Sequence record: OL656110.1
Strand: one strand, 5' to 3'
DNA length: 64,000 bases
Source: Escherichia phage vB_EcoM-RPN242
In this document: piece by piece, positions 1 to 64,000 of the stretch
How the letters are laid out: every line of letters begins with the position of its first letter
Numbering within the stretch: position 1 is the first letter of the stretch
The notes under the pieces: model-generated
Database searches by the model: none
Told to the model about the DNA's origin: nothing
Seen by the model: the letters and a program-made list of their open reading frames with translations, nothing else
Program-made: the position numbers and the translations under genes

Positions 1-820
1 TCCAGCGATCAATACCACCGTTGTACAGTACCGTCACAGGGAGCTTGGCTTTCTCTTTGACATGGCGACCTTTCATGATGCTTATGTTGAAGTTCCAACC
101 CAGCAGATCTTTGTCTTCCTTCACCTGAGAACGGGTGATAAACCAGATCAAGTTGGAGGATAAGAAGCCCTGTTTGCCGCCTTTGATGTTAGGCTCGGCA
201 TATTGGTTGCCGATCTCATCGTAATAGGAGTTGATCCAAACACACACGAGATTTTTGCTGTTGATTTCGGGAGTCATGACACGCCAGAAGCTGTTAAGGG
301 CACGGGCGCGGGTCATGTCCTGAGTGTCGTTCCCTTTGATCGCATCTTCAACTTCCTTGGTGGAGGGAAGTTGGCTGATAGAGTCGATGAAGATTATAAC
401 ATGGTCGCCTTTCTTGACTTCCTGTAGGATCTGCAGCAAGCGGATCTTGGTCTGTTCAACGTTGTCGATCGGTACGTACAGGACGCGGTCCATGTCAATG
501 CCCATAGAGGTCCAGTAATCGGCGTTGGCACCCTTTTCTGAGTCAGCAAATACACAGATAGCGTCAGGGAACTTGTCCATGTACGCCTTGACGTCCACCA
601 GACCGAACATCGTTTTGAAGGTACGGGAATCACCCACCATCATCTTGATACCGGAGATCAGACCGCCGTCAATACGCCCAGACCATGCGATATCGATCAG
701 GGGAATACCAGTAGAACAGATGATAGACGGTTCCAGAGCGTCGGATTTGGACAGCACTGAAGCCTGGTCATCGTGTTTCTTAGCAACCTTCAGCATGCGG
801 TCCATTAATGAACTGGCCAT
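1..820 (-). CDS. uvsX: UvsX-like RecA-family recombinase (partial; C-terminal end lies beyond window start)
   Basis: Manual minus-strand translation from ATG at 820 gives MASSLMDRMLKVAKK...GIPLIDIAWSG...MMVGDSRTFKT...VCVFADSE..., collinear with T4 UvsX; no in-frame stop before position 1; AGGAAG RBS upstream. Not in ORF track because incomplete. Confidence 0.85.
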   Translation of the reverse strand, partial: MASSLMDRMLKVAKKHDDQASVLSKSDALEPSIICSTGIPLIDIAWSGRIDGGLISGIKMMVGDSRTFKTMFGLVDVKAYMDKFPDAICVFADSEKGANADYWTSMGIDMDRVLYVPIDNVEQTKIRLLQILQEVKKGDHVIIFIDSISQLPSTKEVEDAIKGNDTQDMTRARALNSFWRVMTPEINSKNLVCVWINSYYDEIGNQYAEPNIKGGKQGFLSSNLIWFITRSQVKEDKDLLGWNFNISIMKGRHVKEKAKLPVTVLYNGGIDRW

Positions 821-1347
821 TTCACTTCCTCTTTATTGTTGATCGTCGTTAATAATTCTACACCCATAACCTTCTGGGACAAAATGTTAACCGCCTCTTG
901 GATGCTCTTCAGGGACATTGTCTCAACAAGTGACGATGCGTCATTATGCCGGTCGGTTAGGTACATATTGCGCAGATTGTTGTAGTTCGTGCGGTTGATG
1001 CACGCAGTGTTCAGTGCTATATTCAGGATATACATCATCTGTTCAATGGTTACATCCTTTGGCATAGCGTGGATGTAATAGATCGAGCCTTCAAAATAGA
1101 CGTCTACCAGTTCATCTGGTATCTTGATGCCACCACCGGCATACTCTTCGATCATCCTGAACAGAGACTCTGGTTGCTCGCTGGCGATCTTATGCGTAAC
1201 AGTCGCCGAAAGACCGTCGCCTGGTTTAACAGGCCTGTTGTATTCAGTAAGGAATACATTATGTCCGCCGCCGATGATGTGCTCGGCGAATTTGGAGGAT
1301 GCCTGAGCAGCGTTCTCCGCATGGTATGAAACGACGACTGTAAACAT
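805..1347 (-). CDS. hypothetical protein (180 aa)
   Basis: Complete ORF with ATG start; 3' end overlaps uvsX start by 16 nt; no recognisable motif. Confidence 0.6.
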   Translation of the reverse strand: MFTVVVSYHAENAAQASSKFAEHIIGGGHNVFLTEYNRPVKPGDGLSATVTHKIASEQPESLFRMIEEYAGGGIKIPDELVDVYFEGSIYYIHAMPKDVTIEQMMYILNIALNTACINRTNYNNLRNMYLTDRHNDASSLVETMSLKSIQEAVNILSQKVMGVELLTTINNKEEVKWPVH

Positions 1348-1901
1348 TAGAACTCCAGGGTCAGAGGGGTTTCTGCGGACTTATCGTAATCCGCGCCACC
1401 AGCAGCACGCAGGCGATTGCGATCGTTCTTGCGTTTGTGTGCCAATATGTAAGTCTCAATGTCGATCTCCATATAAGAACACGCAGACGACAGGAAGAAC
1501 ATGAGAGTCTCAACGCAAGGATCGTTCATGAATTGCCCAAGGCGGTACGTAACATTGCGATGCCCTACAACACCCAAAGCAGATGGGGTGAATTCGCGAT
1601 TACTAAGGACTTCAAATTCTTCTTCGATCTCACCTTTGGTGCGGTCCACAAGGATGAAGCACAACATGAAGTGTACCACGTCCACCAGTTCATAAACTGC
1701 GTTCGTATGGTCAAACCCGATGTCGTTGCCATAGACCTTCCAGTCACGGGTGGTTTCATCAAGGAACTCTGCCCACTCACGATAGATGGAGTTGATGACT
1801 GCGTTCTGACTCCATACATTCTTCCACTCTTCCCCAAAGTAGGCCACGTTGGTGGCCTTTTGGAGTTCGAGCAGGCTTTTGATATGTCCTGCTGTGATCA
1901 T
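1347..1901 (-). CDS. putative all-alpha NTP pyrophosphatase (dCTPase/dimeric dUTPase/MazG-like)
   Basis: 184 aa; acidic EIEEEFE and YELVDVVHF segments and C-terminal K..N..R pattern reminiscent of T4 gp56-type enzymes; ATGA overlap with neighbour. Tentative. Confidence 0.45.
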   Translation of the reverse strand: MITAGHIKSLLELQKATNVAYFGEEWKNVWSQNAVINSIYREWAEFLDETTRDWKVYGNDIGFDHTNAVYELVDVVHFMLCFILVDRTKGEIEEEFEVLSNREFTPSALGVVGHRNVTYRLGQFMNDPCVETLMFFLSSACSYMEIDIETYILAHKRKNDRNRLRAAGGADYDKSAETPLTLEF

Positions 1902-2467
1902 TTACGTTCTCCGTAGAATTTAACGAACGGTTCCCAACCATCAAATGGATTGAGGAATTCGTAGTCCACTTTCATTTGGTCAATGAAAGCCTCTATATCG
2001 TCCTCTATGATACCAGCACGGTCGGCCTTTGAAATACGGGTGATAGGACATTTCGTACTCAGCGCCCATTCATATTCCTGAGGGGTACGCAGATCGCTCA
2101 CGATATAATGGACGTGGGGGTTCTGCTCTACCAGAGGAAGCTGGAAGCGCTTGAAGAATGCCAGGAACAGATCGGGTTGTACGTAACGCAAGCCCGTATC
2201 GCTGCCTAGATGAAGCCAGATCTGCCGTGGAGTTAAGCCCTTGGGGTTATCAGGGTGGGTGTAAGGAACGTCCTTCACGGCATCCTCTACCTCCGCTGGG
2301 AGCCATGGGTAGATGTAGTTGGCTACACGGCGCAGTTCATCAGAGAAAGAAAGGCGCTGTATGTCCATATCACCCTGTAAGTGGTGATAACTGATCAGGG
2401 ACTCCAAACAGAAGTCCTTACCGGAGCGTTTGCGCCCCGTAAAGAATTCAAGATTTGGGTACATCAT
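1898..2467 (-). CDS. deoxynucleoside monophosphate kinase (T4 gp1-like)
   Basis: 189 aa; N-terminal P-loop FTGRKRSGKDF matches T4 gp1 LSGVKRSGKDT; ATGA overlaps on both sides. Confidence 0.7.
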   Translation of the reverse strand: MMYPNLEFFTGRKRSGKDFCLESLISYHHLQGDMDIQRLSFSDELRRVANYIYPWLPAEVEDAVKDVPYTHPDNPKGLTPRQIWLHLGSDTGLRYVQPDLFLAFFKRFQLPLVEQNPHVHYIVSDLRTPQEYEWALSTKCPITRISKADRAGIIEDDIEAFIDQMKVDYEFLNPFDGWEPFVKFYGERK

Positions 2468-3510
2468 ACTACACCTTCCAGGAACTTAGGATCAACGATC
2501 TTGCGGTCAACCGGAGAATGGGTGAGCGCGGTGTTCAAGCCATGATCCTGAATCAGGTCCAGGTTAATGAGCTTTTCGTTCAGTTTGCAGTGCAGACAGT
2601 ACGCCATCTGTACAATCAGGCCGCGATCCGCATCGTATTCCTTCAGGTGGGCGACCACAGTTTCCCAAGGGCTGCCGATATCACAGTGATGAAGCACGCC
2701 AGTGAACAGATTGCGGATATGGTTCTGGTTGGTCACGTTCTTGAAGTGAATCATGGAGTTGATGAACCCAGCTTCTACTTTGGTGTCCTTCGTGATCTTT
2801 CCCAGCTGCTTCTGGCTGACTTCATTGTTGTAGTAATGAAGATTGTTAGAGAATAGCTTGTACTGACCGACATCAACATCCAGCACCCGAGCAATCACTT
2901 CCTGAAGAATAGAGAACTCAATGAAGTTGATTGAACTCATCCCCCACAGAACATCCTGTGAGCGATTGATGACCGTCAGGTTCAGACGACCTTCAACGAT
3001 GGCGAACAACAGAGCCAGGTTACACACCATGTCCTTAGTCTTCGCTTCGCCGCTCTCGCTGAACTTCGCCAGACCAGCATCCGAATCTAGAGCCGGGTCA
3101 TAGATGGTGAGGTACGCCTGGCGAGTGTTTGGGTTCTTGCGCAGGCGGTTAATAACGCTATCCAGCTGGCCATGGGCGTACAGACGCGGACCATAAGCAG
3201 CTCGCCATGTTACCCCATCATCCGAAAAGTTAGCAGCGCGAGGCAATACGCGTGACAGGAACTTTATGTCGTTGCGGCCTGACAACACCCAGAAGGTCTC
3301 GCCGATGGCAGCGATAGCCGATGAGTTGCGACCTTCAATAGAGAGCCAGCGGTCACGGATGTCGGCGACGGTTATGGTCACGCCATCAAGGAAGCGGGTG
3401 CTATCAGTATTGATTTCAGCATTACCAGGATCAGATTCGATCCCGAATTCACGGATAGCCAAGACAGCCTGCTTCAGCATGTCATTGTTGTTAATTGCTT
3501 TGATTTCCAT
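2464..3510 (-). CDS. thymidylate synthase-fold enzyme (ThyA / pyrimidine hydroxymethylase family) with ~100-aa C-terminal extension
   Basis: 348 aa; collinear with ThyA: AAIGETFWVLSG, NPNTRQAYLTIYDP, catalytic-Cys region DMVCNLALLFAIVEGRLNLTVINRSQDVLWG, then VGQYKLFSNNLHYYN; extra C-terminal domain not found in canonical ThyA. Confidence 0.8.
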   Translation of the reverse strand: MEIKAINNNDMLKQAVLAIREFGIESDPGNAEINTDSTRFLDGVTITVADIRDRWLSIEGRNSSAIAAIGETFWVLSGRNDIKFLSRVLPRAANFSDDGVTWRAAYGPRLYAHGQLDSVINRLRKNPNTRQAYLTIYDPALDSDAGLAKFSESGEAKTKDMVCNLALLFAIVEGRLNLTVINRSQDVLWGMSSINFIEFSILQEVIARVLDVDVGQYKLFSNNLHYYNNEVSQKQLGKITKDTKVEAGFINSMIHFKNVTNQNHIRNLFTGVLHHCDIGSPWETVVAHLKEYDADRGLIVQMAYCLHCKLNEKLINLDLIQDHGLNTALTHSPVDRKIVDPKFLEGVV

Positions 3511-4169
3511 CAGATACTCCCAAAATCACGACAGAGGAATGCCATCACAGCCTGGTCTACTGTTAGGCCGTGAGACTTCATCATACCCGCAGCCACCGTA
3601 GGGAACAAGTCTTTATGTCGTTGACGATGGTCATGAACTCTCTCCCACTTCTCGACCACCAGACTTTCATTGAAGTCCACACCACCGTTACGTGATTTAA
3701 CGCGGGAGATACACGTTTCAAGGGGAGTGTCCATAAAGAGCACAACCAATTCACGTGGTGGGCGTGTCAGGCGGGGGATCCAAGAACTCAATAATGTTGA
3801 TGGAATGATACCTTCGAAAATCACATCATATTTCAAGTATTCTGGTTGGTCAGCAATAGACAACGCGAACAACATCTGCTCAGTGTCCTTCAGGGAATCA
3901 ACCCCCTTGGACTTCGACTTGTCATATTTACCGATACAGACCACGTTGAACGAAGGACAGACAGTCAGCATGACCTTGCCGTTATGGGTCACGACATACG
4001 CCTGAGGATCCCTCTCCGCCAGCTGAGAAGGCACAGTGGATTTACCGCTACCATTGGAGCCTTTGACGTAGTAGATTTGCCCTCGTGCTGGGTAGATCCC
4101 CTTTACGACGGGTGGTTTAAAGAATGTGTGGACGGGGCGCTTCATCAGCCCCTTCAGGGAGTAGGACAT
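3510..4169 (-). CDS. P-loop kinase (nucleotide or DNA-base kinase candidate)
   Basis: Walker A YYVKGSNGSGKST; first ATG at 4169 with GGAG RBS (track start at 4181 is TTG); stop overlaps start of ThyA-fold gene. Confidence 0.7.
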   Translation of the reverse strand: MSYSLKGLMKRPVHTFFKPPVVKGIYPARGQIYYVKGSNGSGKSTVPSQLAERDPQAYVVTHNGKVMLTVCPSFNVVCIGKYDKSKSKGVDSLKDTEQMLFALSIADQPEYLKYDVIFEGIIPSTLLSSWIPRLTRPPRELVVLFMDTPLETCISRVKSRNGGVDFNESLVVEKWERVHDHRQRHKDLFPTVAAGMMKSHGLTVDQAVMAFLCRDFGSI

Positions 4170-4180
4170 AAACTGCTCCA

Positions 4181-4212
4181 ATAAACAAAAGGAGCTGCTA
4201 TTATAGCAGCCC
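4181..4212 (-). terminator. putative rho-independent terminator
   Basis: Hairpin gctgct-attat-agcagc (4194..4210) followed on minus strand by tccttttgtttat. Confidence 0.5.
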
Positions 4213-4244
4213 CTTCATCTATTGAACAGTTTCTGAACTTAAAT

Positions 4245-5081
4245 CTACACAGCTTTCGCTTCAGCCAGAGCCTGTGGAAGCCATTCATTGATCGCCTTAA
4301 CCAGAGACTCAGCATCAGACTCTTTGATCTTCTGACGTTTGGTGAAGGACTTACCGTTCACGTACAGACTGAAGCCCCAGCCACCGGAAACGATAGGCGC
4401 AACGTCGACATACGTATTGGTGCGGGCGTGAAGGTTTTCAGGGTTAGCCAGTTCGGTGACCGGGAACTGGAACCAACGCATGTCTGGGTTCACGTAGCTC
4501 AGGAACACGCCGGGAACAACACCAGCTTCAATCGCCGCCAAGACCGGACCGTGATTAGAAGCGCGAGCCAAGTCAACCATTTCCTCACGTTTGGTGTGAC
4601 GGCGTTTACGCTCTACCAGCGCCGCCTGCGGGGTCAGGGTCTTACCCTTCGATGCTTCTTTCAACATAGAAGACGCCAAGGAACCGATTTTCGCGTCGGA
4701 CGGCTGATTGCCTTCTTCCAGCGCCGCGTTGACTGCATCTTCAACCGCGTCTACCGGGGCGTCGGACACTGGGGCTTCACATGCATCGGCAGAGATCGGT
4801 GCTTCAGCATCAATGGTTTCAGCGACTTTCAGCGATACTTCAGCTTGGGCTTGCTCTTGGGCTTGCGCCAGAGCCTGCTGAGTTTCTTCCTTCTCTTCGG
4901 CGCTCAGACCTTCAATCAGTTCGAAGCCGTTGGCAGCCTGAAGAACACCTTCAACCATACGGCGCAGGGTAACGTTTCCGATGATCAGACCTGCTTCTTT
5001 GATTTCAGCCTGAATAGCAGCAACGTCTTTGCCTTCAATTTCAATTTTGGTTCCAGAATCCACATGAAGAATATATGACAT
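4245..5081 (-). CDS. hypothetical protein with acidic Ala/Glu/Gln-rich low-complexity centre
   Basis: 278 aa complete ORF with ATG start; segment EEKEETQQALAQAQEQAQAEV. Confidence 0.6.
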   Translation of the reverse strand: MSYILHVDSGTKIEIEGKDVAAIQAEIKEAGLIIGNVTLRRMVEGVLQAANGFELIEGLSAEEKEETQQALAQAQEQAQAEVSLKVAETIDAEAPISADACEAPVSDAPVDAVEDAVNAALEEGNQPSDAKIGSLASSMLKEASKGKTLTPQAALVERKRRHTKREEMVDLARASNHGPVLAAIEAGVVPGVFLSYVNPDMRWFQFPVTELANPENLHARTNTYVDVAPIVSGGWGFSLYVNGKSFTKRQKIKESDAESLVKAINEWLPQALAEAKAV

Positions 5082-5151
5082 AATAAAAACCCTTTCGTTA
5101 TTAAGACCGTATCCGCGGCATATTGTTGTTCTGACTGTGTAGTGAGAACAT

Positions 5152-5179
5152 AATATACTGCATTTTCATAGATGTAAAC
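5152..5179 (-). promoter_or_regulatory. sigma70-like (T4 early-type) promoter candidate
   Basis: Minus strand reads GTTTAC - 16 nt - TATATT about 70 nt upstream of the ATG at 5081, inside a 176-bp AT-rich intergenic region. Confidence 0.4.
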
Positions 5180-5257
5180 TACTTTTTATTGAAAAGAAAG
5201 TTAACACCTAAGTGTTATAAGGTGCGCGACCAAGCGGAGCGCGAACTTGCGTGAATA

Positions 5258-5545
5258 TTAACTTTCTACGTCAATATAGAAAACCATTTCCGGTGGCCAA
5301 CAATTTGTTAGCTCGACTTTTGCGAACCGTGGTTGGCAGTACGCATCAACCGACTCATCAAACAGACAGTGTTCTACATTTGCAATCATCAGATCATCAT
5401 CCACCACTTCAACAGAATGGACAATGATCTTGTGGTCATATGTCAGGCAACCGTCTAAATGCATGTTGTCGGCGCGGAGGTGTTGCATGATGAAATACTC
5501 TATGATCGACTCAAGGGCAGTCGTCAGCTTCAGATAACGTTTCAT
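5258..5545 (-). CDS. hypothetical protein
   Basis: First ATG at 5545 (MKRYLKL...) with GAGAGG RBS; track start at 5551 is GTG. Confidence 0.5.
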   Translation of the reverse strand: MKRYLKLTTALESIIEYFIMQHLRADNMHLDGCLTYDHKIIVHSVEVVDDDLMIANVEHCLFDESVDAYCQPRFAKVELTNCWPPEMVFYIDVES

Positions 5546-5565
5546 ACACACCTCTCACAGTGGAG

Positions 5566-6315
5566 TTATTTGGACAGATAGAAGTTTGGAACTTCAGGGA
5601 AATGTTCTGGTGGGATATCTACCAGAACATCCTGTTTCACCTTCCCTTCGATATCTTCGCGGATACGACGAATCACTTCTTCCTGTTGTTCTGCTGCCAT
5701 CACTTCTTCCATGGCTGAGTACAAGTTTTCTAGAATGACACCTACGTAGTTGTGGATGGCACGACAGGAGTTCTGATCATACTCCATATCCGGATGAATC
5801 GCCAGGTCGACCTGATCACGCCCTACCAGCAGATGTCCAGAAACCAGATTTATCGGGTATTTGAATACTTCACTAGATTTGACAGCAACTCCGTCGGCTT
5901 GCTTCAGCAGAAATTCGGTTTCAGAGAAGCGTTCAAGCAGTTCTGATGGGAATACCATATCGAGATTCTGACGCTTGCGACCAAAGAAGTATAGACAATG
6001 CGCCAGTTTCAGGCATGCATCGGTGGCCATCTTCATGTGTGCTTTAGCGTGTTCATAACCAGCGATCACATCACGGACATAATCGTACAGGTCGGAATGA
6101 CCAAAACGGATGTCCTCTTCGAAGCGGATTGCTGTTTCACTGTCCGGTTTCACACCCAGAACATCGAAAATATTTTGTTCACGAACGAATCTGCCGTTTC
6201 GATCGAAACCCAGAACACAACCTACTTCGAATCCACTCTTTTCAAAATTTGGGAGTTTCATATCAAGGCGAGCTGGGGTAAACTCTAACCCGAACATACG
6301 ATAAATTTGTGACAT
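5566..6315 (-). CDS. hypothetical protein (249 aa)
   Basis: Complete ORF with ATG start; no recognised motif. Confidence 0.6.
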   Translation of the reverse strand: MSQIYRMFGLEFTPARLDMKLPNFEKSGFEVGCVLGFDRNGRFVREQNIFDVLGVKPDSETAIRFEEDIRFGHSDLYDYVRDVIAGYEHAKAHMKMATDACLKLAHCLYFFGRKRQNLDMVFPSELLERFSETEFLLKQADGVAVKSSEVFKYPINLVSGHLLVGRDQVDLAIHPDMEYDQNSCRAIHNYVGVILENLYSAMEEVMAAEQQEEVIRRIREDIEGKVKQDVLVDIPPEHFPEVPNFYLSK

Positions 6316-6377
6316 GTTATAGCCTCATCATTTAGGATTACCTGTTCACGAATTATCCCTCGGAACGGGTTATAGAA

Positions 6378-7082
6378 CTATTTCTTCTTATGCATACGAC
6401 GTGCATCTTTCCACACAGACATCTGGCTCTGTTTCTGGAAGCGGGCAGTGCGCATGAAGAGAACGATCTCCCAGTACTGTGGCTCAATCTCGTAAAGCTG
6501 TGAACGGAACTGATCGGCGCGGTACAGCTTCACACAGTGATTGTACAGCGGATGGTTGGCGAAGCGCTTCAGGGCTTCCCAGGTGAGCTTCAGACGCGTC
6601 TTTGAGCGGTATGCCCGTTCGTTACGCAACTTGATCAGATCCTCAAACACCAACAGCCTGAGCTTTGGTGGCAGGTAGTGCATGTTGAGTCCCCAGAGGT
6701 ATGTTACACCCTTCTCTCCAAAGGTGATACCATCACCCTTGACAAAGTTGAAGAAGAACACCAGAGGGTACATATCCCAGTAGGGTAGTTCATTCTTCGT
6801 CAGAGCATCATATTTGAAATAGAACATACGCCCGACTATATACCGCACACCTTGTACCGGACGTTTGTGATCAGCAAACGCCTGTTTCATATGGTTGGGA
6901 CTCAGGTTGGCGTCCTTAGACACACGCTCCATGAACCACACATGCGAACGGCGGATGTTACGCTTCGCCTCTGGACCGAAGTGTTGACGGTACTTGCGGA
7001 TGTAACGCTTGACCAGCTCGGGGGCGTCCATCTCGGCCGGAAACAGCAACGGATCTTCTTCGCCAGCTGCATTCTTTGCCAT
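6378..7082 (-). CDS. hypothetical protein (234 aa, basic C-terminus)
   Basis: Complete ORF with ATG start; divergent from the plus-strand late gene at 7136. Confidence 0.6.
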   Translation of the reverse strand: MAKNAAGEEDPLLFPAEMDAPELVKRYIRKYRQHFGPEAKRNIRRSHVWFMERVSKDANLSPNHMKQAFADHKRPVQGVRYIVGRMFYFKYDALTKNELPYWDMYPLVFFFNFVKGDGITFGEKGVTYLWGLNMHYLPPKLRLLVFEDLIKLRNERAYRSKTRLKLTWEALKRFANHPLYNHCVKLYRADQFRSQLYEIEPQYWEIVLFMRTARFQKQSQMSVWKDARRMHKKK

Positions 7083-7093
7083 TTGTCAACTCC

Positions 7094-7101
7094 TATAAAT
7101 A
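7094..7101 (+). promoter_or_regulatory. T4-type late promoter box TATAAATA
   Basis: Exact TATAAATA on plus strand about 35 nt upstream of the 7136 start; a gp55-like late sigma is encoded in the window. Confidence 0.55.
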
Positions 7102-7135
7102 ATAACAGTTATTTTATTTAAGTGGAGTCCTCATC

Positions 7136-8080
7136 GTGGAAGACTATCGCAATTTTATCACACAGATGTTACAGCGGGGCTTGTCGCGCAAGAACCGCTT
7201 CAGAGTGACCATCCCTCTACCACCAGGGATCTTTGACTCCAATGCCACTCTGGCTAATGACGGAAAGGCGTACAGAACCAATTCATCTTTTGGTGACTTG
7301 TTTAAGCAGTCAGCCCGTATTGTAAACGCTTTCTTTGGAGGGACAAACCAGACGTCCCGTTCCCTTCAGATGATGTGTATGGTTGCCTCATTGCCAGGGG
7401 TTGGTATCGACACCACTCCAATGACAAACAACGGTAATCACATCAAGATGCCGAACAACAAGTCCAACGTCGACCTCGACTTGTCATTCTTATTAGCCAA
7501 TGACTATTATGAGAAGTCTGTGATGGACAAGTGGAAGAGTCTGATCTTTGATCCACACACCACCAAAATGGGATATTACGAAGACTTCGTGACTGACATA
7601 TGCATTGAACAGCTTGACACCGAAGATCAAGTGGTCCACCGCGTCTACATCGTCGAGGCTCACCCAATAAATTTCAGTTCTATTGAGCTAGATAAAGGTG
7701 CCACAGACCAGTTCAACCAGTACAACATTTCTTTCTCTTACAACAAAGTGCTTTCGGAGACAGAATATGAAACACGCAGCCTTTCCAGCGATTTTCTTCC
7801 TCTCGGCATTGCTGACGCTCTTACCAGTGGTGACTGGGAAACTGCGGCCTCAAAAGCTGGACAGCTTTATCGCAAGGTGAAAGAAGGGAACTTCACAGGA
7901 GAGGCTCTCCTGGCTTACAAACAGCTTGACCAACTTGTAAACAACCTGGCTGGGATAAGCATACAGGACTTCGAGCGCATCTCGGTAGGTATCTCTCGTG
8001 ACATCATGGGTAACGATAACCTGACGGCGGCGGAGAAGACAAGCCTGTTGGGAATATTGCAAGACGTGATGGGGAAATAA
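7136..8080 (+). CDS. tail-tube-fold structural protein (T4 gp19/gp54 family-like)
   Basis: 314 aa; GTG start at 7136 preceded by GGAG; NRFRVTIPLPPGIF ... MMCMVASLPGVGIDTTP pattern resembles the gp19/gp54 family; late promoter upstream. Confidence 0.5.
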   Translation: MEDYRNFITQMLQRGLSRKNRFRVTIPLPPGIFDSNATLANDGKAYRTNSSFGDLFKQSARIVNAFFGGTNQTSRSLQMMCMVASLPGVGIDTTPMTNNGNHIKMPNNKSNVDLDLSFLLANDYYEKSVMDKWKSLIFDPHTTKMGYYEDFVTDICIEQLDTEDQVVHRVYIVEAHPINFSSIELDKGATDQFNQYNISFSYNKVLSETEYETRSLSSDFLPLGIADALTSGDWETAASKAGQLYRKVKEGNFTGEALLAYKQLDQLVNNLAGISIQDFERISVGISRDIMGNDNLTAAEKTSLLGILQDVMGK

Positions 8081-8105
8081 AAAGCCATCCGAAGATGGCT
8101 TGTTG
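8081..8105. terminator. bidirectional hairpin terminator between convergent genes
   Basis: agccatc-cgaa-gatggct stem-loop (8083..8100) with flanking A/T runs, between the + gene ending 8080 and the - gene ending 8107. Confidence 0.5.
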
Positions 8106-8106
8106 A

Positions 8107-9129
8107 TCAGTTAGACTTGAGATACTGCTCGAATTCGTCAATGGAAGCCGTGTTTCTGGCATTCGGTTGAGACTGAGACTGAGACTGAGCCTGCGACGGC
8201 GCGGCCTGTTGCTGTTTCAGGCTGTCTTGAGCAGTTGGCTGATGTGTAGTCTGGGTGCTAGGAGCATGAGCCATCGTGGCTGCACCACCTTCAACCAGAG
8301 GCTGGTCATCAGGGATTGCCAGAACTTTGCGCAGGCGCTTTTCCAGGGAGTCGTAGTCTTTGAAGTTAGCCGGATTGAAGAATTCAAACAGGCTGTGCTC
8401 GCGAGACCAGACGTCTTCCATATACGCTTCGTCATCACTCAGCGGGGCAGGGTTCTCCCACACCACCTTACTGAAGTTTGCCACCAGACCTTCCCAGTTC
8501 CCAAACTTCTTCTGCTCGCCAAAGAGCTTCAGGTTCAGGTTGGCACCTTCCCACAGATCGAACGGATCGAATTTAGGGTCGGTTGGGAACTTAGGATTCT
8601 GCGCCTGATCCAGGATTTTCTTGATGGCGTTACCAAATTCCAGCAGGAAGACCTTGCCGTTGTTTTCCGGTACGTTGACATCTTTGATCACCAGGATGTT
8701 AGCGTAGTATTTGGTGTCGGGTAGACGTTTCTTCAGGATGTCCTTCAGCTTTTCGTCGTTCGTTTCTTTCTGCTGCGCCCACAGCGGACGGTCATGGTCG
8801 CGCACCGGATCGTCGTTGCCGAACGTCTGAGGTGAGTTCTCAATGTACCAACCACCAGGACCCTGGAACTGATGTTTCATGATCATGGCACAAGGGGTGA
8901 GGATCTGATCTTTATCGATCGTCCCTTCTTCCTGTGCCTTGAGGTCTACCAGCGGGACTGGCAGGAAGCGGATGATGTTCTCTGAGATACCATCTTTGTT
9001 CCAAGTCCATTTCCAGATGCGAGGATCCTTCTGGAAACCGGACTTCTGGCCTTGCTGTGCAAGACGCGCCTGCATAGCTTCAGTTTGCTGGCCACGGGAT
9101 GCTTTCAGACGATCGAATAAATTACCCAT
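8107..9129 (-). CDS. 32: single-stranded DNA-binding protein (T4 gp32-like)
   Basis: 340 aa; IRFLPVP, YYANILVIKDVNVPENNGKVFLLEFG and DLWEGANLNLKL match gp32 core motifs; Q/S-rich acidic C-terminal tail. Confidence 0.85.
   Translation of the reverse strand: MGNLFDRLKASRGQQTEAMQARLAQQGQKSGFQKDPRIWKWTWNKDGISENIIRFLPVPLVDLKAQEEGTIDKDQILTPCAMIMKHQFQGPGGWYIENSPQTFGNDDPVRDHDRPLWAQQKETNDEKLKDILKKRLPDTKYYANILVIKDVNVPENNGKVFLLEFGNAIKKILDQAQNPKFPTDPKFDPFDLWEGANLNLKLFGEQKKFGNWEGLVANFSKVVWENPAPLSDDEAYMEDVWSREHSLFEFFNPANFKDYDSLEKRLRKVLAIPDDQPLVEGGAATMAHAPSTQTTHQPTAQDSLKQQQAAPSQAQSQSQSQPNARNTASIDEFEQYLKSN
8168..8190. repeat. tandem hexanucleotide repeat (tgagac x ~3.8)
   Basis: Encodes the SQSQSQSQ low-complexity stretch in the gp32-like C-terminus. 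Confidence 0.6.
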
Positions 9130-9228
9130 TTCTTAATTTCCTATGTTTCCGCCCCTCAGGGCTATTCTGTTACATGTATTTTCAGTTTGCTACAAAGCGG
9201 GGTAATTATACCCCGATCTTACATTGAA

Positions 9229-9468
9229 TTAACCTTTAAGCACTTGATTTGCTGGGTCAATTTCAATAATGTCGAACACGTCCGAAAACGTCTTCTTGCC
9301 TTCGTCGTGCGTGTGATACTCAACGACGTATGAGCGACCATCAGGGGTAACGTAACGAATACGATCCGTCTGGTCGGCATGCTCGTTCAGGCTACCCACA
9401 CGCCAGCGCATAGAGCCAGGAAGAAACTCGGCAGCTTTCATTGCGCTGTAAATTGATTCTTTGCTCAT
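9229..9468 (-). CDS. hypothetical protein (79 aa)
   Basis: Complete ORF with ATG start. Confidence 0.5.
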   Translation of the reverse strand: MSKESIYSAMKAAEFLPGSMRWRVGSLNEHADQTDRIRYVTPDGRSYVVEYHTHDEGKKTFSDVFDIIEIDPANQVLKG

Positions 9469-9475
9469 AATAGAC

Positions 9476-9721
9476 CTACACTAATTTCTTGGACTTTAGC
9501 GCGTCTTTGATCAGGCGCGCATCGGAGCACTCAGCTGTCAGTCGTGACAACAATGGTGCTGTAATCATCTTTTTGACTTTGGTCTCGTCTATGTCGTTCT
9601 CTTCACAGACAGCTGCCAGAGTCTCAAGGATACTATCCTTGGTTTGGGCGGCGCGTAGTAGGACGATTTCAGAAAATAATTCTGGTGTCATCACAAGCGC
9701 TGGCTGTTTTTCTTCAGACAT
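9476..9721 (-). CDS. hypothetical protein (81 aa)
   Basis: Complete ORF with ATG start; overlaps upstream gene. Confidence 0.5.
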   Translation of the reverse strand: MSEEKQPALVMTPELFSEIVLLRAAQTKDSILETLAAVCEENDIDETKVKKMITAPLLSRLTAECSDARLIKDALKSKKLV

Positions 9722-9959
9722 CGATTGTGTTCCCCTTACCCGAACCCTTCTTTATCGTACGCAAGACGTCCTTGAAGCCATCTGGAGCTGATTGTGGTCC
9801 CTTCACCCCAGAGACAATCTTGGGAGCACCCACGACCATTTTAATCTCCCCTCCGCACTCAGTGCAGGGGTTGGATTCAGGCTCATGGCGATCTGCAATA
9901 GATTTACGCAGTGTCATCGCGTTACCACAGCCCTTGCATTGATAATCATACAGCGGCAT
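9714..9959 (-). CDS. zinc-ribbon protein (FmdB-like CxxC...CxxC)
   Basis: 81 aa; YDYQCKGCGN ... CTECGG. Confidence 0.55.
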   Translation of the reverse strand: MPLYDYQCKGCGNAMTLRKSIADRHEPESNPCTECGGEIKMVVGAPKIVSGVKGPQSAPDGFKDVLRTIKKGSGKGNTIDV

Positions 9960-10260
9960 GGAACACCCCCACAGTTGTCAGTACGAAACGTACCATAATG
10001 ATAACCAGCAACATCACTGTAGAAAACACTACACGCTTGATCATTTTATCGCGCATGTGGATGAACTGATATGAGAGGATAGCCTCGGCCTGTTGATCGG
10101 CACGAACGTTCGTGTCACGATGTGGGGACAGCGTGTAGAAGTTGATCTGGTACACATACGCATGAACCAGAGTGAAGAACGACTTCACCCAGACCAAGAC
10201 AACCACTAACAACAAAGCGAACGTCAGGAAGTTCGCCAACAACCAATAATCGACCATCAT
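9946..10260 (-). CDS. small membrane protein (two predicted TM helices)
   Basis: 104 aa; hydrophobic segments LLANFLTFALLLVVVLVWV and VVFSTVMLLVIIMV. Confidence 0.5.
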   Translation of the reverse strand: MMVDYWLLANFLTFALLLVVVLVWVKSFFTLVHAYVYQINFYTLSPHRDTNVRADQQAEAILSYQFIHMRDKMIKRVVFSTVMLLVIIMVRFVLTTVGVFHAAV

Positions 10261-10847
10261 ATACCTCTGTTGAAGTCTGGATTATTCTCAATGAAGTAAG
10301 AGCCACAAGCCATTATCGCAAATGAATCCACAAGGTCATCGATTGGCTTAGGATCCTTAACTTCCAACATATCCATTATACCGCGCATGCTAACATTGAA
10401 CAGTGACTCGAAGTGAGCGATCATGGCGTGTTTATCGGCGTTGCCCTTGTCGGTGAACATCTTCTTCACATGGGATGGCGTCACGATCTGGAAGTCGAAA
10501 TTGTTACGGCGCAGGGCTTGCTTCAACAGTGAGGTATTCTCTGCGGTCTGGCATATGTTGTTGGAATTCTTAGAGTTGCCCATAGCATACCCTTCAAGAG
10601 TGATCACATCCGGCTTCTCAGTCAACAGGACAGCCTCAGCCCATTTACAGATGTTATAGAAGCGTTCTTCTGGGGTCTCCCACTTCGGTTGCTTCATGAT
10701 AAGGATGTTCTGACGAATCTGAGTGCAGTACTTCTCCACAGTATAATATGCGTAGAAGCGCAGATGATCAAAATCAAGAGGGTCTTTATCATCCCAGAAG
10801 CACAGGGATGGACAGCCATAGGAGTAGTCGATTCCGCAATATTTCAT
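10257..10847 (-). CDS. RuvC-like Holliday junction resolvase
   Basis: 196 aa; N-terminal MKYCGIDYS, central ITLEGYAMG and C-terminal DDLVDSFAIMACG match the RuvC catalytic acidic motif arrangement. Confidence 0.5.
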   Translation of the reverse strand: MKYCGIDYSYGCPSLCFWDDKDPLDFDHLRFYAYYTVEKYCTQIRQNILIMKQPKWETPEERFYNICKWAEAVLLTEKPDVITLEGYAMGNSKNSNNICQTAENTSLLKQALRRNNFDFQIVTPSHVKKMFTDKGNADKHAMIAHFESLFNVSMRGIMDMLEVKDPKPIDDLVDSFAIMACGSYFIENNPDFNRGI

Positions 10848-10898
10848 GTAAATAGCCCATAACGAAGTTTCATTGGTGTATGGGCTATTTATGCCGGG

Positions 10899-11390
10899 TT
10901 AACGGGTGATGATTTTGCTATCAGGCAGGATCAGACCAGGGTGGTCTAGGTTCTTCTGCATCTGTTGGATACTCTGCAGGATCACGGTAGTGTCAATGTG
11001 GCGTTTCACTTTGCGCGCTTCATCACCGTAGGAGATCTGTCCCTGAGGATCTATGTAGTGGGCTGTCACAACCTGCAGATCATAACCACACTTGATCAGG
11101 TACTTAGCAATGTTGCTAACTTCGAGAGACAGGGACTCACCGTCCACACCGATGTTGGCTGAGTAGACGATTACGCCATTTTCTACTGCTTTCGGTTCAA
11201 ACAAAACCATACCAGCGATCGTCTGGATCAAAGGAACTCCCTCGGTATCGAAAGCCACCTGATCGAACGCACCGATGAACTCATCCGGCACTTTACCTTC
11301 GGCATCAGAAACTGTGTGTTTCATAAGGTCCAGAACGTGTTGTTGTACTTCCTCAATCGGAGCACGTTCAACGGGTTTTTCGTTTTGCAT
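10899..11390 (-). CDS. hypothetical protein
   Basis: Start taken at ATG 11390 (MQNEKPV...) with GGAG RBS; longer track ORF would overlap the upstream gene extensively. Confidence 0.5.
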   Translation of the reverse strand: MQNEKPVERAPIEEVQQHVLDLMKHTVSDAEGKVPDEFIGAFDQVAFDTEGVPLIQTIAGMVLFEPKAVENGVIVYSANIGVDGESLSLEVSNIAKYLIKCGYDLQVVTAHYIDPQGQISYGDEARKVKRHIDTTVILQSIQQMQKNLDHPGLILPDSKIITR

Positions 11391-11898
11391 TACTTTTCTC
11401 CAGTTCATAATCGCGCTCCACAACGTATTGGTAGACACGCATCTTAATATAGTCAGCACTGCCTGCTGAAGACAGCACCATCCATCCACTACTAAGGGCA
11501 TTCATCTTATATTGACCAACACCCTCTTGAAAATAACTTTTAATCTGTTCCAGCTTTCGCACACGATGATAATACGAGATGAGTTCGCCAATGACAATAC
11601 AATCTGGATAATGCTTGTCCAATGTATTGATGTTGCGGTGAACATACACGGGTAGAACTTCTTCATCGTCGATAGGGCTGTAGTATGGGTCTACGATGAC
11701 CACTTGTAGACCATAACGCAGCAGGTCTTTGACACCCAGCCGACAGAACTTATAATCTTCGTGTTTCATTGCCACATGGAGGATATTCTCTTTCTTGGCA
11801 TAATCGGTCAGGAAGATAAAGAAGTCTGTGTTGGGATCGGGATATTGTATAGACAGTTCTTTGCCTATTTCACTAAAACAAAATCCGCGCATTTTCAT
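11368..11898 (-). CDS. hypothetical protein (176 aa)
   Basis: Complete ORF; GAGGA RBS near start (second ATG at 11892 may be the real start). Confidence 0.55.
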   Translation of the reverse strand: MKMRGFCFSEIGKELSIQYPDPNTDFFIFLTDYAKKENILHVAMKHEDYKFCRLGVKDLLRYGLQVVIVDPYYSPIDDEEVLPVYVHRNINTLDKHYPDCIVIGELISYYHRVRKLEQIKSYFQEGVGQYKMNALSSGWMVLSSAGSADYIKMRVYQYVVERDYELEKSNAKRKTR

Positions 11899-11941
11899 TC
11901 CTCGTTATAATTACTCTTACAATATACCGTGGAGATACATT

Positions 11942-12748
11942 ATGAATTTACCATCATTGCCCAGAACAGAAAAGACATATAAAAGCGACTTTTGGCCTAC
12001 TGTGATCAAATATCGCGCCTTTACTGCGGGGCAACAAACTTTATTACTTCAGGTGTCAGATCCGCAAACGCCGATTGAAGAACGCGCGGCCATGATGGAG
12101 AGTCTCTTTAGCGAGTGTGTAAATGCAGGCGCACCTTTCAGTAAACTACCAATCGGCGTTGTTGAGGAAGTGTTCATCCGCATGCGCATGATCTCCATCG
12201 GTGAATTGATGAAGATTCGTTATAAGTGCAATAATCAGATTGAAGAAATGATCGATCTGGGAGATGGTCAAGAAAAGCACCAGATGGTTCCCTGTGAGCA
12301 GGAACTGACTCTACCTATCCCGTTGAACAACGTCAAATGCATTGCTCAGGACGGCTTCCGGGAGACGTTTGACCTGCCAGGTGGATATCACCTCAAGATG
12401 CGCCAACCTTCCTTCTCGGACGCTACGGCACTGTCTGATGCTGCAAGCGTTGAGATGATGCTGGCCACCTTTATCGACTGTCTGTACGATGATGACGGTC
12501 AGGTTTGGAAGGTTGAGAATCCTGAAGAAATCGGAATCACTCCGGAAGAGGCTACTGAGCGCCGCCGTGTGAAAGAAGCGTTTGTTGAGTGGGTGAAGGA
12601 TAACATCGAATCAGATGTTATTGACAGCGTTACGAAGAACTTCTTCCATAAAATACCGCGCATCCACTACAAGAGTTCGATCAAGTGTCCGAAATGTGGT
12701 AAGGAGCACAAAATCGAATTCAATAGTATTAATGAAATTTTCATTTAA
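11942..12748 (+). CDS. hypothetical protein with C-terminal zinc ribbon (possible baseplate-associated)
   Basis: 268 aa from ATG 11942 with GGAGATACATT RBS (track start 11828 is GTG and overlaps minus gene); C-terminal CPKCGKEH; directly upstream of gp5-like gene. Confidence 0.55.
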   Translation: MNLPSLPRTEKTYKSDFWPTVIKYRAFTAGQQTLLLQVSDPQTPIEERAAMMESLFSECVNAGAPFSKLPIGVVEEVFIRMRMISIGELMKIRYKCNNQIEEMIDLGDGQEKHQMVPCEQELTLPIPLNNVKCIAQDGFRETFDLPGGYHLKMRQPSFSDATALSDAASVEMMLATFIDCLYDDDGQVWKVENPEEIGITPEEATERRRVKEAFVEWVKDNIESDVIDSVTKNFFHKIPRIHYKSSIKCPKCGKEHKIEFNSINEIFI

Positions 12749-12895
12749 TGTTTGAAACTGATTTATTATCCTACTTCGTGATGTGTGATGAATTGAAGTT
12801 ACACGGCTATAGCATATTTGAAATCAACGAGTCGATGCCATGGCATCTTGACTTGTTAACCGAAGCCCTCAAGGTCAGGTTGTCTAAGAAACAGT

Positions 12896-12921
12896 AATCC
12901 CGCTTCGGCGGGATTTTTATT
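12896..12921 (+). terminator. rho-independent terminator
   Basis: aatcccgc-ttcg-gcgggatt stem followed by TTTTAT, about 150 nt after the stop at 12748. Confidence 0.65.
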
Positions 12922-13218
12922 GGCTTAACTGTAAAATCGGTTAACACGAACTTTCTTTACCTGAAATTGCTATAATGGGCTTGTTCCCGAGTCATTTGTT
13001 GGTGTTTGTCTGTTTTGAATCAGATTGTCAGTAAAATACCATTTTTCAAGGAGTGTTCTGGGGTGTACAGTTATTGCCTCGCCCTTATGCCTCCATGGCA
13101 TTGGAATGGTGCTGCCCGCATAGGGCGGTTTGATGAGCGAAGCGAATAGGATCGAATAAAACAAATAAAATGAACGGAAGCAGAGCTTCCTATAGTATAT
13201 AAGGCAAAATCAGCTGCG

Positions 13219-13226
13219 CATAAATA
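13219..13226 (+). promoter_or_regulatory. late-promoter-like box CATAAATA (one mismatch to TATAAATA)
   Basis: About 35 nt upstream of gp5-like start at 13261. Confidence 0.3.
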
Positions 13227-13260
13227 CCTTCAAATCCTTGTTTGACAACCGGAATTCAAT

Positions 13261-14871
13261 ATGTTAGACAATATGAGATGGTTTTACGGCACCGTTGAAG
13301 ATGTCAACGATCCAGACCAAAATGGGCGAGTTGCTGTTCGCATATATGGCGTACACACCGACGATCCCGTCCTCCTGCCTACGGACAAACTCCCATGGGC
13401 GAAGGTACTGATGCCTGCTTCAAATGCCTCCTCTGCTGGTTTAGGTTGGTCTCCAACGGGTATCATTCCTGGTACTGAGGTTATGGGGTTCGCCCTTGAC
13501 GAAGCATACCAGAATTTACGCATCACCTGGACTTGGACTGGTTCAAGCCCTACTGATGGTGCCGACACAAACCCACTGGCTCTCGGGCAGGTCGTTCAAT
13601 CTGTAGAACGTCAGGCGTACAACGCTGTCACTGACGTTCCTGTGAAACAAGAAGACGAACCACAACCAGATCCACAACCACCTGTTGGTGGGTATGATCC
13701 AGAGAAGTGGATGACAATCGCTCGTGGCGAATTGGGTATCAAGGAGTACGCCGGAAAGTTCAACAACAACCCGCGCATTATAGAATATCACAAGACAACC
13801 TCCCTTGGTGCTTCTGAAGATGAAGTGTCGTGGTGTGCGGCGTTCGTGGGTTGGGTTATGATACAGGCTGGATACACGTCTACACGCTCCGCTCTTGCCC
13901 GATCTTACCTTACATGGGGCACTCCACTGTCAGCACCACAATATGGCGCTATCGTAGTCTTCCGGCGTGGTAACAACCCTACATTTGGACACGTAGCGTT
14001 TGTGCAGAAGTTCGATGCAAACTATGTCTGGTGTATTGGTGGCAACCAATCCGATTCAGTGAAGGTCAGTCGTTTCAGACGTTCTTCGGTCTTGGGATAT
14101 CGTTGGCCTGGTCCTGCTAACACAGCCACAGCCGCGCCTGCGCAGCAGAATGGTAAATGGTCAGAACCTATCCCAGATCGTACTCCAAAGGAACAACCGA
14201 CTCCGGCTCCTACTGGGCGAGTACAGGATATTGACAACACTGGAGAGACCATGGTTCCGGCTGCGGGTGGCTCCAAATACCCGTACAATAACGTCATGGT
14301 GTCCCGAGCTGGGCATATTATGGAAGTGGATGACACCCCTGGTGGTGAACGTCTTCACTGGATGCATAAGTCTGGGTCTTACAAGCAAATGTTGCCGGAT
14401 GGTGATGTGGTCAACAAGTCCGTCAAAGACCACTATGACCTGACGATGTTCAACAAGCGTTATTATGTCGGCGGGGACCACAACCTGACGGTCAAAGGAA
14501 CTGAAGTTCAGCGCAAGACAGGTGAGGTCTATCATTTGCATTCCAACAACTACTCAAATGTGGTTGCGGGCACAGCGCTGATGAAATTCAGTGACCTAGC
14601 GGAAATGCAAGCGCAGAATATTCTGCGCATTATCTGCGAGACTCTGGAGGTCGGTGGGACATTGAAGGTTCCTAAGATTCTAACGACTGAGATAATCGCT
14701 GACAAACTGACTGTCGCTCAGACGATCAATGGTAACATCATATATGCCGAAGGTGCTGGTCGCGCTTCTTCTCTGTCAGGTGCAACCCCTGCATCCCCTA
14801 CGGGTCCGGGTGAGATTGACATCAAGGCAGAATTAAAAGACAATGGTGGTAATTTCGGCACCAAAGAGTAA
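13261..14871 (+). CDS. baseplate central spike protein (gp5/VgrG-like OB-fold N-terminus) with embedded CHAP-type cysteine peptidase domain
   Basis: 536 aa; N-terminal NGRVAVRIYGVHTDDPVLLPTDKLPWAKV; CHAP-like SWCAAFVGWVM ... GHVAFV; Gly/Val-rich C-terminal region. Confidence 0.7.
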   Translation: MLDNMRWFYGTVEDVNDPDQNGRVAVRIYGVHTDDPVLLPTDKLPWAKVLMPASNASSAGLGWSPTGIIPGTEVMGFALDEAYQNLRITWTWTGSSPTDGADTNPLALGQVVQSVERQAYNAVTDVPVKQEDEPQPDPQPPVGGYDPEKWMTIARGELGIKEYAGKFNNNPRIIEYHKTTSLGASEDEVSWCAAFVGWVMIQAGYTSTRSALARSYLTWGTPLSAPQYGAIVVFRRGNNPTFGHVAFVQKFDANYVWCIGGNQSDSVKVSRFRRSSVLGYRWPGPANTATAAPAQQNGKWSEPIPDRTPKEQPTPAPTGRVQDIDNTGETMVPAAGGSKYPYNNVMVSRAGHIMEVDDTPGGERLHWMHKSGSYKQMLPDGDVVNKSVKDHYDLTMFNKRYYVGGDHNLTVKGTEVQRKTGEVYHLHSNNYSNVVAGTALMKFSDLAEMQAQNILRIICETLEVGGTLKVPKILTTEIIADKLTVAQTINGNIIYAEGAGRASSLSGATPASPTGPGEIDIKAELKDNGGNFGTKE

Positions 14872-14944
14872 GTTGGTATAAGTTTAGTGGCAGAGGGACA
14901 GCACGTCTCTCTGCTCCTTATAGGCATCCTGAGAGGATCGCGAA

Positions 14945-15325
14945 ATGAAAGAGTATAAAGATGTCGATCTGAAGTTCGGCATGCATCCAGTGACCAAAGA
15001 TGTCACCATGAAATCAGGCGTATACGCTGTCTTGCAATCTGTGCGGAATATCGTCATGTCTTCAGTCGGGGACTGGCCCACTTATCCTGGGATCGGCGCG
15101 GGGCTTTATGGGTTGCTGGGTGAAAACACGACACCGACTATCCAGGTAGATGTGAAGAACAAAGTAGAGGACGCCATCGCCCTGTATGAACCCAGAGCAG
15201 AGGTAGAAGAAGTCACGGTGAGTCTGTCAGAGGATTACCATTCTCTGGGCGTGACCATCACATTCTATGTGGTCAACAATCCAGATCCAATAACAGACAC
15301 CGTGTGGTTGAAAAGGACGAATTAG
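14945..15325 (+). CDS. baseplate wedge protein (T4 gp25 / GPW-like)
   Basis: 126 aa; VLQSVRNIVMSSVGDWPTYPGIGAGLYGLLGE matches the gp25 family signature; directly after gp5-like gene. Confidence 0.7.
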   Translation: MKEYKDVDLKFGMHPVTKDVTMKSGVYAVLQSVRNIVMSSVGDWPTYPGIGAGLYGLLGENTTPTIQVDVKNKVEDAIALYEPRAEVEEVTVSLSEDYHSLGVTITFYVVNNPDPITDTVWLKRTN

Positions 15326-15672
15326 AATTTCGTCCTGAATGCCGGAGCCACGACTAACATGAAGTGGCTCAATAACCTGAACATCTCTTTACCGTTGAAT
15401 TGGTAGAGGATAATCATCGGCCTGACGTCAACCACTGATCCCTCCAGCTTCTTGTTCAACACAAATCTGGAACCCACACTGACCTGTCCGCGCTCTTCGT
15501 CTCCTGGTTTGTCGTAGACCACGCAACTGGTGGCATAACCGATCTGAGATCCATCCTCAGACCGCAAGGGCAGCATATGCCCTTCAGACATCAGATGATG
15601 CAGGTTTTGGTATAAACCTTTGTCTGGTATGGGGACTGCCAGCTGCATTCTCAACTCTTTGTAATCTTGCAT
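15322..15672 (-). CDS. hypothetical protein (116 aa)
   Basis: Complete ORF with ATG start; convergent with gp25-like gene (stop codons overlap). Confidence 0.5.
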   Translation of the reverse strand: MQDYKELRMQLAVPIPDKGLYQNLHHLMSEGHMLPLRSEDGSQIGYATSCVVYDKPGDEERGQVSVGSRFVLNKKLEGSVVDVRPMIILYQFNGKEMFRLLSHFMLVVAPAFRTKF

Positions 15673-15677
15673 GAGGA

Positions 15678-16139
15678 CTACTCCGCCAGGGTGATCACAA
15701 CCATATTTAAGACTGTGTCGATAGCTCGGCCTGTTTCCTCTTCATGGAGGGTTTCGGCGCGGAGGTGCACGTCGGTGATGAAATTGTCGATGTGCATTGA
15801 AGTCAGATACGGGCGGTGTTGACTGACCGGGCGGTTGACCAGAACATAATTGCGCAATGTGTTGAAGTCCTGATGAGAGCACCCCGTTGTATCGATACGA
15901 AGGAAGCGTTCGTTGTGGCTTGTCTTCAGTTCAGTTACCTTGCCGAGGTAGACCAGAGGTCCATTGCGACCGATACGGAACATAACATCAACAACAGACT
16001 TGAAGATTTCGCGTTCAATTAGTGCGGTGGGTGACCAGCAGATCTCTTCTTTGTCATCGGCGTACAGGGTGTCGATCACCAGAGGGAGTTGAATGTAACC
16101 GAAGTTGTGCATTGGGTTGGTGAGTACTTTGTTTGTCAT
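15678..16139 (-). CDS. hypothetical protein (153 aa)
   Basis: ATG start with GGGAACTATATC leader; downstream of promoter cassette D. Confidence 0.55.
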   Translation of the reverse strand: MTNKVLTNPMHNFGYIQLPLVIDTLYADDKEEICWSPTALIEREIFKSVVDVMFRIGRNGPLVYLGKVTELKTSHNERFLRIDTTGCSHQDFNTLRNYVLVNRPVSQHRPYLTSMHIDNFITDVHLRAETLHEEETGRAIDTVLNMVVITLAE

Positions 16140-16244
16140 GATATAGTTCCCGCTTTCAATTTGTGGCGAATGCCAATGAATTACTGGGAAGTATAAGCGC
16201 AGGGATTATAGAAGTAAAGCCCCTCAATGAGGGGCTTTGGCTTG
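16140..16244 (-). promoter_or_regulatory. intergenic cassette D: hairpin terminator + TTTACT-N17-TATACT promoter + conserved leader
   Basis: Hairpin agcccctc-aat-gaggggct (16218..16236); minus-strand -35 TTTACT (16213..16218), 17-nt spacer, -10 TATACT (16190..16195); leader ends GGGAACTATATCATG; homologous to cassettes at 29252, 50853 and 63197. Confidence 0.5.
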
Positions 16245-16469
16245 TCAGCGTTTAAGGCTGGCGGCGAGTCCATTAACGTCGGTCACGGTCTGGTCAGCGA
16301 GGACGATTACAGGCATCGACACGCGCGGCTTACCCGTCAACTGCTGAAGTTCTTCCAGCCGGTAATCTTTGTCCAGCTTGAGGATCTTGTGTTCCAGCCC
16401 TTTCATTTTGCACAGATTTTCGGCTGTTACACACTGAGCGCAACCTTGTTTGGAATAGATCGTAATCAT
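16245..16469 (-). CDS. nrdH: NrdH-like glutaredoxin
   Basis: 74 aa; redox motif CAQC near N-terminus (IYSKQGCAQC); immediately downstream of nrdB. Confidence 0.65.
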   Translation of the reverse strand: MITIYSKQGCAQCVTAENLCKMKGLEHKILKLDKDYRLEELQQLTGKPRVSMPVIVLADQTVTDVNGLAASLKR

Positions 16470-16478
16470 TTCTCACCT

Positions 16479-17582
16479 TTAAGCGAATTTGAGGCCATCG
16501 GATACCGAACCAGTCAGTACACCCATCAGATAATCAGGAGCTTCCGCTTCCTGCAACGCGTACTGCATTGCCTTATTATCTAGCCAGTCATTAATCCATG
16601 GGACTGGGTTCTCCTTGCGAGGTTCACCGGGATATGGATGCCCGATAGCGCCCATTCGGTGGGTTGCCAGCCAGTCTACCATCTGATGAAGGATCTTGGC
16701 GTTCAGCCCCAGGATGGAACCGTCTTTGAATAGGTAGTTCGCCCACTCCTTCTCCTGATGGACCACGTCCAGGAACATCTGGGTCATCTCACCACGCAGT
16801 TCCTCACGGATGATTGCAAAGTCGGGGTCCATACCAGGCAGGCGGTTTAGCAGCGTCTGGGTCAGGATCAGGTGATCCTGCTCATCACGGGCGATCTGTC
16901 GAATGATTTTGGCATTGCCTTCCATCTTCTTCTGGAACTGTGTGAATGCCCAAGAGCATGCAAAGGACACGTAGAAGCGAATGCCTTCCAGTGTGTTGGC
17001 AGCAAACAGAGCACGCCAGAATGCGCGTTTGGCATTCATCAGATCTTCTCGGGTGAAGATGCGTCCGGCCATACGCATGCCACTGTACTGTACCATGTCA
17101 TCGTAGTACACACTGATCTGGTGAGCGCAGTCCACGATCTCTACAACATCCAGTACGTGGTCAAACACGATACCTGGATCGTTCACAGTATTGCGCAAAA
17201 TGTGGGTGTACGATAAAGAGTGAATGGCTTCCTGACGCGTCCATTCAAGGACAGCAAACTGCATTTCAGGGGTAGACGCCCACGGACCAAACGCCTCGAA
17301 CGGAGCCGCACCCTGGATAGAGTCCAGCATGGTCTGGCGCTTCAGGTTGCTGAAGTAGACATGTTTCTCTGCTTCGTTCAGAGTAGCGAAGTCTGCCTTG
17401 TCCTTGGTGATGTCCACCTCTTCAGGACGCCAGAACTGACTGAGACCTTTCTCATACCACTTCTGTACGAATGGCCAGGCCACGACATCGTAACGCTGGA
17501 TGCTCACTGGGTCGCCGAAGAACGGTAGACCAGTGTTGTCCGAGCTTGGGTCGAATACGGAGAATTGTTTCTGTTCGCTCAT
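16479..17582 (-). CDS. nrdB: ribonucleotide reductase class Ia small subunit
   Basis: Start at ATG 17582 (MSEQKQF...); di-iron/tyrosyl-radical regions (EAIHSLSYTHIL, IRQIARDEQDHL). Confidence 0.9.
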   Translation of the reverse strand: MSEQKQFSVFDPSSDNTGLPFFGDPVSIQRYDVVAWPFVQKWYEKGLSQFWRPEEVDITKDKADFATLNEAEKHVYFSNLKRQTMLDSIQGAAPFEAFGPWASTPEMQFAVLEWTRQEAIHSLSYTHILRNTVNDPGIVFDHVLDVVEIVDCAHQISVYYDDMVQYSGMRMAGRIFTREDLMNAKRAFWRALFAANTLEGIRFYVSFACSWAFTQFQKKMEGNAKIIRQIARDEQDHLILTQTLLNRLPGMDPDFAIIREELRGEMTQMFLDVVHQEKEWANYLFKDGSILGLNAKILHQMVDWLATHRMGAIGHPYPGEPRKENPVPWINDWLDNKAMQYALQEAEAPDYLMGVLTGSVSDGLKFA

Positions 17583-17583
17583 G

Positions 17584-17877
17584 TTATGCCTTGCCTTCGT
17601 GGAGTTTGATCTGTTCAGTGGTGATGTAATTCTTGATGTTAACAACAAAATCCTGGCGTTTGTCTGCAGGTAATTTGCTGAGGTCTAGAAGGATGTGAGT
17701 ACGGTTCACAGTATCCATTGGATCCGTGTAATTCAACGGGATAGCCGTGACTTCGCCGCCGTTGTGCCAAGCAGTGGCCACCTTCACGTTGCGGAGAACA
17801 TTCTCCGCTTCCATTTTGCTGTTGTGTTCGAGCAAGATACCTGGTTGGCCAGGGACTAACAATAACGTTTGGAACAT
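17584..17877 (-). CDS. hypothetical protein (97 aa) between nrdA and nrdB
   Basis: Complete ORF with ATG start. Confidence 0.5.
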   Translation of the reverse strand: MFQTLLLVPGQPGILLEHNSKMEAENVLRNVKVATAWHNGGEVTAIPLNYTDPMDTVNRTHILLDLSKLPADKRQDFVVNIKNYITTEQIKLHEGKA

Positions 17878-17946
17878 ATAGAACTCCTGATGAATAGGGG
17901 TGATCTCTCACCCCTGATGATATAACGGTAGTAGGTTTAGACCAAT

Positions 17947-20229
17947 TTATACAACACAGCTGTCGCACTGAGTTTCCTCAGCCTGTTTCAGCTCTTCGTC
18001 TTCCTTGGCGTCCTTGTTTGTGTTGTAATACAGAGTCTTGCCACCCCACATATAGAACGACAGGATATCCTGCATCATCTTGGCGCGAGGGATCTTGCTG
18101 TCAGGGTACTTCTCTGGGTCATACCACGTGTTGGTACTGATGGACTGGTCAACCCAGCGCTGGATGACAGCAGCGGTCTTCAGGTACTCAATACAGTCCA
18201 GGTCCCACTTGAGGTCATACATCGGTCCAAGGGTCTCAACGTCCGGGACGACCTGCTTATAAGTGCCGTCCTTGCTACCCTTGATGCTCACCAAGCCCTT
18301 CGGTGGCTCAATGCCGTTCGTTGCGTTGAGGACCTGTGAGGAGCTTTCGGTAGGGGCTACTGCCAGCAGGGTGGCGTTTCGGATACCATAGGTCTTCAGA
18401 TTATCCTTCAACCCATCCCAATCCAGCCCGTATGCCATCCCTTCTGGCTTCTTGCCATTTGGTAGGATATCAAGTGGAAGCGGCTGAAGGTCGGCGGTGA
18501 CCTGCCCATTATTGTGGATGGTTCCGCGTTTACACGCCCCGAACTTCATAGCCAGACGGTTGGACGCCTTGACCAGATAGAAGTGCAGGTGTGCCATCCA
18601 CGCATCCAGCATTTCAAGACCAGCTGGTGAGCCATAGCCCGTGAAGTTCTTGGCCAAGAAGTGAGCCACATTCACGATACCAACACCCAGAGGACGATAG
18701 TCTTCAACAGCTTTACGAGCCTGAATCGCTGGATAGTCCTGATATTCCAACAGCATGTCCAGCGCAGACACCAACACGAACGCCACGTCTTCCATTTCCG
18801 TAGGATCTTCGAACGCTGTCAGGTTGAAGGAAGCCAGGGTGCACAGAGCCACGCGCCCGTTTTCATCGTTGTACTGCTCAAACTCACGGGTCGGCAGGGC
18901 GATTTCTAAACAAAGATTTGAAGAATAAATCGTGTCTAGGTTGAATGGACTGTACTCATTCATGTGATCGACAAACGCGATGTAGATGCGGCCTGTGTCT
19001 GAACGCTGGTCTAACAGCATCTGGAACACCTCTTCTGCCTGCAACTTTTTAGCACGAACCAAACCAGCATCGGCGGCCTTGATCATGTTCTCATACAGAG
19101 TACGGAACTTGTCAACGTCAGCGAAGTATGCTTCATACATTTCGCGGTTGTCTTTCGGGTCGAACAGATACAGAGGCTGCTTGGCAACCAGGCGCTCAAA
19201 CATCACGCGGTTGATCTGAATGCCATAGTCGATACGGCGTTCGCGGTTTTCTTCAGTACCACGGTTGTTCTTCAGAACAACAACGTCATCGAACTGGTAA
19301 TGCCACAGAGGGATGTACGCTGTTGCTGCACCACCACGAATGCCGCCCTGAGAGCAAGATTTGAGTGCCCCAGTGAGATACTTGATGAATGGGATCAGGC
19401 CTGTGTGAACCATCTCTCCGCCGCGAATAGGACTACCAATCCCACGGATTGCCCCGACATCGAAGCCGATACCCGCACGTTTGGACACATAGTCAACGAT
19501 GGTCTTGGCTGTTGCGTTGATAGAGTTCAGGGTGTCATCAGTCTTGATTAACACACAGGAACTGAACTGACGGGTAGGAGTACGAACACCTGCCATAATC
19601 GGGGTGGGAAGACTGAACTTGCCTGTGCTGGCATATTCATAGAACTTTTTCACCATCTCCAGGCGGCTGGCTTTGTCCCAGTTAGAGAACAACGCCATGG
19701 CGATGCCCATGTACATGACCTGAGGGGTTTCGTAGAAGATCTTGCTGTCTTTCTTGGAACGGTCGCGCAACAGGTACTTCTCAGTCAGCTGACCCATGGC
19801 CGCCCACGTGAAGTTCTTATCGCGTTTGTGATTGATGACATCGTTCAGCTCGTTGAACTCTTCGGTCGTGTAGAGATCAAGGAACTCACGATCATACACG
19901 CGCTGTTTGATGTTCTTGACGAAGATGTCCAGCAGGTGAGGCGGCTTGTACTGACCGTAGACAGCCTTGCGCAGATCATACGACTTCAGACGAGCAGCCA
20001 CATACTGGTAATTGGGTTTGTCTACAGAGATCAGTGAAGCCGCAGCCTGGATGAGGATATCCTGAATGCGATCTGTTCTCATGTTGTCGGTGAACTGAAT
20101 CTTCGATGCAGCGATCACCTCTGACATTGACACACCAGACAGGCCATCACAGGCGCGGTCTACGACTGCGTGTAGTTTCTCAATATCAAATGGGACAGAA
20201 GATCCGTCACGTTTTATAACGTTAATCAT
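17947..20229 (-). CDS. nrdA: ribonucleotide reductase class Ia large subunit
   Basis: 760 aa; collinear with E. coli NrdA (KRDGS, PNYQYVAARL, LPTPIMAGVRTPTRQFSSCVLI, SCSQGGIRGGAAT, NLCLEIALPT, C-terminal CDSC). Confidence 0.95.
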   Translation of the reverse strand: MINVIKRDGSSVPFDIEKLHAVVDRACDGLSGVSMSEVIAASKIQFTDNMRTDRIQDILIQAAASLISVDKPNYQYVAARLKSYDLRKAVYGQYKPPHLLDIFVKNIKQRVYDREFLDLYTTEEFNELNDVINHKRDKNFTWAAMGQLTEKYLLRDRSKKDSKIFYETPQVMYMGIAMALFSNWDKASRLEMVKKFYEYASTGKFSLPTPIMAGVRTPTRQFSSCVLIKTDDTLNSINATAKTIVDYVSKRAGIGFDVGAIRGIGSPIRGGEMVHTGLIPFIKYLTGALKSCSQGGIRGGAATAYIPLWHYQFDDVVVLKNNRGTEENRERRIDYGIQINRVMFERLVAKQPLYLFDPKDNREMYEAYFADVDKFRTLYENMIKAADAGLVRAKKLQAEEVFQMLLDQRSDTGRIYIAFVDHMNEYSPFNLDTIYSSNLCLEIALPTREFEQYNDENGRVALCTLASFNLTAFEDPTEMEDVAFVLVSALDMLLEYQDYPAIQARKAVEDYRPLGVGIVNVAHFLAKNFTGYGSPAGLEMLDAWMAHLHFYLVKASNRLAMKFGACKRGTIHNNGQVTADLQPLPLDILPNGKKPEGMAYGLDWDGLKDNLKTYGIRNATLLAVAPTESSSQVLNATNGIEPPKGLVSIKGSKDGTYKQVVPDVETLGPMYDLKWDLDCIEYLKTAAVIQRWVDQSISTNTWYDPEKYPDSKIPRAKMMQDILSFYMWGGKTLYYNTNKDAKEDEELKQAEETQCDSCVV

Positions 20230-20312
20230 GGTGTTCCTCGGGTTTGTTTACGCAGGTTTTATTATACGCCGCCATCGTAGATTGAAGGCGGCAGGGAGGG
20301 TTGGCGAGTTAC

Positions 20313-21155
20313 TTAAATGTCATACAGATCGTTGACTTCCAGCATCAGGCGGGTGAAGTCGCCGCGCCCGTTGCGGTCAGACTTGTCGAACTCGATGATA
20401 CTGAACGGCTGAACCCATTCAGGGTACTCATCACCGACGCCAACACCATCGATCTTCAGGGTTCCGGCCTCCAACTTGGCGTTGAAGTCGCGGAAGGAAC
20501 TGACGTACTTTTCAAGGGCGCTGTCGCGCAGGCGCTTGTTGGACTGTTTGATGTCACCGTTGACGAAGATGTAAGTCGAGTCGGATGCGCGGGTCAGTAG
20601 GTTCTTCAGCTGCTCCATATCACATTCCTGCGCTTCTTCAATGATCAGGAAGGTGTCGTCGAAGGTCATCCCCTTGATGGTCTCCAGATCCTGGATCTCA
20701 ATAATCCGCTTCTCCCACAGATAGTTGAAGAAACCGTCGCTACCTGTGTCGGTCTTCAGCACCTTCTTCAGCGTCTGAATCAGGGGCATCAGATATGGCA
20801 TCAGCTTTTCGTATGTGTCGCCAGGACGGAAGCCTGCAGTCTGGCCTGTTGGCAGCGGAGAGCGCGTGATGACGATCTTACTGACCACTTTATCGATCAG
20901 GAGCTTGGCGGCGGCTGAGGCACCACAATACGATTTACCTGTGCCTGCCGGGCCGATTGCGATGGTGAGGTTTTCTTCAAGAGCAGATTGATACGCGAGG
21001 TTCTGATTTTCTGAGAGGCCATTGAACGGAGCGATTCTGAAGTCACCTTTAGAGAACTTCATCCAGTCATCTTCTTTCTGGATTGTCTCTTTCTTACGTG
21101 CTGACTTGGTCTTGCCCGCTGGCTTCTTACTTACAACTTTGGTGGCAGATTGCAT
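20313..21155 (-). CDS. phoH: PhoH-like ATPase
   Basis: 280 aa; ENQNLAYQSALEE ... GPAGTGKSY Walker A and PhoH-type downstream regions. Confidence 0.85.
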   Translation of the reverse strand: MQSATKVVSKKPAGKTKSARKKETIQKEDDWMKFSKGDFRIAPFNGLSENQNLAYQSALEENLTIAIGPAGTGKSYCGASAAAKLLIDKVVSKIVITRSPLPTGQTAGFRPGDTYEKLMPYLMPLIQTLKKVLKTDTGSDGFFNYLWEKRIIEIQDLETIKGMTFDDTFLIIEEAQECDMEQLKNLLTRASDSTYIFVNGDIKQSNKRLRDSALEKYVSSFRDFNAKLEAGTLKIDGVGVGDEYPEWVQPFSIIEFDKSDRNGRGDFTRLMLEVNDLYDI

Positions 21156-21221
21156 GGGAACCTTCCTATATCTCAGGGTGTCATCACCTCTAATTAAGGT
21201 GACAACCCCAGCATACCTGAG

Positions 21222-21254
21222 GATTGGATAAAGAAAAGGCCGTTTCCGGCCTTT
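21222..21254 (-). terminator. rho-independent terminator
   Basis: aaggccg-tttc-cggcctt hairpin (21236..21253) followed on minus strand by TTTTCTTTATCC. Confidence 0.65.
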
Positions 21255-21257
21255 GAG

Positions 21258-22052
21258 TTAACTGAAACTCTTGTATGCTGCTGCGAGCTTCGTGTCGTAC
21301 TGGTTCTTGGCATACGCCGGACCATTATAGCGCCGCGCAAACTCAGCCCAGTTCTTGTCCTTCAGAGCCTGCCAGAGCTTGGCGTCAGCCTTGATGAACT
21401 TCACGAATGCCATCAAATGAGCACGTTCTCCTGTCAGGAAGTCGTTGAACATCTCCTTGGCGTTGGCATATCCACAGACCTGGCAGTTGAATCCCATGAT
21501 CTGGAAGAGACCGTAAGAGGCGCTCTCGTACGCACAATCCTCATCAATGTTGATGGCCGCATGAAGTCGATCCAACTCCGCGTCGCCGCCCGTGTACCCG
21601 CCTGCAGAAGGGTTGACCAACGTCGGGTACATATGTCCCATGGCATTCGCCCGAGCCTGTCCGAACTTCGCCATCAGCTTTTTATACATGATGTGGCGCT
21701 CAAATAATGTCTTGATCTTACCTGACTTGGTGAAGCCCGTGCCGCGCGACTCAACCTGATTCACCGCCTTGACAGAGGCAAGGTCAACACCCAGATCGTT
21801 AGCAGCATCAATCAGGTCTGACTCAGTTAGATGATCCTGATGGGCGTCTCCGGCGTTGCGAATAGCATAGGAGGTCTTTGGACCCACGATACCATCAATG
21901 ACAAGCCCCGCACCCGCCTGAACAGTCTTGACGGCGTTCTCTGTTGCCTTGCCAAAGATACCATCAGCGACGAGGGTGAAGCCGATTTTGTTGAGGCTAT
22001 CCTGAAGTGCCTTCACTTCAGTACCACGGTTGCCAAATTTTAGAATGGCCAT
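21258..22052 (-). CDS. endolysin: N-terminal peptidoglycan-binding domain + C-terminal muramidase-like domain
   Basis: Start at ATG 22052 with GGAGG RBS; PG-binding-like LKFGNRGTEVKALQDSLNKIGF...DGIFGKATENAVK; C-terminal YGLFQIMGFN region resembling DUF3380-type N-acetylmuramidases. Confidence 0.7.
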   Translation of the reverse strand: MAILKFGNRGTEVKALQDSLNKIGFTLVADGIFGKATENAVKTVQAGAGLVIDGIVGPKTSYAIRNAGDAHQDHLTESDLIDAANDLGVDLASVKAVNQVESRGTGFTKSGKIKTLFERHIMYKKLMAKFGQARANAMGHMYPTLVNPSAGGYTGGDAELDRLHAAINIDEDCAYESASYGLFQIMGFNCQVCGYANAKEMFNDFLTGERAHLMAFVKFIKADAKLWQALKDKNWAEFARRYNGPAYAKNQYDTKLAAAYKSFS

Positions 22053-22121
22053 AAGAAAATACCTCCACAATGAATGCAGAGGTATTTAAAGTGAAAGTGA
22101 ACTACTTGAGGGAGTGGTGTA

Positions 22122-22457
22122 CTACATTTCTTTGAGCAGCGTTGCCATAAATTCCACCTTCTGGCGCAAACTGATATACGCTTCCGGAGCCGATTTGCCA
22201 CGCCCTTCTAATGAATCCCACCCGATGATTTTCGCCGACCAAAGTTTCTCATACTGATGGTAGGTCATCAAAAACGACTTACGACACATTTTGATGTCTG
22301 CGCCTTCTATGTTTCTGAGTATTTCCCAGTCCACCTGGCCCAAAGAAATTTTGAGTTCATACAGAGCCAATCTTGACAATTCCAAGTTATTCTTTGGAGT
22401 GCCTTCTGGTTTACCTGGCTCTGTTATGGCCAAAGCCTCTTGTTTTGTTAGTTTCAT
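22122..22457 (-). CDS. hypothetical protein (111 aa)
   Basis: Start at ATG 22457 (MKLTKQ...), ATGA overlap with upstream gene; longer track ORF is an out-of-frame extension. Confidence 0.5.
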   Translation of the reverse strand: MKLTKQEALAITEPGKPEGTPKNNLELSRLALYELKISLGQVDWEILRNIEGADIKMCRKSFLMTYHQYEKLWSAKIIGWDSLEGRGKSAPEAYISLRQKVEFMATLLKEM

Positions 22458-22642
22458 CTTGCTATCACCACTGGCATAACTTCGCTGAAGGACGTACGAA
22501 CTTCGGCGTCGTACCCGTATTTTTCCAGGACTGCCAACATCGCCTGCTCGAGTTCCTCTTGGAACTGAGGGAAGACTTTGTTCGGAATGCGGTCGGCAAC
22601 CCAGAGAGCGCCTGCTGAGGCTTGGATGACTGCGCGGGGCAT
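22454..22642 (-). CDS. hypothetical protein (62 aa)
   Basis: ATG start with strong AGGAGA RBS. Confidence 0.5.
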   Translation of the reverse strand: MPRAVIQASAGALWVADRIPNKVFPQFQEELEQAMLAVLEKYGYDAEVRTSFSEVMPVVIAR

Positions 22643-22664
22643 GGTAATCTCCTACCAAAAATCT

Positions 22665-22690
22665 GAATGGGAGGGGAGGTAACTCCCCTT
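22665..22690 (-). terminator. rho-independent terminator
   Basis: ggggag-gtaa-ctcccc hairpin (22673..22688) followed on minus strand by a T-rich run. Confidence 0.55.
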
Positions 22691-22705
22691 TGTTACACGT
22701 CGGGA

Positions 22706-23194
22706 TTAGGCCAGTTTGCTCACCAGAGCTTCAACTGCGTCGGCGCTCAGTTTACCCATTTTGACGTACTGAGCTTTTGCTTCACCACCAGCCGCTTTCA
22801 CGATGTCGGTGTTGTCGTACCCCTTCTTAGGGAATACCATCACAGAGAAGGAACCGTTGTTCAGCGGGTTCAGCTGGATGCGACCTTTACCGACTACGAT
22901 GGTGCCGTAAGTTTCGGTGTTTGCTTCGACAATGTGGATGTCGTGACCCAGGTTTTTCAGCATACCAACTTTGTCGGCAGTCTTAGCAACCACAGCTTTG
23001 TCAACCACAACCTGCTCTACCAGGGTGAAGCCGTTAGTCGATTTCACTTTACCGTTCAGCAGGTTCATGAAGGAAGTTTTGCCACCAGTGAAGCCAGCCG
23101 CCTGAGCGATGCGGAACATTTCAACTTTAGCAACTTCGGTGTTCAGTTCGAAAGAGATGGTGCCGTTGGTGATCAGAGTTTTGGTAGTAGCCAT
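22706..23194 (-). CDS. hypothetical protein (162 aa), probably highly expressed
   Basis: Start at ATG 23194 with GAGGAATTACATC leader; flanked by a terminator downstream and an AT-rich structured upstream region. Confidence 0.6.
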   Translation of the reverse strand: MATTKTLITNGTISFELNTEVAKVEMFRIAQAAGFTGGKTSFMNLLNGKVKSTNGFTLVEQVVVDKAVVAKTADKVGMLKNLGHDIHIVEANTETYGTIVVGKGRIQLNPLNNGSFSVMVFPKKGYDNTDIVKAAGGEAKAQYVKMGKLSADAVEALVSKLA

Positions 23195-23340
23195 GATGTA
23201 ATTCCTCATAATGTAGTTGGTTCATTTCACTTTTCATTCGGCGGTGTGTTGCCGCCCTATGTGAACTATAATAGTGCATCATTATTGAAGAGTAAAGTCT
23301 TTTTCAATAATTTTTTAAAATATTTTTGAAGTATTTTAAA

Positions 23341-23361
23341 AGGCCTCATTCGACGAGGCCT
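23341..23361 (-). terminator. hairpin terminator candidate
   Basis: aggcctc-gtcgaat-gaggcct palindrome followed on minus strand by TTTTAAAATAC. Confidence 0.45.
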
Positions 23362-23435
23362 GGAGGGAGGTGATGTGAAGTAAAAAGTTTTAGCTCGGGC
23401 GAAATCTTACAAACTCGCGAGCCAATTCGGCCTGT

Positions 23436-23597
23436 TCAGCACTGATTGGTTCCCCATGGAAGTCCACCTGACCATTCTTCCAGCCGTGGATGAAACTCGG
23501 AGACTCTTCCCCAGATAGGACATACCCCTTCACGAGATTTCAAGTACCCCCGCACGACCTCTCCGTCGTCCAGTTTGTTCAGTTCTTCTAACGTCAT
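23436..23597 (-). CDS. small ORF (53 aa) with apparent +1 frame continuation
   Basis: ATG at 23597 (ATGA overlap with primase stop, GAGGAAAG RBS); frame 1 stops after 53 codons but protein-like reading continues in the +1 frame to about 23384. Confidence 0.3.
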   Translation of the reverse strand: MTLEELNKLDDGEVVRGYLKSREGVCPIWGRVSEFHPRLEEWSGGLPWGTNQC

Positions 23598-24652
23598 CGC
23601 ACTTTCCTCAGTTCAGCGAATTGTAATGATGCGGCCATACCTTGGTAAACGTTCTTGGCGATTAGCTTCAGGAGGTCTTGTATGGACATGTTGCCCTTTG
23701 ATGGCATGACCATGTCGTTGATATCCTTCCAAGGAACGTCTGGTGGGAACAGTACAACCTTGACACCTTTATCTATCATCTTCTGAATACCGTCACACAC
23801 CTGTGGGTTCCGGTACTGATTATCAGGGATATAAATGTCTCCCTTCACGCTCAGTAGATCAGCGTCGGCCGATGCAAGACAGTTGGGTAGGAACAGGCTG
23901 TCAATCGGACCTTCCACAACCAGCTTGGTCTTGTGAATGTTTACCCGGTCTTCACCATACACCTTAGTGTCTTCATCCTTGGGCTTGACTGTTGCGTAGC
24001 GCAGTGTCGCATTCTTGTCGAATGCACGCCCCTGAACGATCTTCATCCGCCCATCTTGCGTCCAGAATGGGATTACCAGGCGCTCGTCATCGGGAATTTT
24101 CAGTTGCTTCTCAGGGTTCGTTTCGAACTGGAGTAGATCCTGGCGGAAGTGTTGTGTGTAATACAGGAGGGACAAAGTGCTCTCCGGCAGTCCACGCCAC
24201 TGTACGTACTGTCGAGCCTTATGGTCAGGCGGTAGCAGATCAAGCCGTAGCATATTGCCGAGGAGGCTCTCGTCGCGTTTCGCCGCCACTGAGCCAATAC
24301 GGGCGGTCTGTGTCAGCTTTGGCAGCGGCTTCAGGGAAGGAAGTGGTCTGTCCGACGTATCACCCAGCAGACGGAACTTCTCCATGTTGTACTCTGTTGA
24401 GAGGCGTTCGTCGAACTTCTTCAGCCAGAACTCAAATGACCAGCCATTCATCTGGTTGCAGTTGTGGCATTTGAACCGGAAGCAGTCATGATCCCGATCA
24501 TAGAAGAAGTATCCACGGCGCTTGTTAGCAGACTTCGTGGAGTCACCACACAGGGGACAACGGAAGTTCGCAACAGAACCCACGCGCTCCCACTTGAACT
24601 TGTCAAGGCGGGGCGATACGTTGTTGATAAATTGCTCGTCAAGAAATTTCAT
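23594..24652 (-). CDS. 61: DNA primase (T4 gp61-like; zinc ribbon + TOPRIM)
   Basis: Start at ATG 24652 (TAATG overlap); zinc motif RCPLCGDS...CHNC; TOPRIM LVVEGPIDSLFL; collinear with T4 gp61. Confidence 0.8.
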   Translation of the reverse strand: MKFLDEQFINNVSPRLDKFKWERVGSVANFRCPLCGDSTKSANKRRGYFFYDRDHDCFRFKCHNCNQMNGWSFEFWLKKFDERLSTEYNMEKFRLLGDTSDRPLPSLKPLPKLTQTARIGSVAAKRDESLLGNMLRLDLLPPDHKARQYVQWRGLPESTLSLLYYTQHFRQDLLQFETNPEKQLKIPDDERLVIPFWTQDGRMKIVQGRAFDKNATLRYATVKPKDEDTKVYGEDRVNIHKTKLVVEGPIDSLFLPNCLASADADLLSVKGDIYIPDNQYRNPQVCDGIQKMIDKGVKVVLFPPDVPWKDINDMVMPSKGNMSIQDLLKLIAKNVYQGMAASLQFAELRKVR

Positions 24653-25263
24653 TAGATCTTCGGCCTCTGGAACACTTCGGTCACAGTATAGTCTACACCA
24701 CGACTTTGAGCTATACACAGTTGACGCCAAGCCCCATACAGGATATTCTGCTCCCCGGCAGTGTTGCGCTCAAAGTGGGCGAAGCCGTCGAGGAGTTCCA
24801 TGTAGCTACGCATATGCCGGGTAACGGTTCTTCCTCTCTTGATCTGTTCATCAAGGTACTTCTGATAATGCTCTGGTGATGACAATGAAGAGTACTGCAT
24901 GTCTGGCACATGAACTGGCATCAGGGACTTGCGGGGTGTGAAGTAGAACAACCCCCACTTTGGTGGCAGGTCTTCAACCCTGATCACGTCCTGAGGGCAG
25001 ACATAAAAGCGGTATGCGCCCATCCCTGTTGTGGGGTCCATCCGATGGGGCTTCTTCTTGTCGGTAAGGAAATCAGAGCGAGACACCTTCACTTCCATCA
25101 GGATAGAGCAACCGCCGGAACGGAACCCGATGGCATCAGGTGATTCTTTGTTGTCAAACGAATTTGGCTCGATGAAGACAGCGCCGCAGTTCATGCGACC
25201 GCGCAGGTAGTTGGCCGCGATTTCACATCCTTCGCGGTGTGACGGGATAAAGATTTTGCTCAT
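24652..25263 (-). CDS. PD-(D/E)xK nuclease-fold protein
   Basis: Start at ATG 25263 (MSKIFIP...); D ... EVK arrangement (PDAIGF ... ILMEVKVS). Confidence 0.4.
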   Translation of the reverse strand: MSKIFIPSHREGCEIAANYLRGRMNCGAVFIEPNSFDNKESPDAIGFRSGGCSILMEVKVSRSDFLTDKKKPHRMDPTTGMGAYRFYVCPQDVIRVEDLPPKWGLFYFTPRKSLMPVHVPDMQYSSLSSPEHYQKYLDEQIKRGRTVTRHMRSYMELLDGFAHFERNTAGEQNILYGAWRQLCIAQSRGVDYTVTEVFQRPKI

Positions 25264-25319
25264 TGTCCTTTCCTTTCGGTGAATAATGAGCAAATTATAT
25301 GCCTTTATTTCGTATTGAC

Positions 25320-25673
25320 TTACGACAGCTGCTTCAGTTTGTAGATCGTCTGATAACACAGTGTCTTGATATCGTCAAGAGTGCTCTGAAGGTGGGAGTC
25401 ACACTGCTTGTAGATGCCATCGACGTCTATCACCACACTATTAATATAGGAGATAGGGTCTGGGTTGTACAATTTGATATTCTCGAATGATGGAACATAC
25501 TGACCACCCGCACCGATGTATGCTTCGGTAAACGTGTCCAGCAAGTCCTCTAGACCCCCGTAGAACTCCCCGAGTGCCTTGTGCTTGGCATAGGACGTTG
25601 TAACGAAGTGTAAGGCATGAGAGTGGGCTATAGCAAGCAGTCCACGGTTGATGAAAATACTCGCATTGACCAT
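25320..25673 (-). CDS. hypothetical protein (117 aa)
   Basis: Start at ATG 25673 (MVNASIF...) downstream of terminator hairpin. Confidence 0.5.
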   Translation of the reverse strand: MVNASIFINRGLLAIAHSHALHFVTTSYAKHKALGEFYGGLEDLLDTFTEAYIGAGGQYVPSFENIKLYNPDPISYINSVVIDVDGIYKQCDSHLQSTLDDIKTLCYQTIYKLKQLS

Positions 25674-25684
25674 GATTTGTTTCC

Positions 25685-25720
25685 TCAGAAAAAGAAATCC
25701 CCCTGTATTTAGGGGGATTG
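25685..25720 (-). terminator. rho-independent terminator
   Basis: atccccc-tgtattta-gggggat hairpin (25697..25718) followed on minus strand by TTCTTTTTCTG. Confidence 0.6.
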
Positions 25721-25758
25721 TAATCACTGTTTGACCAGAGTCATCTTGATAGTTTCAC

Positions 25759-26064
25759 TTAGTCTTTGTCGGCAGACTTGCCAAAGAAGAATTCGAAACC
25801 GTCATGGACAACAACGACTTCCTGACCTTGGGAGATACCGTGAGTCTGGTCTGGGGTCAGTTTCACCTTGATAGTGTTGCCGTTGGTTAACTCCAGGTTG
25901 TAGACATCCGCCTGATTGTCAGGGGTGATCTGGGTCACGGTAGCACCGGAGCACCACTGAGTGCCGTCAGCTTGCTTGGTGATGGATACGGTCTTACCCT
26001 GGACACCAGCATGGGTCTGAGGTTTAGCGGCTTGTTCTTTAAAATATTCGATAAACGGTTTCAT
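25759..26064 (-). CDS. hypothetical late protein (101 aa)
   Basis: ATG start with GAGGAG RBS; TATAAATA late box 24 nt upstream on the coding strand. Confidence 0.6.
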   Translation of the reverse strand: MKPFIEYFKEQAAKPQTHAGVQGKTVSITKQADGTQWCSGATVTQITPDNQADVYNLELTNGNTIKVKLTPDQTHGISQGQEVVVVHDGFEFFFGKSADKD

Positions 26065-26087
26065 CTTAATCTCCTCGGGATTTCAGT

Positions 26088-26095
26088 TATTTATA
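26088..26095 (-). promoter_or_regulatory. T4-type late promoter box TATAAATA (minus strand)
   Basis: Plus strand reads tatttata at 26088..26095; abuts hairpin agcccc-cgaa-ggggct (26096..26111), which may terminate the upstream 906-aa gene. Confidence 0.55.
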
Positions 26096-26119
26096 AGCCC
26101 CCGAAGGGGCTTTCGATGA

Positions 26120-28840
26120 TCAGATCTTAATCTGCATGTTGCCACCCAGGGACTGCTCGTACTCGCTGTATGCGCCTTCCCCGTAGTCTCGTGCCCACTG
26201 GTCAGACTGCTGGGCGCTATCCAGAGTCATCAGGTTTGGTTCAGTCGGGTTGTAACCCTTGGACTTCGCATCCCGGTACAGAGTCTGCAGGTACTGGTTG
26301 GCGCGGTCAATCTGAGATTTGAACTCGCGATATGCCCCTTCAGTTGTGTTGCGGCGGAAGGTGATATCCCAGTCCACGTTCAGAGTCTGACCATCACGGC
26401 TTGCATAGATCTGCCAATCCAGGTCGCGGCCTTTTGGTGCGTTGTCGCGGATGGAGTCGGCGTATGCCGCAAGGTCGGCACCAGTCTTCTTCGCAGTACT
26501 CGACTCTTTCTCCAGTCTCTCGGTTTCTTTGGACAGGATACCCAACATAAATTCATTAGTGCGGCGATCCGCCATGTCGTACCCGCGCCAAAGGACTGAA
26601 CCGTTGTTGTCAACAGAAATGTCGTCCAAAAATACTTGTTTCGGATTATACGACGTGCTTTTCAGAGTTTGTATATTCCGAGATATCATTTCCATTTTAG
26701 AAGAAATTTCATCGATCACGGCCTGAACAATATCTTTCTTCAAAGTAAGTTCATATGTCTTCGGATTGTTCAGGGTACGACCTTTATTGGATACAATAGG
26801 CGTGATCGCCACTTTGCCTTTGTCGTAGTAATAGGTCACATTCGTGGTCAATACAGCACCATCATACTTCCCAGTTTTCGGGAAATTGACGCCAGACCAA
26901 GTGATGGACATACCGTTGACAGTCTCACCAAACACCATGGCGTTGCTTGGTATATTCAGGGTTCCAGAGTTGACCAGATCAGCGCCTTGGGCATTCAGGT
27001 CGATAGAACCATAGATGGCCCCGGTAATACGATCTTTCAGCATCAGGGTCTTGTCGCCCTTCTCTGGGATGATTTCCAGCGGGTGCTTGCCACGCGGAGG
27101 TTCTTTGATGAGTTCCAGTAGAGCAGTTTTCCCTGGCTTCACACGATTCAGGACAGCGTCGGACACTGTCAGAGTCCAGTTTGCGGTTTCCACATAACCC
27201 CAGCCCCGAGAACGGCGAATGGCTTTGATAGGATATGGAGCGCTTGTTGGCACTGCGCTAATTTCCCATTTGCCAGTGTACTGGGTCTTGGCAACCTCAA
27301 AGATGGACGCAATTACCGCATTGGCGACGTCACGGGCGCTACCTTTGGCCACGTTCTCCTCTTCAGCAATTTCGCTGAAAACTGAGTATTGAACGAAACC
27401 AGCGAGGACGTTTGTGAAGTTGACAACGATAACCAACCCGCCTGCTGTCGTGTAACGACCAGCGCCCACACGACGGATGTTTTCACCAGGAAGAATAGAA
27501 GTGTCCAGCCCAACGTTGGTATCAATGATACCCAGAACACGAGCGATGAAACCACTGTTACGTAATTGATCAACACTGGTTGCACCCTCGGTCGAATCCG
27601 ATGCGGATTTAGACACTTTGTTCAACTTGATAGAGACAAGGGTTTCCCCGTTGACACCGATGATATCCCATTCAGTACCCTGCTCGTTCGAGATGCGAGC
27701 AGTCTTGCGCTTTGAATTGATGGCACCTTCGTAACGCCCGTTCTTGACTACAACAGAGGCTGTGGCAGCATCAGTAGCACTTGCTGCATTTGAAAAGTCT
27801 GGGTCAGAAATACTGATGTCGACGTCACCGTTTTGAGAACGCATGCGAACGCCGTTTTTGAATCGTTCCACGTTTACTTCTCGAGCACCAAGTCGTTTGG
27901 CATCAATAACAGCAGTTCCAGAACCGATAATGTTGGCTGGGTTATTTCTGTCTGAACTGTTTTGAGAACCTTTCCAAAATTTTGTGGACGCTGTGGTGAA
28001 ATCATTCAGGATACTGATAGGGACTTGTGGTAATTTCAACTGACGAGCAATGAAATCAGCACTTTGCCCACGCACAGGTTTCTCATTCATGTATGCGCCA
28101 ACATACACACCCGGCTCATTGTAGTGGGGAGCGATATTTGCCGTGTTCATGCGGCCTCTCTCCTTACCAGCCCATAACAACATGGGCTGATCTCCGTTTG
28201 AAGTTAATTTCCATCCGTTGGAATTATCAACAGAAGATGACACACCCACATCCGGAGTATTGTTCTGAACCGGAACGTCACCGACCTTGTCTGGATCATC
28301 CCAGGTGATACCCTGCATCTTCGGACCGTCGAATACCTGAGCCGGATCTTTACCCTTGCGGACCAGCCACACATAACCACGGTCAGGGACAGGCGCGTAG
28401 GTCAGGTCCATGACATTCAGTTTCTGTTTCAGGCCGGACTGGCGGATGATCTTAGGAATCAGGGTCATACCGCGATCCAGCGCTTTCTTCGAGAAGTTGA
28501 CAGCAAAGCCATCGATGGTTTTGCCCAGAGGAGTCGCCATGAATTGTTTGGTCGCTTCGATCATGGAAGCGATAACGCGCATTGGGTTCTTGAAGCGAGC
28601 GATGGCGTCAGGATAGACGGAGCCGCGCTTCTGGCCGATGAAAACCTGACGAACACTCTTACCCAGCCCCTGAGGGGTATAGAACTGAATACGGTATTCC
28701 TTTTCATCTTCGTCGACGAAGGTGAAGAACACATCGCCTGCGTTCTTCTTACCCATGGTCAGCTCATACGGAGCGGAGTTGAACGCTTCGTCCAACTGAT
28801 CTCTTTCCTGCATGAACTGGAGGAAACTTAGCTTTGACAT
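26120..28840 (-). CDS. large hypothetical protein (906 aa), possible virion/ejected protein
   Basis: Complete ORF with ATG start and AGGAGATATAAA leader; no nucleotide-binding or catalytic motif recognised. Confidence 0.7.
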   Translation of the reverse strand: MSKLSFLQFMQERDQLDEAFNSAPYELTMGKKNAGDVFFTFVDEDEKEYRIQFYTPQGLGKSVRQVFIGQKRGSVYPDAIARFKNPMRVIASMIEATKQFMATPLGKTIDGFAVNFSKKALDRGMTLIPKIIRQSGLKQKLNVMDLTYAPVPDRGYVWLVRKGKDPAQVFDGPKMQGITWDDPDKVGDVPVQNNTPDVGVSSSVDNSNGWKLTSNGDQPMLLWAGKERGRMNTANIAPHYNEPGVYVGAYMNEKPVRGQSADFIARQLKLPQVPISILNDFTTASTKFWKGSQNSSDRNNPANIIGSGTAVIDAKRLGAREVNVERFKNGVRMRSQNGDVDISISDPDFSNAASATDAATASVVVKNGRYEGAINSKRKTARISNEQGTEWDIIGVNGETLVSIKLNKVSKSASDSTEGATSVDQLRNSGFIARVLGIIDTNVGLDTSILPGENIRRVGAGRYTTAGGLVIVVNFTNVLAGFVQYSVFSEIAEEENVAKGSARDVANAVIASIFEVAKTQYTGKWEISAVPTSAPYPIKAIRRSRGWGYVETANWTLTVSDAVLNRVKPGKTALLELIKEPPRGKHPLEIIPEKGDKTLMLKDRITGAIYGSIDLNAQGADLVNSGTLNIPSNAMVFGETVNGMSITWSGVNFPKTGKYDGAVLTTNVTYYYDKGKVAITPIVSNKGRTLNNPKTYELTLKKDIVQAVIDEISSKMEMISRNIQTLKSTSYNPKQVFLDDISVDNNGSVLWRGYDMADRRTNEFMLGILSKETERLEKESSTAKKTGADLAAYADSIRDNAPKGRDLDWQIYASRDGQTLNVDWDITFRRNTTEGAYREFKSQIDRANQYLQTLYRDAKSKGYNPTEPNLMTLDSAQQSDQWARDYGEGAYSEYEQSLGGNMQIKI

Positions 28841-28915
28841 TTTATATCTCCTGACTGAATTAACGGCGGTTTCTTCTAATTAGCGAAACCAAAAGGGAGC
28901 GTCAGCCCCCTTATC

Positions 28916-29251
28916 TTATTTTTGAACTTGGGCTACAGACATCGCCCAGAGCGGGAGGGTGTGGGGGTCCAGGGCTTCCAGTAGATATTCGACGCGCTCT
29001 GACATGATACCTTCAGGGAAGTTTACTTCTTCTGGTTCGTTGTTGGCCGTCCAACCCAAGGTCAGTCCTTCAGCGTGATGGATGATATAAACGAAGTCGC
29101 CCGATTCGTAGTCCTTTTCCATCAGGGAGAAGAAATCTTCCATTTCTTCGTCGGAGAAGTAGTAGATGCGAGGTACGGAGCCGTCAGCAAAGTGCTCAGC
29201 ACCCTGGAAGGCAAACATGTCATCGGCGGTGAAGTTCTTGAGTTGTGTCAT
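28916..29251 (-). CDS. hypothetical acidic protein (111 aa)
   Basis: First ATG at 29251 (MTQLKNF...) with AGGAACTATATC leader; track start is TTG. Confidence 0.5.
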   Translation of the reverse strand: MTQLKNFTADDMFAFQGAEHFADGSVPRIYYFSDEEMEDFFSLMEKDYESGDFVYIIHHAEGLTLGWTANNEPEEVNFPEGIMSERVEYLLEALDPHTLPLWAMSVAQVQK

Positions 29252-29357
29252 GATATAGTTCCTGCTATTCAAGTTGGTGTCGTACTGCTTATGGAATGAA
29301 GTATAGGGAAGGATATTGAAGAAGTAAAGGGGCGAAAGCCCCTTTTATTGAATTATT
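29252..29357 (-). promoter_or_regulatory. intergenic cassette A: hairpin terminator + TTTACT-N17-TATACT promoter + conserved leader
   Basis: Hairpin ggggc-gaaa-gcccc (29329..29342); minus-strand -35 TTTACT (29323..29328), 17-nt spacer, -10 TATACT (29300..29305); 20-nt block 29286..29305 identical to 63331..63350. Confidence 0.5.
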
Positions 29358-29996
29358 TTACGGCGTCGGATTCACAACCGGAATGTGGGATCGAATACCT
29401 GCGATGATGTCCTTCAGCTGAGGCTTCCATCCATCCACCAAACGGGGTAGAGCGATAGCACCAGGCTGAACTAAAATGATGTCGCTGCCTGTGATATTGT
29501 GCTGAGGGAACTGGGCAAGGTACTGCTCCATGGTGACACCCTCATCAATCAGAACCGCACCGACGTCAGACGATGCGTAGGTTGCACCCAGACCGTCAAC
29601 ACCCCACGCCAAAATACCCCAGTCAGGGATGTTGGCTTCAGATGTGATAGTGAATCCAAACACGGTGTTCAGTGATGTAAAGGAGTAGACATCGTGGGTG
29701 ATGTCATACACCAGATACCCCTTGGTCAGCATATCGGCAAAGATCGCGTCCGTATCGCCAGCAGTCGGAGTCGGTACAGTAAACAACAGCTCGCCATCAG
29801 GAGGAGCAGGGTATGTGCTGAGGGCATAGAGGCACCATGCGTCAATACACTTCTTGATAAATGCCTCCGGTGCGACATAATCAGCAAGGCGAACCGTACC
29901 TGAGTACTCGGATACGATGATGCCTTCCTTCGCACCCTGTAGAGCAATGAAGACCAAGATATGTTCATATCCGGCCTGAGATGGAGTGATGTTCAT
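29358..29996 (-). CDS. hypothetical protein (212 aa)
   Basis: Start at ATG 29996 (MNITPSQ...), overlapping the upstream stop. Confidence 0.55.
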   Translation of the reverse strand: MNITPSQAGYEHILVFIALQGAKEGIIVSEYSGTVRLADYVAPEAFIKKCIDAWCLYALSTYPAPPDGELLFTVPTPTAGDTDAIFADMLTKGYLVYDITHDVYSFTSLNTVFGFTITSEANIPDWGILAWGVDGLGATYASSDVGAVLIDEGVTMEQYLAQFPQHNITGSDIILVQPGAIALPRLVDGWKPQLKDIIAGIRSHIPVVNPTP

Positions 29997-30610
29997 TATC
30001 TTGTCCTCTTCAGTTTCTCTATTGTGTGCTTGTTCATGGTGATCACCTGAGGATCTACCTCGGAGATGGTCCGGCCTTCGAAGGACACACATTTCTGAAG
30101 ATATTTAGCTTTCTTCACGACGTCGGCAGCATAAGCGTTCGATGCAGGATTACGGGCGAAGCCAGCATTGTAAGAGGAGAGGGATTTGCGGATATTCTGA
30201 TTGTGATAGGTCAGCCAGAACTGCATCTCATCGAGGGCGGCTTGCGCGGCATATTCTTGGTCGGTCAGCAACTTTATAGCGACATTGGCATAGCACTTGC
30301 GATTCTTACAACCTTCGCGATCACCAACTGTCTTCACCTTGTTCTGAAAGGCTCCCATGTTGGCCGCCTTGAGGTCGTATCGCATTGACACTACATCTTC
30401 ACCAGCGCGGCTCTCTCGCCAAGATATGGCGGCCAGAGTGTAGCCAAGATCTTGTGTCTTGCCTACGTGATAGGCGGTTGCCAGCGTATTAAGTTGTTGC
30501 TCGGAGAAATTATAATCGCATTGGGTGGTACTTTGGGAAGCGTGCACATTCCCGCTGGCAATGGTAAAGGTCACGGACAAGGCCATGGCCTTCAACGTTG
30601 TCATCGTCAT
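29996..30610 (-). CDS. secreted SLT-domain protein (lytic transglycosylase-like) with signal peptide
   Basis: 204 aa; N-terminal signal-like MTMTTLKAMALSVTFTIASGNVHA; SLT motifs LAAISWRESRAGED (catalytic ES) and SSYNAGF. Confidence 0.6.
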   Translation of the reverse strand: MTMTTLKAMALSVTFTIASGNVHASQSTTQCDYNFSEQQLNTLATAYHVGKTQDLGYTLAAISWRESRAGEDVVSMRYDLKAANMGAFQNKVKTVGDREGCKNRKCYANVAIKLLTDQEYAAQAALDEMQFWLTYHNQNIRKSLSSYNAGFARNPASNAYAADVVKKAKYLQKCVSFEGRTISEVDPQVITMNKHTIEKLKRTR

Positions 30611-30707
30611 GATGGCGTTCCTTATGTTTTGTCGACTTGCAGCTCGCTTGAGCCTCCTGACAGGGGTTAAAAGATAAAGGGCACGTGGTATTTAGTGCCC
30701 TTCAGCC

Positions 30708-30992
30708 TCATTCGTAGATGAGGTGGTAGGATTCCTCGATACACTCCAGCCAGCCGTAGACGAACTGTAGAGGGTCATCCCATGCCGTCTTGGTCGCGAC
30801 GGTAAAGTTGCCGTCCAGGATCTGCATATCTTGGTACTTGTTGAAAGCGAGTACAGCATCAACCACAATCAGGCCGCCCTGCTCAAGATAACGATTCGGA
30901 GTGACGGTCACTTGGTAATGAGGATTCCTGCGATTCCATATCTCCACAGCAATGTCACAGGATTCCTGAATTTCATCTTTGTTTTCTGACAT
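30708..30992 (-). CDS. hypothetical protein (94 aa)
   Basis: Complete ORF with ATG start. Confidence 0.5.
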   Translation of the reverse strand: MSENKDEIQESCDIAVEIWNRRNPHYQVTVTPNRYLEQGGLIVVDAVLAFNKYQDMQILDGNFTVATKTAWDDPLQFVYGWLECIEESYHLIYE

Positions 30993-31302
30993 ACGTTTGT
31001 CTCAGATGTTCGGTAAAGGATTTACCCAGCTTGCGGAATAGTTTAATACGACCAATGACTTTGACGTAAACATCTCCGTGGCAGGGGCGCGGCTTACACC
31101 AGCACCCCAATACCTTCCCGTCAAGATCAAGGAGTTCATCCTCAGTGATATCCCCTTTAATCAGGCGCACATACAGGTCGTCCTCAAACAGTTCGATACA
31201 GACGCCTCGTCCATGGTCTTTGACCTCAAACGGGTTCCCCCATTTACCAGGCCGACCAATGTAGACGTCATATGGCTCCTTCTTGAAGTGGACGACTTTC
31301 AT
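30973..31302 (-). CDS. DUF4326-like protein
   Basis: 109 aa; YDVYIGRPGKWGNPF ... LGCWCKPRPCHGDV pattern typical of DUF4326. Confidence 0.5.
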   Translation of the reverse strand: MKVVHFKKEPYDVYIGRPGKWGNPFEVKDHGRGVCIELFEDDLYVRLIKGDITEDELLDLDGKVLGCWCKPRPCHGDVYVKVIGRIKLFRKLGKSFTEHLRQTYVRKQR

Positions 31303-31304
31303 TT

Positions 31305-31463
31305 CAGGATTTGACCTGCAAGTAGATAACAGAACCAGACAGAGAACCCGAGATACCCCAGTGCTTTCAGGTAGTTTTTCCTTTCGACTTCACGAGAAAA
31401 CGCAACGATGTCAATGATGCATGCAAAGACCAGGATTGCGAGTTTAATTTGTTCGTAGTCCAT
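31305..31463 (-). CDS. small membrane protein (about 52 aa)
   Basis: Manual translation MDYEQIKLAILVFACIIDIVAF...; below the track length cutoff; sits exactly between flanking genes. Confidence 0.35.
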
Positions 31464-31465
31464 GA

Positions 31466-33802
31466 TCAATCCTTCTTGATAACTTCAGTCAGGCCGTTTC
31501 GCAGGCCGTAGCGAATGTTGTGTTGGAAGTATTCCTGGAACTCCTGTTCGCGCTGGCTAATAACAAACAGGTTGTTCCCGCCGAACTTATGCTTCAACAT
31601 CTCAACAGATTCCTGCACCCCGCGCTCGCTCATGTTCTCAAGGATCTCGTCCAGCACGAACAGGTTACATTGTACAGACGCCTTGAGGTTAGCCACATCG
31701 CGCAGAGCTAATGTTACAGCCAGGTTCAGACGACTGCGCTGGCCAGTAGACAGGGAGAAGATACTCTGTCCTTTGCGACCTGCTGCGCTCATGGTGATCT
31801 CAAAGGTATCGTCAACAACGATGTCCAAGAACATGTTGAGGGCTTCAAGATACTCGTTGATCTTGCTATTGAGGAATGGCAAGTACAGGGCGATGATACG
31901 CGCCTTGGTCTGGTCATCCTTCAAGAAGAACAGCAGGTGCTGTAAGTCCTGGAGTTCCTCATCTGCATCTTCACGGAGTTCATACAGAGCCTCCAGTTCA
32001 CCTTCCAACGCAGCGATAGAGTTCTCCAGGTCGGTGGTAGGTGTTGGCTGTACAGCCAGTTTACGCTCCAGATCGGCAATAGACGCCACGAGAGGAGCAC
32101 GACGGGCTTTCAGCTCGGCGATCTTATCATCGACGGCTTTAATCCCGCTGACGGCATTCTCTCGCGTCTGTTGCAGCGAAGCAGTGATATCTTCAAAACG
32201 AACGTTCAGTGCCTTACGGATGTCAAGGATCTTCTGTTGGCATTCACGGTTCAGCGAATTACACTCAATCGTGGCGGCATCATGAAAACCTTGAATATCA
32301 CGGCGCAGCTGCTTGATGTTGTCAACGATTTCGTCGGCCTGCTTGCGCATGGCATCCAGTTCAGCATCCAACACAGCAATGTCAGCAACCAGCTTGTCGT
32401 CCTGAGCCTTGTGATCATCGATCAGGACATTGATATCGGCGGTAACTTTGTCCAGTTGATCTAACTTCGACTGTAGTTCCTGGATCTGAGGATTGTACTC
32501 ACTCTCAATCCGCGCCTTGGTGTCATCAGACACCAGTTGGGTACATGTTGGGCAAGTCCCCATATCGTGGAAGCGCTTGATGGCCGACTGATGCCCCTCC
32601 ATTTCAGTCTGGAACTTGATACGGAAGTTCTCACCCTGCTGGCGGCGCTGAATAGCAGCGTTCAGGGTGTCCAGGTTTGTGTTGCGCTCGGTGAGCAGGG
32701 TGTTCTTGCGTTCGGCCACTGTAAAGGCGCGGTCACGCAAGACCTGAAGATCATGCTCCGCAGTAGACACTTCGATGCGCTCATAATCGTCAGCCTTGTC
32801 CTGCGCGGCGTCCTTCACCGCCTGGATCTTGGCATCAAAGTCTTTCTTGACAGCCTCGATCTCCACCATGGATTCATCATGCAGGCGGCTTTCTACCGTC
32901 TTCATTTCCTGGGTGGCTTCAAACTCCACAGCCGTGAGGCGGGTGCGCTCTTCATTCTGGGCGGCGATGTCAGCGTCTAGGGAAGTCAGGGCTTCCTGTT
33001 GCTGTACAAGGATATCGGCCGACTGCTGTTGGATAAGGGCATTGGACCGCTCTATCTGCTGTAGCTGCGTCTTCTTGTTGGTGCGGTCAACAACCTTCAA
33101 CGCACATTCATTCGCGATCGTGTCCAGCTTTTCGTTCGCTTTCTTGATGGCAGCCTTGACATCTTCGTTCATCAGGCTGAAGAAGCCCAAATCCCAGATA
33201 GTCTCCACCATGGCGCGGCGGTCGGCTGTGTACATCTCCGTGAACGGAATGAACTTCTCTTTGCCCAGCACCAGAGAGTTCTCAAACATCTTCTGGTCCA
33301 CGCCGATGAGGTTCACGATGTACTTGTTCATGTCGGCTTTGGCTGCTTCGTTATCGATCTGCAACCACTTGCCGTCCACCATCTGGTAGACTTCAACAAA
33401 GTCAGGTTTAATGCCACGGCGAACCTTCCATTCGCTACCACGGCAGGCAAACTCCACCTCACCCACACATTCCTTGCGGCTCTGTGAGTTAACCAGACCT
33501 GCCTTCTTCTCCTTCTTGCTGTATGTGTCGTTGTACAGTACGAAAAACAGCAGCCATACCAGCATCGTGGATTTACCCGCGCCGTTGTCATCAGACGTAA
33601 CAAGGGTGGCCGGGTTGCGCTGATAATCAATCTCCATGAACTGATTGCCGATGGAGCGGAAGTTCTTGGCGCGGCCTTTGCGGAAGGTCAGTTTGTGTGT
33701 AACAACGTTACGCACTTCAAATGGGACTTCAACCTCGACCGGGGCGTCGGCTTCCTTCAAAAGATTACCAAATTTGGTCAAGATATCTGTGCTCTGAGTC
33801 AT
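31466..33802 (-). CDS. 46: recombination nuclease subunit, SbcC/Rad50-like ATPase (T4 gp46-like)
   Basis: Start at second ATG 33802 just after gp47 stop; Walker A DDNGAGKST, long coiled coil with CPTC zinc hook, signature LSTGQRSR, Walker B LFVLDE. Confidence 0.85.
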   Translation of the reverse strand: MTQSTDILTKFGNLLKEADAPVEVEVPFEVRNVVTHKLTFRKGRAKNFRSIGNQFMEIDYQRNPATLVTSDDNGAGKSTMLVWLLFFVLYNDTYSKKEKKAGLVNSQSRKECVGEVEFACRGSEWKVRRGIKPDFVEVYQMVDGKWLQIDNEAAKADMNKYIVNLIGVDQKMFENSLVLGKEKFIPFTEMYTADRRAMVETIWDLGFFSLMNEDVKAAIKKANEKLDTIANECALKVVDRTNKKTQLQQIERSNALIQQQSADILVQQQEALTSLDADIAAQNEERTRLTAVEFEATQEMKTVESRLHDESMVEIEAVKKDFDAKIQAVKDAAQDKADDYERIEVSTAEHDLQVLRDRAFTVAERKNTLLTERNTNLDTLNAAIQRRQQGENFRIKFQTEMEGHQSAIKRFHDMGTCPTCTQLVSDDTKARIESEYNPQIQELQSKLDQLDKVTADINVLIDDHKAQDDKLVADIAVLDAELDAMRKQADEIVDNIKQLRRDIQGFHDAATIECNSLNRECQQKILDIRKALNVRFEDITASLQQTRENAVSGIKAVDDKIAELKARRAPLVASIADLERKLAVQPTPTTDLENSIAALEGELEALYELREDADEELQDLQHLLFFLKDDQTKARIIALYLPFLNSKINEYLEALNMFLDIVVDDTFEITMSAAGRKGQSIFSLSTGQRSRLNLAVTLALRDVANLKASVQCNLFVLDEILENMSERGVQESVEMLKHKFGGNNLFVISQREQEFQEYFQHNIRYGLRNGLTEVIKKD

Positions 33803-33803
33803 G

Positions 33804-34919
33804 TTATGCATCCAGTTTGTTCAGGCGTTGTTGGGCAGCATTATAGAAGTGCTCTGCCAGTTTACAGACGTTGTCGGGGCGCTGAATGTTGTTCCCGGCG
33901 CGGATATCCTTCTTCAGGACTTCCACCGCATCGGTCGCCACCATCTCTTCGGTGACCTCAACCTTCTCGGCAGCAACAGTAATCGTCCGGTCGATGAAGT
34001 TGTAGTCAATGCACTTACAGCGCTTCATGGCATCACAGAACTTTTCATAATGCTTAGCATTGTCACGGTTCTGTACAATAACCTTAACAATTTGCCCTTC
34101 AATACCCAAGCCTGTGTTCAACCATTCCGGGTCGATCCAATTACCTTCTTCATCAGATGACAACTTGGTGTAATCATATTCCACATAGCGGAACAGCGTC
34201 TGGTGCTCGGCGTTCGGGATAAAGATCTCACCACCACGCATGTCGTCCACATAGAAGCCACGGTTAGTGCCGTCTTTGTAGTCTTCCCAGTTCAGGTGAT
34301 ATGGAGTCCCAATATATTGAATGTTACCTTCCATCGAACGGGTATGGAAATGGCCCGTGTCGACCCTGGTAAACTTGGAAAGCAGAGCAACGTCGATCTG
34401 ACCGTGATCACAAGTAGAAGACTGGTACATTTTGAACCCCGCCAGCTCCAGATGCGCAAAACAGTACTCGGCGTCTGTATCTTGTATCGCTTTAATAGAC
34501 GCATCATAGTTCTCCTTGTTGATCCAAGGCAGCAGCAGAGTCTTGACACCCTCGATCATCACTTCGGTCGGTTCGCTGTAATAGCAGTACACATCCGGGT
34601 CGAGTTCGTTCAGGTAGGATGGCCAGTTGATGCGGTTGGACTCTTCCAGGGTGATGTCATGGTTGCCCACGATGCCATTCCACTTGATACCAGCCGCTTT
34701 CAACGCAGGGGTGAGTTCATCCTTCAGCCAGTCTTTGTCGCGCCCGTACATGAATTTGCGGACATCAAACGTATCACCGAACTGCCAGACCTCTTTGATA
34801 TCAGAGTCGGCAAGTTCAGGAATGAAATAATTGATAAGATAGTTCTTGATGAAGTCGCGAACGTATCGAGAACCATTACGGCTCCCGATATGCAGATCGC
34901 CAATTTTAGCAATCGCCAT
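33804..34919 (-). CDS. 47: recombination nuclease subunit, SbcD/Mre11-like phosphoesterase (T4 gp47-like)
   Basis: 371 aa; phosphoesterase motifs GDLHIG, GDTFD, GNHD, GHFH. Confidence 0.8.
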   Translation of the reverse strand: MAIAKIGDLHIGSRNGSRYVRDFIKNYLINYFIPELADSDIKEVWQFGDTFDVRKFMYGRDKDWLKDELTPALKAAGIKWNGIVGNHDITLEESNRINWPSYLNELDPDVYCYYSEPTEVMIEGVKTLLLPWINKENYDASIKAIQDTDAEYCFAHLELAGFKMYQSSTCDHGQIDVALLSKFTRVDTGHFHTRSMEGNIQYIGTPYHLNWEDYKDGTNRGFYVDDMRGGEIFIPNAEHQTLFRYVEYDYTKLSSDEEGNWIDPEWLNTGLGIEGQIVKVIVQNRDNAKHYEKFCDAMKRCKCIDYNFIDRTITVAAEKVEVTEEMVATDAVEVLKKDIRAGNNIQRPDNVCKLAEHFYNAAQQRLNKLDA

Positions 34920-35697
34920 TGTTCTTTTTCTCCCGTTCTTCTAATCTTTGTTTGAGGGCTTCCCAATCTGGTTCCATCGCACAGATATCATCTTCCAGAT
35001 TGAATTGGGTTTTGCCGAAGTCTTGATCTGAATTGTCTTCGGCCTGCGCTGTTACCGTATTCTTAGCCTGCGCCATGTATTGAAGTATGCCTTTCGCAAT
35101 CTTTTTATTCGATTCTGCGAGACGAGCTGCCTCCACCTTCTCTCGCTCCTTCTGCCTTTGAGCGTCCTTTTTGTTCTCAAAGTTGCCGATACGTTCACGG
35201 AAGTCCATGCCAATTCCTGTAGCATCAACAAAGACCTCTTGTTGGAAGTCGGGATCGTCTGCCAGGCCTGCGAACCCACCCGCCTCTTCAAATGAGCGCA
35301 ATTTAATGTACGTGTGCTCTTCTTCGATATTCAGTTTACGAGCGAATGATCGATCAGCACACATGGTCACCCAAGAGAAGAAGTTGATCTTCCCTTTCTT
35401 TCCAATGTGTTCGACGTCAAATGTGTGGAGGTAGCGCAAGATGTTGACTATTGCTTCAGAGACCATGTCTTCACGGAAGGGATAGTCGCGATAGTTGTAG
35501 CGGGTGCTCATCTTGGTGATGATGCGCTGGACCTGTAGAGCAACATAGTTGGGGATCTTTGGAAGCCTGGTGCCTTCAGCCAGAGCCTTCTTACGAGCAG
35601 GGATCCAATCACGAAGGATACTGATGACACGCTCGTTATCTTCGTCTGTGAAATATTTGACGACATTCTCCCCTCTGTCCACGAAGTTCATTCCCAT
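34906..35697 (-). CDS. 55: late-transcription sigma factor (T4 gp55-like)
   Basis: 263 aa; NYVALQVQRIITKMSTRYNYRDYPFREDMVSEAIVNILRYLHTFD aligns with the T4 gp55 core; lies upstream of gp47/gp46 as in T4. Confidence 0.7.
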   Translation of the reverse strand: MGMNFVDRGENVVKYFTDEDNERVISILRDWIPARKKALAEGTRLPKIPNYVALQVQRIITKMSTRYNYRDYPFREDMVSEAIVNILRYLHTFDVEHIGKKGKINFFSWVTMCADRSFARKLNIEEEHTYIKLRSFEEAGGFAGLADDPDFQQEVFVDATGIGMDFRERIGNFENKKDAQRQKEREKVEAARLAESNKKIAKGILQYMAQAKNTVTAQAEDNSDQDFGKTQFNLEDDICAMEPDWEALKQRLEEREKKNNGDC

Positions 35698-35708
35698 TAT
35701 GAAATCCC

Positions 35709-36236
35709 TCAGATACCGATAAATTCATCAAAAGATCCAACAACCTTCTTCACCGAGATCTTGTCATTCTCAATCAGGAAGTTGCTGTCGTTTTTGGCTG
35801 CTGTGGCCCAGTCATCGGCAAGTTCGTTGCCTTCGTGCCCCGCATGACCCTTAACCCATTTTAGTTCAACATCACAAATTGAACAAACGAGATCATAGAT
35901 TCTGAACAGATCTTTGATGAGTTCAACGTTCTTTTCTGGGAAACCCTGATACTCCCACTTCGCTCGCCATTCGGTGACGCTCTTGATAGCATATTGGCTG
36001 TCAGACCAAATTGTTGCCTTTGGTATTCTGCGCTCACCCTTTCCTGAGAATGCCCACAGTAGCTTCAATGCGTTGGTCACACCCAACAACTCGGCGATAT
36101 TGTTAGTGGACGGGGGAGGTAGATGACCGAAGAACACCTTCCATTGCATACCCGTTATTGGCCTGATGACAAATGCCCATCCTGCGGCCTGGTTGGTCTT
36201 CGGGTTAGAACCCCCGTCAGAATAAATTTCTATCAT
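35709..36236 (-). CDS. rnhA: ribonuclease HI (RnhA-type)
   Basis: Start at ATG 36236 (MIEIYSDGG...); DEDD catalytic pattern YSDGG, NNIAELLGV, IWSDSQY, KGHAGHEGNELAD. Confidence 0.85.
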   Translation of the reverse strand: MIEIYSDGGSNPKTNQAAGWAFVIRPITGMQWKVFFGHLPPPSTNNIAELLGVTNALKLLWAFSGKGERRIPKATIWSDSQYAIKSVTEWRAKWEYQGFPEKNVELIKDLFRIYDLVCSICDVELKWVKGHAGHEGNELADDWATAAKNDSNFLIENDKISVKKVVGSFDEFIGI

Positions 36237-36238
36237 GA

Positions 36239-36246
36239 TATAAATA
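36239..36246 (+). promoter_or_regulatory. T4-type late promoter box TATAAATA
   Basis: Exact TATAAATA 36 nt upstream of the plus-strand ATG at 36282. Confidence 0.5.
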
Positions 36247-36281
36247 TCCCAAACTGGTTTTATAGAAAGAGGAATGAAACT

Positions 36282-37049
36282 ATGGCACCCCGCGCATATC
36301 GTTTCAGTCTCACCGCCCCGCAGATTGAGCAATTGCTCCTCTCTATCTATGATGCTATCAAGTCAGAAGATATCATCTATGATTATGCTGCAGGTGGGAC
36401 TGCTGGACAAGTCGCAGCAGCTTCTGCTGTCAAGAACATGTGGTTGAAGCTCAACGAGATGGTGACAGGCCAAGGTCTCAAAGATGCCATCAACGATGCA
36501 GAAGACAGCAACGTGTTCACCGACTATTATAAGTCTTTACTGGATCGCGAAGGTTGGAAATTTATTGGATCTCCAGCAGATGAACTTCAGCGAGGCGACA
36601 TCGATACCTCGAACTTCAAAGGTGGTGAGGTCATTCTACTTCAGAAGAACGCTTCGGGCAACCCAGAATTCCAATACTGGAAGCGAACCCCTGTTGCTGG
36701 GGGTGATCCTACCTTTGCATGGGCTTCGGTCTATGAAGGGAACTCCAATGATTCCAGCATAGAGATTCCCGTGGTTGGCACCAGCGTACTCAAGGACATC
36801 CCCAAGGCACTCTTCCATATGATCGAGTTCAGAGTGCATGTCTACGATGAGACACTGGGTCATTGGCAAGACACCGACGGGAAGGTAGGGTATCGTGGCG
36901 AGGATCTGATCTACAGTGTATACAACCATATTCAGACCAAACCTCTCGCCACCATTGACTTCAGCCAAGATACGGACAATATGACGGTTTCTGTAACGTC
37001 GTTGGAACCGAATGTCAAGTGCCATCTGTCCTTCGTTGCGGGTTACTAA
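36282..37049 (+). CDS. hypothetical late protein (255 aa), possibly structural
   Basis: ATG at 36282 with AGAGGAATGAAAC leader; lone plus-strand gene inside a minus-strand block; late promoter upstream. Confidence 0.6.
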   Translation: MAPRAYRFSLTAPQIEQLLLSIYDAIKSEDIIYDYAAGGTAGQVAAASAVKNMWLKLNEMVTGQGLKDAINDAEDSNVFTDYYKSLLDREGWKFIGSPADELQRGDIDTSNFKGGEVILLQKNASGNPEFQYWKRTPVAGGDPTFAWASVYEGNSNDSSIEIPVVGTSVLKDIPKALFHMIEFRVHVYDETLGHWQDTDGKVGYRGEDLIYSVYNHIQTKPLATIDFSQDTDNMTVSVTSLEPNVKCHLSFVAGY

Positions 37050-38764
37050 ACCTCAAACACGGCATCAGTGAACCAAGCGGGGAAGAACTCTGGGTTGCGC
37101 ATCATCAGTGATTCAAAAGAAGAATCAAGGATGTACGTCGCAGCCCAGTCATTCACACCCCTGACCGAACGCCCACACATCTGAACGATACGCAGTACCG
37201 CCATCCTGAAGTACGCCGATGGGTCCACGCTGTTGACGTGGGCCACCAGAGGATCACCAAGGTAATCATATGGCACCTTGATCAAGATCTGAAATCGACT
37301 ATAATCGCCTTTGAAGTCATACCCCTCTTCCATGGCCGGACTGGCGATGACACAAGGCGTCTTCGTCCTGAACGCGTGTTCCATGATGTCCATCAGAGCC
37401 TTACGAGTACGAGGAACGTGAATCATATTCCGGTACTTACTGAACTTTTGTAGAGCCAGGGCGCGGTCATAACTGACTGTGTGAATGATGCCAGACTGCC
37501 CAGGGTGGAACGCGATAATTTCATCCACGTATTCAGCCAGCTTCTTCATCTCGTAGTCGCCCATGTTCGCTGTCATCTTCATGATGGGCATGTAGTTGAC
37601 TTTCCGGTTCTCAATCGGGATAGGGTTGCCGATCTGTATCTTGTGGTACTCACCCTCGCGGATACCCAGTGACCGGGCGTACGAGTCAATCCCACAAATG
37701 GTAGCCGACATGTGGACGTGGTAGTCACCCTTGCGGAACAGACCGAACTGGGATACATCAGAGGCGATGACAGGCTTGAACTGAATCATACCCTTGTCCT
37801 TCTCCTGTACGATGAAAGTGCTGGCGTTGGTCTGCCCCATGATACCACAGTAGTCGCTGAGGTTGTGAAGATTATCAATAATATCAGACAGCTTCATCAC
37901 CTGGGCTTCAGTCAGGCGCTCGTCCTCTACCAGTTCCTCAAGAGTTTCCAATAGGGCTTCAACCTTGCCATACAGTTCATCAAATATCGCATGCATCTCA
38001 CCAGACAGGGAATACAGCTTGCCCAATTCGTAGTTCTCTGTGCGGATGATGATATCCTTGATGGTCTCCACGATAGGCACTCCCTCGGGGATCGTAAGCA
38101 ACCCTTCCACAGCCTTTATGTTGTATTCCATGATAGTATGCTCTAGGAGCGTAGAGGGCATCTTATGACACTCGTCAAGGATCAGCATATCGGCACGGTT
38201 TTCCGGCTTCATACAAATCGTCGTACACATCTCCACCATCATGGCGGCGTTGGTGCAGCGCAGGGAGGAGACGTCGGTCCACTGTCTACGCGCCTGAACA
38301 TATGGGCAACGATTCTTACTACAGTGGCCATCACGGCATGCCATACGGCACTGAATGGCGTTGTAGTATAGGTCGGGACTGATGTGGCAACGATAGTTCT
38401 TCTTGCCCTTCAGGATGTCTATCGCCACGGCTTTCTCTGCTGCATACTGATCCTGTAAACCTTTGGTCGGCGTCGTGATAGACGTGCGGAACTGACCATA
38501 CGGGTTGTGCTCAAGAACCAAATGGCGAAGCACGTTATGGATGGTAGTGCCGATGAGGGATTTACCTACACCAGTCGGAGCCTCGATGATCACGTGTTTG
38601 AATTTCTTATTCACAAGGGCATCGATGGCTTCAACGATGCATTCCATCTGGCCGGGGTTGGCGGTGTCATACGGGAAGAACTCAGTGGCAAGAGACTTGA
38701 TGCGGTCTATGCTGACTGGTCCGACGCCGTTAAGCGCCTTGGTATATTGGTTGAATGCTGTCAC
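37046..38764 (-). CDS. DinG/XPD-like superfamily-2 DNA helicase with Fe-S cluster cysteines
   Basis: 572 aa; GTG start preceded by AGGAGGA; Walker A APTGVGKS, DECH box LILDECH, four-Cys cluster YRCH...CRMACRDGHCSKNRC. Confidence 0.7.
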   Translation of the reverse strand: MTAFNQYTKALNGVGPVSIDRIKSLATEFFPYDTANPGQMECIVEAIDALVNKKFKHVIIEAPTGVGKSLIGTTIHNVLRHLVLEHNPYGQFRTSITTPTKGLQDQYAAEKAVAIDILKGKKNYRCHISPDLYYNAIQCRMACRDGHCSKNRCPYVQARRQWTDVSSLRCTNAAMMVEMCTTICMKPENRADMLILDECHKMPSTLLEHTIMEYNIKAVEGLLTIPEGVPIVETIKDIIIRTENYELGKLYSLSGEMHAIFDELYGKVEALLETLEELVEDERLTEAQVMKLSDIIDNLHNLSDYCGIMGQTNASTFIVQEKDKGMIQFKPVIASDVSQFGLFRKGDYHVHMSATICGIDSYARSLGIREGEYHKIQIGNPIPIENRKVNYMPIMKMTANMGDYEMKKLAEYVDEIIAFHPGQSGIIHTVSYDRALALQKFSKYRNMIHVPRTRKALMDIMEHAFRTKTPCVIASPAMEEGYDFKGDYSRFQILIKVPYDYLGDPLVAHVNSVDPSAYFRMAVLRIVQMCGRSVRGVNDWAATYILDSSFESLMMRNPEFFPAWFTDAVFEV

Positions 38765-38811
38765 TTTCTTCCTCCTATGGGATTCGCCTTTAGTTTAACC
38801 GATTCCCAGGA

Positions 38812-38850
38812 ACGAAAAAGCCGGAGCATTGTACTCCGGCTTTCTCTTTT
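38812..38850. terminator. bidirectional rho-independent terminator
   Basis: agccggag-cattgta-ctccggct hairpin (38819..38841) with T-run on plus strand and A-run on the other side. Confidence 0.65.
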
Positions 38851-38892
38851 GCCATACCCTGATTGCAGAGCCTGGCCGCGCGTCAGATAGAA

Positions 38893-39171
38893 TTACTTGC
38901 CGTTGGCAGCGTTCTTCAGACCTTCGCCCACTTTGAATTTCACAACGTTTTTCGCCGCGATCTGAATGGTCTGGCCGTTCAGAGGGTTGCGACCTTCACG
39001 CGCTTCTTGGTGTTTCACTTCGAACGCACCGAAGCCAACCAGCTGTACAGATGCGCCTGCAGCAACTGCAGTTTTAACACCGTCGATAAAGGATGCCACT
39101 ACTTTCTCCGCTTCGCCTTTGGTGATATTCTGGGTCGAAGCAATGTGGGCAACAAATTCAGTACGATTCAT
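38893..39171 (-). CDS. HU/IHF-family DNA-binding protein
   Basis: 92 aa; MNRTEFV ... FGAFEVKHQEAREGRNPLNGQTIQIAAKNVVKFKVGEGLKNA, the HU beta-arm signature. Confidence 0.8.
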   Translation of the reverse strand: MNRTEFVAHIASTQNITKGEAEKVVASFIDGVKTAVAAGASVQLVGFGAFEVKHQEAREGRNPLNGQTIQIAAKNVVKFKVGEGLKNAANGK

Positions 39172-39264
39172 CTGGATTTCTCCGTTGGGTTAATGTTTAC
39201 TTTCATGTTCACTACAAGAGGACTACATCTTACCTAACAAAACATATTGAATAAAGCGAAATTA

Positions 39265-39513
39265 TTAGCCTTTCGCCACGTCTTCAGTCGTCATCGTGCC
39301 ATAACATCCACAGCGTTCACAAATCACTCTGACGCAAGGCTTAAAAGTCTGAATATTAGTCACAGGAACGTTCACCGCCTTTGAAGAAACTTGCATTTCG
39401 CGGACTTCAACCCGTTGTTCGGCCAGGCGCTCATCGTCCAAGAAGGTGATCGTCTTGTGAGAACAACGCATTGACGATTCACCAACCCAGATTATTGCCA
39501 TGTTGGGACTCAT
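39265..39513 (-). CDS. hypothetical protein (82 aa) with CxxC pair
   Basis: Complete ORF with ATG start; ICERCGCYG. Confidence 0.45.
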   Translation of the reverse strand: MSPNMAIIWVGESSMRCSHKTITFLDDERLAEQRVEVREMQVSSKAVNVPVTNIQTFKPCVRVICERCGCYGTMTTEDVAKG

Positions 39514-39788
39514 GATTTGACCTCCGATTTGGAGATTAACGATTCCATCTCCTGACGACCAATGACAGTCTCAACTTTGTCTTCTTCAACCATCATTTCA
39601 TTCAGAAGATCGTACCCCAGGACTTGTACACCAAAAGACTTTTTGTTCAGTTCTGCCTCAATATTGAGAACTCGCTGAACCGTCAGGCCACCGGAAGAGA
39701 ACGGTACTGGATAGAAGGCGGAACGCACTTGGACACACCCATTTACGCTGTAACGAACCAGCAAGACATCACACCATACGCCAGCCAT
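39510..39788 (-). CDS. hypothetical protein (92 aa)
   Basis: Complete ORF with ATG start. Confidence 0.45.
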   Translation of the reverse strand: MAGVWCDVLLVRYSVNGCVQVRSAFYPVPFSSGGLTVQRVLNIEAELNKKSFGVQVLGYDLLNEMMVEEDKVETVIGRQEMESLISKSEVKS

Positions 39789-39789
39789 G

Positions 39790-40452
39790 TCACACCTCCA
39801 CCGCGTGAGACTTCAGGAGTTCATCAATCTCTTTCTGCCCCATGTATGAGAACGGGGTGCGCTGGTAGAACGCCCAGAGTACTAACTGGACAACAGCACG
39901 GGAACGGGTTTCGGCCGTCATCACCAGGCCACTGAAATGAGGAGACTCAGCTGTCCATTGTATCTCTTCGCCCAGGTCTTGATTACAGGTCACCGAGATG
40001 CGGAACTTGTTGCACAGATTGTCGACTTCTTTGTACGCATCGGTAGACACACGAAGTTGTTCCGAATGTGCCCACGGAGTTGTGACGATTCTTTCACCCA
40101 TCACTTTATCAGAGATAAACCAATCAATACATTCGGTAAACTCACTAAAATGGTCTATACGATAAATGCAGTCTCCCCCTTCCATAGAACGCATGGCATG
40201 ATAGCGAGAGTCGATTTCGTTGTTGTGCATCGCGTTGAAGTCGATGAACACGCGACGCGCCAGCACAACGTCTTCTGGTTGAAGTGCCAGGAAATCGTTC
40301 AGGCGGCTATAATGGAGGATATTGGAACCGTCGTGGCCACGTGTGCAATATGCGTAATAGCTACCGATACGGGCGTGGGCAATATAAGACAACGGGGCGA
40401 AGAATAATCCGTCAGGATCAGGACCGACGATAATAGAATAAAGTTTTTCCAT
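39790..40452 (-). CDS. hypothetical protein (220 aa)
   Basis: First ATG at 40452 (MEKLYSI...) with ...ACTATATC leader; track start is TTG. Confidence 0.5.
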   Translation of the reverse strand: MEKLYSIIVGPDPDGLFFAPLSYIAHARIGSYYAYCTRGHDGSNILHYSRLNDFLALQPEDVVLARRVFIDFNAMHNNEIDSRYHAMRSMEGGDCIYRIDHFSEFTECIDWFISDKVMGERIVTTPWAHSEQLRVSTDAYKEVDNLCNKFRISVTCNQDLGEEIQWTAESPHFSGLVMTAETRSRAVVQLVLWAFYQRTPFSYMGQKEIDELLKSHAVEV

Positions 40453-40508
40453 GATATAGTCACTCAAATGAAAGGGCAGCTTTATGATAAGCCGCCCGAG
40501 GTTATTGA

Positions 40509-41375
40509 TTATTGGAAATCGCCAACATACATATTCAGCTTGTCGTCCCAGTTCAGAACGACACGGATCGTTCCAGTATCTTCTGGGAAGGTCAGTTTGT
40601 CACACATGGCGCGATTAACATAAGTCCCGCTCTGGTTGACGTTGTAGTCCTTGCCTTGCATGATACCAAAACGCTTGAAGTCGCGAGTGACCATCATGTT
40701 CAGAGTTGTCCAAGGGATTGCATCGCGCAGGGCTTTGCACAGGACGATCTTGCCATCCGACCTGAACGACACAAACAGCTCGTTGGCGACACGACGGCGA
40801 GTAGGCGGTTCAAGTTCACGCAGGGAAATGAATTGTGAATTCTTTACCTTTTCTGCCAGCGCCTGTACTTCTGCTGGATCCGGCTTGAACGGCTCCACTG
40901 AAGAGTCAGACTTCATCACAACGTCACCCTTGCGCTTCTCGACCAATTGCTCCACAGCCTTTTGACTCACGGGCGGGAGGTATTTGGACTTAGGAACAAC
41001 CGCTGGCTTGATGACAGGGCTTGCATCTGGTTTCGCCTTTGGGGTACTCCGAGCCGCACGCAGCTTTTCCTGGGCTTCCAGAATGCGCTCTTGACGAGAA
41101 AGCGGAGCCTTTGGGGTGATCTTCGTACTGAAGTCAGAAACGCCGACCCAGTCACCCTGGTCATTACGCTTGGCCACCAGAGTCAGTTTGTGGATGATAC
41201 CCTGAAGTTTGCTCTCACGTAAGTTGTCGGCATACCAGAACTTCGCGCCCATCTCGAACTTCTCGGCGAAGATCACGCGAGCGTCTTCGTGTACCAACAT
41301 AACTTTGGCTGCGTTGGGGGCAAAAGCCTTATTCTTTTCGATAATCGCCGCAGCGATTGTTTTGGTCAGGAGCAT
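40509..41375 (-). CDS. hypothetical protein with Lys/Pro-rich linker
   Basis: 288 aa from ATG 41375 (track start GTG at 41378); central KAKPDASPVIKPAVVPKSKYLPP. Confidence 0.55.
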   Translation of the reverse strand: MLLTKTIAAAIIEKNKAFAPNAAKVMLVHEDARVIFAEKFEMGAKFWYADNLRESKLQGIIHKLTLVAKRNDQGDWVGVSDFSTKITPKAPLSRQERILEAQEKLRAARSTPKAKPDASPVIKPAVVPKSKYLPPVSQKAVEQLVEKRKGDVVMKSDSSVEPFKPDPAEVQALAEKVKNSQFISLRELEPPTRRRVANELFVSFRSDGKIVLCKALRDAIPWTTLNMMVTRDFKRFGIMQGKDYNVNQSGTYVNRAMCDKLTFPEDTGTIRVVLNWDDKLNMYVGDFQ

Positions 41376-41414
41376 CACAGTGTATTCCTTCAGTTCACAA
41401 TGTAGGGCTAAATT

Positions 41415-41741
41415 TTAACCCGAAACTTTATTTTGAAATCCGACAAAGTCCTGGGCAATCCCCCGGCAATACATCAGGTCTTTCTTCGTTTGTGGACTGT
41501 TGTCAGCCGCAGTCAGCATCATGGGAAGGTCCAGCGCATTCTCTATCTGATCAACACTGAACAGATCAAGGCGCTTCAGCTCTCCCTCGAAGTCAGACAG
41601 TAGGATAGATGTGTCTTTGTCATCTGGGTGGAACTGCTGATACGTCTCCATCCATGCCACACATGTGTTCAGTTTGGACGGCGGCGCAGCGTTTACACAC
41701 CCGGCTATCAGTACCATCAAGAGCAGGATTTTACATTTCAT
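41415..41741 (-). CDS. putative lipoprotein
   Basis: N-terminal MKCKILLLMVLIAGC with lipobox L-I-A-G-C. Confidence 0.55.
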   Translation of the reverse strand: MKCKILLLMVLIAGCVNAAPPSKLNTCVAWMETYQQFHPDDKDTSILLSDFEGELKRLDLFSVDQIENALDLPMMLTAADNSPQTKKDLMYCRGIAQDFVGFQNKVSG

Positions 41742-42427
41742 CACTCGTTCTCCTTCATCATATTGTCGCAGTCAACACGAGTCTGCTGAAGTTCGCGCGA
41801 CATGCGAGGATCATCAAGGTTCACGCTCAGATTCGTGGCCAGGTCTTTCAGACCGTTCTGAACCCTGTCTTCAAAGTAATAATCGTTCTCAACCAGCCAG
41901 GCTCTGAGACCAAGAGCGCGGGTGCGCCATTCCTTCTTCAGGACGCGATCAGAGGTCTGCGTAGCGCTGTATTCGAATACTTTGATGCACTGGTTGCCAT
42001 CGTTGATAAGGTTCAGGTGGCGGCGACCAACCTGCACACCCTTCTGTAATGCCGGAGAAGGGAGCGAACGGCACTGTCTTACGGTCATTCGGCCTTGGGT
42101 GCCCATTCGGCCAGTCATGATCAAATCGCCAGCCTCCATGCCTCCACGGTTAAATTCGTCGTCATTGAGGTAGCCTTTGAGGTTATAGGCTCCCTGTTTG
42201 TAACGGTTGAACTCAATTCCGGCATTGACGACAGCAGTGGAGACGTTGCCTGTGTTCCAGAGTTCAGCGAAGTTCTCTATGGAACCAGACTTGTCGATGG
42301 CAACCGCCTGGGAGAACCCAGCACAATAGGAAAGGTCGGACCACAGTTTATCACCTGTGGAGTTCAGCTTGGCAGCGGCGGGTAATGCCAGACCAGCCAG
42401 CACAACCCCGAGGATTAAACGTTTCAT
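41741..42427 (-). CDS. secreted/periplasmic hypothetical protein
   Basis: Start at ATG 42427 (MKRLILGVVLAGLALPAAA...), a signal-peptide-like N-terminus. Confidence 0.5.
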   Translation of the reverse strand: MKRLILGVVLAGLALPAAAKLNSTGDKLWSDLSYCAGFSQAVAIDKSGSIENFAELWNTGNVSTAVVNAGIEFNRYKQGAYNLKGYLNDDEFNRGGMEAGDLIMTGRMGTQGRMTVRQCRSLPSPALQKGVQVGRRHLNLINDGNQCIKVFEYSATQTSDRVLKKEWRTRALGLRAWLVENDYYFEDRVQNGLKDLATNLSVNLDDPRMSRELQQTRVDCDNMMKENE

Positions 42428-42506
42428 GGCGATTCTCCTTATTTCATTGGATGAAATGATAGGCGGCTCACCATGATGAGTAAAGGGTTTCAATAAACTA
42501 TCGTAT

Positions 42507-42956
42507 TCAGAAACGGGTATCGCTGACCGTTCTGTATCGCACACCCTGAAACTGTTTAGCGAGTTTAACAAATTCCATCGCTGGCAAATCAACTTTGTAG
42601 ACCTTCATGCGCTGTTTGCCATCCATGTTCAACGCAGCGACAAATCGGTGAGAACCGTCAATAACGTAATTGTCAGAAGACACCCAAACTCGACCCATAG
42701 GTTTCTTATTTCTGATCTGCTTCATAATCTTCCAGACCTTCATTTTATTGATTTCGTTCTGGGTGAGACGAAGCATTTTGATGGGCACTTGCACAGCATC
42801 TATGGACACGCCGTTGTCTTCAAGATATTTGTGAAAATCTTCTTGTTTGTCGGCATCGATTTGTGGCATAGAAGAACGAGAAAGCCCGAGGTTCCCAACA
42901 GGAATCCTCAGGCCGTTAATGATGTTCAACCAGTCAATAAAGGATGTAAGGAACAT
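42507..42956 (-). CDS. ParB/sulfiredoxin-fold nuclease-like domain protein
   Basis: 149 aa; LRLTQNE ... YVIDGSHRFVAA resembles the ParB N-terminal domain signature. Tentative. Confidence 0.4.
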   Translation of the reverse strand: MFLTSFIDWLNIINGLRIPVGNLGLSRSSMPQIDADKQEDFHKYLEDNGVSIDAVQVPIKMLRLTQNEINKMKVWKIMKQIRNKKPMGRVWVSSDNYVIDGSHRFVAALNMDGKQRMKVYKVDLPAMEFVKLAKQFQGVRYRTVSDTRF

Positions 42957-42988
42957 GACACACCTCGGGATATAGGGTTATCCCTTAG

Positions 42989-43180
42989 TTAGCGCATCCA
43001 TCGATCCTTTCTCTCTTTCTCCTTGCGTTCGCGACGTTTCTGGTCGGATCGTAATAACCAATAGAAGAAGTTCCCACCCAAGATGAAAACCACCGCGATT
43101 ATTACTAGGACACCCTTCACAATTTCCCAAACCAATTCTTTATCCAAATTACACCTCGTCTTCTTCAGGTCCACCGTCAA
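42989..43180 (-). CDS. possible small membrane protein (63 aa)
   Basis: Single TM-like segment plus basic C-terminus; track start is TTG and no upstream ATG exists. Confidence 0.25.
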   Translation of the reverse strand: MTVDLKKTRCNLDKELVWEIVKGVLVIIAVVFILGGNFFYWLLRSDQKRRERKEKERKDRWMR

Positions 43181-43436
43181 TCAGGATACGAGCGGTGTCG
43201 AAAGTTTCCCCGCCCGTGTTCAGCAGCTTGGTCAGATCGTCAAGATATCGGACCGTACCAAGATCAGATGACCGCGATATAAACTCCAGCATGCCATACA
43301 ACGCTGTTTGGAATCGGCTGTTATCGATATCGTTCTTTATTACCATCAGGCGCAAGATGTTCTCTGACTGAGTATGGTCAACACACGCCTTGTCTCTGAT
43401 CATCTCCTTGATAGAACTTCTCTCTGATGGTGTCAT
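43149..43436 (-). CDS. hypothetical protein (95 aa)
   Basis: Complete ORF with ATG start. Confidence 0.45.
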   Translation of the reverse strand: MTPSERSSIKEMIRDKACVDHTQSENILRLMVIKNDIDNSRFQTALYGMLEFISRSSDLGTVRYLDDLTKLLNTGGETFDTARILIDGGPEEDEV

Positions 43437-43807
43437 AACGTACCCCCGACAGAGATCAAGAACTCTTCTTGCATGGTCTTGACCGGGTGGTGGTTGCGGG
43501 TTTCGAACATGAAGCCCCAGCCACCGTCGGCGACGTTGCCAAAGGTCTTGACGCCAAAGGACTTCGTCCCGTTAGAGCAGGAATAGATGTCCAGGACGTA
43601 TGGGCTACCCTGATTGTCGATCCCACGATTCACGTCGTCTGATACGCAGCGCTCAATCATCTTCCCGTTCTTATACAGAACGAGGTCTTGGCCATACGCC
43701 TTGAAAGCATAAACACCGTTGGTAGACACTCCGGTGATGACAGGAGGGGCGGAAACAGCAGCAAAGGAAGCGCCCAGCAGAGCAACAGCGAGGATTAACT
43801 TTTTCAT
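43433..43807 (-). CDS. secreted hypothetical protein
   Basis: Start at ATG 43807 (MKKLILAVALLGASFAAVSA...) with AGAGACTATATC leader. Confidence 0.55.
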   Translation of the reverse strand: MKKLILAVALLGASFAAVSAPPVITGVSTNGVYAFKAYGQDLVLYKNGKMIERCVSDDVNRGIDNQGSPYVLDIYSCSNGTKSFGVKTFGNVADGGWGFMFETRNHHPVKTMQEEFLISVGGTL

Positions 43808-43866
43808 GATATAGTCTCTTGGTTTCAAATGGGCGGGGTAATCATACCCCGCCCAAAGTTATAGAA

Positions 43867-44106
43867 TTAACTGATGTGCTTCAGAAGAGCGAAGAGGATC
43901 GCGGCCTTGGCCTTTACCTTTCCCACGATGCCTGTCTCGACATCAACTTCTTCAGCAACCCACTCTTTGCCTTTCTTGCTGATGATCACGTCACGGCGCT
44001 GTGCGTAGACTTCTTTGGTCGCATACACACGACGGAACCCTTTAGCGCGGAGCAATCCCCAATTACGATCAATTTCTACTGAGGTTTCTACCATTTTGTT
44101 CTTCAT
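43867..44106 (-). CDS. hypothetical protein (79 aa)
   Basis: Complete ORF with ATG start. Confidence 0.45.
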   Translation of the reverse strand: MKNKMVETSVEIDRNWGLLRAKGFRRVYATKEVYAQRRDVIISKKGKEWVAEEVDVETGIVGKVKAKAAILFALLKHIS

Positions 44107-44189
44107 GATATAATCTTACCTTTCAACCCGGTGAACCCATCGTTCGCCAGTTATTGAATAATAGGACATTCCTTAGAGGAAGTAAACCC

Positions 44190-44223
44190 CTAAAAGTAAA
44201 AATCCCCAACGTTTGTTGGGGAC
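44190..44223 (-). terminator. rho-independent terminator
   Basis: tccccaac-gttt-gttgggga hairpin (44203..44222) followed on minus strand by TTTTTACTTTTA. Confidence 0.7.
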
Positions 44224-44228
44224 TTCTG

Positions 44229-44552
44229 TTATTTGCGCAGGGCAACCACGAGTTCAGCGAGTTCACCAATGGTCGGGTCATCACCTTTACTACCCAGCCA
44301 ACCGTCGTCGATTTCGACCTGAAACTCTTCTTCTAGTTCCATTACGATTTCGATGGCATCCAGTTCGTCACCGCCGAGGTCTTTCTTGGTACGGAGACCA
44401 GCCAGCTTGTCCAGGGCGTCCTCGTTCTGAGATGCCACGTCGTCCAGCAATTTGCGCTTGTCATCGTCACGCCACAGATCCATATTCAGATTGTCAGTGG
44501 CGTACTGAGCCAGATGACGCATGACTTCAACATATGTTGGTTTACTGCTCAT
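44229..44552 (-). CDS. acyl-carrier-protein-fold protein lacking the phosphopantetheine serine (DSL -> DEL)
   Basis: 107 aa; KKDLGGDELDAIEIVMELEEEFQVEIDD parallels E. coli ACP [27 protein letters not shown]; DNA reads gac-gaa-ctg-gat, so Glu replaces the carrier Ser. Confidence 0.55.
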   Translation of the reverse strand: MSSKPTYVEVMRHLAQYATDNLNMDLWRDDDKRKLLDDVASQNEDALDKLAGLRTKKDLGGDELDAIEIVMELEEEFQVEIDDGWLGSKGDDPTIGELAELVVALRK

Positions 44553-44555
44553 GCT

Positions 44556-44590
44556 ACTTCTCCCAAAGAAAGGCGGGTTGCCCCGCCCGT
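44556..44590 (-). terminator. hairpin terminator/attenuator in leader of ACP-like gene
   Basis: ggcggg-ttgcc-cccgcc hairpin (44572..44588) followed on minus strand by CTTTCTTTGGG, about 20 nt upstream of the ATG at 44552. Confidence 0.5.
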
Positions 44591-44594
44591 TGGA

Positions 44595-46796
44595 TTAGAT
44601 TTTGATTTCTTTCTCTGTCAGTTCGGCAGTGACCTTGTACTTCACGCCATCCACTTCAACTTCCATGGTGGACTCTTCCAGGTCGAGGTCGGTGAACCAG
44701 CCGTGGCCAGCAACGATACCATACACCACTTTAGACAGTGTCTTGTTCAGGGCACGGACTTCGGTGATGGCCGCCTTGGCAGCAGCGTCGATCCAGTTTT
44801 CGATCAGCTGTTTCTGTAAGGCTTCAGGCACGGCAGTGATCATAGGAGACTTCACGAATGCTTCGTACTCTTTCAGAGCATTGGCGATGAACAAGTCACC
44901 AGCATTGAGTTTCTTGTTCTCTGCGATCTTCTTCTGTACTGCCGCGATGCTCGGTAGTGAAGACGCCCCGGCGATCTTCACGTTCAGCTCACGGCTCATG
45001 TAGAAGTCGGTAGACTCTTTGGTCTCAGTCTTCGGTGAGAAGCCGTAATCGCGGATGCCGTAGGAGGACAGGAACTCGGCCGCCTCAGCGCCGTACTGTA
45101 CTGCCAGGCCTTTGGCGTTACCCTTACCAACCAGGGCGTCTCGATAGAACTTCAGCACCTTCTGCTTGCCTTTCAGGGCTTCCAGACGGACATTATCCGC
45201 AAAGAACTGAGCAGCACTGATGTTCTTGACCATGGCGCGGTTGACCAGCGGTACGCTTTCCAGGTTCAGGACAAACACTTCCGGACCACCAAACACGTGG
45301 ACGCCCATTTCGATCAGCTTCTGTACAACTTCGATATCAGCCTTGAACGGCAGAGTCTTCACGTTAATGATACCGTCTTTGACGATGGTGTAGTTGCGCC
45401 ACTGGAAAGTATCCAGTTCTTCAGGCAGGCCAAACTTCTTCTGTGCGAATTCAGGCACAGCCACAGTACCGTGTTGAATTGTACGCACACTGATGTTCGG
45501 GCGCTCGGAGTTATAGACCAAATCACTGATTGGCACAACACCCAGATCGTTGGTAGGTTCGAACGTCGGGTTCCACTCTTCGTGCTCTGCCAGCTTGAGA
45601 GCCAGGGCTTTACGCTCTTCTTTGGACTGAGCATTCGCGATCTGTTCTGCCAGCTTGTCTTCGGTGTCGTCGGTTTTCTGCACAGTACCGCGCCCGATGC
45701 TCTTGTAGGAGAACATCGGATGCTTGGTAGCAACAGGCACACCAGCTTCAGCCAGGTACGTCAGAACATCAACGACGGTCGTCGCATCTTCGGCCGGAAC
45801 CAGGTCATAGTCAATACCGTCAACGCCGCGCAGCTGGTCATCAACGATGGCCTGGGTCAGATCGTTCTTGATGTTGGAGTAGTCCTGCTTGGTGAAGCAG
45901 TTGCTGTACTGTTTGATGAAGCGAACGTCGCCCGTCTTCTTCAGCGCAGCCCAAACCAGATCTGCGTCCATAGTGTGTACGCCGTAGAACGCCAGCACGT
46001 ATGCCGCCTGGATGTCCGCCAGGCTATCCATCTGGTCGATCATGTTAGGGTTTACAACCCACAGCTTGGTGACGCTCTCAGGGATGCTCACGTGGCCGAT
46101 AGGATGGTCTTCATCCGGCTGTACCGCCAGAACAGTTGCTACGCCGTTTTCAACATAGATAGCGTGGGTGTATAGCAGAGGCACATCAACAACCACCTTC
46201 GGTACTGATGACTTCAGCACGTTTTCCAGTTCGGTCTGGTATTCGGTCTGACCTTCGGCAAACACGTGAGTAGCACCAGAGCGTTCGGCCATCTGCGTCA
46301 GCAGTTCACGGTTACAGTGCCAGCCGTATTCGATAAATGTAATGTTATCGAAAGCAAATGGCAGGGTCTCAGCAACCAGTAGAATTTCGTTGGTACGCCA
46401 GCAGTTGTCATACCCGTCAGTCATGAACGCCAGGTTGTTGACGTAGCCAGGTTTCTTCAGGTCACGCGCAGTATCCATCGCCAGTTTCAATGGCTCAACG
46501 AATCCAGTACATCCGGACGGTTGCAGGAAGCGATCGATCAGTTTGTTCAGCTCGCTCAGGTCAGACGCAGCACCAACCTGGCGGCCAGCGAACACAGTGC
46601 CAAAGTCGCCTTTGGATGAGAAGTATAGAACACTTACAGTGTCTTCCGGTTTCACCAGGGAAGGCAGGTTCTCCTTCAGGTGCTTGCGGACTTCAGGAAG
46701 CGCACGGTACATAGAGCCGGAAATGTCTACAACGATTACATGGTTGGACGGAGCAGCAGTCGCAACCGCATTCTTAAATTCTAATGATTCAATCAT
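44595..46796 (-). CDS. large von Willebrand factor A (MIDAS) domain protein
   Basis: 733 aa from ATG 46796 (MIESLEFKN...); N-terminal vWA motifs HVIVVDISGSM (DxSxS) and FMTDGYDN; about 550 aa of unassigned C-terminal sequence. Confidence 0.65.
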   Translation of the reverse strand: MIESLEFKNAVATAAPSNHVIVVDISGSMYRALPEVRKHLKENLPSLVKPEDTVSVLYFSSKGDFGTVFAGRQVGAASDLSELNKLIDRFLQPSGCTGFVEPLKLAMDTARDLKKPGYVNNLAFMTDGYDNCWRTNEILLVAETLPFAFDNITFIEYGWHCNRELLTQMAERSGATHVFAEGQTEYQTELENVLKSSVPKVVVDVPLLYTHAIYVENGVATVLAVQPDEDHPIGHVSIPESVTKLWVVNPNMIDQMDSLADIQAAYVLAFYGVHTMDADLVWAALKKTGDVRFIKQYSNCFTKQDYSNIKNDLTQAIVDDQLRGVDGIDYDLVPAEDATTVVDVLTYLAEAGVPVATKHPMFSYKSIGRGTVQKTDDTEDKLAEQIANAQSKEERKALALKLAEHEEWNPTFEPTNDLGVVPISDLVYNSERPNISVRTIQHGTVAVPEFAQKKFGLPEELDTFQWRNYTIVKDGIINVKTLPFKADIEVVQKLIEMGVHVFGGPEVFVLNLESVPLVNRAMVKNISAAQFFADNVRLEALKGKQKVLKFYRDALVGKGNAKGLAVQYGAEAAEFLSSYGIRDYGFSPKTETKESTDFYMSRELNVKIAGASSLPSIAAVQKKIAENKKLNAGDLFIANALKEYEAFVKSPMITAVPEALQKQLIENWIDAAAKAAITEVRALNKTLSKVVYGIVAGHGWFTDLDLEESTMEVEVDGVKYKVTAELTEKEIKI

Positions 46797-47004
46797 TGTT
46801 CTCTTCGCCTTGTGCGTAAGGGTTAAGTTCAGACTCATCAGCGGCTTCGATGCGCGTCTTTACAGAGTCCAGCATATTGTTGATAAACTCACGAGACTGC
46901 TCCAGCTGAGCCAAGAGCACATCCTTTGGAGCATAGTTCTGAATGCAAGCCGGAATACTTTCAGACGTCGCCTTCAGGTCGGTAAAACATTCTTTCAGTA
47001 TCAT
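46789..47004 (-). CDS. hypothetical protein (71 aa)
   Basis: Complete ORF with ATG start; overlaps vWA gene start by 8 nt. Confidence 0.45.
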   Translation of the reverse strand: MILKECFTDLKATSESIPACIQNYAPKDVLLAQLEQSREFINNMLDSVKTRIEAADESELNPYAQGEENND

Positions 47005-47086
47005 TTGATCTCACTTAACAGAGACGACACCCTGTTGGGATTTAATAGCGGTCTTCACGCGCCAGGGGTGATAGAATCACCGTAGA

Positions 47087-47320
47087 TCAGGCCGATGTGC
47101 TCATCCAACAGGAAGTGCCCAGTTTCAAAGATCTCCCACAGGCGCTGGATAGAGCCAACCGCTTCTGAACGTCTGATGATTTGATGTGAGCATCAATCAC
47201 CACGTTCTGAACATGGCCGATAGGGATACCAGATTTTTGAATCTTGATATGTTCCTCACCACCTGGGAAGGTGAAGTGTTTGTAGAACACATCTTGGTCG
47301 TTCAATTTCAAACGAAACAT
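47087..47320 (-). CDS. hypothetical protein; reading frame appears to continue in another frame
   Basis: 77-aa ORF with ATG start; after about residue 47 a protein-like continuation (RSEAVGSIQRLWEIFETGHFLLDEHIGLIYGDSITPGA) exists in a different frame ending near 47055. Confidence 0.4.
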   Translation of the reverse strand: MFRLKLNDQDVFYKHFTFPGGEEHIKIQKSGIPIGHVQNVVIDAHIKSSDVQKRLALSSACGRSLKLGTSCWMSTSA

Positions 47321-47428
47321 AATGTAACCTCATGGTGTATTGTACAGCCGTATTATACTGTGATGTACAAATTGAAACGCCCAGCATTTACGCTGGACGT
47401 TATTGATATTGAAAAGGTTTTGACAAAC

Positions 47429-47662
47429 TCAGGATTTGGAGGAAGCGCCCTTCCATGTCTGACGTTTGTAGTGGGAAGCCATGGCCATCGACCCGGCGTA
47501 TTGCGTTTCACCCCTGACCACCACAGCCACAACCAGCTTATGTCGTAACAGGAAGTCCAGACCTGACTTAGACGGGATATCGCCAATGCTCAGTGGACCA
47601 CGATTGTACAGGGCATACATGGTGTCAAGCGCCGCCCCGGTAAAGATAATCTCTTTAGACAT
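47429..47662 (-). CDS. hypothetical protein (77 aa)
   Basis: Start at internal ATG 47662 (MSKEIIF...). Confidence 0.4.
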   Translation of the reverse strand: MSKEIIFTGAALDTMYALYNRGPLSIGDIPSKSGLDFLLRHKLVVAVVVRGETQYAGSMAMASHYKRQTWKGASSKS

Positions 47663-47669
47663 GGCGGTC

Positions 47670-47975
47670 TCACTTAAACGAGTCAACGATGGATGTAAGA
47701 ATTTCGGGGGTGGGTTTGGCGTCTTGTGGTTCACGGAAACCCACCTTTGCGATGCGGCCCAAGACATTGTACACTTCGCGCGGAAGGGTGTCTACGACCG
47801 TGTCCGACATGAACGCCACGTCTTCTTGGATGGCGTTGTATTCGGCCAGTTTAGCCAGTTCTGATTCTACCAGGGACTTCAGCTTTTGCAATGGGTCGTT
47901 GCAATAGTTGAGACGGTTGCAGTTGGTGAGCGCCTGAGTTAGATTCTCAAACGCTTCTTGTATTTCCTTTGACAT
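47670..47975 (-). CDS. hypothetical protein (101 aa)
   Basis: Start at ATG 47975 (MSKEIQEAF...). Confidence 0.45.
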   Translation of the reverse strand: MSKEIQEAFENLTQALTNCNRLNYCNDPLQKLKSLVESELAKLAEYNAIQEDVAFMSDTVVDTLPREVYNVLGRIAKVGFREPQDAKPTPEILTSIVDSFK

Positions 47976-48357
47976 TGATATGTGCCTCGTATTGTTGACA
48001 GACAACAACTACTTTACGGCACATGTCGATATCGAACAAGCCAATATGACACTCACGCTTCTTTATCCCCAGCTTATGCGCCAGCCAACTATAAGCGTCG
48101 CTCCTGCTCCTCTCTCCGCTTTTCCACAATGGGTCAAACGATCTATGGGCTTCCTGCTTAGCAGCACGGAGAGCGGCATTCGCCATCCTTCCCAAAGGTT
48201 GTCTGCCGTCGCCATGGGTATGGCAACCGACACGGGCATCACATGGAGTGCACACCCAGAACTTCAGATTGCGGAGGTCAGGGCGATGAGGGTAGAGAAC
48301 ATCACCACCGACGAATTCGGCTGGGAGGCCGCAGTAATCACAAATGACAGGTTTCAT
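47947..48357 (-). CDS. zinc-ribbon protein (DUF3268-like)
   Basis: Start at ATG 48357 (MKPVICDYCGLPAEFVGG...); second Cys cluster CTPCDARVGCH. Confidence 0.5.
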   Translation of the reverse strand: MKPVICDYCGLPAEFVGGDVLYPHRPDLRNLKFWVCTPCDARVGCHTHGDGRQPLGRMANAALRAAKQEAHRSFDPLWKSGERSRSDAYSWLAHKLGIKKRECHIGLFDIDMCRKVVVVCQQYEAHINVKGNTRSV

Positions 48358-48417
48358 ATTCTTTGTCCAAAAGAAACCCCGCACATGGCGGGGTTGCTCA
48401 GGCTGAGGTCAGACAGA

Positions 48418-48789
48418 TTATTTCAGGAGTGCTTCCAGTTCTTCAACAGATTTGCTTTCCAGCTCTTGCTGTTTCTTACGTTGGATCAGCTCCAGGATAA
48501 CCTGGTTGTTCGCCTTACGCTCTGCCGCTTCTCTGCTGTCGTCACGTTCTTTCAGCTTAACGCCGATGATGTGCTTGACAACGTCGAAGCGCAGCTGCAG
48601 TTCGGAGTCAACGTTGCTTTTGGTACCAATGAAATCTTCTTCATCGGTTTCTGCTGCTTTCACCTGACGGCTCAGACCTTTCGCCATTTCGTTCAGGGCA
48701 GTCAGGCTCAGGTCCCAGACCTGCTCAACAGACAGCAGACCTTTGTTAGACTCGAAGCGCAGTTTCATACGGGTTGCTTTATCAAACAT
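48418..48789 (-). CDS. hypothetical coiled-coil protein (123 aa)
   Basis: Complete ORF with ATG start; charged helical C-terminus. Confidence 0.5.
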   Translation of the reverse strand: MFDKATRMKLRFESNKGLLSVEQVWDLSLTALNEMAKGLSRQVKAAETDEEDFIGTKSNVDSELQLRFDVVKHIIGVKLKERDDSREAAERKANNQVILELIQRKKQQELESKSVEELEALLK

Positions 48790-48833
48790 TTTACTATCCT
48801 CAATGATGAATGGGTTACAATTTCAAATCAGGT

Positions 48834-50852
48834 TTAGAACACAACTTTCACAGTGCGGTTGAACGAACCGCTCACCTTCACGAACACGTGGTTGCGTTGG
48901 GTGGTAGAGAAGCCCAGACCGGACAGCTGCTCAGTGCTTGGCTGTACTTTAATCTTACCACCTAACATTTCAAAAACCTTGCGGTGTTTATCAAGTTCCG
49001 GCTTCAGATATTCGTTATAGAAACCACGGGTGCCGACAGGGTTAGCACAACCTTCCAGGATGAAGAACACGTGCTTGTTGCCAGTCTGCTCGCCGTCCCA
49101 ATGGTTTGGTGAGTTCAGAACCAGCTGTACCTTCTGGAAGACGGAGGTCTTGATGCCCCAGATTTCCTGAGAGCGAGCGTCGTCTTTCAGGGTAGAACTG
49201 ATGTCAACCACCTGACCAGCGCGAACCTGAACCACAACAGCCAACGTGCGATCTTTGTTGCCCAGGCCAGGGTGTGAGAAGCGCTTAGTCTGGCCTTTGT
49301 ATTCAACTTCGATTTCGAAACCAACGTCACAGGTTTCACGCTTGTTGAAGTTGGTGACATAGAACTCATAATTCCCGTCACGCAACTTGCGTTCATCGCT
49401 AAAGAAGATGTTCTCCACCGGACGGCGGTTTGGATCAATGCCGTCCATACCGTTCATGTCGATGTCCAGAGTTGCGCCAGTTGTCGAACGACGGTTGCGA
49501 AAATATACGTGGTTGTGAAGAGGATCGTTCATGCTCAGATCCAGGTCGTCGTTGTTATGCCAAGCCAGTGACACGCGGAGGAAGCTGTCGACATTGCCGC
49601 CTGCGGTCTTCACGCGCTCTTTGATGGAGTCGGCCACTTCGCCATTGTACGACCAGCTGAAGCCGTTGTTCCACTTGAACAGGTTAGGAGCGCCTGCGGT
49701 AGCCGGAGCGATCAGGGACATCAGGTTGCCAATGTGAGAGTTTTCGACCAGCACTTCTAGGGAATGCGCCTTTGGCAACACGTTGGTCAGGAAGTCGTCG
49801 ATCGTGATCTCTTCAACCTTGTCCAGGGACTTTGTCGGAGTCTTCACTTCAGACGCCAGCTGAGCAAACGGGTCCATCTTCTTCTGAGCTGCCAGATCGG
49901 CGAACAGAACGTTGTTGATGGTCAGATCGTCATACACGGCATAACGGCGACCCAGTGAATCAGTCAGACCCAGCGCTTCGACTTCTTTCTGCGCGTTTTC
50001 AATCATCGACTTCGTGACCAGCGCGGTTGGGCGCTTGTAGTTCGTCGGAGCGACTTTGGCTTCAAAGGACTTCACGGCGGTTTCCAGATCCCGGCCTTCA
50101 TTGAGGTCTACCAGCAGAGAGCCAATCACGGTATTACGAATGCCGTGAGGGGTATGACCGTTTGCACGGTAGCCAGTGCGCCAAGCCCACAGAGCGCGTT
50201 TCTCTTCTGCAGTTTGTTCGTACAGGGTCTTGTTCACCACGAACGCCTGCACTGCCGCTTTGTGCTCTTCACCGCGATACAGAGAATTCTGGTCGATCAA
50301 TTCCAGAACGATTTCAGCCGATTCCAGAGACAGTTCACGCAGGCCGCGCTCAAACACTTCAATCGCCTGGCGGATTTCACCCTTCTTAGAAGCGATGGTA
50401 TCTGCCCGCAGAACATAGCTGCTCAGCAGGTCGGTGTGGAAGTGGTTGTAGGTGCGGACAATACCGTCTTTCATTTCGTGATTCGACCCAACACCAACTT
50501 TCTTGGTGTCGTTGAAGTACACGTCGACGATTGCGTGCTGCTTAACATATGCTGACAGCGCCGCAGCGACAACGTCGTATTCGTTACCCAACTGAATGTT
50601 ATCCCAGATAGAGATCACGTTCAGGTCGGAGTCGATGGTGACCACACCGCCGATGTTACGGATGAATTGTTTACAGCAGGTGCAGTCGTGCTCGGTACGC
50701 TCACGATAAAGCGGGTTAGTGCCAGCAGGGAAAGAAGACAGATACAGATCCCACAGAGCATCTTTATCGATGTTGGTCATGAACAGACCAGTTGCTGACA
50801 TGGCCCGCACGTTATTGTTGACAGCTACTGCGAAGGACTTAAAATCTGACAT
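48834..50852 (-). CDS. large hypothetical protein (672 aa) with N-terminal Cys cluster
   Basis: ATG start with AGGAAGATTACATC leader; HDCTCCKQF near N-terminus; no Walker or polymerase motifs recognised. Confidence 0.7.
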   Translation of the reverse strand: MSDFKSFAVAVNNNVRAMSATGLFMTNIDKDALWDLYLSSFPAGTNPLYRERTEHDCTCCKQFIRNIGGVVTIDSDLNVISIWDNIQLGNEYDVVAAALSAYVKQHAIVDVYFNDTKKVGVGSNHEMKDGIVRTYNHFHTDLLSSYVLRADTIASKKGEIRQAIEVFERGLRELSLESAEIVLELIDQNSLYRGEEHKAAVQAFVVNKTLYEQTAEEKRALWAWRTGYRANGHTPHGIRNTVIGSLLVDLNEGRDLETAVKSFEAKVAPTNYKRPTALVTKSMIENAQKEVEALGLTDSLGRRYAVYDDLTINNVLFADLAAQKKMDPFAQLASEVKTPTKSLDKVEEITIDDFLTNVLPKAHSLEVLVENSHIGNLMSLIAPATAGAPNLFKWNNGFSWSYNGEVADSIKERVKTAGGNVDSFLRVSLAWHNNDDLDLSMNDPLHNHVYFRNRRSTTGATLDIDMNGMDGIDPNRRPVENIFFSDERKLRDGNYEFYVTNFNKRETCDVGFEIEVEYKGQTKRFSHPGLGNKDRTLAVVVQVRAGQVVDISSTLKDDARSQEIWGIKTSVFQKVQLVLNSPNHWDGEQTGNKHVFFILEGCANPVGTRGFYNEYLKPELDKHRKVFEMLGGKIKVQPSTEQLSGLGFSTTQRNHVFVKVSGSFNRTVKVVF

Positions 50853-50966
50853 GATGTAATCTTCCTGTTTCAGTTCAAATGTGCGCCCCGTTTGCCAGGG
50901 CGCTTCGTTTAAGTGAGGTCAGTATACGCTGGATTGAGTTATTGAAGAACGAAGTAAAGGGAATCT
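50853..50966 (-). promoter_or_regulatory. intergenic cassette C (degenerate copy): TTTACTTCGTTCTTCAATA ... TATACT plus leader hairpin
   Basis: Minus strand carries CCCTTTACTTCGTTCTTCAATAACTCAATCCAGCGTATACT (TATACT = 50921..50926) and leader hairpin gcgccc-cgtttgcca-gggcgc (50883..50903); -35/-10 spacing is non-canonical. Confidence 0.35.
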
Positions 50967-51955
50967 TTATTCAGAAGAACCATATCGTTCTGTCCATTTA
51001 GGACATTTCAAAGGTTCCCACCCTCTATTGAAACGTTCGATAATGCTGTTTGTCGCATTAAAAGCCTTCAGGTCTTTTGTTCTGTACACATGCATGAGGG
51101 CTTCCGCTCTTTTCATTGTTTTTATTGCTTCAAGGAATTTATCAGCTTTTGACCAATACGCATCATTGTCGGGGTTCCATTTACCCTTCTCCCAAGGCAT
51201 CTTAGCCAACATGCCTTTCTGAGCGTTTTCTTTCTGTTTGGCGCGTTGCTCTGGTGTGAATGAGTTGGTTAAGTCCTTCCCATAATTGGGATTGAGTTCC
51301 CCAAGTTTAGCTTTACTGGCACGTTCAGAAAATTGTTCTAAATCTATGTTGGCGCGGCGTTTCTCTAAAACCCGCCTTTTATATTCAGGATCAGAAGCCA
51401 TCCTTTCATGGATTTTCATCAATCCTTTGGTAATTTTCTTGACTTGCTCTGGGGTTCTCTTATATCCATATTGGGGATTATTCTTTCCTCTTCTCCCATA
51501 CATTGGGTTGTTTGCCCCGACGCATTTGGAGACACCCTTTGTGAGTTTGGATATTCTTTGTCCAAATTCTTTCCTTAACTTTTCGTAAAGGTGAGAATTA
51601 AATTTTATACCCGTTGGTGTATACCTACCCCCACGGCTCATCAAAAGAACAGCATATACCATATCAGAATTCGGGAAAGCCAAGGCCAAGCATACATGGA
51701 CAAGATAATGTTGTCTGCCTGTTAATCGAACCAAATTTATCTTATCTTTAGAATATTCAGGGAACATGCTCTTGGGAAGGATGTGGTGCAATTCAGTGTA
51801 GTCACCATCAGAATATTTGAAAGATTGAACCATCATCAAATACTTCTTGATGAAATGCGGTTTACCGCCTTTAGAAATCAATAATTCGTAAAACATAACA
51901 GGAACTCCAAATGAAAGTTCCTGTTATAATATACTTTCTTAACTCACAAAGTAAG
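50860..51955 (-). mobile_element. free-standing homing-endonuclease insertion (candidate mobile element)
   Basis: AT-rich island holding only the HNH gene, inserted between two conserved-looking genes and bounded by intergenic AT-rich sequence on both sides. Confidence 0.45.
50967..51896 (-). CDS. HNH homing endonuclease with NUMOD-like repeats
   Basis: 309 aa; HNH core ELHHILPKS ... N ... H; repeated NPMYGRRGKNNPQYG and NPNYGK motifs; ATG start with GGAG RBS. Confidence 0.75.
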   Translation of the reverse strand: MFYELLISKGGKPHFIKKYLMMVQSFKYSDGDYTELHHILPKSMFPEYSKDKINLVRLTGRQHYLVHVCLALAFPNSDMVYAVLLMSRGGRYTPTGIKFNSHLYEKLRKEFGQRISKLTKGVSKCVGANNPMYGRRGKNNPQYGYKRTPEQVKKITKGLMKIHERMASDPEYKRRVLEKRRANIDLEQFSERASKAKLGELNPNYGKDLTNSFTPEQRAKQKENAQKGMLAKMPWEKGKWNPDNDAYWSKADKFLEAIKTMKRAEALMHVYRTKDLKAFNATNSIIERFNRGWEPLKCPKWTERYGSSE

Positions 51956-53149
51956 TTACTTTTTAAATAAATTTAGTAGGTTTTTAGAACCAGATGTCGC
52001 TTTAGGTTGTCCTTCCCCATCGTATCCAACCTTCCCGCGCGGTTTTTTACCTTGCTGTACAGCCTCTACACAACGGGTATATTTCTGAAGTTCACAAAAC
52101 ATATTTTCTCCTGCCATTATATTTAAATGGCGATCCCAAGGCTCTTCCACAGACCAAAATTCTTCCCTGTTATACCCAAGAGGACCATAAACTGCGTCCT
52201 GGTTGTCCCGTAGCCAGAAGATGCATTCTTCGTGGGTCATACCGTCTTTGTTCAGGAACAGCAGATCAATACCTGCGCGACAGCCTGGTCCAGCAACCGT
52301 GAAGTGGTTCTCACTGAAAGGATATTCAGGAATGTAAGTGAAGTCTACCCAGATCTGATAGGCCAGGAATGGACCAAGCCCTTCGATGTCGTCATACATG
52401 CGCTGGTATACTTCCAAAGGAGTACCAAGGCGCAGCAGGTCATGGAAATAATTTGGATACTTGTTGACGAATGCCTTCAGGGAGCGGATGACACGCATTG
52501 GCATGTACGGTTCCCAACCTTCGATGGTGTAGAAGTCCGGCTCTGCTTCGGCTATCGCCTTGGCTTCTTTATAATCCATGTTCTGGGTTGAACCGTCTTT
52601 ACAGATCAGATTCACCATCATCCCACCGAAGCGCTGCTCCTTGTGGTTGACAACCATCTCAGGGAAAGCCAGGCATTGCTTCAGGCCGCCCGTGTTGAAG
52701 GCATTGGTGAATACCTTACCGCCGTCGGCCTCGAACTTCTGAAGTCGTTCGCGGGTTGCATCGAGGTTGATCTCGGCGAATTCTTTGATCGTCATCGCGC
52801 CGCCGATAGCCTGGATTGGATCCCAGAGGTTGAACATGCGGAACATCACGCAGTTGAACATCTTGTCGGCCATACCCAGAGCATCGTTGTTGACAATGTT
52901 GTTGATCAGGTTGAGAGACTGCCTGTCGTGCTCTCTCCGGACATTACAGAACTTGACCTGCCGTAGTATGGGATTATCAGTCCAAGGAGCAGGAAGGCGC
53001 TGGACGTCCTTCTTGACGTGGATCTGATAACGATCGCGCATCCATTCGTAAGACAGGCGGGTATGGGTCGGACTGAGAACCGGTTTGGCCGACTTTATCT
53101 TTTCTTCACGGACACCGCAGTACGGGACGTCTAGGGCTTTATCTTTCAT
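51956..53149 (-). CDS. hypothetical enzyme-sized protein (397 aa)
   Basis: ATG start with AAGAGGATACC leader; no motif recognised. Confidence 0.65.
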   Translation of the reverse strand: MKDKALDVPYCGVREEKIKSAKPVLSPTHTRLSYEWMRDRYQIHVKKDVQRLPAPWTDNPILRQVKFCNVRREHDRQSLNLINNIVNNDALGMADKMFNCVMFRMFNLWDPIQAIGGAMTIKEFAEINLDATRERLQKFEADGGKVFTNAFNTGGLKQCLAFPEMVVNHKEQRFGGMMVNLICKDGSTQNMDYKEAKAIAEAEPDFYTIEGWEPYMPMRVIRSLKAFVNKYPNYFHDLLRLGTPLEVYQRMYDDIEGLGPFLAYQIWVDFTYIPEYPFSENHFTVAGPGCRAGIDLLFLNKDGMTHEECIFWLRDNQDAVYGPLGYNREEFWSVEEPWDRHLNIMAGENMFCELQKYTRCVEAVQQGKKPRGKVGYDGEGQPKATSGSKNLLNLFKK

Positions 53150-53217
53150 GGTATCCTCTTAGAATACGAAAACAGAGGCCATTATAGCCTCTGTTGTTTA
53201 GTGAATAACTGTATATC

Positions 53218-54090
53218 TTAATCGATACGGGTCAGTTGGGTGATAGATGATTGCACTGGGCTGGCCACATAGATACGGACGTTGGCTTTCCATTCACCCC
53301 AGATCAACGGCAGAGTTGGGAAGTTGTCTTCATTGAAAACAAACACGGGAATGTAGCTCTCGACTGTTTCGCCAGAGAACGCCTGAAAGCCCATCTTGGT
53401 GTATCCCATGATCTCGTCAATAAAATCGAACGGAGCGAAGGCAACACCAGCGTGTTCGTTAGAACCGAGCTGGCCTGGAATGGCCGTGCCCGTCAGAATG
53501 ATTTCGGTGATCTGGCGCTTAGGCTCGGTGGTCAACATATCAGAGAAGTCAGGCTCTTTGAAGGTTGCCATGTTCTTCAGGAACTTGCCAGCCGGGTACT
53601 CTTTGCCGTCGACAGTGATGGTGTCCACCACTTTGATGCACGCCTGAGGGAATTCCCCTTCGATGCGCAGACTTTCGCGTGGGAAGCCTTTGTTGTAGTA
53701 GTAATCCAGTGCAGGCACAACTTCACCTTCATTACGGATGAACTTGCTCATGTTAGAGGCATACACGCGCTGTAGGCATTCGTCACCGTCGAAACCAGCA
53801 ATATGAGCCACACCGTCGTTGACTGTTGTGATGTCGCCCTGGGCGTCCATGATCTGGCGCATGATGTCTTTGATGTCGACAACAACGGGTTCTTTCAGGA
53901 CTCGCGGAGATGCAGTGAACTCAATTTTCACCTCGTGGTCGAAATACGCCGCTTCCAGCAGTTCACGGGTTTCTTCCAGCACCAGTTTCGCCTGATTGCG
54001 GATCTTACCAAAGTCGGGCGATGTGACGTCGCCCTTTGCATTACCGAAAGCCAGATTCAGATTCACGTTCTTGGAAAATGTAGTTGTCAT
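53218..54090 (-). CDS. hypothetical protein (290 aa) immediately downstream of regA
   Basis: Complete ORF with ATG start; occupies the position where T4 carries gene 43. Confidence 0.65.
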   Translation of the reverse strand: MTTTFSKNVNLNLAFGNAKGDVTSPDFGKIRNQAKLVLEETRELLEAAYFDHEVKIEFTASPRVLKEPVVVDIKDIMRQIMDAQGDITTVNDGVAHIAGFDGDECLQRVYASNMSKFIRNEGEVVPALDYYYNKGFPRESLRIEGEFPQACIKVVDTITVDGKEYPAGKFLKNMATFKEPDFSDMLTTEPKRQITEIILTGTAIPGQLGSNEHAGVAFAPFDFIDEIMGYTKMGFQAFSGETVESYIPVFVFNEDNFPTLPLIWGEWKANVRIYVASPVQSSITQLTRID

Positions 54091-54106
54091 AATATAGCGA
54101 CTCCAG

Positions 54107-54571
54107 TTATTCGCTTTTTGCCTTTGTAGGCCGGATGATGTATTTTGGAACCAGCTTCCATTCAGGAACCTGATCGTGTTTAACCACTTTAATGCGAGAC
54201 ATATCGGCTGCTTCGGTGACCTGCTCAGGATGAATGACCTTCACCATGTTCCACTGCTCCAGCAGCTTGATGATTCGGTTCATCCTCAGGACATCTTCGC
54301 GGTTAAATCCGTTGTAATGCCCGTCCAGCATAAATAGATGCTTAAAGTGGACGATATAATACTTACCACACTTATGAAGAATATGGCAAGTCTGATACAG
54401 AGTATTCGGCTCTTGGCGCGTGTTTACCCCAATTCGACTCAGTGTTTCCTTGATCCCCAGAAATATACCTGGCCGATCTTGGTTCAATTGAACTTCAACC
54501 ATACAATCAACGATGCTGGCCTCATCGTTGACTGCTGAAATATTCAATATGTCTAGCGTATTACGCGCCAT
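54107..54571 (-). CDS. regA: translational repressor RegA
   Basis: 154 aa; LYQTCHILHKCGKYYIVHFKHLFMLDG and PEWKLVPKY match T4 RegA. Confidence 0.8.
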   Translation of the reverse strand: MARNTLDILNISAVNDEASIVDCMVEVQLNQDRPGIFLGIKETLSRIGVNTRQEPNTLYQTCHILHKCGKYYIVHFKHLFMLDGHYNGFNREDVLRMNRIIKLLEQWNMVKVIHPEQVTEAADMSRIKVVKHDQVPEWKLVPKYIIRPTKAKSE

Positions 54572-54600
54572 GACTCATTCCCCTTTTACAATAGTTTGAA

Positions 54601-55056
54601 CTATTTAGCCTTGCGCGGTTTCGCTTTGGCGTTCAGCTCAGTGCGTCTCATCTTCTCGCGTATCTCGGCCAGGACTTCCTTCGGCAAGAAACGGACGTAC
54701 TCCGATGCCTTCTCCATGCTGATGTAGAAGTACTCTGAGAGTAACTTCACGTCAGGATCAATCGGACCTTTCTTAGACCATTTATCGTAGCGTTTCCGAG
54801 CCGGAATGGTGTAAAAGGCATATGACCATTGCATCCATGGAGTGATAGCATGTAGCTTATTCATCTGTTGCGCAGCCACTAGAGTGTCTTTGCTCTGAGC
54901 TAAACCACGCCGCGTCATAAACGGGTCGAATCCTTTCAACACTTCTGGGTCATCAGACCGCAAAAGGTTTTCTTTGCTGCTGTTCAGAGCAGCCAGGTAA
55001 TCGAACAATCCAAGGGCGGCCATAATATCACTTCCACTTGATGTTGAGCATGACAT
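54601..55056 (-). CDS. clamp-loader small subunit (T4 gp62-like), start uncertain
   Basis: Assigned by synteny between gp44 and regA; first start codon overlaps gp44 by 29 nt, alternative ATG at 55023. Confidence 0.5.
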   Translation of the reverse strand: MSCSTSSGSDIMAALGLFDYLAALNSSKENLLRSDDPEVLKGFDPFMTRRGLAQSKDTLVAAQQMNKLHAITPWMQWSYAFYTIPARKRYDKWSKKGPIDPDVKLLSEYFYISMEKASEYVRFLPKEVLAEIREKMRRTELNAKAKPRKAK

Positions 55057-56017
55057 TGGTCAGGAAAAACACGGCATGCAGCCAGACATCGCCGACTTGA
55101 CGGTGTTCAATCTGAGACTGACCACATACGCATACCAGATCAGGGATAGACTCATTCTGAACCAACATTTGCTTCTCTTTATCCTGTGGTACACAGAACT
55201 GGAAGAAGCGGGAATAGAAGTCTTCAGTGATATAGTTCTGGTTGTCGGTCACCCACTGCTTCATCCCAGCCCAGTCATTATCCTTCAACATATCCACCAA
55301 CATGCCCATATCGGCCGATTTTAACACAGCCAGTGCACGTTCGTCAATCTTGCCGTAAGTGGTGACGTTATCCTGTAGAACACCCATGATGCGGCGGTTA
55401 TCAGGGAAATGGCGCTTGACAATAGCAGCCAACACAGGAGGGTCATACTCAACACCTTCGCAGCGAAGGATTTCAGCACAGCGGCGCATGAACTGAAGTT
55501 TGACCTCATCAGCCTCGGTCTCATTCCAGATAAAGTCGATTTCACGGCAACGAGAGCGCAGAGGTTCGTTCACACGTTGCTTGGCGTTGGTGGTCAGGAT
55601 GAATGAACAGTTCTTGGAGACCTTCTCCACAATACCCTTCAGCGACTCCTGTGCCGCCATAGACAGACGCTCTACTTCGTCGAGGATAACGACTTTGCGA
55701 CCACCGAATACGCTCACACCAGTAGAGTACTGAATCACGCGGTCACGGATAACGTCGATGCTGTTGTCCAGGGATGCGTTGATCATCAGTGGTTGCTTAC
55801 AACCGATTTCATTACACACGGCCAGGGCGGAGGTAGTCTTGCCAGTACCAGGCTGAGGGGAGTAGAACAGCATAGACGGGATGTTGCCGTTGCCGCTGGT
55901 GATGTAGCCATGGATTTTAGCGCGGACGTCTTGAGGGATGATAATCTCGTCCAGGTTGTCAGGGCGGAAGCGGTTTTCCCATGCATACTGGTCTTTTACA
56001 ATTGTGATATTAGACAT
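55028..56017 (-). CDS. 44: clamp-loader ATPase (T4 gp44-like, RFC family AAA+)
   Basis: 329 aa; collinear with T4 gp44: NRFRPDNLDEII, Walker A SPQPGTGKTT, VVILDEVE, SRCREI. Confidence 0.9.
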   Translation of the reverse strand: MSNITIVKDQYAWENRFRPDNLDEIIIPQDVRAKIHGYITSGNGNIPSMLFYSPQPGTGKTTSALAVCNEIGCKQPLMINASLDNSIDVIRDRVIQYSTGVSVFGGRKVVILDEVERLSMAAQESLKGIVEKVSKNCSFILTTNAKQRVNEPLRSRCREIDFIWNETEADEVKLQFMRRCAEILRCEGVEYDPPVLAAIVKRHFPDNRRIMGVLQDNVTTYGKIDERALAVLKSADMGMLVDMLKDNDWAGMKQWVTDNQNYITEDFYSRFFQFCVPQDKEKQMLVQNESIPDLVCVCGQSQIEHRQVGDVWLHAVFFLTNVMLNIKWK

Positions 56018-56098
56018 TTTCAGCCTCGTGTAGAAGAATCATTTCAAATAGGCGGGGAACGCCCCGCCCACACATTATAGCATCAGGCTGGAGATTGA

Positions 56099-56767
56099 TT
56101 ACTCAATCTGTGCGCCGACGAAGTAATTGATCGTCGCGTCGGATGATTGGAAGTTCACCATCTGTAGATCAGCACAGGCACGCAGAGTGTAGTTGCCTTC
56201 GATCATTTTCAGGTTGGCAACATCCAGCGGCATTACGAAGTCCGGCAGCGCGGTTTCGCCCAGCTCAACAGTGTAGTTGTTGGAGTTGTCCAAGGTAGTG
56301 GTGGTTGCAACCAGGCGAGTTTTGCCACCCTGAGCAACCAGGCGCACAGTCTTGTGTCCGAGGGTAGAGCAGGCGCGGGTCAGTTCTTTCATCTTCTCTG
56401 GAGTGATGATCGCTTCAAAGTCAACAGACGGCAGTTCAATGGTGTCAGCCGGGACAACCGTGAGTTCTTTAGCAGAACGCCAGAATTGCAGCTGAGAGCT
56501 TTCGCCTTTCAACAGGATGTAGTCCTGATGGAATTCGGCTTTGGCACCTTTGAAGGAAGGTAGGCGCTGGATGGCCAGAAGTTTGGTCAGGTCCAGAATC
56601 GGGAACTCAAACGGGAAGTCTTCTTCGATCTGCGCCACGGCGATCACAGTAGAAGAATCATTAATACTGCGCAGCATCTTACCCGGTGTCAGAACGATAG
56701 ATGGGTTGATGGTCTCAAAGTTGGCCAGCAACTGAAGTGTACGTTCGGAGAGAGTGATCTCTTGCAT
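56099..56767 (-). CDS. 45: sliding clamp (T4 gp45-like)
   Basis: 222 aa; N-terminal TLQLLANFETINPSIVL parallels T4 gp45 TALLKNFATINSGIML; position upstream of gp44/gp62/regA as in T4. Confidence 0.75.
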   Translation of the reverse strand: MQEITLSERTLQLLANFETINPSIVLTPGKMLRSINDSSTVIAVAQIEEDFPFEFPILDLTKLLAIQRLPSFKGAKAEFHQDYILLKGESSQLQFWRSAKELTVVPADTIELPSVDFEAIITPEKMKELTRACSTLGHKTVRLVAQGGKTRLVATTTTLDNSNNYTVELGETALPDFVMPLDVANLKMIEGNYTLRACADLQMVNFQSSDATINYFVGAQIE

Positions 56768-56900
56768 TTGTATGTATCCTCAAAATATAGTGGGGGTTCA
56801 AGTCATGTTTGACGCAATCTAGTATCGCTGTGTTTTGTTTATAGAACAAGTGGCAAATTGCGCTACGCGTTATTAATAAATGCCTTCGGCATTTATGGAC

Positions 56901-56947
56901 TTTATTAAAGATAATAACCTTTATTAAAGATAATAATCTTTATTAAT
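56901..56947. repeat. tandem palindromic iterons (TTTATTAAAGATAATAA x2 plus partial third copy)
   Basis: Copies at 56901..56917 and 56920..56936 are identical, 19-bp period; each unit is TTATTA-aaga-TAATAA; lies in a 361-bp AT-rich region between divergent genes. Confidence 0.7.
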
Positions 56948-56979
56948 CCTATTCGCTTCGCTCATAAAACAAATACTCG

Positions 56980-57009
56980 TTGTTCGCTAACGCTCACAAC
57001 TCGTATAAT
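56980..57009 (+). promoter_or_regulatory. sigma70-like promoter candidate for plus-strand gene
   Basis: TTGTTC - 18 nt - TATAAT (57004..57009), about 120 nt upstream of ATG at 57129. Confidence 0.35.
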
Positions 57010-57128
57010 ACCACGCCATTGTTCAACAAGAAAGCAGTTTTTATTCAACAGCAAAATTAATTTATTTGGTCTAAACATGCACGCGAAATAATATGTATGT
57101 CATGTTAACCAACACACGAGAGTAATAT

Positions 57129-57500
57129 ATGAAACAGTTCGTAGGTTTATACGCAGTCGGGTGTAGTAAGCCAGACGCCAACCTCACCACAGGTCAATTT
57201 ATCACAGGCACCCCAGTTTATCTGACACAGCTGGCGTCAGACAAGAACTTACCATCGGAACCGCGATTTGTCCCCCTTGGCTTGATGACAGGCCTGAAAG
57301 TTGGTCTGTATGTCGGCGTTGTGACGTTTGAAAACGGCATCGAAGCGAAGGTTCTGCCATTCAAATTGGGTAGTGAACAAATGCTGAAGGATACGATCAG
57401 TGAACACCTGAACTCACAATGTCTGGCTTCTCTGGATAAATTGTTCGGCGTAGTATCTGATGAAGGCGAGGCCACCCCCGCCTATGTGAATCAAGATTAA
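57129..57500 (+). CDS. hypothetical protein (123 aa)
   Basis: Complete plus-strand ORF with ATG start; convergent with uvsW (overlapping stops). Confidence 0.5.
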   Translation: MKQFVGLYAVGCSKPDANLTTGQFITGTPVYLTQLASDKNLPSEPRFVPLGLMTGLKVGLYVGVVTFENGIEAKVLPFKLGSEQMLKDTISEHLNSQCLASLDKLFGVVSDEGEATPAYVNQD

Positions 57501-59005
57501 TCGTGATTACCCAGCGCCACCTTCATGAACTCCACAGGGTGGCGCTCTGCCAGGTAAAACTTGTAACGCTCATGAGAGTGCCTAAGAGCGTGGTTCGTGC
57601 TGGCGTTATACGATGCATCATCCACTAAGTCCCATATCCACGCGACGTCCTTAGAGGAGTGCTGACGCATCAGACGACCCAATGTCTGTATGACGCGGAT
57701 ATATGACTTGCTCGGGTGTGCCAGTACAAGGTGGTGTAGCTTCTTGATCGACACTCCCTGCTGCATTGTCCCGTATGATGCCAACAGGGTGATGTCCTCT
57801 CCATCCTCCATCGCTTTCTGTATGCGGCGGCGGTCTTCGATCTTCACTTCCCCGTTGATGACAAACACGTTGGGCTTGACTGCGCTCAGCATATCATACA
57901 CGACCATCATGTGACCATCAATACGCTCGAACATGATGGCCACGTTTCCTTTCAGATTCAGTGCCATCTTGGCGATCAGTTCGTTGCGGGACTGGTGTGT
58001 AATAAGGTATTCTATTTCCTTGGAATAATCCCCGTCTAGACCAACAGCATCCGCCGGAGTGTGCTTCAGCTGGATCATCTTCACTTTGATGTCAGTGGCG
58101 TACCCGAGATTGATAAGATCGCGAGCCGTGATGATCTTATGGTACGCCCCGAAGTGAGCCACCACCTGAAGCCCGGCAACTTTGGTGTTCGCCAGCGTAC
58201 CTGTAACCCCCAGGCGCTGGTCGGCATAGATGCAGTTGTTCAGGATGTAAGACAGTTTCTCAGACTTGGAGGTGTGCACTTCATCCACCACGATATCACC
58301 GAACTGGTGGAACCATTCCTTCGGCTGGTCTTGAATGCCCTGCCATGTGCTGATGACGATTGGTTTGCTGATCTCCTTTGTCGCGCCCTCAAAAATCAGC
58401 TGGGTGTTAACAACGGGCTTCCAATCACTGCCATGAGCATACTCTTCGAAGTTGTCGTACAGCTGAGTGACTAGGTGGATTGACGGCACCACGATAAGCG
58501 TCTTCAGAGGACTTTCGAGAGCTTCTCTGCGCCGCCTGTAGTACCGCGCCATGACATACAGAATAAAGGACTTACCGGCACTCGTAGCCAGTTCACAGAC
58601 GCATCTGGTTTGACGCATAGCCTTGGCGATGGTGTCGTATTGGTAGTCACGAGTCTCGGCATCGATATATTCGTGATTTTCGGTGCGGATCTTTGGATGC
58701 AGACTGTCGATGAAGTCACGGATTTCTTCATCTGGGATGTCCTGAATGTACTTCAGTGCCGGATCCAGTTCAATGGTGTATCCGTTGTTCTTACAGAACT
58801 TAAATACCTCAAACAGCAGACCGATATCGATTAGACCAGATGACTTGGTAAATAGGCGGACAACCCCGTCCCATTTAGAAAAGGGGTTGGGAACGAAGTT
58901 CGGGTCTTCGAATTTGAAGTAGTCATTAAGTTCTTCCCTGATAGAAAGATCTGCGATGCAACGCATGCGGACTTCGTTAACCTTAACAATCTGAATGTCT
59001 GCCAT
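57497..59005 (-). CDS. uvsW: UvsW-like SF2 DNA/RNA helicase
   Basis: Start at ATG 59005 (MADIQIVKV...); collinear with T4 UvsW: Walker A ELATSAGKSF, DEVH box IVVDEVH, KLHHLVLAHP, QTLGRLMR. Confidence 0.8.
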   Translation of the reverse strand: MADIQIVKVNEVRMRCIADLSIREELNDYFKFEDPNFVPNPFSKWDGVVRLFTKSSGLIDIGLLFEVFKFCKNNGYTIELDPALKYIQDIPDEEIRDFIDSLHPKIRTENHEYIDAETRDYQYDTIAKAMRQTRCVCELATSAGKSFILYVMARYYRRRREALESPLKTLIVVPSIHLVTQLYDNFEEYAHGSDWKPVVNTQLIFEGATKEISKPIVISTWQGIQDQPKEWFHQFGDIVVDEVHTSKSEKLSYILNNCIYADQRLGVTGTLANTKVAGLQVVAHFGAYHKIITARDLINLGYATDIKVKMIQLKHTPADAVGLDGDYSKEIEYLITHQSRNELIAKMALNLKGNVAIMFERIDGHMMVVYDMLSAVKPNVFVINGEVKIEDRRRIQKAMEDGEDITLLASYGTMQQGVSIKKLHHLVLAHPSKSYIRVIQTLGRLMRQHSSKDVAWIWDLVDDASYNASTNHALRHSHERYKFYLAERHPVEFMKVALGNHD

Positions 59006-59033
59006 ACAAAATCTCCCAAGGATTATGGGGTAT

Positions 59034-59780
59034 TTAGTGATCCGGCCAGACTCCGTTTTGTTCTTTATCCATGCGATGATACAGACGAACACGCTCAAAC
59101 ATCTTTGTCAGAATGTCATCACGGTTGAACTCAATGACGGTTGGTAGAGGGGAAGACTCGTTGGCGATCACGTTGATGAGGCGGGTGATCTTGACGCCGA
59201 ACATCTGCTGGAACATGACCGAATATAAGCACAGCTGGATACTGTAATCCTCGATCATGCCCCGCGTCTTCATGGTGTTCGATGTCTTGAAGTCGATGAC
59301 AGCAGGTTTACCCTCATAAACCCCGATAAGGTCTACACGACCTGCAAGACCAAGCACCTCACTATATAATGGGATCTCCTGAGCATAGATCTTTGTCATC
59401 TTGTTCAGGTAAGGGAACAGCTGCTTGAACATGAACATGTATTCGCCAGCCGCTTCCAACACTTCTTTCATTGGGCGGTTCTTTAGATACAGTTCACACG
59501 CAAGGTGCAGCTTCTCCCCTCGGTCAGCACAGCGCATGGTCTCAAGATCAGCGGCCTCTGCGCCCAGCTTCTTCCTCCAAGACTCAAGCCATTCATGATC
59601 TCCAGTGCGTCCCAGCATAGTCGTGACGGATGTCAGTTTTACACCAGACGGTGAAACGTAATGACGACCATTCTCCGTCGTAACACACTCCAGTTCCTTA
59701 TGAGGAAGTTCGTATTGCTGGAATGTGTAATGACGGTTTTCGAAGTCATTCAGCTTGCGTAGATCCTGGAGAGATGCCAT
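59034..59780 (-). CDS. PD-(D/E)xK nuclease family protein (RecB/Cas4-like fold)
   Basis: 248 aa; GRVDLIGVYEGKPAVIDFKTSN ... QLCLY arrangement. Confidence 0.45.
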   Translation of the reverse strand: MASLQDLRKLNDFENRHYTFQQYELPHKELECVTTENGRHYVSPSGVKLTSVTTMLGRTGDHEWLESWRKKLGAEAADLETMRCADRGEKLHLACELYLKNRPMKEVLEAAGEYMFMFKQLFPYLNKMTKIYAQEIPLYSEVLGLAGRVDLIGVYEGKPAVIDFKTSNTMKTRGMIEDYSIQLCLYSVMFQQMFGVKITRLINVIANESSPLPTVIEFNRDDILTKMFERVRLYHRMDKEQNGVWPDH

Positions 59781-59795
59781 TATGTGTGATCCTCG

Positions 59796-60248
59796 TTATA
59801 CACCATCAATATATTTTCTCCACTCAATAGCATTTTTCACTTCGTATCCCAGTTTGTTCAGGCGATCCAAACAAGTCTCTATGAACTTGACTTTTGCTTT
59901 TTGTTCTTGTAACAGAACAGACAACTCCACATAGTCATCGTCTGCTTTGACCCATGTATCTAGGTCAGACTTCAGGGGGCGAACCTTCAGGGGGCGATCT
60001 GCGTAGATGTTAGGGGGTAACTCCCCTGCATAGTAGCGGCGCAGATAGAGATCGATTTGGCGGAAGCGCCCGTTGAGAAATTCAAGATAACGTCCCTCGC
60101 GCAGATAATGCCGCTGTACAGCCATCCAAGAGCGCCCGATTTTCAGTGAGATCTGGTCAAGGTTCATGTCTTCTGGGTCCACTGTGATCAGCGGCTCCAG
60201 TTCGTTCATGATGTCCTCGGTAGCCATTGTCTGTAGTTGTTCTTTCAT
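59796..60248 (-). CDS. uvsY: UvsY-like recombination mediator
   Basis: 150 aa; similarity of the C-terminal half to T4 UvsY and conserved position next to uvsW. Confidence 0.55.
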   Translation of the reverse strand: MKEQLQTMATEDIMNELEPLITVDPEDMNLDQISLKIGRSWMAVQRHYLREGRYLEFLNGRFRQIDLYLRRYYAGELPPNIYADRPLKVRPLKSDLDTWVKADDDYVELSVLLQEQKAKVKFIETCLDRLNKLGYEVKNAIEWRKYIDGV

Positions 60249-60290
60249 AAAATATCCCAGCTTGTCAATGTCATAGAATTATACCGCATT

Positions 60291-60791
60291 TCATGGATTA
60301 GAATCAATCGCCTTCCCAACAGATAGTGGAACCAGCTGTTGGAACTTGAAGGTCACTGTCGTCACCAGCTGAGGTACAGCCGCGTCTACGTCCACCAGTA
60401 CGTTGTCCAAAGCAGTCGGGCGGGCTTCCTCCAGCACTAGAGTGAGGCCAATCGGTCGGTTGAGGTTATCCAGCAATTCAATGGTAATGTCCTTGCTGAC
60501 AGGCAAATCCTTGCCGACGTTGCTGGTAATCCATTGGTGGATCTGTAACCATGATTTCCAGTCCTCGTCTATAACGAAAGTAAATACGACGGGATCATAG
60601 GTTAAACGCTCTGAAGGTATAGAAACCAACACGTCACCAGGAGACGGACCATCGATGCCTTCGGAGTACACCCCTGGTATACTGAAGTCGTGGATGTTAC
60701 GGGTTAGGAGTACAAGGTCTCCGATAGTCAGACGCCACTTATCGGACGCCGCGAAATTAGGGTTTTCGTTCTTGAATTGTACGTTGGACAT
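60291..60791 (-). CDS. hypothetical protein (166 aa; possible tail-tube-like fold); start uncertain
   Basis: Taken from ATG 60791 (MSNVQFKNE...); track ORF extends to a GTG at 61094, which would overlap the divergent plus-strand ORF. Confidence 0.45.
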   Translation of the reverse strand: MSNVQFKNENPNFAASDKWRLTIGDLVLLTRNIHDFSIPGVYSEGIDGPSPGDVLVSIPSERLTYDPVVFTFVIDEDWKSWLQIHQWITSNVGKDLPVSKDITIELLDNLNRPIGLTLVLEEARPTALDNVLVDVDAAVPQLVTTVTFKFQQLVPLSVGKAIDSNP

Positions 60792-61062
60792 AATAGCACC
60801 TTTGCTGTGGAGATATTTTGTGACCCTGATGCGCGGGATCAGTAGATTGTTGTTGGCATGCTCGATGCTCTTGTTTACGAGCTGTCGCATCTTTGTCACG
60901 CCAATAATTTCTGTTTCCGAACTCTGGAACCCAGAAGTGCGCACTGTACCTGTGACGTTGTCGGCCAGCGTTCCCACTTGTAACAAGGGTATGCTGGACA
61001 TCATCGTGCAAGAGTTCCAGCCCTTCCAGAAGCTCGTACCTTTAGGTTGCTTTGATGAGAAC

Positions 61063-61470
61063 ATGAGCACCCTCAAGCCATACTGGAAGACCACAATTCC
61101 TCTCCTGCGGCATGGCGATGAAGGGAAGATTCCATACCTATCAGCAAGTATTTATTACTCTCAGAACAACAGCATCATTATCACTTTTAATCCATCATTC
61201 CATGCCAAGCTGAAGCAACACATGGTTGGGCGACTGGATACAACATCAGATATAATCGTGACGTTCAAGATCATGAATGACTCGGATAAACCAGTACGAA
61301 TCGCAACTCAGGGTGTGTTCGTTAACAACGACGCGGTTGGAAATGGGATGAGTATCTTTGAAGTTAACCCAGGGGGAACGATCTTGATCAGACTGAGTAA
61401 TGTGGGTGTGAACTCCCTGCTGTTGGATGGCATCGAACCAGTGGGAGTTCTTCCGGCGCGGGAGCACTGA
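61063..61470 (+). CDS. hypothetical protein (136 aa)
   Basis: ATG at 61063 (MSTLKPYW...); convergent with the minus gene ending 61471. Confidence 0.4.
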   Translation: MSTLKPYWKTTIPLLRHGDEGKIPYLSASIYYSQNNSIIITFNPSFHAKLKQHMVGRLDTTSDIIVTFKIMNDSDKPVRIATQGVFVNNDAVGNGMSIFEVNPGGTILIRLSNVGVNSLLLDGIEPVGVLPAREH

Positions 61471-62241
61471 TTACTTCAGCGCGTTCTTCAGATTATCGGA
61501 ACCAATGCTGTTGATGACACCTCCGGCGCAGATATCTTTCGCCCACTCTGAGATCACGTTGGCAAAAGAGAAGTTAAGACACTTACCAACCATGTCTTGG
61601 ATATGGGCTAACTCTGCTGCAATACCGTTCGTGATGTCCTGAGCAATAGAGGCTACTGATGCGACAGCAGTGTCGATGGCCTGAGTAACTTCAGCAGCCA
61701 GTGCCTGAATAGCATCAAGACCAGCACCGACGCCCTGAGCTACCAACTCAGCCAGCTCATTCATCTTGTTTGTGATAGTTGTGAGAACACTTTGCATGGT
61801 GTTGATCCACTGTTTGCCGAGGTTCTGAATAACCCCAAATGCATTATTGATCAGATCACAGTTGTTCGGTTCTCGACCTATAGACTTCAGGGCGGACTTA
61901 TACGACACAGATGTACCGATGCGGGAATATGCCTCGTTCACTGACTGGTCGCCATAGTTGTTCAAAGTAGTGATGCTGTTGTTGGCTGAGTTGAACATTG
62001 CTGTAGATTCGTTGAGTTTGGCTGTAGTCAACCCACCTGCCGTCAGCGCTTCCTGAATCTGCGCATTTCCGGTGTTAGCCAGTGACGCTGTAGTCGCCTT
62101 ACCACTGGTGATTAACCCCTGTGAGGCGCTGCTGAGGGACGGGAGAGGATTGGTAAAGGCGTTGCCCTGTGATAGGGCGTCATAGATCTGTGCGTTCATA
62201 AGAAAATACCCCCATGGATGATGGGGGTATTTAGGGATCAT
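61471..62241 (-). CDS. hypothetical Ala/Thr/Ser-rich protein (256 aa)
   Basis: ATG start overlapping upstream small gene stop (ATGA); hairpin atacccccat-catc-catgggggtat inside the first codons. Confidence 0.55.
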   Translation of the reverse strand: MIPKYPHHPWGYFLMNAQIYDALSQGNAFTNPLPSLSSASQGLITSGKATTASLANTGNAQIQEALTAGGLTTAKLNESTAMFNSANNSITTLNNYGDQSVNEAYSRIGTSVSYKSALKSIGREPNNCDLINNAFGVIQNLGKQWINTMQSVLTTITNKMNELAELVAQGVGAGLDAIQALAAEVTQAIDTAVASVASIAQDITNGIAAELAHIQDMVGKCLNFSFANVISEWAKDICAGGVINSIGSDNLKNALK

Positions 62242-62408
62242 GGTAGTTTGTAAACGAAGTTGGACCAGAACTTACGAACAAACTTCTTGACATAAACCAT
62301 TCGGTTGGCGTATTCCCCATCCTTCAGGTCATTGTAGGTCTCGATCCCTACCGCGCCCAAGAAGTACGCCGTGAAGATATAGCAGAACAGATTGATGACG
62401 ACAAACAT
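62238..62408 (-). CDS. small membrane protein (56 aa)
   Basis: Manual translation MFVVINLFCYIFTAYFLGAVG...; GGAGATACATC leader; below track cutoff. Confidence 0.4.
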   Translation of the reverse strand: MFVVINLFCYIFTAYFLGAVGIETYNDLKDGEYANRMVYVKKFVRKFWSNFVYKLP

Positions 62409-62448
62409 GATGTATCTCCGCTGTGTGTACTCAATTATTTATGGTATG

Positions 62449-62871
62449 TTACAAAAGGCGCTTGGTCTTCGGCTTACCCATTAGAGTGATATCCACAGGC
62501 AGGCCAGCTTTCTTGCAACGGTTGATCATGTCCAGGGTGCCAGTGGACGAACCATCCCACATCGCAATCGGATACACTTCCAGCTTGGTCTGTCTGACGA
62601 GATCCAATGCCTTGTCTAACATGTCCTGATTGCGTTTGTTGCCCATCCCTTTCCCATACTTTTCATAATAGCTCGGAGGTATTGGCATAGGAGTGATATG
62701 AACATAATTGATTTCAGCCCAGTCACGGCAAATCTTGTCCACACCAGAGGCTTCACCCTCAATCAGTGTATAGACCTCACGAGGATCGAGGAGTTCGTCC
62801 AGCTTGGCGAATACCTTATCCCGCTCGGTGATTGAGCGGGAACCCGTAATGAGAACGATATACTTCTTCAT
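62449..62871 (-). CDS. SLOG/DUF2493-like Rossmann-fold protein
   Basis: Start at ATG 62871 (MKKYIVLITGSRSITERD...); EGEASGVDK motif typical of YspA/DprA-like SLOG domains. Confidence 0.5.
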   Translation of the reverse strand: MKKYIVLITGSRSITERDKVFAKLDELLDPREVYTLIEGEASGVDKICRDWAEINYVHITPMPIPPSYYEKYGKGMGNKRNQDMLDKALDLVRQTKLEVYPIAMWDGSSTGTLDMINRCKKAGLPVDITLMGKPKTKRLL

Positions 62872-62875
62872 AGAA

Positions 62876-63196
62876 TCACAGCGCCCCAAGATTGCCGATT
62901 ACGTACAGGGAGCACAGAGGAGTACCTGACGAACGAGGTTCGATCGTCATCCCGCTCAGGCGGATCAGTTCCAGTAAGCCGTCAGTGGTCTGATACGCGC
63001 GTGTCGAACCGTTCGGTCGATATAGCTCCAGCTCAGTTCGCCCTTCCTTTATTGCATTTCGAATGCGAGTGAACACACTGTGGTCGCCGAACTTCTGTTT
63101 CAGAAGATCCAGCTTGGTGGTCAGGCGGCGACGTGGTTTGCGCGCACGAGGGTTCTCTTTTACGACCGCTTCTAAAATCGGGATGCTGTTAGCCAT
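62876..63196 (-). CDS. hypothetical protein (106 aa)
   Basis: Complete ORF with ATG start and AGAGGA RBS. Confidence 0.5.
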   Translation of the reverse strand: MANSIPILEAVVKENPRARKPRRRLTTKLDLLKQKFGDHSVFTRIRNAIKEGRTELELYRPNGSTRAYQTTDGLLELIRLSGMTIEPRSSGTPLCSLYVIGNLGAL

Positions 63197-63398
63197 GATA
63201 AAGTCCTCTATTTGTAGGGGATAGGGTATGCGGTTAACATACCCTGTTCAAAGGTTTAGAACAAATTGCTGCAATGTTACTTTGTAACGAGAGTGGTGAT
63301 AGTTCCTTCATTTCAGAGTCAGTGTTGTGCTGCTTATGGAATGAAGTATACGGGGTTTATTGAAGAATTAAACCCCGTATATTGAATAAATTTAAAAT
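63197..63398 (-). promoter_or_regulatory. intergenic cassette B: TTTAAT-N16-TATACT promoter + conserved leader
   Basis: Minus-strand -10 TATACT (63345..63350) and -35 TTTAAT (63367..63372); 20-nt block 63331..63350 identical to 29286..29305; leader contains ATGAAGGAACTATCACC and a hairpin before the 63196 start. Confidence 0.45.
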
Positions 63399-63635
63399 TT
63401 ATTTGAAGCGATCAGGAAGGGTGTCGTGAACCTCGGCGCTCAGCACCAGAAACTTACCATCCGTCGTTGGGAAGCAATAGTCTTTCTTGATGTGACGCAA
63501 GTGTTCAGCTACAGCTGCTACGCAGTCATCTGTCACGTCGGTCTTCTCACCAACCCACATGCTGGTTTTGGTGTTCAACCTGCCCTGGAATATAGTACCA
63601 GTGAGAGGACTTGCGCCGATCTTTTTGATAATCAT
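63399..63635 (-). CDS. hypothetical protein (78 aa)
   Basis: Complete ORF with ATG start. Confidence 0.45.
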   Translation of the reverse strand: MIIKKIGASPLTGTIFQGRLNTKTSMWVGEKTDVTDDCVAAVAEHLRHIKKDYCFPTTDGKFLVLSAEVHDTLPDRFK

Positions 63636-63643
63636 GTTTAACC

Positions 63644-64000
63644 TCAGTTGTTAACGCGGAATGCCGCCGGATACCCACCTGGATGCCCTTCTCCGGTCAC
63701 GAAGACCTCGTACCGGGCACCTTTAACCAAACCAGGCAAATTGCCTGAGTCAAGCAGATAGCGGATTTTATCCATAGTCTCCATCCAGGACTTAGCAGGT
63801 TCGGCCTCGGCCTCCCCACGGTTGATTTTGATCACACCCTCTGAATAATACTTCCCATTGTCCTTCATGTAGTACAGCTTGACATCGATAAACTGTGGGG
63901 ATGGAACTTCTGTCCAACCCTCATCGTTCAAATCCTGGCGATCATTGTCGAAACTCTGAAAATCAACATCACCGCATGCCAGGCGATAATCTTTGAATTT
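63644..64000 (-). CDS. hypothetical protein (partial; N-terminus beyond window end)
   Basis: In-frame reading continues without a stop from 63931 to 64000 (track start is TTG). Confidence 0.45.
   Translation of the reverse strand, partial: KFKDYRLACGDVDFQSFDNDRQDLNDEGWTEVPSPQFIDVKLYYMKDNGKYYSEGVIKINRGEAEAEPAKSWMETMDKIRYLLDSGNLPGLVKGARYEVFVTGEGHPGGYPAAFRVNN

Follow-up and report, generated by a model that had tools for sequence, protein, structure and literature searches.

The window analyzed here, 64,000 nucleotides of Escherichia phage vB_EcoM-RPN242 (OL656110.1), belongs to an Ackermannviridae phage that is Aglimvirinae/Agtrevirus-like and has a GC content of about 49%. Its DNA is 98% identical to Escherichia phages vB_EcoM-ZQ1 and YX22 and 91% identical to phages AG3 and SKML-39. 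Five genes run together on the minus strand. In 5' to 3' order, they encode a P-loop kinase (3510..4169, 219 aa), a ThyA-fold protein (2464..3510, 348 aa), a T4 gp1-type dNMP kinase (1898..2467, 189 aa), an all-alpha NTP pyrophosphatase of the dUTPase_2/MazG-like type (1347..1901, 184 aa), and a phage ACT-like domain protein (805..1347, 180 aa; Pfam PF24021, E 1e-78). The cluster ORFs placed here by a preliminary description of the sequence are all real, with the same boundaries and all on the minus strand. The overlap it reported between the kinase and ThyA-like genes is also real (TGATG at 3510), but its direction is reversed, with the kinase upstream and the kinase stop codon overlapping the ThyA-like start. 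Further overlaps are found at 2464-2467 (ATGA), 1898-1901 (ATGA), and 1347 (TAATG), and the five genes are translationally coupled via these four stop/start junctions. The 4.3-kb block is present in 269 phage records, so the pattern is not due to chance. Directly upstream of the kinase gene, also on the minus strand, sits a terminator-like G+C hairpin followed by a T-run (4188..4216), recognized only as a consensus match, which probably terminates transcription of the preceding unit and delimits the coupled run on its 5' side.

The 219-aa kinase matches Pfam PF18748 (HMUDK_HMUD1, "5-hmdU DNA kinase") with an E of 3.8e-109 and 363 bits against a cut-off of 27, across profile positions 1-195 of 196, and has a Walker A motif (GSNGSGKS) near its N-terminus. 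It is 88% identical over 219 aa to gp67 of phage ViI (YP_004327432), which occupies the syntenic position adjoining the ThyA homolog and transfers one phosphate to 5-hmdU in DNA in vitro (PMC8989533). Translation starts at an ATG (4169) preceded at 7 nt by GGAG, and not at a TTG at 4181; ViI gp67 begins at the same MSYSLKGL. The profile comparison suggested by the preliminary description thus returned the 5-hmdU DNA kinase family and, in Pfam and NCBIfam, no thymidylate or thymidine kinase family. There was a weak match to PHROG 761 (E 2e-6), and no PDB relative was found. The kinase is unrelated in sequence to the dNMP kinase at 1898..2467, as expected for the distinct second P-loop kinase proposed earlier. 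Its genomic context includes the adjacent hydroxymethylase gene, a clade-1 aGPT-Pplase elsewhere in the window, and an amino-acid:DNA transferase in the closest relative, YX22. We identify this protein by sequence as a 5-HMUDK orthologous to ViI gp67, predicted to use ATP to place one phosphate on the hydroxymethyl group of DNA-borne 5-hmdU, which yields 5-PmdU.

The neighboring 348-aa protein has a ThyA fold with the catalytic Cys, as first described: Pfam Thymidylat_synt (PF00303) matches residues 67-235 above the gathering score (E 1e-15, profile positions 54-219 of 266), and C163 lies in the sequence KDMVCNLAL. It exceeds E. coli ThyA in length by 84 aa. An AlphaFold model (pLDDT 94) shows an all-helical C-terminal domain from approximately residue 250 to 348, so the earlier estimate of about 100 extra C-terminal residues was fair. 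Structure comparison assigned the model to the TS/MilA fold (probability 1.00). The alignment with the CMP hydroxymethylase MilA is full-length (TMq 0.71, approximately 351 columns), and those with thymidylate synthases reach TMq 0.50-0.57 over approximately 235-320 columns. MilA is also the best PDB sequence match (E 1e-17, versus 4e-9 or worse for thymidylate synthases), and its helical domain corresponds to the extra C-terminal domain. A TS-type C-terminal lid is missing, with the MilA-like helical domain present instead, and the Pfam match ends at profile position 219 of 266.

The 348-aa protein shares 77% identity with its ViI counterpart, annotated thyA, and blastp gave 36% identity (E 5e-42) to a 348-aa ThyA homolog that Pseudomonas phage Ab19, a PaMx11 relative, encodes in its hypermodification cluster, 34% (E 5e-33, 115 bits) to the SPO1 gp29 dUMP hydroxymethylase, and 23% (E 2e-13, 58 bits) to E. 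coli ThyA, with no blastp match to T4 gp42. In tblastn, phages with 5-hmdU or 5-hmdU-derived DNA (Ab19, CN1, SPO1-like) ranked far above T4-type td genes. All six NCBIfam thymidylate-synthase equivalog models failed, scoring 36-58 bits against cut-offs of 108-405. The profile and structure checks proposed for this protein therefore place it below the TS equivalog cut-offs and nearer SPO1 gp29, with MilA as its best structural kin. Nine residues are invariant in 42 family members (C163, E71, Y106, D160, R183, D186, N195, H225, and Y227), including the D160-x-x-C163 motif. D160 aligns with Asp145 of T4 dCMP hydroxymethylase, an essential water activator (PMC6400193), where E. coli TS has Leu143. 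The uracil-reading N195 aligns with Asn177 of E. coli TS; T4 gp42 has Asp179. The determinants of T4 dCMP hydroxymethylase are incompletely conserved, its Ser94 equivalent being Ala, and the alignment around Arg21 of thymidylate synthase is poor. The TS Trp80/Trp83 segment reads A-NFSDD. We infer from homology and these residues that the protein is a dUMP hydroxymethylase, forming 5-hmdUMP from dUMP and methylene-tetrahydrofolate. No report was found in which a ThyA homolog from Ackermannviridae had been assayed directly for enzyme activity, and the assignment of this activity thus rests on homology, on the residues, and on the finding that the related phage CBA120 does not incorporate 3H-thymidine (PMC3184105).

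The two genes that follow likely act on the nucleotide pool. The dNMP kinase (PHROG 139, E 2e-47; 90% identical to ViI orf65) presumably converts 5-hmdUMP to 5-hmdUDP, by analogy with the SPO1 and T4 pathways. The NTP-pyrophosphatase candidate of the preliminary description holds up, with matches to dUTPase_2 (PF08761, E 6e-9) and PHROG 173 (E 3e-40) and 61% identity to ViI orf63. It is presumably a dUTPase and possibly also a dTTPase, an activity proposed in PMC3184105, supplying dUMP and excluding dTTP. Elsewhere on the minus strand, the window encodes a 397-aa clade-1 aGPT-Pplase (Pfam "HMUDK_hel", PF18723, E 1.8e-78; 51956..53149) that is 76% identical by tblastn to its ortholog ViI gp160, one of five ViI proteins used in reconstituting 5-NeOmdU (PMC5889632, Table 3). 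Adjoining it is a 290-aa MazG-like pyrophosphatase (53218..54090, minus strand; PHROG 2144, E 4e-132; 60% identical to ViI orf161), a second candidate for nucleotide-pool control whose place in the pathway is inferred only. An HU-like protein had also been likened to that of the hmU-DNA phage SPO1. Its gene is real (38893..39171; Bac_DNA_binding, E 6e-30), but the protein is no closer to SPO1 TF1 (38% identity, 57 bits) than to E. coli HU-alpha (41%, 72 bits). It shows no specific relationship to the TF1-type, hmU-DNA-specific HU beyond general HU similarity and adds no evidence for thymidine modification.

Taken together, the region very likely encodes the pre-replicative half of the thymidine-hypermodification pathway of Ackermannviridae, together with its first post-replicative step. 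Of the two readings left side by side in the preliminary description, the pairing of a dUMP hydroxymethylase with a 5-hmdU DNA-base kinase is supported by the PF18748 match, the identity to ViI gp67, the failed TS equivalogs, and the closer similarity to SPO1 gp29. In the proposed pathway, the NTP pyrophosphatase would control the pool by hydrolyzing dUTP, and probably dTTP, to the monophosphate. Cys163 of the ThyA-fold enzyme would then attack C6 of dUMP, with Asn195 reading the uracil, Glu71 activating methylene-tetrahydrofolate, and Tyr106 taking the C5 proton. Because no TS-type C-terminal tail closes off the active site and Asp160 replaces the TS Leu, the exocyclic methylene would be hydrated rather than reduced, giving 5-hmdUMP. 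The dNMP kinase, together with host NDP kinase, may convert this product to 5-hmdUTP, which the phage polymerase would use in place of dTTP. Once in DNA, 5-hmdU would be converted by the 5-HMUDK to 5-phosphomethyl-dU, as was shown for the ViI ortholog. Completion would depend on genes outside the window that are found in YX22, which encodes HMUD2 (the second kinase), an amino-acid:DNA transferase, and a PLP enzyme. The transferase is predicted to add serine, and the PLP decarboxylase would then yield 5-(2-aminoethoxy)methyl-dU (5-NeOmdU). In ViI, 5-NeOmdU replaces approximately 40% of thymidines, and the remaining 5-hmdU is converted to thymidine. The modification shields phage DNA against restriction endonucleases.

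The preliminary description presented the cluster as an open candidate, but the system is published and experimentally characterized in this phage family. The cluster is the front end of a pathway already described for ViI-like (Ackermannviridae) phages and is not new. The gene pair has been described in the relatives AG3, SKML-39, and PP35 (Kutter 2011; Lee 2018, 2021; PP35 paper), AG3 and SKML-39 are among the ViI-like phages listed as carrying the 5-HMUDK gene (PMC5889632), and that gene was mapped beside the dUMP hydroxymethyltransferase gene (PMC5889632, Fig. 2). According to PMC6336734, the same set of genes is conserved throughout the Ackermannviridae. A published tree groups the "TS" of CBA120 and those of ViI and AG3 with dUMP hydroxymethylases (PMC3184105).

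We also considered whether this lineage shares the front end and ends in a base other than the 5-NeOmdU of ViI. The end point might be 5-hmdU or O-serinyl-thymidine, or the modified fraction or sequence context might differ. Nucleoside chemistry is available for the Kuttervirus phages ViI, CBA6, and CBA120 and for Vibrio phage 1.255.O (PMC5889632), and the literature searched reports it for no Aglimvirinae member. Compared with ViI, identity is only 61% for the NTP pyrophosphatase and only 47% for the YX22 second kinase (against gp243). This kinase also has an added N-terminal stretch of approximately 235 aa, and its divergence could signify differences in pathway details in this lineage. A different end base nevertheless appears unlikely, as the YX22 enzymes that fix the chemistry, the serine:DNA transferase and the PLP decarboxylase, are 90% and 92% identical to ViI gp247 and gp226, and even Vibrio phage 1.255.O, which is much more distantly related, produces the same 301-Da nucleoside (PMC5889632).

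Ordinary nucleotide metabolism, in which a true though divergent thymidylate synthase would work beside a thymidylate or dNMP kinase and virion DNA would contain only canonical thymidine, would agree with the many GenBank and RefSeq records that name these genes "thymidylate synthase," "thymidylate kinase," or "kinase," and with the above-gathering Pfam Thymidylat_synt match. We regard it as very improbable: the protein misses every TS equivalog model by a wide margin, has the MilA-like helical domain in place of the TS lid and Asp in place of Leu143, and is partnered by a kinase with no family match other than 5-hmdU DNA kinase and with 88% identity to an enzyme for which that activity was shown. 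The exclusion of 3H-thymidine by CBA120 (PMC3184105) likewise argues against it. It is more improbable still that the phage modifies cytosine and that the ThyA-fold enzyme hydroxymethylates cytosine nucleotides in the manner of T4 gp42 or MilA, even though the enzyme's best solved-structure relative is a CMP hydroxymethylase and its gene is placed like T4 gene 42, downstream of uvsX. The discriminating residue is Asn195, as in TS and SPO1 gp29, whereas T4 gp42 and MilA have Asp, and T4 gp42 gave no blastp match. CBA120 does not replace cytosine with hmC (PMC3184105), and the partner kinase is predicted to act on 5-hmdU, as ViI gp67 does (PMC8989533).

The closest characterized system is that of Salmonella phage ViI (Kuttervirus; Vi01_061c, Vi01_060c), which belongs to the subfamily Cvivirinae rather than Aglimvirinae. 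By coordinates, the five-gene order and overlapping junctions are alike, with identities of 88% for the kinase, 77% for the ThyA-like protein, 90% for the dNMP kinase, 61% for the NTP pyrophosphatase, and 76% for the gp160 ortholog. Unlike ViI, the window has a homing-endonuclease ORF (50967-51896) inserted beside the gp160 ortholog, and ViI orf158, which is in two pieces, is a single 672-aa ORF here. The YX22 second kinase diverges from ViI gp243 and is also longer. Bacillus phage SPO1 gp29 resembles the window protein in its ThyA fold, Cys-Asn and FSDDG motifs, and long helical C-terminal extension, although the C-terminal domains have no significant sequence similarity. It likewise has an Asp three positions ahead of the Cys and an Asn where uracil is read. 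Unlike the pathway proposed here, that of SPO1 ends at 5-hmdU, with full replacement of T and without a 5-HMUDK.

E. coli ThyA shares the fold and catalytic Cys, along with equivalents of Glu58, Tyr94, Arg166, Asp169, Asn177, His207, and Tyr209. It differs in that Leu143 is replaced by Asp and His147 by Asn, the Trp80/Trp83 segment is not conserved, and the window protein has no C-terminal lid. MilA, the Streptomyces rimofaciens CMP 5-hydroxymethylase (PDB 5JNH, 5B6D), is the best solved-structure match by both sequence and fold at approximately 20% identity, and its C-terminal five-helix domain is common to the window protein and missing in thymidylate synthase and T4 dCMP hydroxymethylase. 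The substrate of MilA is a cytosine ribonucleotide, whose base it reads with Asp; the window protein has Asn195 and conserved His225 and Tyr227. The hmC module of T4 (gp42, gp1, gp56 dCTPase, and glucosyltransferases) follows the same logic, in which the normal dNTP is excluded, a dNMP is hydroxymethylated, phosphorylated, and incorporated, and the hydroxymethyl is then decorated in DNA. In both genomes, the hydroxymethylase gene lies downstream of gp41 and uvsX. The T4 base is cytosine and its decoration is glucosylation, whereas the pathway predicted here modifies uracil by phosphorylation followed by amino-acid transfer.

Profile, sequence, structure and residue comparisons support the interpretation of this cluster as a dUMP hydroxymethylase with a 5-hydroxymethyl-dU (5-hmdU) DNA kinase (5-HMUDK), one of two readings between which the preliminary description could not choose, the other being an ordinary thymidylate synthase (TS) with a nucleotide kinase. 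In the direction of transcription, a terminator-like hairpin comes first (4216-4188, minus strand), and a run of five minus-strand genes starts with the P-loop kinase (4169 to 3510). It is followed by the ThyA-fold protein (3510 to 2464), a dNMP kinase (2467 to 1898; PHROG 139, E 2e-47), an all-alpha NTP pyrophosphatase (1901 to 1347; dUTPase_2, E 6e-9; PHROG 173, E 3e-40), and a 180-aa ACT-like protein (1347 to 805; 'Phage ACT-like domain' PF24021, E 1e-78). The four junctions are overlaps, in order TGATG, ATGA, ATGA, and TAATG, which couples all five genes in translation; judged by coordinates, Salmonella phage ViI has the same overlaps. All of the ORFs named in the preliminary description are present on the minus strand. 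The overlap reported between the kinase and ThyA-like genes also exists, but its direction is reversed: because the kinase is the upstream gene, its stop codon overlaps the ThyA-like start. A scan for sigma-70-type promoters around the cluster gave 10 matches against 8.6 expected from shuffled sequence; since matches are no commoner than in shuffled sequence, no promoter is claimed.

The 219-aa kinase gives a full-length match to Pfam PF18748, '5-hmdU DNA kinase' (363 bits, E 3.8e-109); its other Pfam matches are to generic P-loop families and stay below threshold. No NCBIfam model covers the kinase, and a PDB sequence search returned noise-level P-loop matches and no solved structure. It is 88% identical to ViI gp67 (Vi01_061c, YP_004327432). 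Like gp243, the second ViI enzyme, and the homologs from M6, PhiW-14, and SP10, gp67 transfers one ATP phosphate to 5-hmdU in DNA, yielding 5-phosphomethyl-dU (5-PmdU), reported as a nucleotide species of 418 u (Lee et al. 2021, PMC8989533). The kinase had also been described as distinct from the neighboring dNMP kinase, and no similarity between the two is detectable. A TTG at 4181 was considered as the kinase start and dropped for the ATG at 4169, which has GGAG upstream and gives an N-terminus as in ViI gp67. [quoted passage not shown] This label is a propagated mis-annotation, as the true small terminase of ViI is a separate gene, Vi01_162c; the mislabelled Vi01_061c lies at 10204-10866 in the ViI stretch examined.

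The C-terminal excess ascribed to the ThyA-fold protein is real. Its 348 residues compare with 264 for E. coli ThyA. The Pfam TS profile is matched as far as residue 235 (position 219 of 266 in the profile), and the AlphaFold model (mean pLDDT 94, pTM 0.93) places helices between about residues 262 and 336. The top PDB sequence match is the Streptomyces CMP hydroxymethylase MilA (E 1.4e-17), with thymidylate synthases at 4e-9 to 1e-3, and the Foldseek alignment of the model with MilA spans about 351 columns (TMq 0.71) vs. about 235-320 columns for thymidylate synthases (TMq 0.50-0.57). MilA has an additional C-terminal five-helix domain that is missing in TS and T4 dCMP hydroxymethylase, lies distant from the active site, and is required for solubility (PMC5175136). 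A domain such as the one seen here is thus already known from this branch of the superfamily.

The E. coli ThyA residues C146, E58, Y94, R166, D169, H207, and Y209 have their equivalents in C163, E71, Y106, R183, D186, H225, and Y227 of the protein. It scores only 36-58 bits on six NCBIfam thymidylate-synthase equivalogs with cut-offs of 108-405, and for these low scores the thymidylate synthase reading was rejected. In a tblastn search of 50,697 phage records, Ackermannviridae rank at the top, followed at 33-36% identity (E 1e-26 to 1e-34) by Abidjanvirus Ab19, a PaMx11 relative, the YuA-like Bordetella phage CN1, and SPO1-like Bacillus phages, all from groups with 5-hmdU or 5-hmdU-derived DNA; T4-type td genes reach 22-25% (E about 1e-4). 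By blastp, the Ab19 ThyA homolog (E 5e-42) and SPO1 gp29 (E 5e-33), annotated as a dUMP hydroxymethylase, are closer than E. coli ThyA (E 2e-13). Four lines of evidence, namely profile scores, sequence neighbors, blastp, and solved structures, place the protein with hydroxymethylases acting on a uracil nucleotide. Four further homologs (P0064, P0071, P0072, and P0089), 33-46% identical in local alignments over about half the length and labelled 'thymidylate synthase', sit on 0.2-4.7 Mb contigs with bacterial names (Klebsiella pneumoniae, Paenarthrobacter, Rhizobium rhizogenes) and could be prophage-borne or cellular hydroxymethylases.

D160, three residues ahead of the Cys, aligns with Asp145 of T4 dCMP hydroxymethylase (dCH) and with Leu143 of E. 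coli TS. In the T4 dCH ternary-complex study, Asp145 is essential and is the proposed activator of the water that hydrates the exocyclic methylene, while the sealed, hydrophobic TS site (Trp83, Leu143, C-terminal tail) favors hydride transfer instead (PMC6400193). A cytosine substrate, as used by MilA and the T4 enzyme, was rejected on residue 195 and on the lack of any blastp match to T4 gp42: N195 is equivalent to N177 of TS, vs. D179 in T4 gp42, so uracil is predicted rather than cytosine. Both D160 and N195 are invariant in an alignment of 42 homologs. The determinants of the T4 enzyme are only partly conserved, as the protein has Ala where T4 dCMP hydroxymethylase has Ser94.

The dNMP kinase is 90% identical to ViI orf65 and the NTP pyrophosphatase 61% identical to its ViI counterpart; both agree with the published scheme for 5-hmdU phages (PMC8989533). 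The pyrophosphatase has been proposed to be also a dTTPase because no 3H-thymidine is incorporated by CBA120 (Kutter et al., PMC3184105). The ACT-like gene (805-1347), coupled to the pyrophosphatase gene by TAATG, lies just upstream of uvsX. Small-molecule ligands are the usual binding partners of ACT domains, so the protein could conceivably regulate the nucleotide module. On the minus strand at 51956-53149 is a clade-1 aGPT-Pplase (Pfam PF18723 'HMUDK_hel', E 2e-78), orthologous to ViI gp160 and 76% identical to it. This protein was part of the five-lysate ViI reconstitution (PMC5889632) and was not used in the one with purified enzymes; in SP10 it is fused to the kinase. Directly upstream of its gene is a second NTP pyrophosphatase candidate, a MazG-like protein of 290 aa (53218-54090, minus strand; PHROG 2144, E 4e-132). 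On its other side lie a 309-aa homing-endonuclease ORF (50967-51896, minus strand; NUMOD3 motif; PHROG 655, E 4e-61) and a 672-aa ORF (48834-50852, minus strand) matching PHROG 1735 at full length. ViI has no gene at the homing-endonuclease position, and two adjacent ViI genes of 183 and 491 aa, both noted 'orf00158', match the single 672-aa ORF. Either the ViI record has the gene split or frameshifted, or the two parts are fused here.

No ortholog of the PLP decarboxylase was found within the 64-kb window. The PLP enzyme, second kinase, and serine:DNA transferase were found only in the genome of the closest relative, YX22; in ViI they sit 100 kb or more away. Compared with ViI, the YX22 PLP enzyme is 92% identical, the amino-acid:DNA transferase (Pfam ADDT) 90%, and HMUD2 47%. 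The YX22 second 5-hmdU DNA kinase (37436-39034, plus strand, of the YX22 stretch) is annotated at 532 aa, with Pfam HMUD2 at residues 236-531, whereas ViI gp243 has only 304 aa. The roughly 235 additional N-terminal residues open with a GIY-YIG-like motif (YxYxI...GRFYVG) and may reflect a genuine fusion to a domain resembling homing endonucleases or two genes merged in annotation.

In the proposed pathway, the pyrophosphatase would turn dUTP, and possibly dTTP, into the monophosphate. The hydroxymethylase, going by homology and residues, would convert dUMP, methylene-THF, and water to 5-hmdUMP and THF, and the dNMP kinase with host NDP kinase would give 5-hmdUTP for incorporation by the phage polymerase. 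5-HMUDK would then make 5-PmdU in DNA, as shown for the 88%-identical ortholog. Serine transfer and PLP-dependent decarboxylation, shown for the ViI enzymes 90-92% identical to those of YX22, would yield 5-(2-aminoethoxy)methyl-dU (5-NeOmdU). This base takes the place of about 40% of T in ViI, CBA6, and CBA120, and roughly 60% of 5-hmdU residues finish as plain thymidine (PMC5889632). It is very improbable that an uncharacterized conserved gene, with the ACT-like protein and the clade-1 aGPT-Pplase as candidates, carries out or targets the step from 5-hmdU to thymidine, or that the Aglimvirinae lineage makes a product other than 5-NeOmdU.

The HU-like protein, which had been offered as support by a parallel with SPO1, belongs to the genuine HU family (E 6e-30) and is the ortholog of ViI Vi01_107c (85% identity). 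Since it is as near to host HU-alpha (41%) as to SPO1 TF1 (38%), it has no specific link to hmU-type DNA, and this argument was dropped.

By megablast, 269 phage records carry the 800-5100 block. Almost all belong to the Ackermannviridae, and the best matches are Escherichia phages vB_EcoM-ZQ1 and YX22 (98.3% identity), with the Agtrevirus-type AG3, SKML-39, and ChubbyThor at about 91%. The window, collinear with about 35 to 99 kb of ViI, is therefore an Aglimvirinae/Agtrevirus-like stretch of a ViI-like myovirus. AG3 and SKML-39 are among the ViI-like phages listed with 5-HMUDK by Lee et al. 2018, whose Fig. 2 has the kinase gene adjoining the dUMP hydroxymethyltransferase gene (PMC5889632). 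The PP35 paper states that all Ackermannviridae keep the hydroxymethyltransferase, both kinases, the PLP enzyme, and both aGPT-Pplases, the exact PP35 modification then being still to be determined (PMC6336734), and a 2024 review restates this conservation. The gene pair, its neighbors, and its function are thus already published for the family: the inference from sequence was sound and correctly rediscovered a known system. Its practical value lies in annotation and handling. Many records, including RefSeq ViI and AG3, carry 'terminase small subunit' for the kinase and 'thymidylate synthase' for the hydroxymethylase. DNA of a phage with this cluster is expected to resist many restriction enzymes. 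Such DNA may also show abnormal behavior when cloned, when read by nanopore sequencing, or when attacked by nuclease-based defenses.

The order of gp41 helicase, a small ORF, uvsX, and the hydroxymethylase module (window 1347-5081) parallels that of 41, 40, uvsX, segA, beta-gt, and 42 in T4 (20-26 kb). In T4, this slot holds a cytosine hydroxymethylase and glucosyltransferase, whereas here it is held by the uracil hydroxymethylase together with the enzyme that modifies at the DNA level.

Follow-up and report, generated by a model that had tools for sequence, protein, structure and literature searches.

Among described systems, the closest to the sequences analyzed here are the promoter-early stem-loops (PeSLs) of T4-like phages, which, in two published accounts, open with stop codons within an AT-rich tract, continue with a stem-loop and a sigma70-like promoter, and close at the 3' end with a Shine-Dalgarno (SD) sequence and a start codon (PMC2839356, PMC4122927). 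According to the same accounts, PeSLs precede ORFans and are involved in the gain, loss and exchange of ORFs (Arbiol et al. 2010, PMC2839356; Comeau et al. 2014, PMC4122927), their promoter consensus in T4/PST is TTTACW-N17-TAYWAT (PMC4122927), and ~50 of them are reported for RB49/phi1. A second system is that of the RegA operators of phages T4 and RB69, which are A/U-rich, carry a 5' poly(A) tract (aaAAUUGUUAUGUAA; AAUAAUAAUAA), contain no Cs, and are bound at a position overlapping the AUG or just 5' of it (PMC3014915). The RNA-binding residues of T4 RegA are K14, T18, R21, W81, R91 and F106 (PMC3014915).

Here, the window denotes the whole 64,000-nt stretch of Escherichia phage vB_EcoM-RPN242 (OL656110.1) that was analyzed. 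A 7.9-kb piece of it shares 98.5% identity with Escherichia phage YX22 and 92% with Shigella phage Ag3 as well as Salmonella phage SKML-39. These three phages are Ackermannviridae, and the source of the window is an Ackermannviridae (ViI/Ag3-like) phage. Nearly all genes of the window lie on the minus strand; their starts (n=87) were mapped over from the YX22 annotation, and the assignments are backed by PHROG profiles, whose alignments to the proteins start within residues 1-3. To increase statistical power and include structural genes, the complete YX22 genome was assembled (185 starts). Klebsiella phage T765, CBA120, Vi01 and Serratia phage phiMAM1 served as comparison genomes, cassette conservation was compared over four Ackermannviridae genomes (the window, T765, CBA120 and Vi01), and the host sample consisted of 111 E. 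coli K-12 genes. An IMG/VR single-protein search gave only 5 close relatives, and annotated phage records were used instead. Compared with the window, YX22 harbors two additional ORFs, one between gp45 and gp44 (window 56018-56098, YX22 89062-89718) and one by the primase gene (window ~24652, YX22 55480-56136); the former took over the gp44 start site, leaving AACTATATCATG and a 6-codon mini-ORF that overlaps the new gp44 start. Another ~2.3 kb of YX22, including a nicotinamide phosphoribosyltransferase gene, is absent from the window (window ~47004-47320, YX22 78709-81326), where the neighboring gene is reduced to 77 codons.

The preliminary description of this DNA had reported that many genes share a start context, namely an SD-like element followed by an A/T-rich spacer ending in ATC, and had offered two readings of it, a class of RegA operators or a preferred initiation context. 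All seven strings that it cited are present on the minus strand with their ATG in place, and the recurrence of the context is borne out by an enrichment far above chance in both the window and YX22. The string TAYATCATG has nine matches in the window, each of them at a gene start on the minus strand (16139, 23194, 29251, 36236, 40452, 43807, 44106, 50852 and 62408), where dinucleotide-preserving shuffles of the window give 1.03 on average and never more than 4, and three of the six one-mismatch matches to CTATATCATG are further starts (6315, 54090, 63196). ATC occupies positions -3..-1 at 14/87 window starts versus 2.6% of all window ATGs (binomial p = 6e-8), and in YX22 it precedes 30/185 start codons (16.2%) versus 2.4% of all ATGs. 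CTATATCATG itself is found in seven copies in YX22 (~0.3 expected), six of them at annotated starts, and CTATATC is the second most enriched 7-mer within 40 nt upstream of YX22 genes, standing at six of the 185 starts where a position-independent model built on the phage's own start-site frequencies predicts ~0.12. The start-site signal consists of two layers: a short ATC preference and a long form, (A)CTATATC or TTACATC.

The long form stands before the ATG at the 3' end of repeated ~110-bp cassettes, in which stop codons are followed by a GC stem-loop and the promoter-like pattern TTTACT-N17-TATACT/TATTAT, behind which a leader and a weak SD run up to the ATG. The stop codons sit in an AT-rich tract, TTCAATAA, at the 5' end of the cassette, and TAAAATAATTCAATAAAA precedes the stem-loop. 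YX22 contains five TTTACT-N17-TA[TC][AT][ACT]T sites, each with TAYATC-ATG 49-74 nt downstream, and the window contains four TTTACT-N17 promoter-like sites (16190, 23268, 29300, 44158), with distances to the ATG of 49, 51, 52 and 74 nt. Of the stem-loops, three (16216-16238, 29326-29346 and 44204-44221) either overlap the -35 box or lie upstream of it, and a fourth (23240-23257) lies just after the -10 box. As regards uniformity across early and late genes, which the preliminary description had held to speak against a repressor operator, the two layers differ: ATC is spread across gene classes, whereas the long form is tied to the TTTACT-N17-TATACT/TATTAT pattern (Fisher p = 4e-6, YX22), although a crude contrast of late with non-late genes was not significant for it (1/20 vs 11/76, p = 0.45). 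The long form is also concentrated at free-standing intergenic start sites, with 12/96 bearing it versus 1/89 elsewhere (p = 0.003).

The long-motif sites are not simply 'strong', since their SD pairing is weaker than average (-4.3 vs -6.0 kcal/mol, p = 0.006), and a reading as strong ribosome-binding sites was rejected on this ground. These start sites have a lower window MFE (p = 0.03-0.04), and their lower opening energy is a trend only, not significant (p = 0.05-0.07). The genes downstream of the cassettes are all of unknown function by PHROG/Pfam profiles, and paralogy of their products was rejected as the cause of the repetition, the PHROG families being all different and the proteins unrelated. 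A generic sigma70 scan returned 19 sites versus 18.0 in shuffles, leaving only the specific TTTACT-N17-TATACT form informative. The combination of TTGAAA and TATATC was rejected as a promoter, its spacing of 8-9 nt being too short; the TTGAAA/TTTGAA element is largely the U-tract after hairpins running into the purine-rich SD. As a separate observation, TTC[AT]ATAA boxes are ~4-fold enriched in YX22 (41 vs ~9.5 expected), are intergenic, lie 31-168 nt upstream of starts and often supply the TAA stops at the 5' edge of cassettes; in the window they are found on the minus strand at 5193, 6377, 16213, 23289, 29352, 36267, 43866, 44158, 50946, 56846 and 63364. Such a box may be a stop/AT tract only, or a promoter element.

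All of the individual sites described below are on the minus strand. The gene starting at 16139 (g16139; 15678..16139, 153 aa), one of the cited examples, matches the profile phrog_3902, to which no function is assigned. Its start-site module, GGGAACTATATC-ATG (16137..16151), is invariant in the window, T765, CBA120 and Vi01; a putative sigma70-like promoter, TTTACT-N17-TATACT (16190..16218), ends 51 nt upstream of the ATG, and the GC stem-loop AAAGCCCCTC-att-GAGGGGCTTT (16216..16238), predicted to form part of a terminator or attenuator, overlaps the -35 box and shows compensatory stem changes in relatives. The same arrangement precedes g29251, with AGGAACTATATC-ATG at 29249..29263, a putative promoter TTTACT-N17-TATACT at 29300-29328 and the stem-loop AAAAGGGGC-tttc-GCCCCTTT at 29326-29346. 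A degenerate copy of this cassette, comprising a -10 box, a leader and a AAGGAACTATCACC remnant that lacks the ATG, lies at 63295..63364 (repeat family D9, 86% over 37 nt). In the cassette of g44106 (44104..44221), the stem-loop (44204-44221) is followed by TTTACT-N17-TATTAT (44158-44186) and TAAGATTATATC-ATG (44104-44118), and in that of g23194 (23192..23296), TTTACT-N17-TATTAT (23268-23296) is followed by a leader hairpin (23240-23257) and GAGGAATTACATC-ATG (23192-23207). The leader of g50852 (50850..50958) carries TTTACTTC...TATACT (50921-50958), whose non-canonical spacing makes a promoter uncertain, followed by a hairpin (50883-50903) and GGAAGATTACATC-ATG (50850-50865). Part of this leader (50866-50905), consisting of the hairpin and ATTTGAACTGAAACAGGAAGA, is conserved nearly base for base as far as phiMAM1 (orthologous leaders L011, L012, L013), and is thus kept much better than typical non-coding sequence, while the 672-aa protein of g50852 is 56% identical to its phiMAM1 counterpart; this pattern suggests that the leader may be a functional RNA element.

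The string is also found at 43807, 40452, 36236 and 62408, where it has no promoter; only 4-5 of the nine window sites are promoter-bearing. At g43807 (43805..43854), the hairpin GGGCGGGG..CCCCGCCC (43831-43854) is followed by ATTTGAAA and AGAGACTATATC-ATG (43805-43819) with no promoter between, and at g40452 (40450..40497) a hairpin (40474-40497) is followed by TTTCATTTGA and GAGTGACTATATC-ATG (40450-40465); both promoter-less sites thus directly follow a hairpin and TTTGA. The remaining two are GGAGATACATC-ATG of a 56-aa gene (phrog_4845; 62406..62419) and GGGATATTTATATC-ATG of the RNase H gene (36234..36250), the TTATA(T)C of which is kept in CBA120, Vi01, T765 and phiMAM1. The hairpins at 43831-43854 and 40474-40497 belong, together with those at 56051-56069 and 23240-23257, to a GGGCGG(GG)...CC(CC)GCCC family, of which three run directly into TTTGA and the SD of the next gene; they may be terminators that are read through into the next gene, or 5' stabilizers. 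Elsewhere, the leader of a PhoH-like gene (21140-21175) contains GATATAGGAAGGTTCC, an interrupted complement of GGAACTATATC that is probably a coincidence.

The cassettes are conserved among relatives up to the start codon. Alignment of the g29251 cassette from the window, T765, CBA120 and Vi01 (alignment A2) showed conservation from the stop codons through the stem-loop, -35 box, -10 box and leader to GGAACTAYATY-ATGA, beyond which the coding sequences fall into two unrelated groups that gave no BLASTP match to each other. In the alignment of the g16139 cassette (A3), the stretch ending in GGAACTATATCATG, i.e., ATTGAA.AGCRGGAACTATATCATG, is invariant in all four phages, and the stem of the cassette shows compensatory changes; behind this cassette lies the g16139 ortholog in the window and T765, and an extra, unrelated ORF in CBA120 and Vi01. 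Paralogous cassettes also occur within the window (repeat families D3 and D9), and the similarity between several copies reaches 30-110 nt upstream. A 123-nt cassette has 609 matching places, spread over 276 phage records that come almost entirely from Ackermannviridae host genera, with typically 2-4 places per record among the matches listed, and the promoter-bearing copies number only about 5 per genome.

Conservation of the string itself is uneven. GAGACTATATCATGAAAAA is exactly conserved in T765 at 51% protein identity, which is the case of the start-site module of g43807, and the identity of positions -8..-1 to T765 is 0.80 for motif genes versus 0.52 for others. No consistent excess was seen against CBA120, Vi01 or phiMAM1, and the idea of a general excess conservation at motif genes was dropped, as the T765 comparison alone shows it. 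The T765 conservation (GAGACTATATCATGAAAAA and the -8..-1 identity) may point to selection on the sequence itself, more than a generic open spacer would require.

The long identical strings belong to repeated stem-loop/promoter/leader units: the long string (A/G)GGAACTATATC-ATG and its TTACATC variant probably constitute the ribosome-binding end of a repeated ~110-bp PeSL-like early cassette. In such a cassette, the GC stem-loop should stop transcription arriving from upstream, and the sigma70-type promoter TTTACT-N17-TATACT/TATTAT would give the following ORF its own transcription start; the leader would set the ATG 49-74 nt after the -10 box, behind a rather weak SD, and the G-free, U/A-rich spacer before the AUG would offer a ready-made open start site for any ORF placed behind it. 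The copies are paralogous, and recombination or replacement junctions would fall at the ATG, which would bring the same string before unrelated genes. From these patterns we infer promoter activity, early timing, an effect of the spacer on translation and recombination as the mechanism. Since four of the string sites have no promoter, shared ancestry of complete cassettes cannot account for all copies.

The cassettes share with PeSLs the same parts in the same order, ending with SD and start codon, a promoter that fits the T4/PST consensus TTTACW-N17-TAYWAT, genes of unknown function behind them, a position at loci of ORF insertion or replacement among relatives, and the existence of degenerate copies. 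They differ in that the phage belongs to the Ackermannviridae, whereas those accounts take their PeSLs from T4-like Straboviridae, in a copy number of about 5 per genome, far below the ~50 of RB49/phi1, and in the near-constant distance of 49-52 nt that separates the -10 box and the ATG in four copies. The conserved SD-to-ATG spacer (CTATATC) is, in the PeSL descriptions as far as examined, not a described feature, and in our phage the promoter, the terminator and mini-circle formation are predictions from sequence alone. The genome papers of Ag3 and LIMEstone give sigma70-like early promoters, T4-like late promoters and terminators, and in their searched parts make no mention of the start-site motif or of the cassettes.

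The short layer has a different standing. The preference for A(-3) T(-2) C(-1) extends to all gene classes: ATC precedes, in YX22, the major capsid, portal and tailspike genes, as well as several genes behind T4-like late promoters. The E. coli K-12 sample shows position-wise preferences like those of the phage, with ATC at 7/111 starts (6.3%), and the phage share of 16.2% is about 2.6 times that of the host (p = 0.017); once the long-motif genes were taken out, ATC at 18/172 phage starts was not distinguishable from the host's 7/111 (p = 0.29). Among the triplets at these positions, ATC also ranks first in Vi01 (9/49) and T765 (9/48), though not in phiMAM1 (2/41). As a general start context, the short A(-3)U(-2)C(-1) preference is an exaggerated version of the host's own, sharing with the enterobacterial context a G-poor, A/U-rich spacer, A at -3 and U at -2. 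The preferred initiation context of the preliminary description holds for this short layer, which late structural genes and the host have too, but misses that the long strings belong to PeSL-like cassettes kept to the ATG. Two further sources of the short context were considered and rejected. A phage initiator tRNA favoring C at -1 finds no counterpart, as the tRNA-Met of YX22 has a G1-C72 pair and lacks the GGG/CCC anticodon stem, and is hence of the elongator or Ile2 type (no tRNA genes were found in the window); extended anti-SD pairing of ..AUC with G1530-A1531-U1532 of 16S rRNA, examined by hand, is in register only for a few late genes (GGAGATTATC) and not for GGAACTATATC. Separately, the T4-like late-promoter core TAAATA sits 29-48 nt upstream of the ATG in some 20-26 YX22 genes, and within -40..-1 it is found at 19 YX22 genes versus 1.2 expected; among these are structural genes and also regA, a helicase gene and the DNA polymerase gene, with examples in the window upstream of regA (54571), helicase (59005) and the gene at 25673.

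Could such a context account for the long strings as well, each gene having been independently selected for a spacer that is unstructured, poor in G and carries A(-3)U(-2)C(-1), with the 7-10-mers arising by convergence? The position preferences shared with the host, where slyD has GGAGATATC-ATG, the rank of ATC in Vi01 and T765, its presence on late structural genes and the promoter-less sites at 43807, 40452 and 36236, which bear the string all the same, are consistent with this view, as is a likeness to the leader of T7 gene 10, GAAGGAGATATACATATG (GAAGGAGATATACAT-ATG), a strong phage leader that resembles the long string. We nevertheless regard convergence as doubtful. The exact repeats exceed what position-wise preferences predict, as the CTATATC counts given above demonstrate, the similarity between several copies extends well upstream of the string, and the string stands at a fixed distance from a single promoter type, with which it is tightly associated; alignments A2 and A3 already point to shared ancestry or recombination of cassette copies, and the long-motif sites differ from the T7 leader by SDs that are weaker than average.

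The other reading offered in the preliminary description drew on a RegA homolog, whose presence is confirmed. The 154-aa ORF (54107..54571, minus) lies directly after gp45-gp44-gp62, giving the gene order gp45-gp44-gp62-regA as in T4, and matches PF01818 over its full length (positions 1-121 of 122, E = 2e-34) as well as the structure of T4 RegA (PDB 1REG, E = 4e-26); RegA is already annotated in Vi01, T765 and phiMAM1 (MAM_081). Counted from the start of this ORF, the protein has a 23-residue N-terminal extension relative to T4 RegA (54503-54571, minus), and a late-promoter-like CTAAATAG lies 36 nt upstream of the ORF. On this reading, the homolog, or another phage RNA-binding repressor, would recognize CUAUAUC-AUG between SD and start, with GGAACUAUAUCAUGACA as the candidate RNA ligand, and would bring about a later shut-off of early mRNAs. 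The phage has a full-length RegA gene behind gene 62, the place that it occupies in T4, and the string abuts the ATG in 9/9 copies, which is where the T4 and RB69 proteins bind (PMC3014915); the sites share with T4/RB69 operators their A/U-richness and paucity of structure, being somewhat less structured locally, and their weaker SDs are ones that a repressor could outcompete. The string is, moreover, specific to the class of genes behind sigma70-like promoters and strictly conserved in some orthologs despite low protein identity, and T18, R21 and W81 of the T4 RNA-binding groove are kept in the homolog.

Against this, the homolog has G, V and H in place of K14, R91 and F106, and the orthologs of the known T4 targets, gp45 (56767), gp44 (56017), gp62 (55023) and regA itself (54571), have no motif at their starts. 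phiMAM1 encodes RegA, yet has the long motif at 0/41 orthologous start sites; orthologous sites drift to CTACATT, TTTAAC and CTATACC, and the -8..-1 region, as noted, shows no consistent excess conservation outside T765. The ligands themselves also look different: T4 operators are without a sharp consensus, whereas the motif here is a sharp 7-10-mer, and in contrast to the C-free T4/RB69 sites with their 5' poly(A) tract, GGAACUAUAUC lacks such a tract and contains Cs, as does GGAACUAUAUCAUG, which has two. The cassette model, furthermore, accounts for the repetition without any repressor. Since the gp45, gp44, gp62, regA and phiMAM1 starts lack the motif and T4 operators look different, the RegA-operator reading is unsupported, and we consider it unlikely. 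The more specific proposal, in which CUAUAUC-AUG would be a dedicated operator by which a repressor (the RegA homolog with G14, V91 and H106, or another protein) switches off the early-cassette ORFans as a block, appears to us quite unlikely; if true, it would provide the first sharp, definable RNA consensus for a RegA-family protein.

Lastly, a signal acting at the DNA level or through antisense RNA, with a DNA-binding protein or a phage small RNA as its partner, is highly improbable: a TCATGA palindrome in 4/9 copies and the fixed 7-10-mer nature of the string would suit it, but every copy lies on the coding strand, immediately next to the ATG and without offset, a search of the window and YX22 for an antisense or complementary copy of the motif found none, the only plus-strand near-match being inside a coding region, and Rfam gave no matches in the window at gathering thresholds.

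The reading as PeSL-like early cassettes opens no new mechanism, and it carries the caution that the presence of a RegA gene alone does not make a repeated start-site string a repressor operator. The cassette would provide a compact marker for early transcription units and for the annotation of start codons in Ackermannviridae. If the reading is correct, PeSL-type mobile regulatory cassettes extend from T4-like phages to the Ackermannviridae, and this would explain how unrelated accessory genes are swapped while their expression signals are kept, in therapy-relevant phages such as the relatives of ViI, CBA120, Ag3 and LIMEstone.

What the first reader, a model, noticed from the sequence alone, without database searches (positions are those of the whole stretch)
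29252..29357. Recurring intergenic cassette: terminator hairpin, TTTACT-N17-TATACT promoter and conserved leader
At least four minus-strand intergenic regions share one architecture: a GC hairpin, then CTTTACTTC(T)TCAATA, then TATACT 16-17 nt downstream, then a leader ending in an SD-like GGA plus ACTATATC and ATG. Copies are at 16140..16244, 29252..29357, 63197..63398 and a degenerate one at 50853..50966. The TTTAC(T) -35 with a TATA-type -10 resembles T4 early promoters, which are stronger than ordinary host promoters. The cassettes would define transcription units inside the long minus-strand gene array.
Basis: seen in the sequence. Interest (0 to 1): 0.6.

Follow-up and report, generated by a model that had tools for sequence, protein, structure and literature searches.

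The report
Phage early-promoter and terminator cassettes
The repeated intergenic block is a small regulatory cassette (terminator hairpin, host-type promoter, standard ribosome-binding leader) of an Ackermannviridae phage; it resembles the "PeSL" cassettes of T4-like phages and gives this family the early-promoter consensus it has lacked.

Summary
The window comes from an Agtrevirus-like Ackermannviridae phage (97-98% identical to phages A221 and AV101). The motif is real. TTTAC(T/A)-N16-17-TAT(A/T)(C/A)T occurs 7 times in the window, always intergenic, always on the gene strand, 29-150 nt before a start codon. A relaxed pattern gives 6 hits against 1.1 in shuffles.

In gene-anchored orthologues from other genera the -35 and -10 hexamers and the 17-nt spacer length hold while spacer sequence and hairpin loops drift. 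The copy-1 stem shows a compensatory change.

Copies 1 and 2 fit the description exactly. Copy 3 has a mutated -35 (TTTAAT), a hairpin that encloses the -35, and a decayed first gene. Copy 4 is a different promoter class, TTCAATAA-N12-TATACT.

The same cassette precedes unrelated ORFan genes in different genomes, and some indels are bracketed by cassette repeats. This matches the PeSL cassettes of T4-type phages, whose T4/PST promoter consensus is TTTACW-N17-TAYWAT.

No transcript data exist, so promoter, terminator and recombination functions are inferred.

By-product: TTCAATAA is the most enriched intergenic 8-mer (22 against 0.9 expected). It sits 12±1 bp from a -10, which is MotA-box geometry, in a family reported to lack MotA and AsiA.

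The parts
29326..29345 (-). Copy 1 terminator-like hairpin AAAGGGGC-TTTC-GCCCCTTT. Its U-rich tail runs into the -35. A TTCAATAA box lies just upstream at 29345-29352.
   Evidence: RNA fold -13.5 kcal/mol, z -4.2. In orthologues the loop varies freely (25% identity) and the stem shows a compensatory change, GGGGC/GCCCC to GGGAC/GTCCC.
29300..29328 (-). Copy 1 promoter: -35 TTTACT (29323-29328), 17-nt spacer containing TTCAATA (29314-29320), -10 TATACT (29300-29305).
   Evidence: Across five genomes of several genera the -35 is 100% and the -10 93% identical, against 75% for the adjacent coding sequence.
29249..29299 (-). Copy 1 leader (TCATTCCATAAGCAGTACGACACC...) and TIR CTTGAATAGCAGGAACTATATC-ATG. 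The start codon is at 29249-29251 and the gene is 28916-29251 (111 aa, unknown function).
   Evidence: Leader 93% conserved and unstructured, z +0.9. No Rfam family. Gene has no Pfam family and only an unknown-function PHROG.
16137..16238 (-). Copy 2: hairpin 16216-16238, -35 TTTACT 16213-16218, -10 TATACT 16190-16195, TIR ATTGAAAGCGGGAACTATATC-ATG 16137-16160, gene 15678-16139.
   Evidence: Hairpin -16.6 kcal/mol. In orthologues the 17-nt spacer sequence is replaced (CTATAATCCCTGCGCT vs TTGAAACGCCCTCCCC) while its length and both hexamers are kept. One genome (L063) lacks terminator and promoter but keeps the TIR.
63194..63378 (-). Copy 3: hairpin 63350-63378 enclosing the -35 TTTAAT (63367-63372), -10 TATACT 63345-63350, vestigial TIR 63295-63318 (remnant of a lost ORF), second hairpin 63223-63245, real TIR and ATG 63194-63209, gene 62876-63196.
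   Evidence: 78% identical to the AV101 type-B cassette (copy 3 type) over 115 nt and 86% to copy 1 over 37 nt. In other genomes this cassette is followed by at least 5 unrelated ORFs, or none.
50850..50959 (-). Copy 4, a different class: non-conserved CTTTACTTC 50951-50959, TTCAATAA box 50939-50946, 12-nt spacer, -10 TATACT 50921-50926, leader hairpin 50883-50903, TIR 50850-50879, gene 48834-50852 (672 aa).
   Evidence: In 14 orthologues TTCAATAA and the -10 core are invariant, the spacer is 11-13 nt with diverged sequence, and CTTTACTTC is absent in many. Leader hairpin -17.6 kcal/mol; the 74-nt leader containing it folds at z -3.2.
23268..23361 (-). Additional class I copy: terminator 23338-23361, A/T-rich upstream region with an inverted TTATTGAA, -35 TTTACT 23291-23296, spacer with TTCAATAA, -10 TATTAT 23268-23273, gene 22706-23209.
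   Evidence: Across 19 orthologues only the 8 spacer bases outside TTCAATAA vary.
44158..44223 (-). Additional class I copy: terminator 44198-44223, -35 (G)TTTACT 44181-44186, -10 TATTAT 44158-44163, gene 43867-44106.
   Evidence: (-18.5 kcal/mol). The LIMEstone1 GenBank record annotates the orthologue as 'putative early promoter' GTTTAC/TATTAT.
42456..42484 (-). Additional class I copy, TTTACT-N17-TATCAT, with no hairpin and an inverted TTATTGAA just upstream. The gene starts at 42427.
   Evidence: (AV101 orthologue).
5150..5178 (-). Additional class I copy, (G)TTTACA-N17-TATTAT, with TTCAATAA 8 nt upstream of the -35. Gene 4245-5081.
43805..43866 (-). Class II cassette TTCTATAA-N12-TATGAT with the -10 in the loop of hairpin GGGCGGGG/CCCCGCCC, followed by the same TIR (ATTTGAAACCAAGAGACTATATC-ATG). 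It is a hybrid of the two cassettes that flank a 510-bp gene in AV101.

Best explanation
The block is a composite regulatory cassette of an Ackermannviridae phage. It has up to four parts.

1. A GC-rich intrinsic-terminator hairpin ends the upstream transcription unit. This part is present in most copies, not all.
2. A promoter read by host sigma70 RNA polymerase without phage factors follows at once, sharing the hairpin's U-rich tail. Its -35 is TTTAC(T/A), the variant typical of T4-type early promoters. The spacer is 16-17 bp and the -10 is TATACT or TATTAT.
3. A 30-70 nt unstructured leader follows.
4. The cassette ends in a stereotyped translation-initiation region (TIR), TTGAA-N4-6-(A/G)GGAACTATATC-ATG.

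Each cassette starts a short unit headed by a small gene of unknown function, inside the long minus-strand replication and nucleotide-metabolism array. Because about 10 similar cassettes lie in one genome, they probably also serve as homology patches. Recombination at these patches inserts, deletes or swaps genes without disturbing neighbouring expression, as shown for PeSL cassettes of T4-type phages.

Shown here: sequence anatomy, statistics, conservation pattern, hairpin stability, and gene-content variation at cassette borders. Inferred: actual initiation, termination, timing and recombination.
For: - Statistics, window: 6 of 6 relaxed hits are intergenic and on the gene strand, against 1.1 in shuffles.
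- Statistics, AV101 genome: 8 of 9 hits to the stricter pattern and 10 of 18 hits to TTTAC-N17-19-TAnnnT fall in the 8% of the genome that is intergenic.
- Gene-anchored orthologues: hexamers and spacer length are conserved while spacer sequence and hairpin loops diverge, and the hairpin stem shows a compensatory change.
- Hairpins fold at -13.5 to -18.5 kcal/mol, z -4 to -6.7.
- The exact composite word occurs 2-4 times per genome; 45 of 50 IMG/VR hits carry the cassette flanks, most on contigs of about 152-162 kb.
- The same cassette precedes unrelated ORFs in different genomes. Chimeric A/B leaders exist.
- A 91-aa ORF is inserted between two TIR repeats. A gene flanked by two cassettes in AV101 is replaced in the window by one hybrid cassette.
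- The downstream genes have no Pfam family or known function.
- The published PeSL definition and the T4/PST consensus TTTACW-N17-TAYWAT match (PMC4122927; PMC2839356).
Against: - There are no transcript 5'/3' ends, reporter assays or in vitro transcription for any Ackermannviridae phage in the searchable literature.
- A generic sigma70 scan scores these sites only 9 of 12 and finds no excess of such sites over shuffles.
- None has an extended -10 TGn.
- The simple terminator scan did not call the copy 1 and 2 hairpins on the minus strand, because their U tails are interrupted (UUUACUUC).
- The hairpin is missing or differently placed in 3 of 7 copies.
- About 40% of thymidines in ViI-like virion DNA are hypermodified (PMC5889632), so recognition of T-rich hexamers on injected DNA is uncertain.
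- Only 4 of 9 window/AV101 indels abut a cassette, and only one is a clean cassette-to-cassette event.
Confidence: 0.7

Rival explanations
1. The cassettes are factor-dependent ('middle-type') promoters. On this view the recognised element is the TTCAATA(A) box, bound by an unknown phage protein. TTTACT would be incidental, or merely part of the terminator's U tract.
For: - TTCAATAA is the most over-represented intergenic 8-mer in AV101, 22 against 0.87 expected.
- It lies in or beside 8 of 9 class I promoters.
- It is invariant in the spacer of the 23268-23296 copy while the other spacer bases vary.
- The LIMEstone1 record labels the copy 1 and 23-kb orthologues 'putative middle promoter'.
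- This reading is correct for copy 4.
Against: - In copies 1 and 3 and the 23-kb copy the box lies 6-8 nt from the -10, not the 12±1 nt seen at the fixed-geometry sites.
- Copy 2 and the 44-kb and 42-kb copies have no TTCAATA word in the spacer; only copy 2 in this window carries the variant TTCTATAA, which its orthologues replace. They keep TTTACT-N17 exactly.
- TTTACT is 100% conserved at N16-17 from the -10.
Confidence: 0.15
2. The conservation reflects an RNA-level function of the leader and TIR, for example an operator for the phage RegA-like translational repressor or an RNase site. The -35/-10-like words would then be by-products.
For: - The leader (93%) and the TIR are highly conserved.
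- The full TIR TTGAA-N-GGAACTATATCATG occurs at only about 8 of 198 genes.
- The phage encodes RegA (window 54107-54571).
Against: - The leaders are unstructured and match no Rfam family.
- The TIR is also found after class II promoters, and directly after another gene with no promoter (L063), so it is a separable module.
- This reading does not explain the fixed 17-nt spacing of two hexamers across diverging spacers.
- It is compatible with the promoter reading rather than an alternative to it.
Confidence: 0.1
3. The repeats are only recombination linkers, or remnants of duplications, with no transcriptional role.
For: Paralogous copies reach 78-86% identity. Gene swaps and indels occur at their borders.
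Against: - Divergent paralogues (copy 2, and the 44-kb, 42-kb and 5-kb copies) share little beyond the two hexamers at fixed spacing.
- All copies point toward a start codon 29-150 nt away.
- Orthologues from different genera preserve the hexamers but not the spacers.
Confidence: 0.05

Closest known systems
PeSL (promoter-early stem-loop) cassettes of T4-type phages RB49/phi1, T4/PST and KVP40/nt-1 (Arbiol et al. 2010, PMC2839356; Comeau et al. 2014, PMC4122927)
   Same: - Composite of a GGGG...CCCC stem-loop terminator just upstream of a sigma70-like promoter with a 17-bp spacer, ending in SD and start codon.
- The T4/PST promoter consensus TTTACW-N17-TAYWAT has the same -35 and spacing.
- Multiple dispersed copies per genome.
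- Located next to ORFan genes and at insertions, deletions and gene replacements between relatives.
- Crossovers lie between the -10 and the ATG.
   Different: - The host genome belongs to Ackermannviridae, not Straboviridae.
- The -10 is often TATACT.
- No TGn, and the AT-rich upstream region is present in only some copies.
- The cassettes carry an extra word (TTCAATAA).
- They lie inside the replication-gene array rather than in separate hyperplastic regions.
- Promoter and terminator activity and mini-circles are untested here.
T4 early promoters (Hinton 2010 review, PMC2988021)
   Same: Host-sigma70-type -35/-10 promoters with a TTTAC-type -35 and additional conserved positions around the start site, placed in front of small early genes.
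   Different: T4 early promoters are 'UP/-35/TGn/-10' promoters, whereas none of these has TGn. The Alt ADP-ribosyltransferase that boosts T4 early promoters is reported absent from ViI-like phages (PMC3184105).
T4 middle (MotA/AsiA, sigma-appropriation) promoters and the PmSL cassettes of phage nt-1
   Same: Applies to copy 4 and the other TTCAATAA-N12-(-10) sites. A conserved box centred near -30 replaces a -35 element at 12±1 bp from a good -10, and some sites are combined with stem-loops.
   Different: The box sequence is TTCAATAA, not (a/t)(a/t)(a/t)TGCTTtA. No MotA or AsiA homologue has been reported in this family (PMC3184105). In several sites the -10 sits in the loop of the terminator hairpin itself.
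Regulatory annotation of Dickeya phage LIMEstone1 (HE600015; Adriaenssens et al. 2012, PMC3296691)
   Same: That record already marks terminators and putative early or middle promoters at the orthologues of copy 1, 23268-23296 and 44158-44186.
   Different: Those features were pattern matches to T4 consensus sequences. For copy 1 they mark other bases (CTT / TACGAC). The recurring cassette family, its consensus and its link to gene shuffling were not described.

Membership tests
PeSL cassette | sigma70-like promoter with -35 and -10 hexamers about 17 bp apart | tested here: met
   TTTAC(T/A)-N16-17-TAT(A/T)(C/A)T at 7 sites. Spacing is conserved in orthologues while spacer sequence changes.
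PeSL cassette | GC-rich stem-loop (terminator) immediately upstream of the promoter | tested here: inconclusive
   Present and stable at copies 1 and 2 and at the 44-kb and 23-kb copies, with a compensatory change. It overlaps the -35 in copy 3 and is absent at the 42-kb and 5-kb copies. Terminator activity was not measured.
PeSL cassette | 3' end formed by the Shine-Dalgarno sequence and start codon of the downstream gene | tested here: met
   GGAACTATATC-ATG and variants.
PeSL cassette | Several similar copies dispersed in one genome | tested here: met
   7 in the window and 9-10 in AV101. Paralogue identity is 78-86% for copies 1 and 3.
PeSL cassette | Association with ORFans and with indels or gene replacements between close relatives | tested here: met
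   Searches show the gene-content changes. The downstream genes have no known family. However, only 4 of 9 window/AV101 indels touch a cassette.
PeSL cassette | Measured promoter and terminator activity; mini-circle formation by recombination between cassettes | not testable with these tools
   Requires reporter fusions and inverse PCR as in PMC2839356.
T4-type early promoter | -35 of the TTTAC(W) type with a 17-bp spacer and a TAYWAT -10 | tested here: met
   The -35 and spacing match. The -10 matches in the 3 TATTAT sites. TATACT differs at position 5 and TATCAT at position 4 (consensus from PMC4122927).
T4-type early promoter | Extended -10 (TGn) and UP element | tested here: not met
   The three bases before the -10 are CCC, GCT, CCG, CAC, TCC, GCC and GTA, so none is TGn. 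An A/T-rich UP-like region is present only at the 23-kb copy and at the paralogue whose AV101 copy is at 5139.
T4-type early promoter | Active immediately after infection with unmodified host polymerase | not testable with these tools
   No transcript data exist for this family.
T4 middle (MotA-dependent) promoter | MotA box (a/t)(a/t)(a/t)TGCTTtA centred at -30 | tested here: not met
   The box is TTCAATAA.
T4 middle (MotA-dependent) promoter | Box located 12±1 bp upstream of a good -10, with no -35 element | tested here: met
   Met for copy 4 and about 10 other sites in AV101. Not met for copies 1-3, where the box lies 6-7 nt from the -10.
T4 middle (MotA-dependent) promoter | Phage encodes MotA and AsiA | not tested
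   Kutter et al. 2011 report no homologues in ViI-like phages. Ten genes downstream of the cassettes have no Pfam family.
Intrinsic (rho-independent) terminator | Stable GC-rich hairpin followed by a U tract | tested here: inconclusive
   The hairpins are stable. The tails UUUACUUCUUC and UUUACUUCUAU are U-rich but interrupted. The consensus scan called the copy 1 hairpin only on the opposite strand.

The most novel reading that the evidence does not exclude
TTCAATAA may be the recognition site of a still-unidentified phage-encoded, or phage-recruited, transcription factor. At about 10 sites per genome it sits at -32 to -25, exactly 12±1 bp from a -10 and with no -35 element. That is the geometry of T4 sigma appropriation, in a family reported to lack MotA and AsiA.

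The same box also lies inside the spacer, just upstream of, or at the start site of 8 of 9 early-type promoters. One factor could therefore switch early promoters off and middle promoters on.

In several middle-type sites the -10 is the loop of a terminator hairpin. Read-through transcripts would terminate there, while transcripts started inside the hairpin would escape it.
Probability: 0.3. Interest if true: 0.7.

Novelty: new member of a known kind. Interest (0 to 1): 0.42.

Why it matters
How ViI-like (Ackermannviridae) phages run their early and middle transcription is an open question. These phages are widely used for biocontrol, diagnostics and tailspike engineering.

- The CBA120 paper found only eight sigma70-like sites. 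It stated that early promoters could not be identified by informatics and that Alt, ModA, MotA and AsiA are absent.
- A 2024 review of the family does not mention promoters or transcription at all.

This work supplies two concrete, testable consensus sequences: an early type, TTTACT-N17-TATACT, and a -30-box type, TTCAATAA-N12-TATAAT. It also gives their coordinates. That makes the question directly testable by 5'-end RNA-seq and in vitro transcription.

The cassettes also mark natural, transcriptionally insulated insertion slots for engineering. They extend the PeSL model of modular gene shuffling beyond the T4 family.

Tried and rejected
- **Generic sigma70 and terminator consensus scans.** They list the sites at 9 of 12 matches, but the total number of such sites does not exceed shuffles. 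The generic model is therefore uninformative, and only the phage-specific consensus discriminates.
- **Rfam search of the whole window.** No family was found.
- **A structured leader or riboswitch-like element.** The leaders of copies 1-3 fold no better than shuffles, so this was rejected. Only copy 4 has a leader hairpin.
- **'SD plus ACTATATC is simply the phage's general TIR'.** Partly rejected. ATC-ATG is the commonest pre-start triplet (16% of genes), but the full TTGAA-N-GGAACTATATCATG word is confined to about 8 of 198 genes.
- **Copy 4 as a degenerate class I copy.** Rejected from orthologues.
- **The LIMEstone1 'middle promoter' annotation at the copy 1 orthologue.** The marked bases (CTT / TACGAC) are not the conserved hexamers.
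- **Function of the downstream genes by Pfam and PHROGs.** Nothing known.
- **'All indels are cassette-mediated'.** Rejected. Five of nine window/AV101 differences are internal gene deletions or unrelated insertions.
- **Distant homologues of the 672-aa gene outside Ackermannviridae.** They carry no such upstream motifs.
- **Literature searches for Ackermannviridae transcriptomics or PeSL in this family.** Nothing was found.

Full report
**Source of the window.** A 3-kb piece around the finding is 97-98% identical to Escherichia phages A221, fGh-Ecl02 and AV101. It is 87-93% identical to Salmonella and Shigella relatives. AV101 is classified in Ackermannviridae, subfamily Aglimvirinae. The minus-strand array holds replication and nucleotide-metabolism genes: uvsX, dUTPase, thymidylate synthase, gp32, gp33, nrdAB, phoH, primase, gp46, gp55, RNase H, helicases, regA and the clamp and clamp loader.

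**Observation check.** All four stretches are intergenic and carry the stated words.
- Copies 1 and 2 fit exactly: hairpin, TTTACT, 17-nt spacer, TATACT, GGAACTATATC-ATG.
- Copy 3 has TTTAAT as its -35 and a 16-nt spacer. Its hairpin encloses the -35. Its GGAACTAT box is the remnant of a 330-bp gene that AV101 still has.
- Copy 4 has 26 nt between TTTACT and TATACT and no upstream hairpin.
- Four copies were missed: 5150-5178, 23268-23296, 42456-42484 and 44158-44186.

**Statistics in the window.** The exact pattern gives 2 hits against 0.02 expected. A relaxed pattern gives 6 hits against 1.1 in shuffles. All 6 lie in the 6.5% of the window that is intergenic (p = 7e-8), and all are on the gene strand. 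An unbiased repeat search recovers the copy 1/copy 3 repeat and the repeated translation-initiation region, TIR.

**Whole genome and family.** I assembled the AV101 genome with its annotation.
- 8 of 9 hits to the stricter pattern are fully intergenic. So are 10 of 18 hits to TTTAC-N17-19-TAnnnT, although intergenic DNA is only 8% of the genome.
- Nine of these intergenic sites point toward a start codon 29-74 nt away.
- The exact word TTTACTTCTTCAATA-N6-8-TATACT occurs at 50 places in IMG/VR. Forty-five carry the cassette flanks, most on contigs of about 152-162 kb, with 2-4 copies per genome. They fall into four paralogous loci.

**Evidence for promoter function (comparative only).** I retrieved orthologues through the downstream protein, so the promoter did not bias the selection.
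- Copy 1: the -35 is 100% identical, the -10 93% and the leader 93%. The adjacent coding sequence is 75% and the hairpin loop 25%.
- Copy 2: the 17-nt spacer is essentially replaced (CTATAATCCCTGCGCT against TTGAAACGCCCTCCCC) while both hexamers and the spacer length are kept.

Fixed boxes at fixed distance across a drifting spacer are the classical footprint of a promoter. TTTACA is also the -35 of the lac promoter (my own knowledge). The published consensus for T4/PST PeSL promoters is TTTACW-N17-TAYWAT.

**Hairpins.** They fold at -13.5 to -18.5 kcal/mol, z -4 to -6.7. The copy 1 stem shows a compensatory G:C to A:T change in one genome, and the loop is free to vary. The U-rich tail of the copy 1 and 2 hairpins is the -35 region itself. 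The tails are interrupted (UUUACUUC), and the simple scan did not call these hairpins on the minus strand. Terminator efficiency is therefore unproven.

**Leader and TIR.** The leaders of copies 1-3 are unstructured, z +0.05 to +0.9, and no Rfam family matches anywhere in the window. 'ATC-ATG' is common in this phage (16% of genes). The full word TTGAA-N4-6-GGAACTATATCATG is restricted to about 8 of 198 genes. These lie behind both promoter classes.

**Recombination joints.**
- Cassette B (copy 3 type) is followed by at least five unrelated ORF families, or by none. The distance to the next conserved hairpin ranges from 96 to 728 nt.
- Cassette A (copy 1 type) precedes four different genes.
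- Some genomes carry a B promoter joined to an A leader.
- In one contig a 91-aa ORF sits between two TIR repeats.
- One genome lacks the copy 2 terminator and promoter but keeps the TIR.
- In AV101 a 510-bp gene is flanked by two class II cassettes. The window has one hybrid cassette, with the crossover in the shared hairpin core.

Against this, only 4 of 9 window/AV101 indels touch a cassette. The rest are internal deletions or unrelated insertions. All ten genes examined downstream of cassettes have no Pfam family and only unknown-function PHROGs.

**Copy 4 and the TTCAATAA box.** In 14 orthologues, including a 51%-identical relative on a 164-kb contig, TTCAATAA and the -10 core are invariant. 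The spacer is 11-13 nt with diverged sequence, and CTTTACTTC is often absent.
- TTCAATAA is the most over-represented intergenic 8-mer in AV101: 22 against 0.87 expected.
- About 10 boxes lie 10-14 nt (mode 12) upstream of a good -10, co-oriented with a gene and with no -35-like hexamer.
- Another 11-12 lie in, before or just after class I promoters, at variable position and orientation.
- At several sites the -10 hexamer is the loop of a GC hairpin followed by Ts.
- The 12±1 bp geometry equals that of T4 MotA boxes, yet MotA and AsiA are reported absent from this family.

**Literature.**
- Only eight sigma70-like promoters were proposed for AG3 and for CBA120. [quoted passage not shown]
- LIMEstone1 was annotated with 5 early and 5 middle promoters by similarity to T4. 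Its record marks the orthologues of three of these cassettes, partly on other bases.
- A 2024 family review never mentions promoters or transcription.
- No paper links PeSL to this family, and no transcriptome study was found.
- About 40% of thymidines in ViI-like virion DNA are hypermodified. This is a caveat for T-rich promoter elements.

**Verdict.** The finding is real and its interpretation is largely right. It is best filed as a PeSL-type early-promoter and terminator cassette in a new phage family: a new member of a known kind. All functional steps are still inferred. Copy 4 belongs to a second, possibly factor-dependent promoter class built on TTCAATAA. That class is the more novel lead.

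Noticed in passing
window minus strand: 4200-4226, 9205-9210 region, 20261-20286, 39227-39251, 43841-43866, 47352-47376, 50921-50946, 53181-53186 region; AV101 sites listed: A second promoter-like class, TTC(A/T)ATAA-N12(±1)-TAT(A/T)AT, has no -35 element. TTCAATAA is the most enriched intergenic 8-mer of the AV101 genome (22 against 0.87 expected). The geometry equals that of T4 MotA-box promoters, but the box sequence differs.
   Followed up: partly
window minus strand: 4200-4205, 9205-9210, 38828-38833, 43841-43846, 53181-53186 (also 40483-40488): Terminator-like GC hairpins whose loop is a -10-like hexamer (TATAAT, TATGAT, TACAAT), with stems of 5-10 bp followed by Ts. This would be a promoter embedded in a terminator: transcripts starting in the 3' arm would escape the hairpin.
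   Followed up: partly
window 7083-7135, 10848-10898, 26065-26119; AV101 intergenic regions before structural genes: A (C/T)TAAATA(C) word recurs before late or structural genes (12 against 2.6 expected in AV101 intergenic DNA). It may be the late-promoter motif that the CBA120 paper said had not been identified for this family.
   Followed up: partly
window 47050-47180: Compared with AV101, the window lacks about 2.4 kb carrying the nicotinamide phosphoribosyltransferase and ribose-phosphate pyrophosphokinase genes. Only fused remnants remain.
   Followed up: partly
window 63246-63318: Remnant of a roughly 330-bp gene that follows cassette B in AV101 (116348-116677). It coincides with a C-to-A change in the -35 of this cassette (TTTAAT), which is not seen in any of the type-B copies retrieved from other genomes (a set selected on an exact TTTACT pattern).
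   Followed up: partly
window 56768-57128, especially 56900-56946: A 360-nt non-coding region lies between the sliding-clamp gene and a divergent ORF. It holds a 19-bp tandem repeat (2.5 copies, CTTTATTAAAGATAATAAC) next to a hairpin. Its function is unknown; it could be regulatory or an origin.
   Followed up: no
window 17585-17885 and 22110-22563: Two window-specific segments are absent from AV101: a small ORF between nrdA and nrdB, and the intact form of a gene that is internally deleted in AV101.
   Followed up: partly
window 50883-50903 and orthologues (alignment A2): A stable hairpin sits in the 5' leader of the 672-aa gene. It is kept across genera, with a variable loop and a few stem changes (GCGCCC/GGGCGC variants). 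Its role is unknown.
   Followed up: partly
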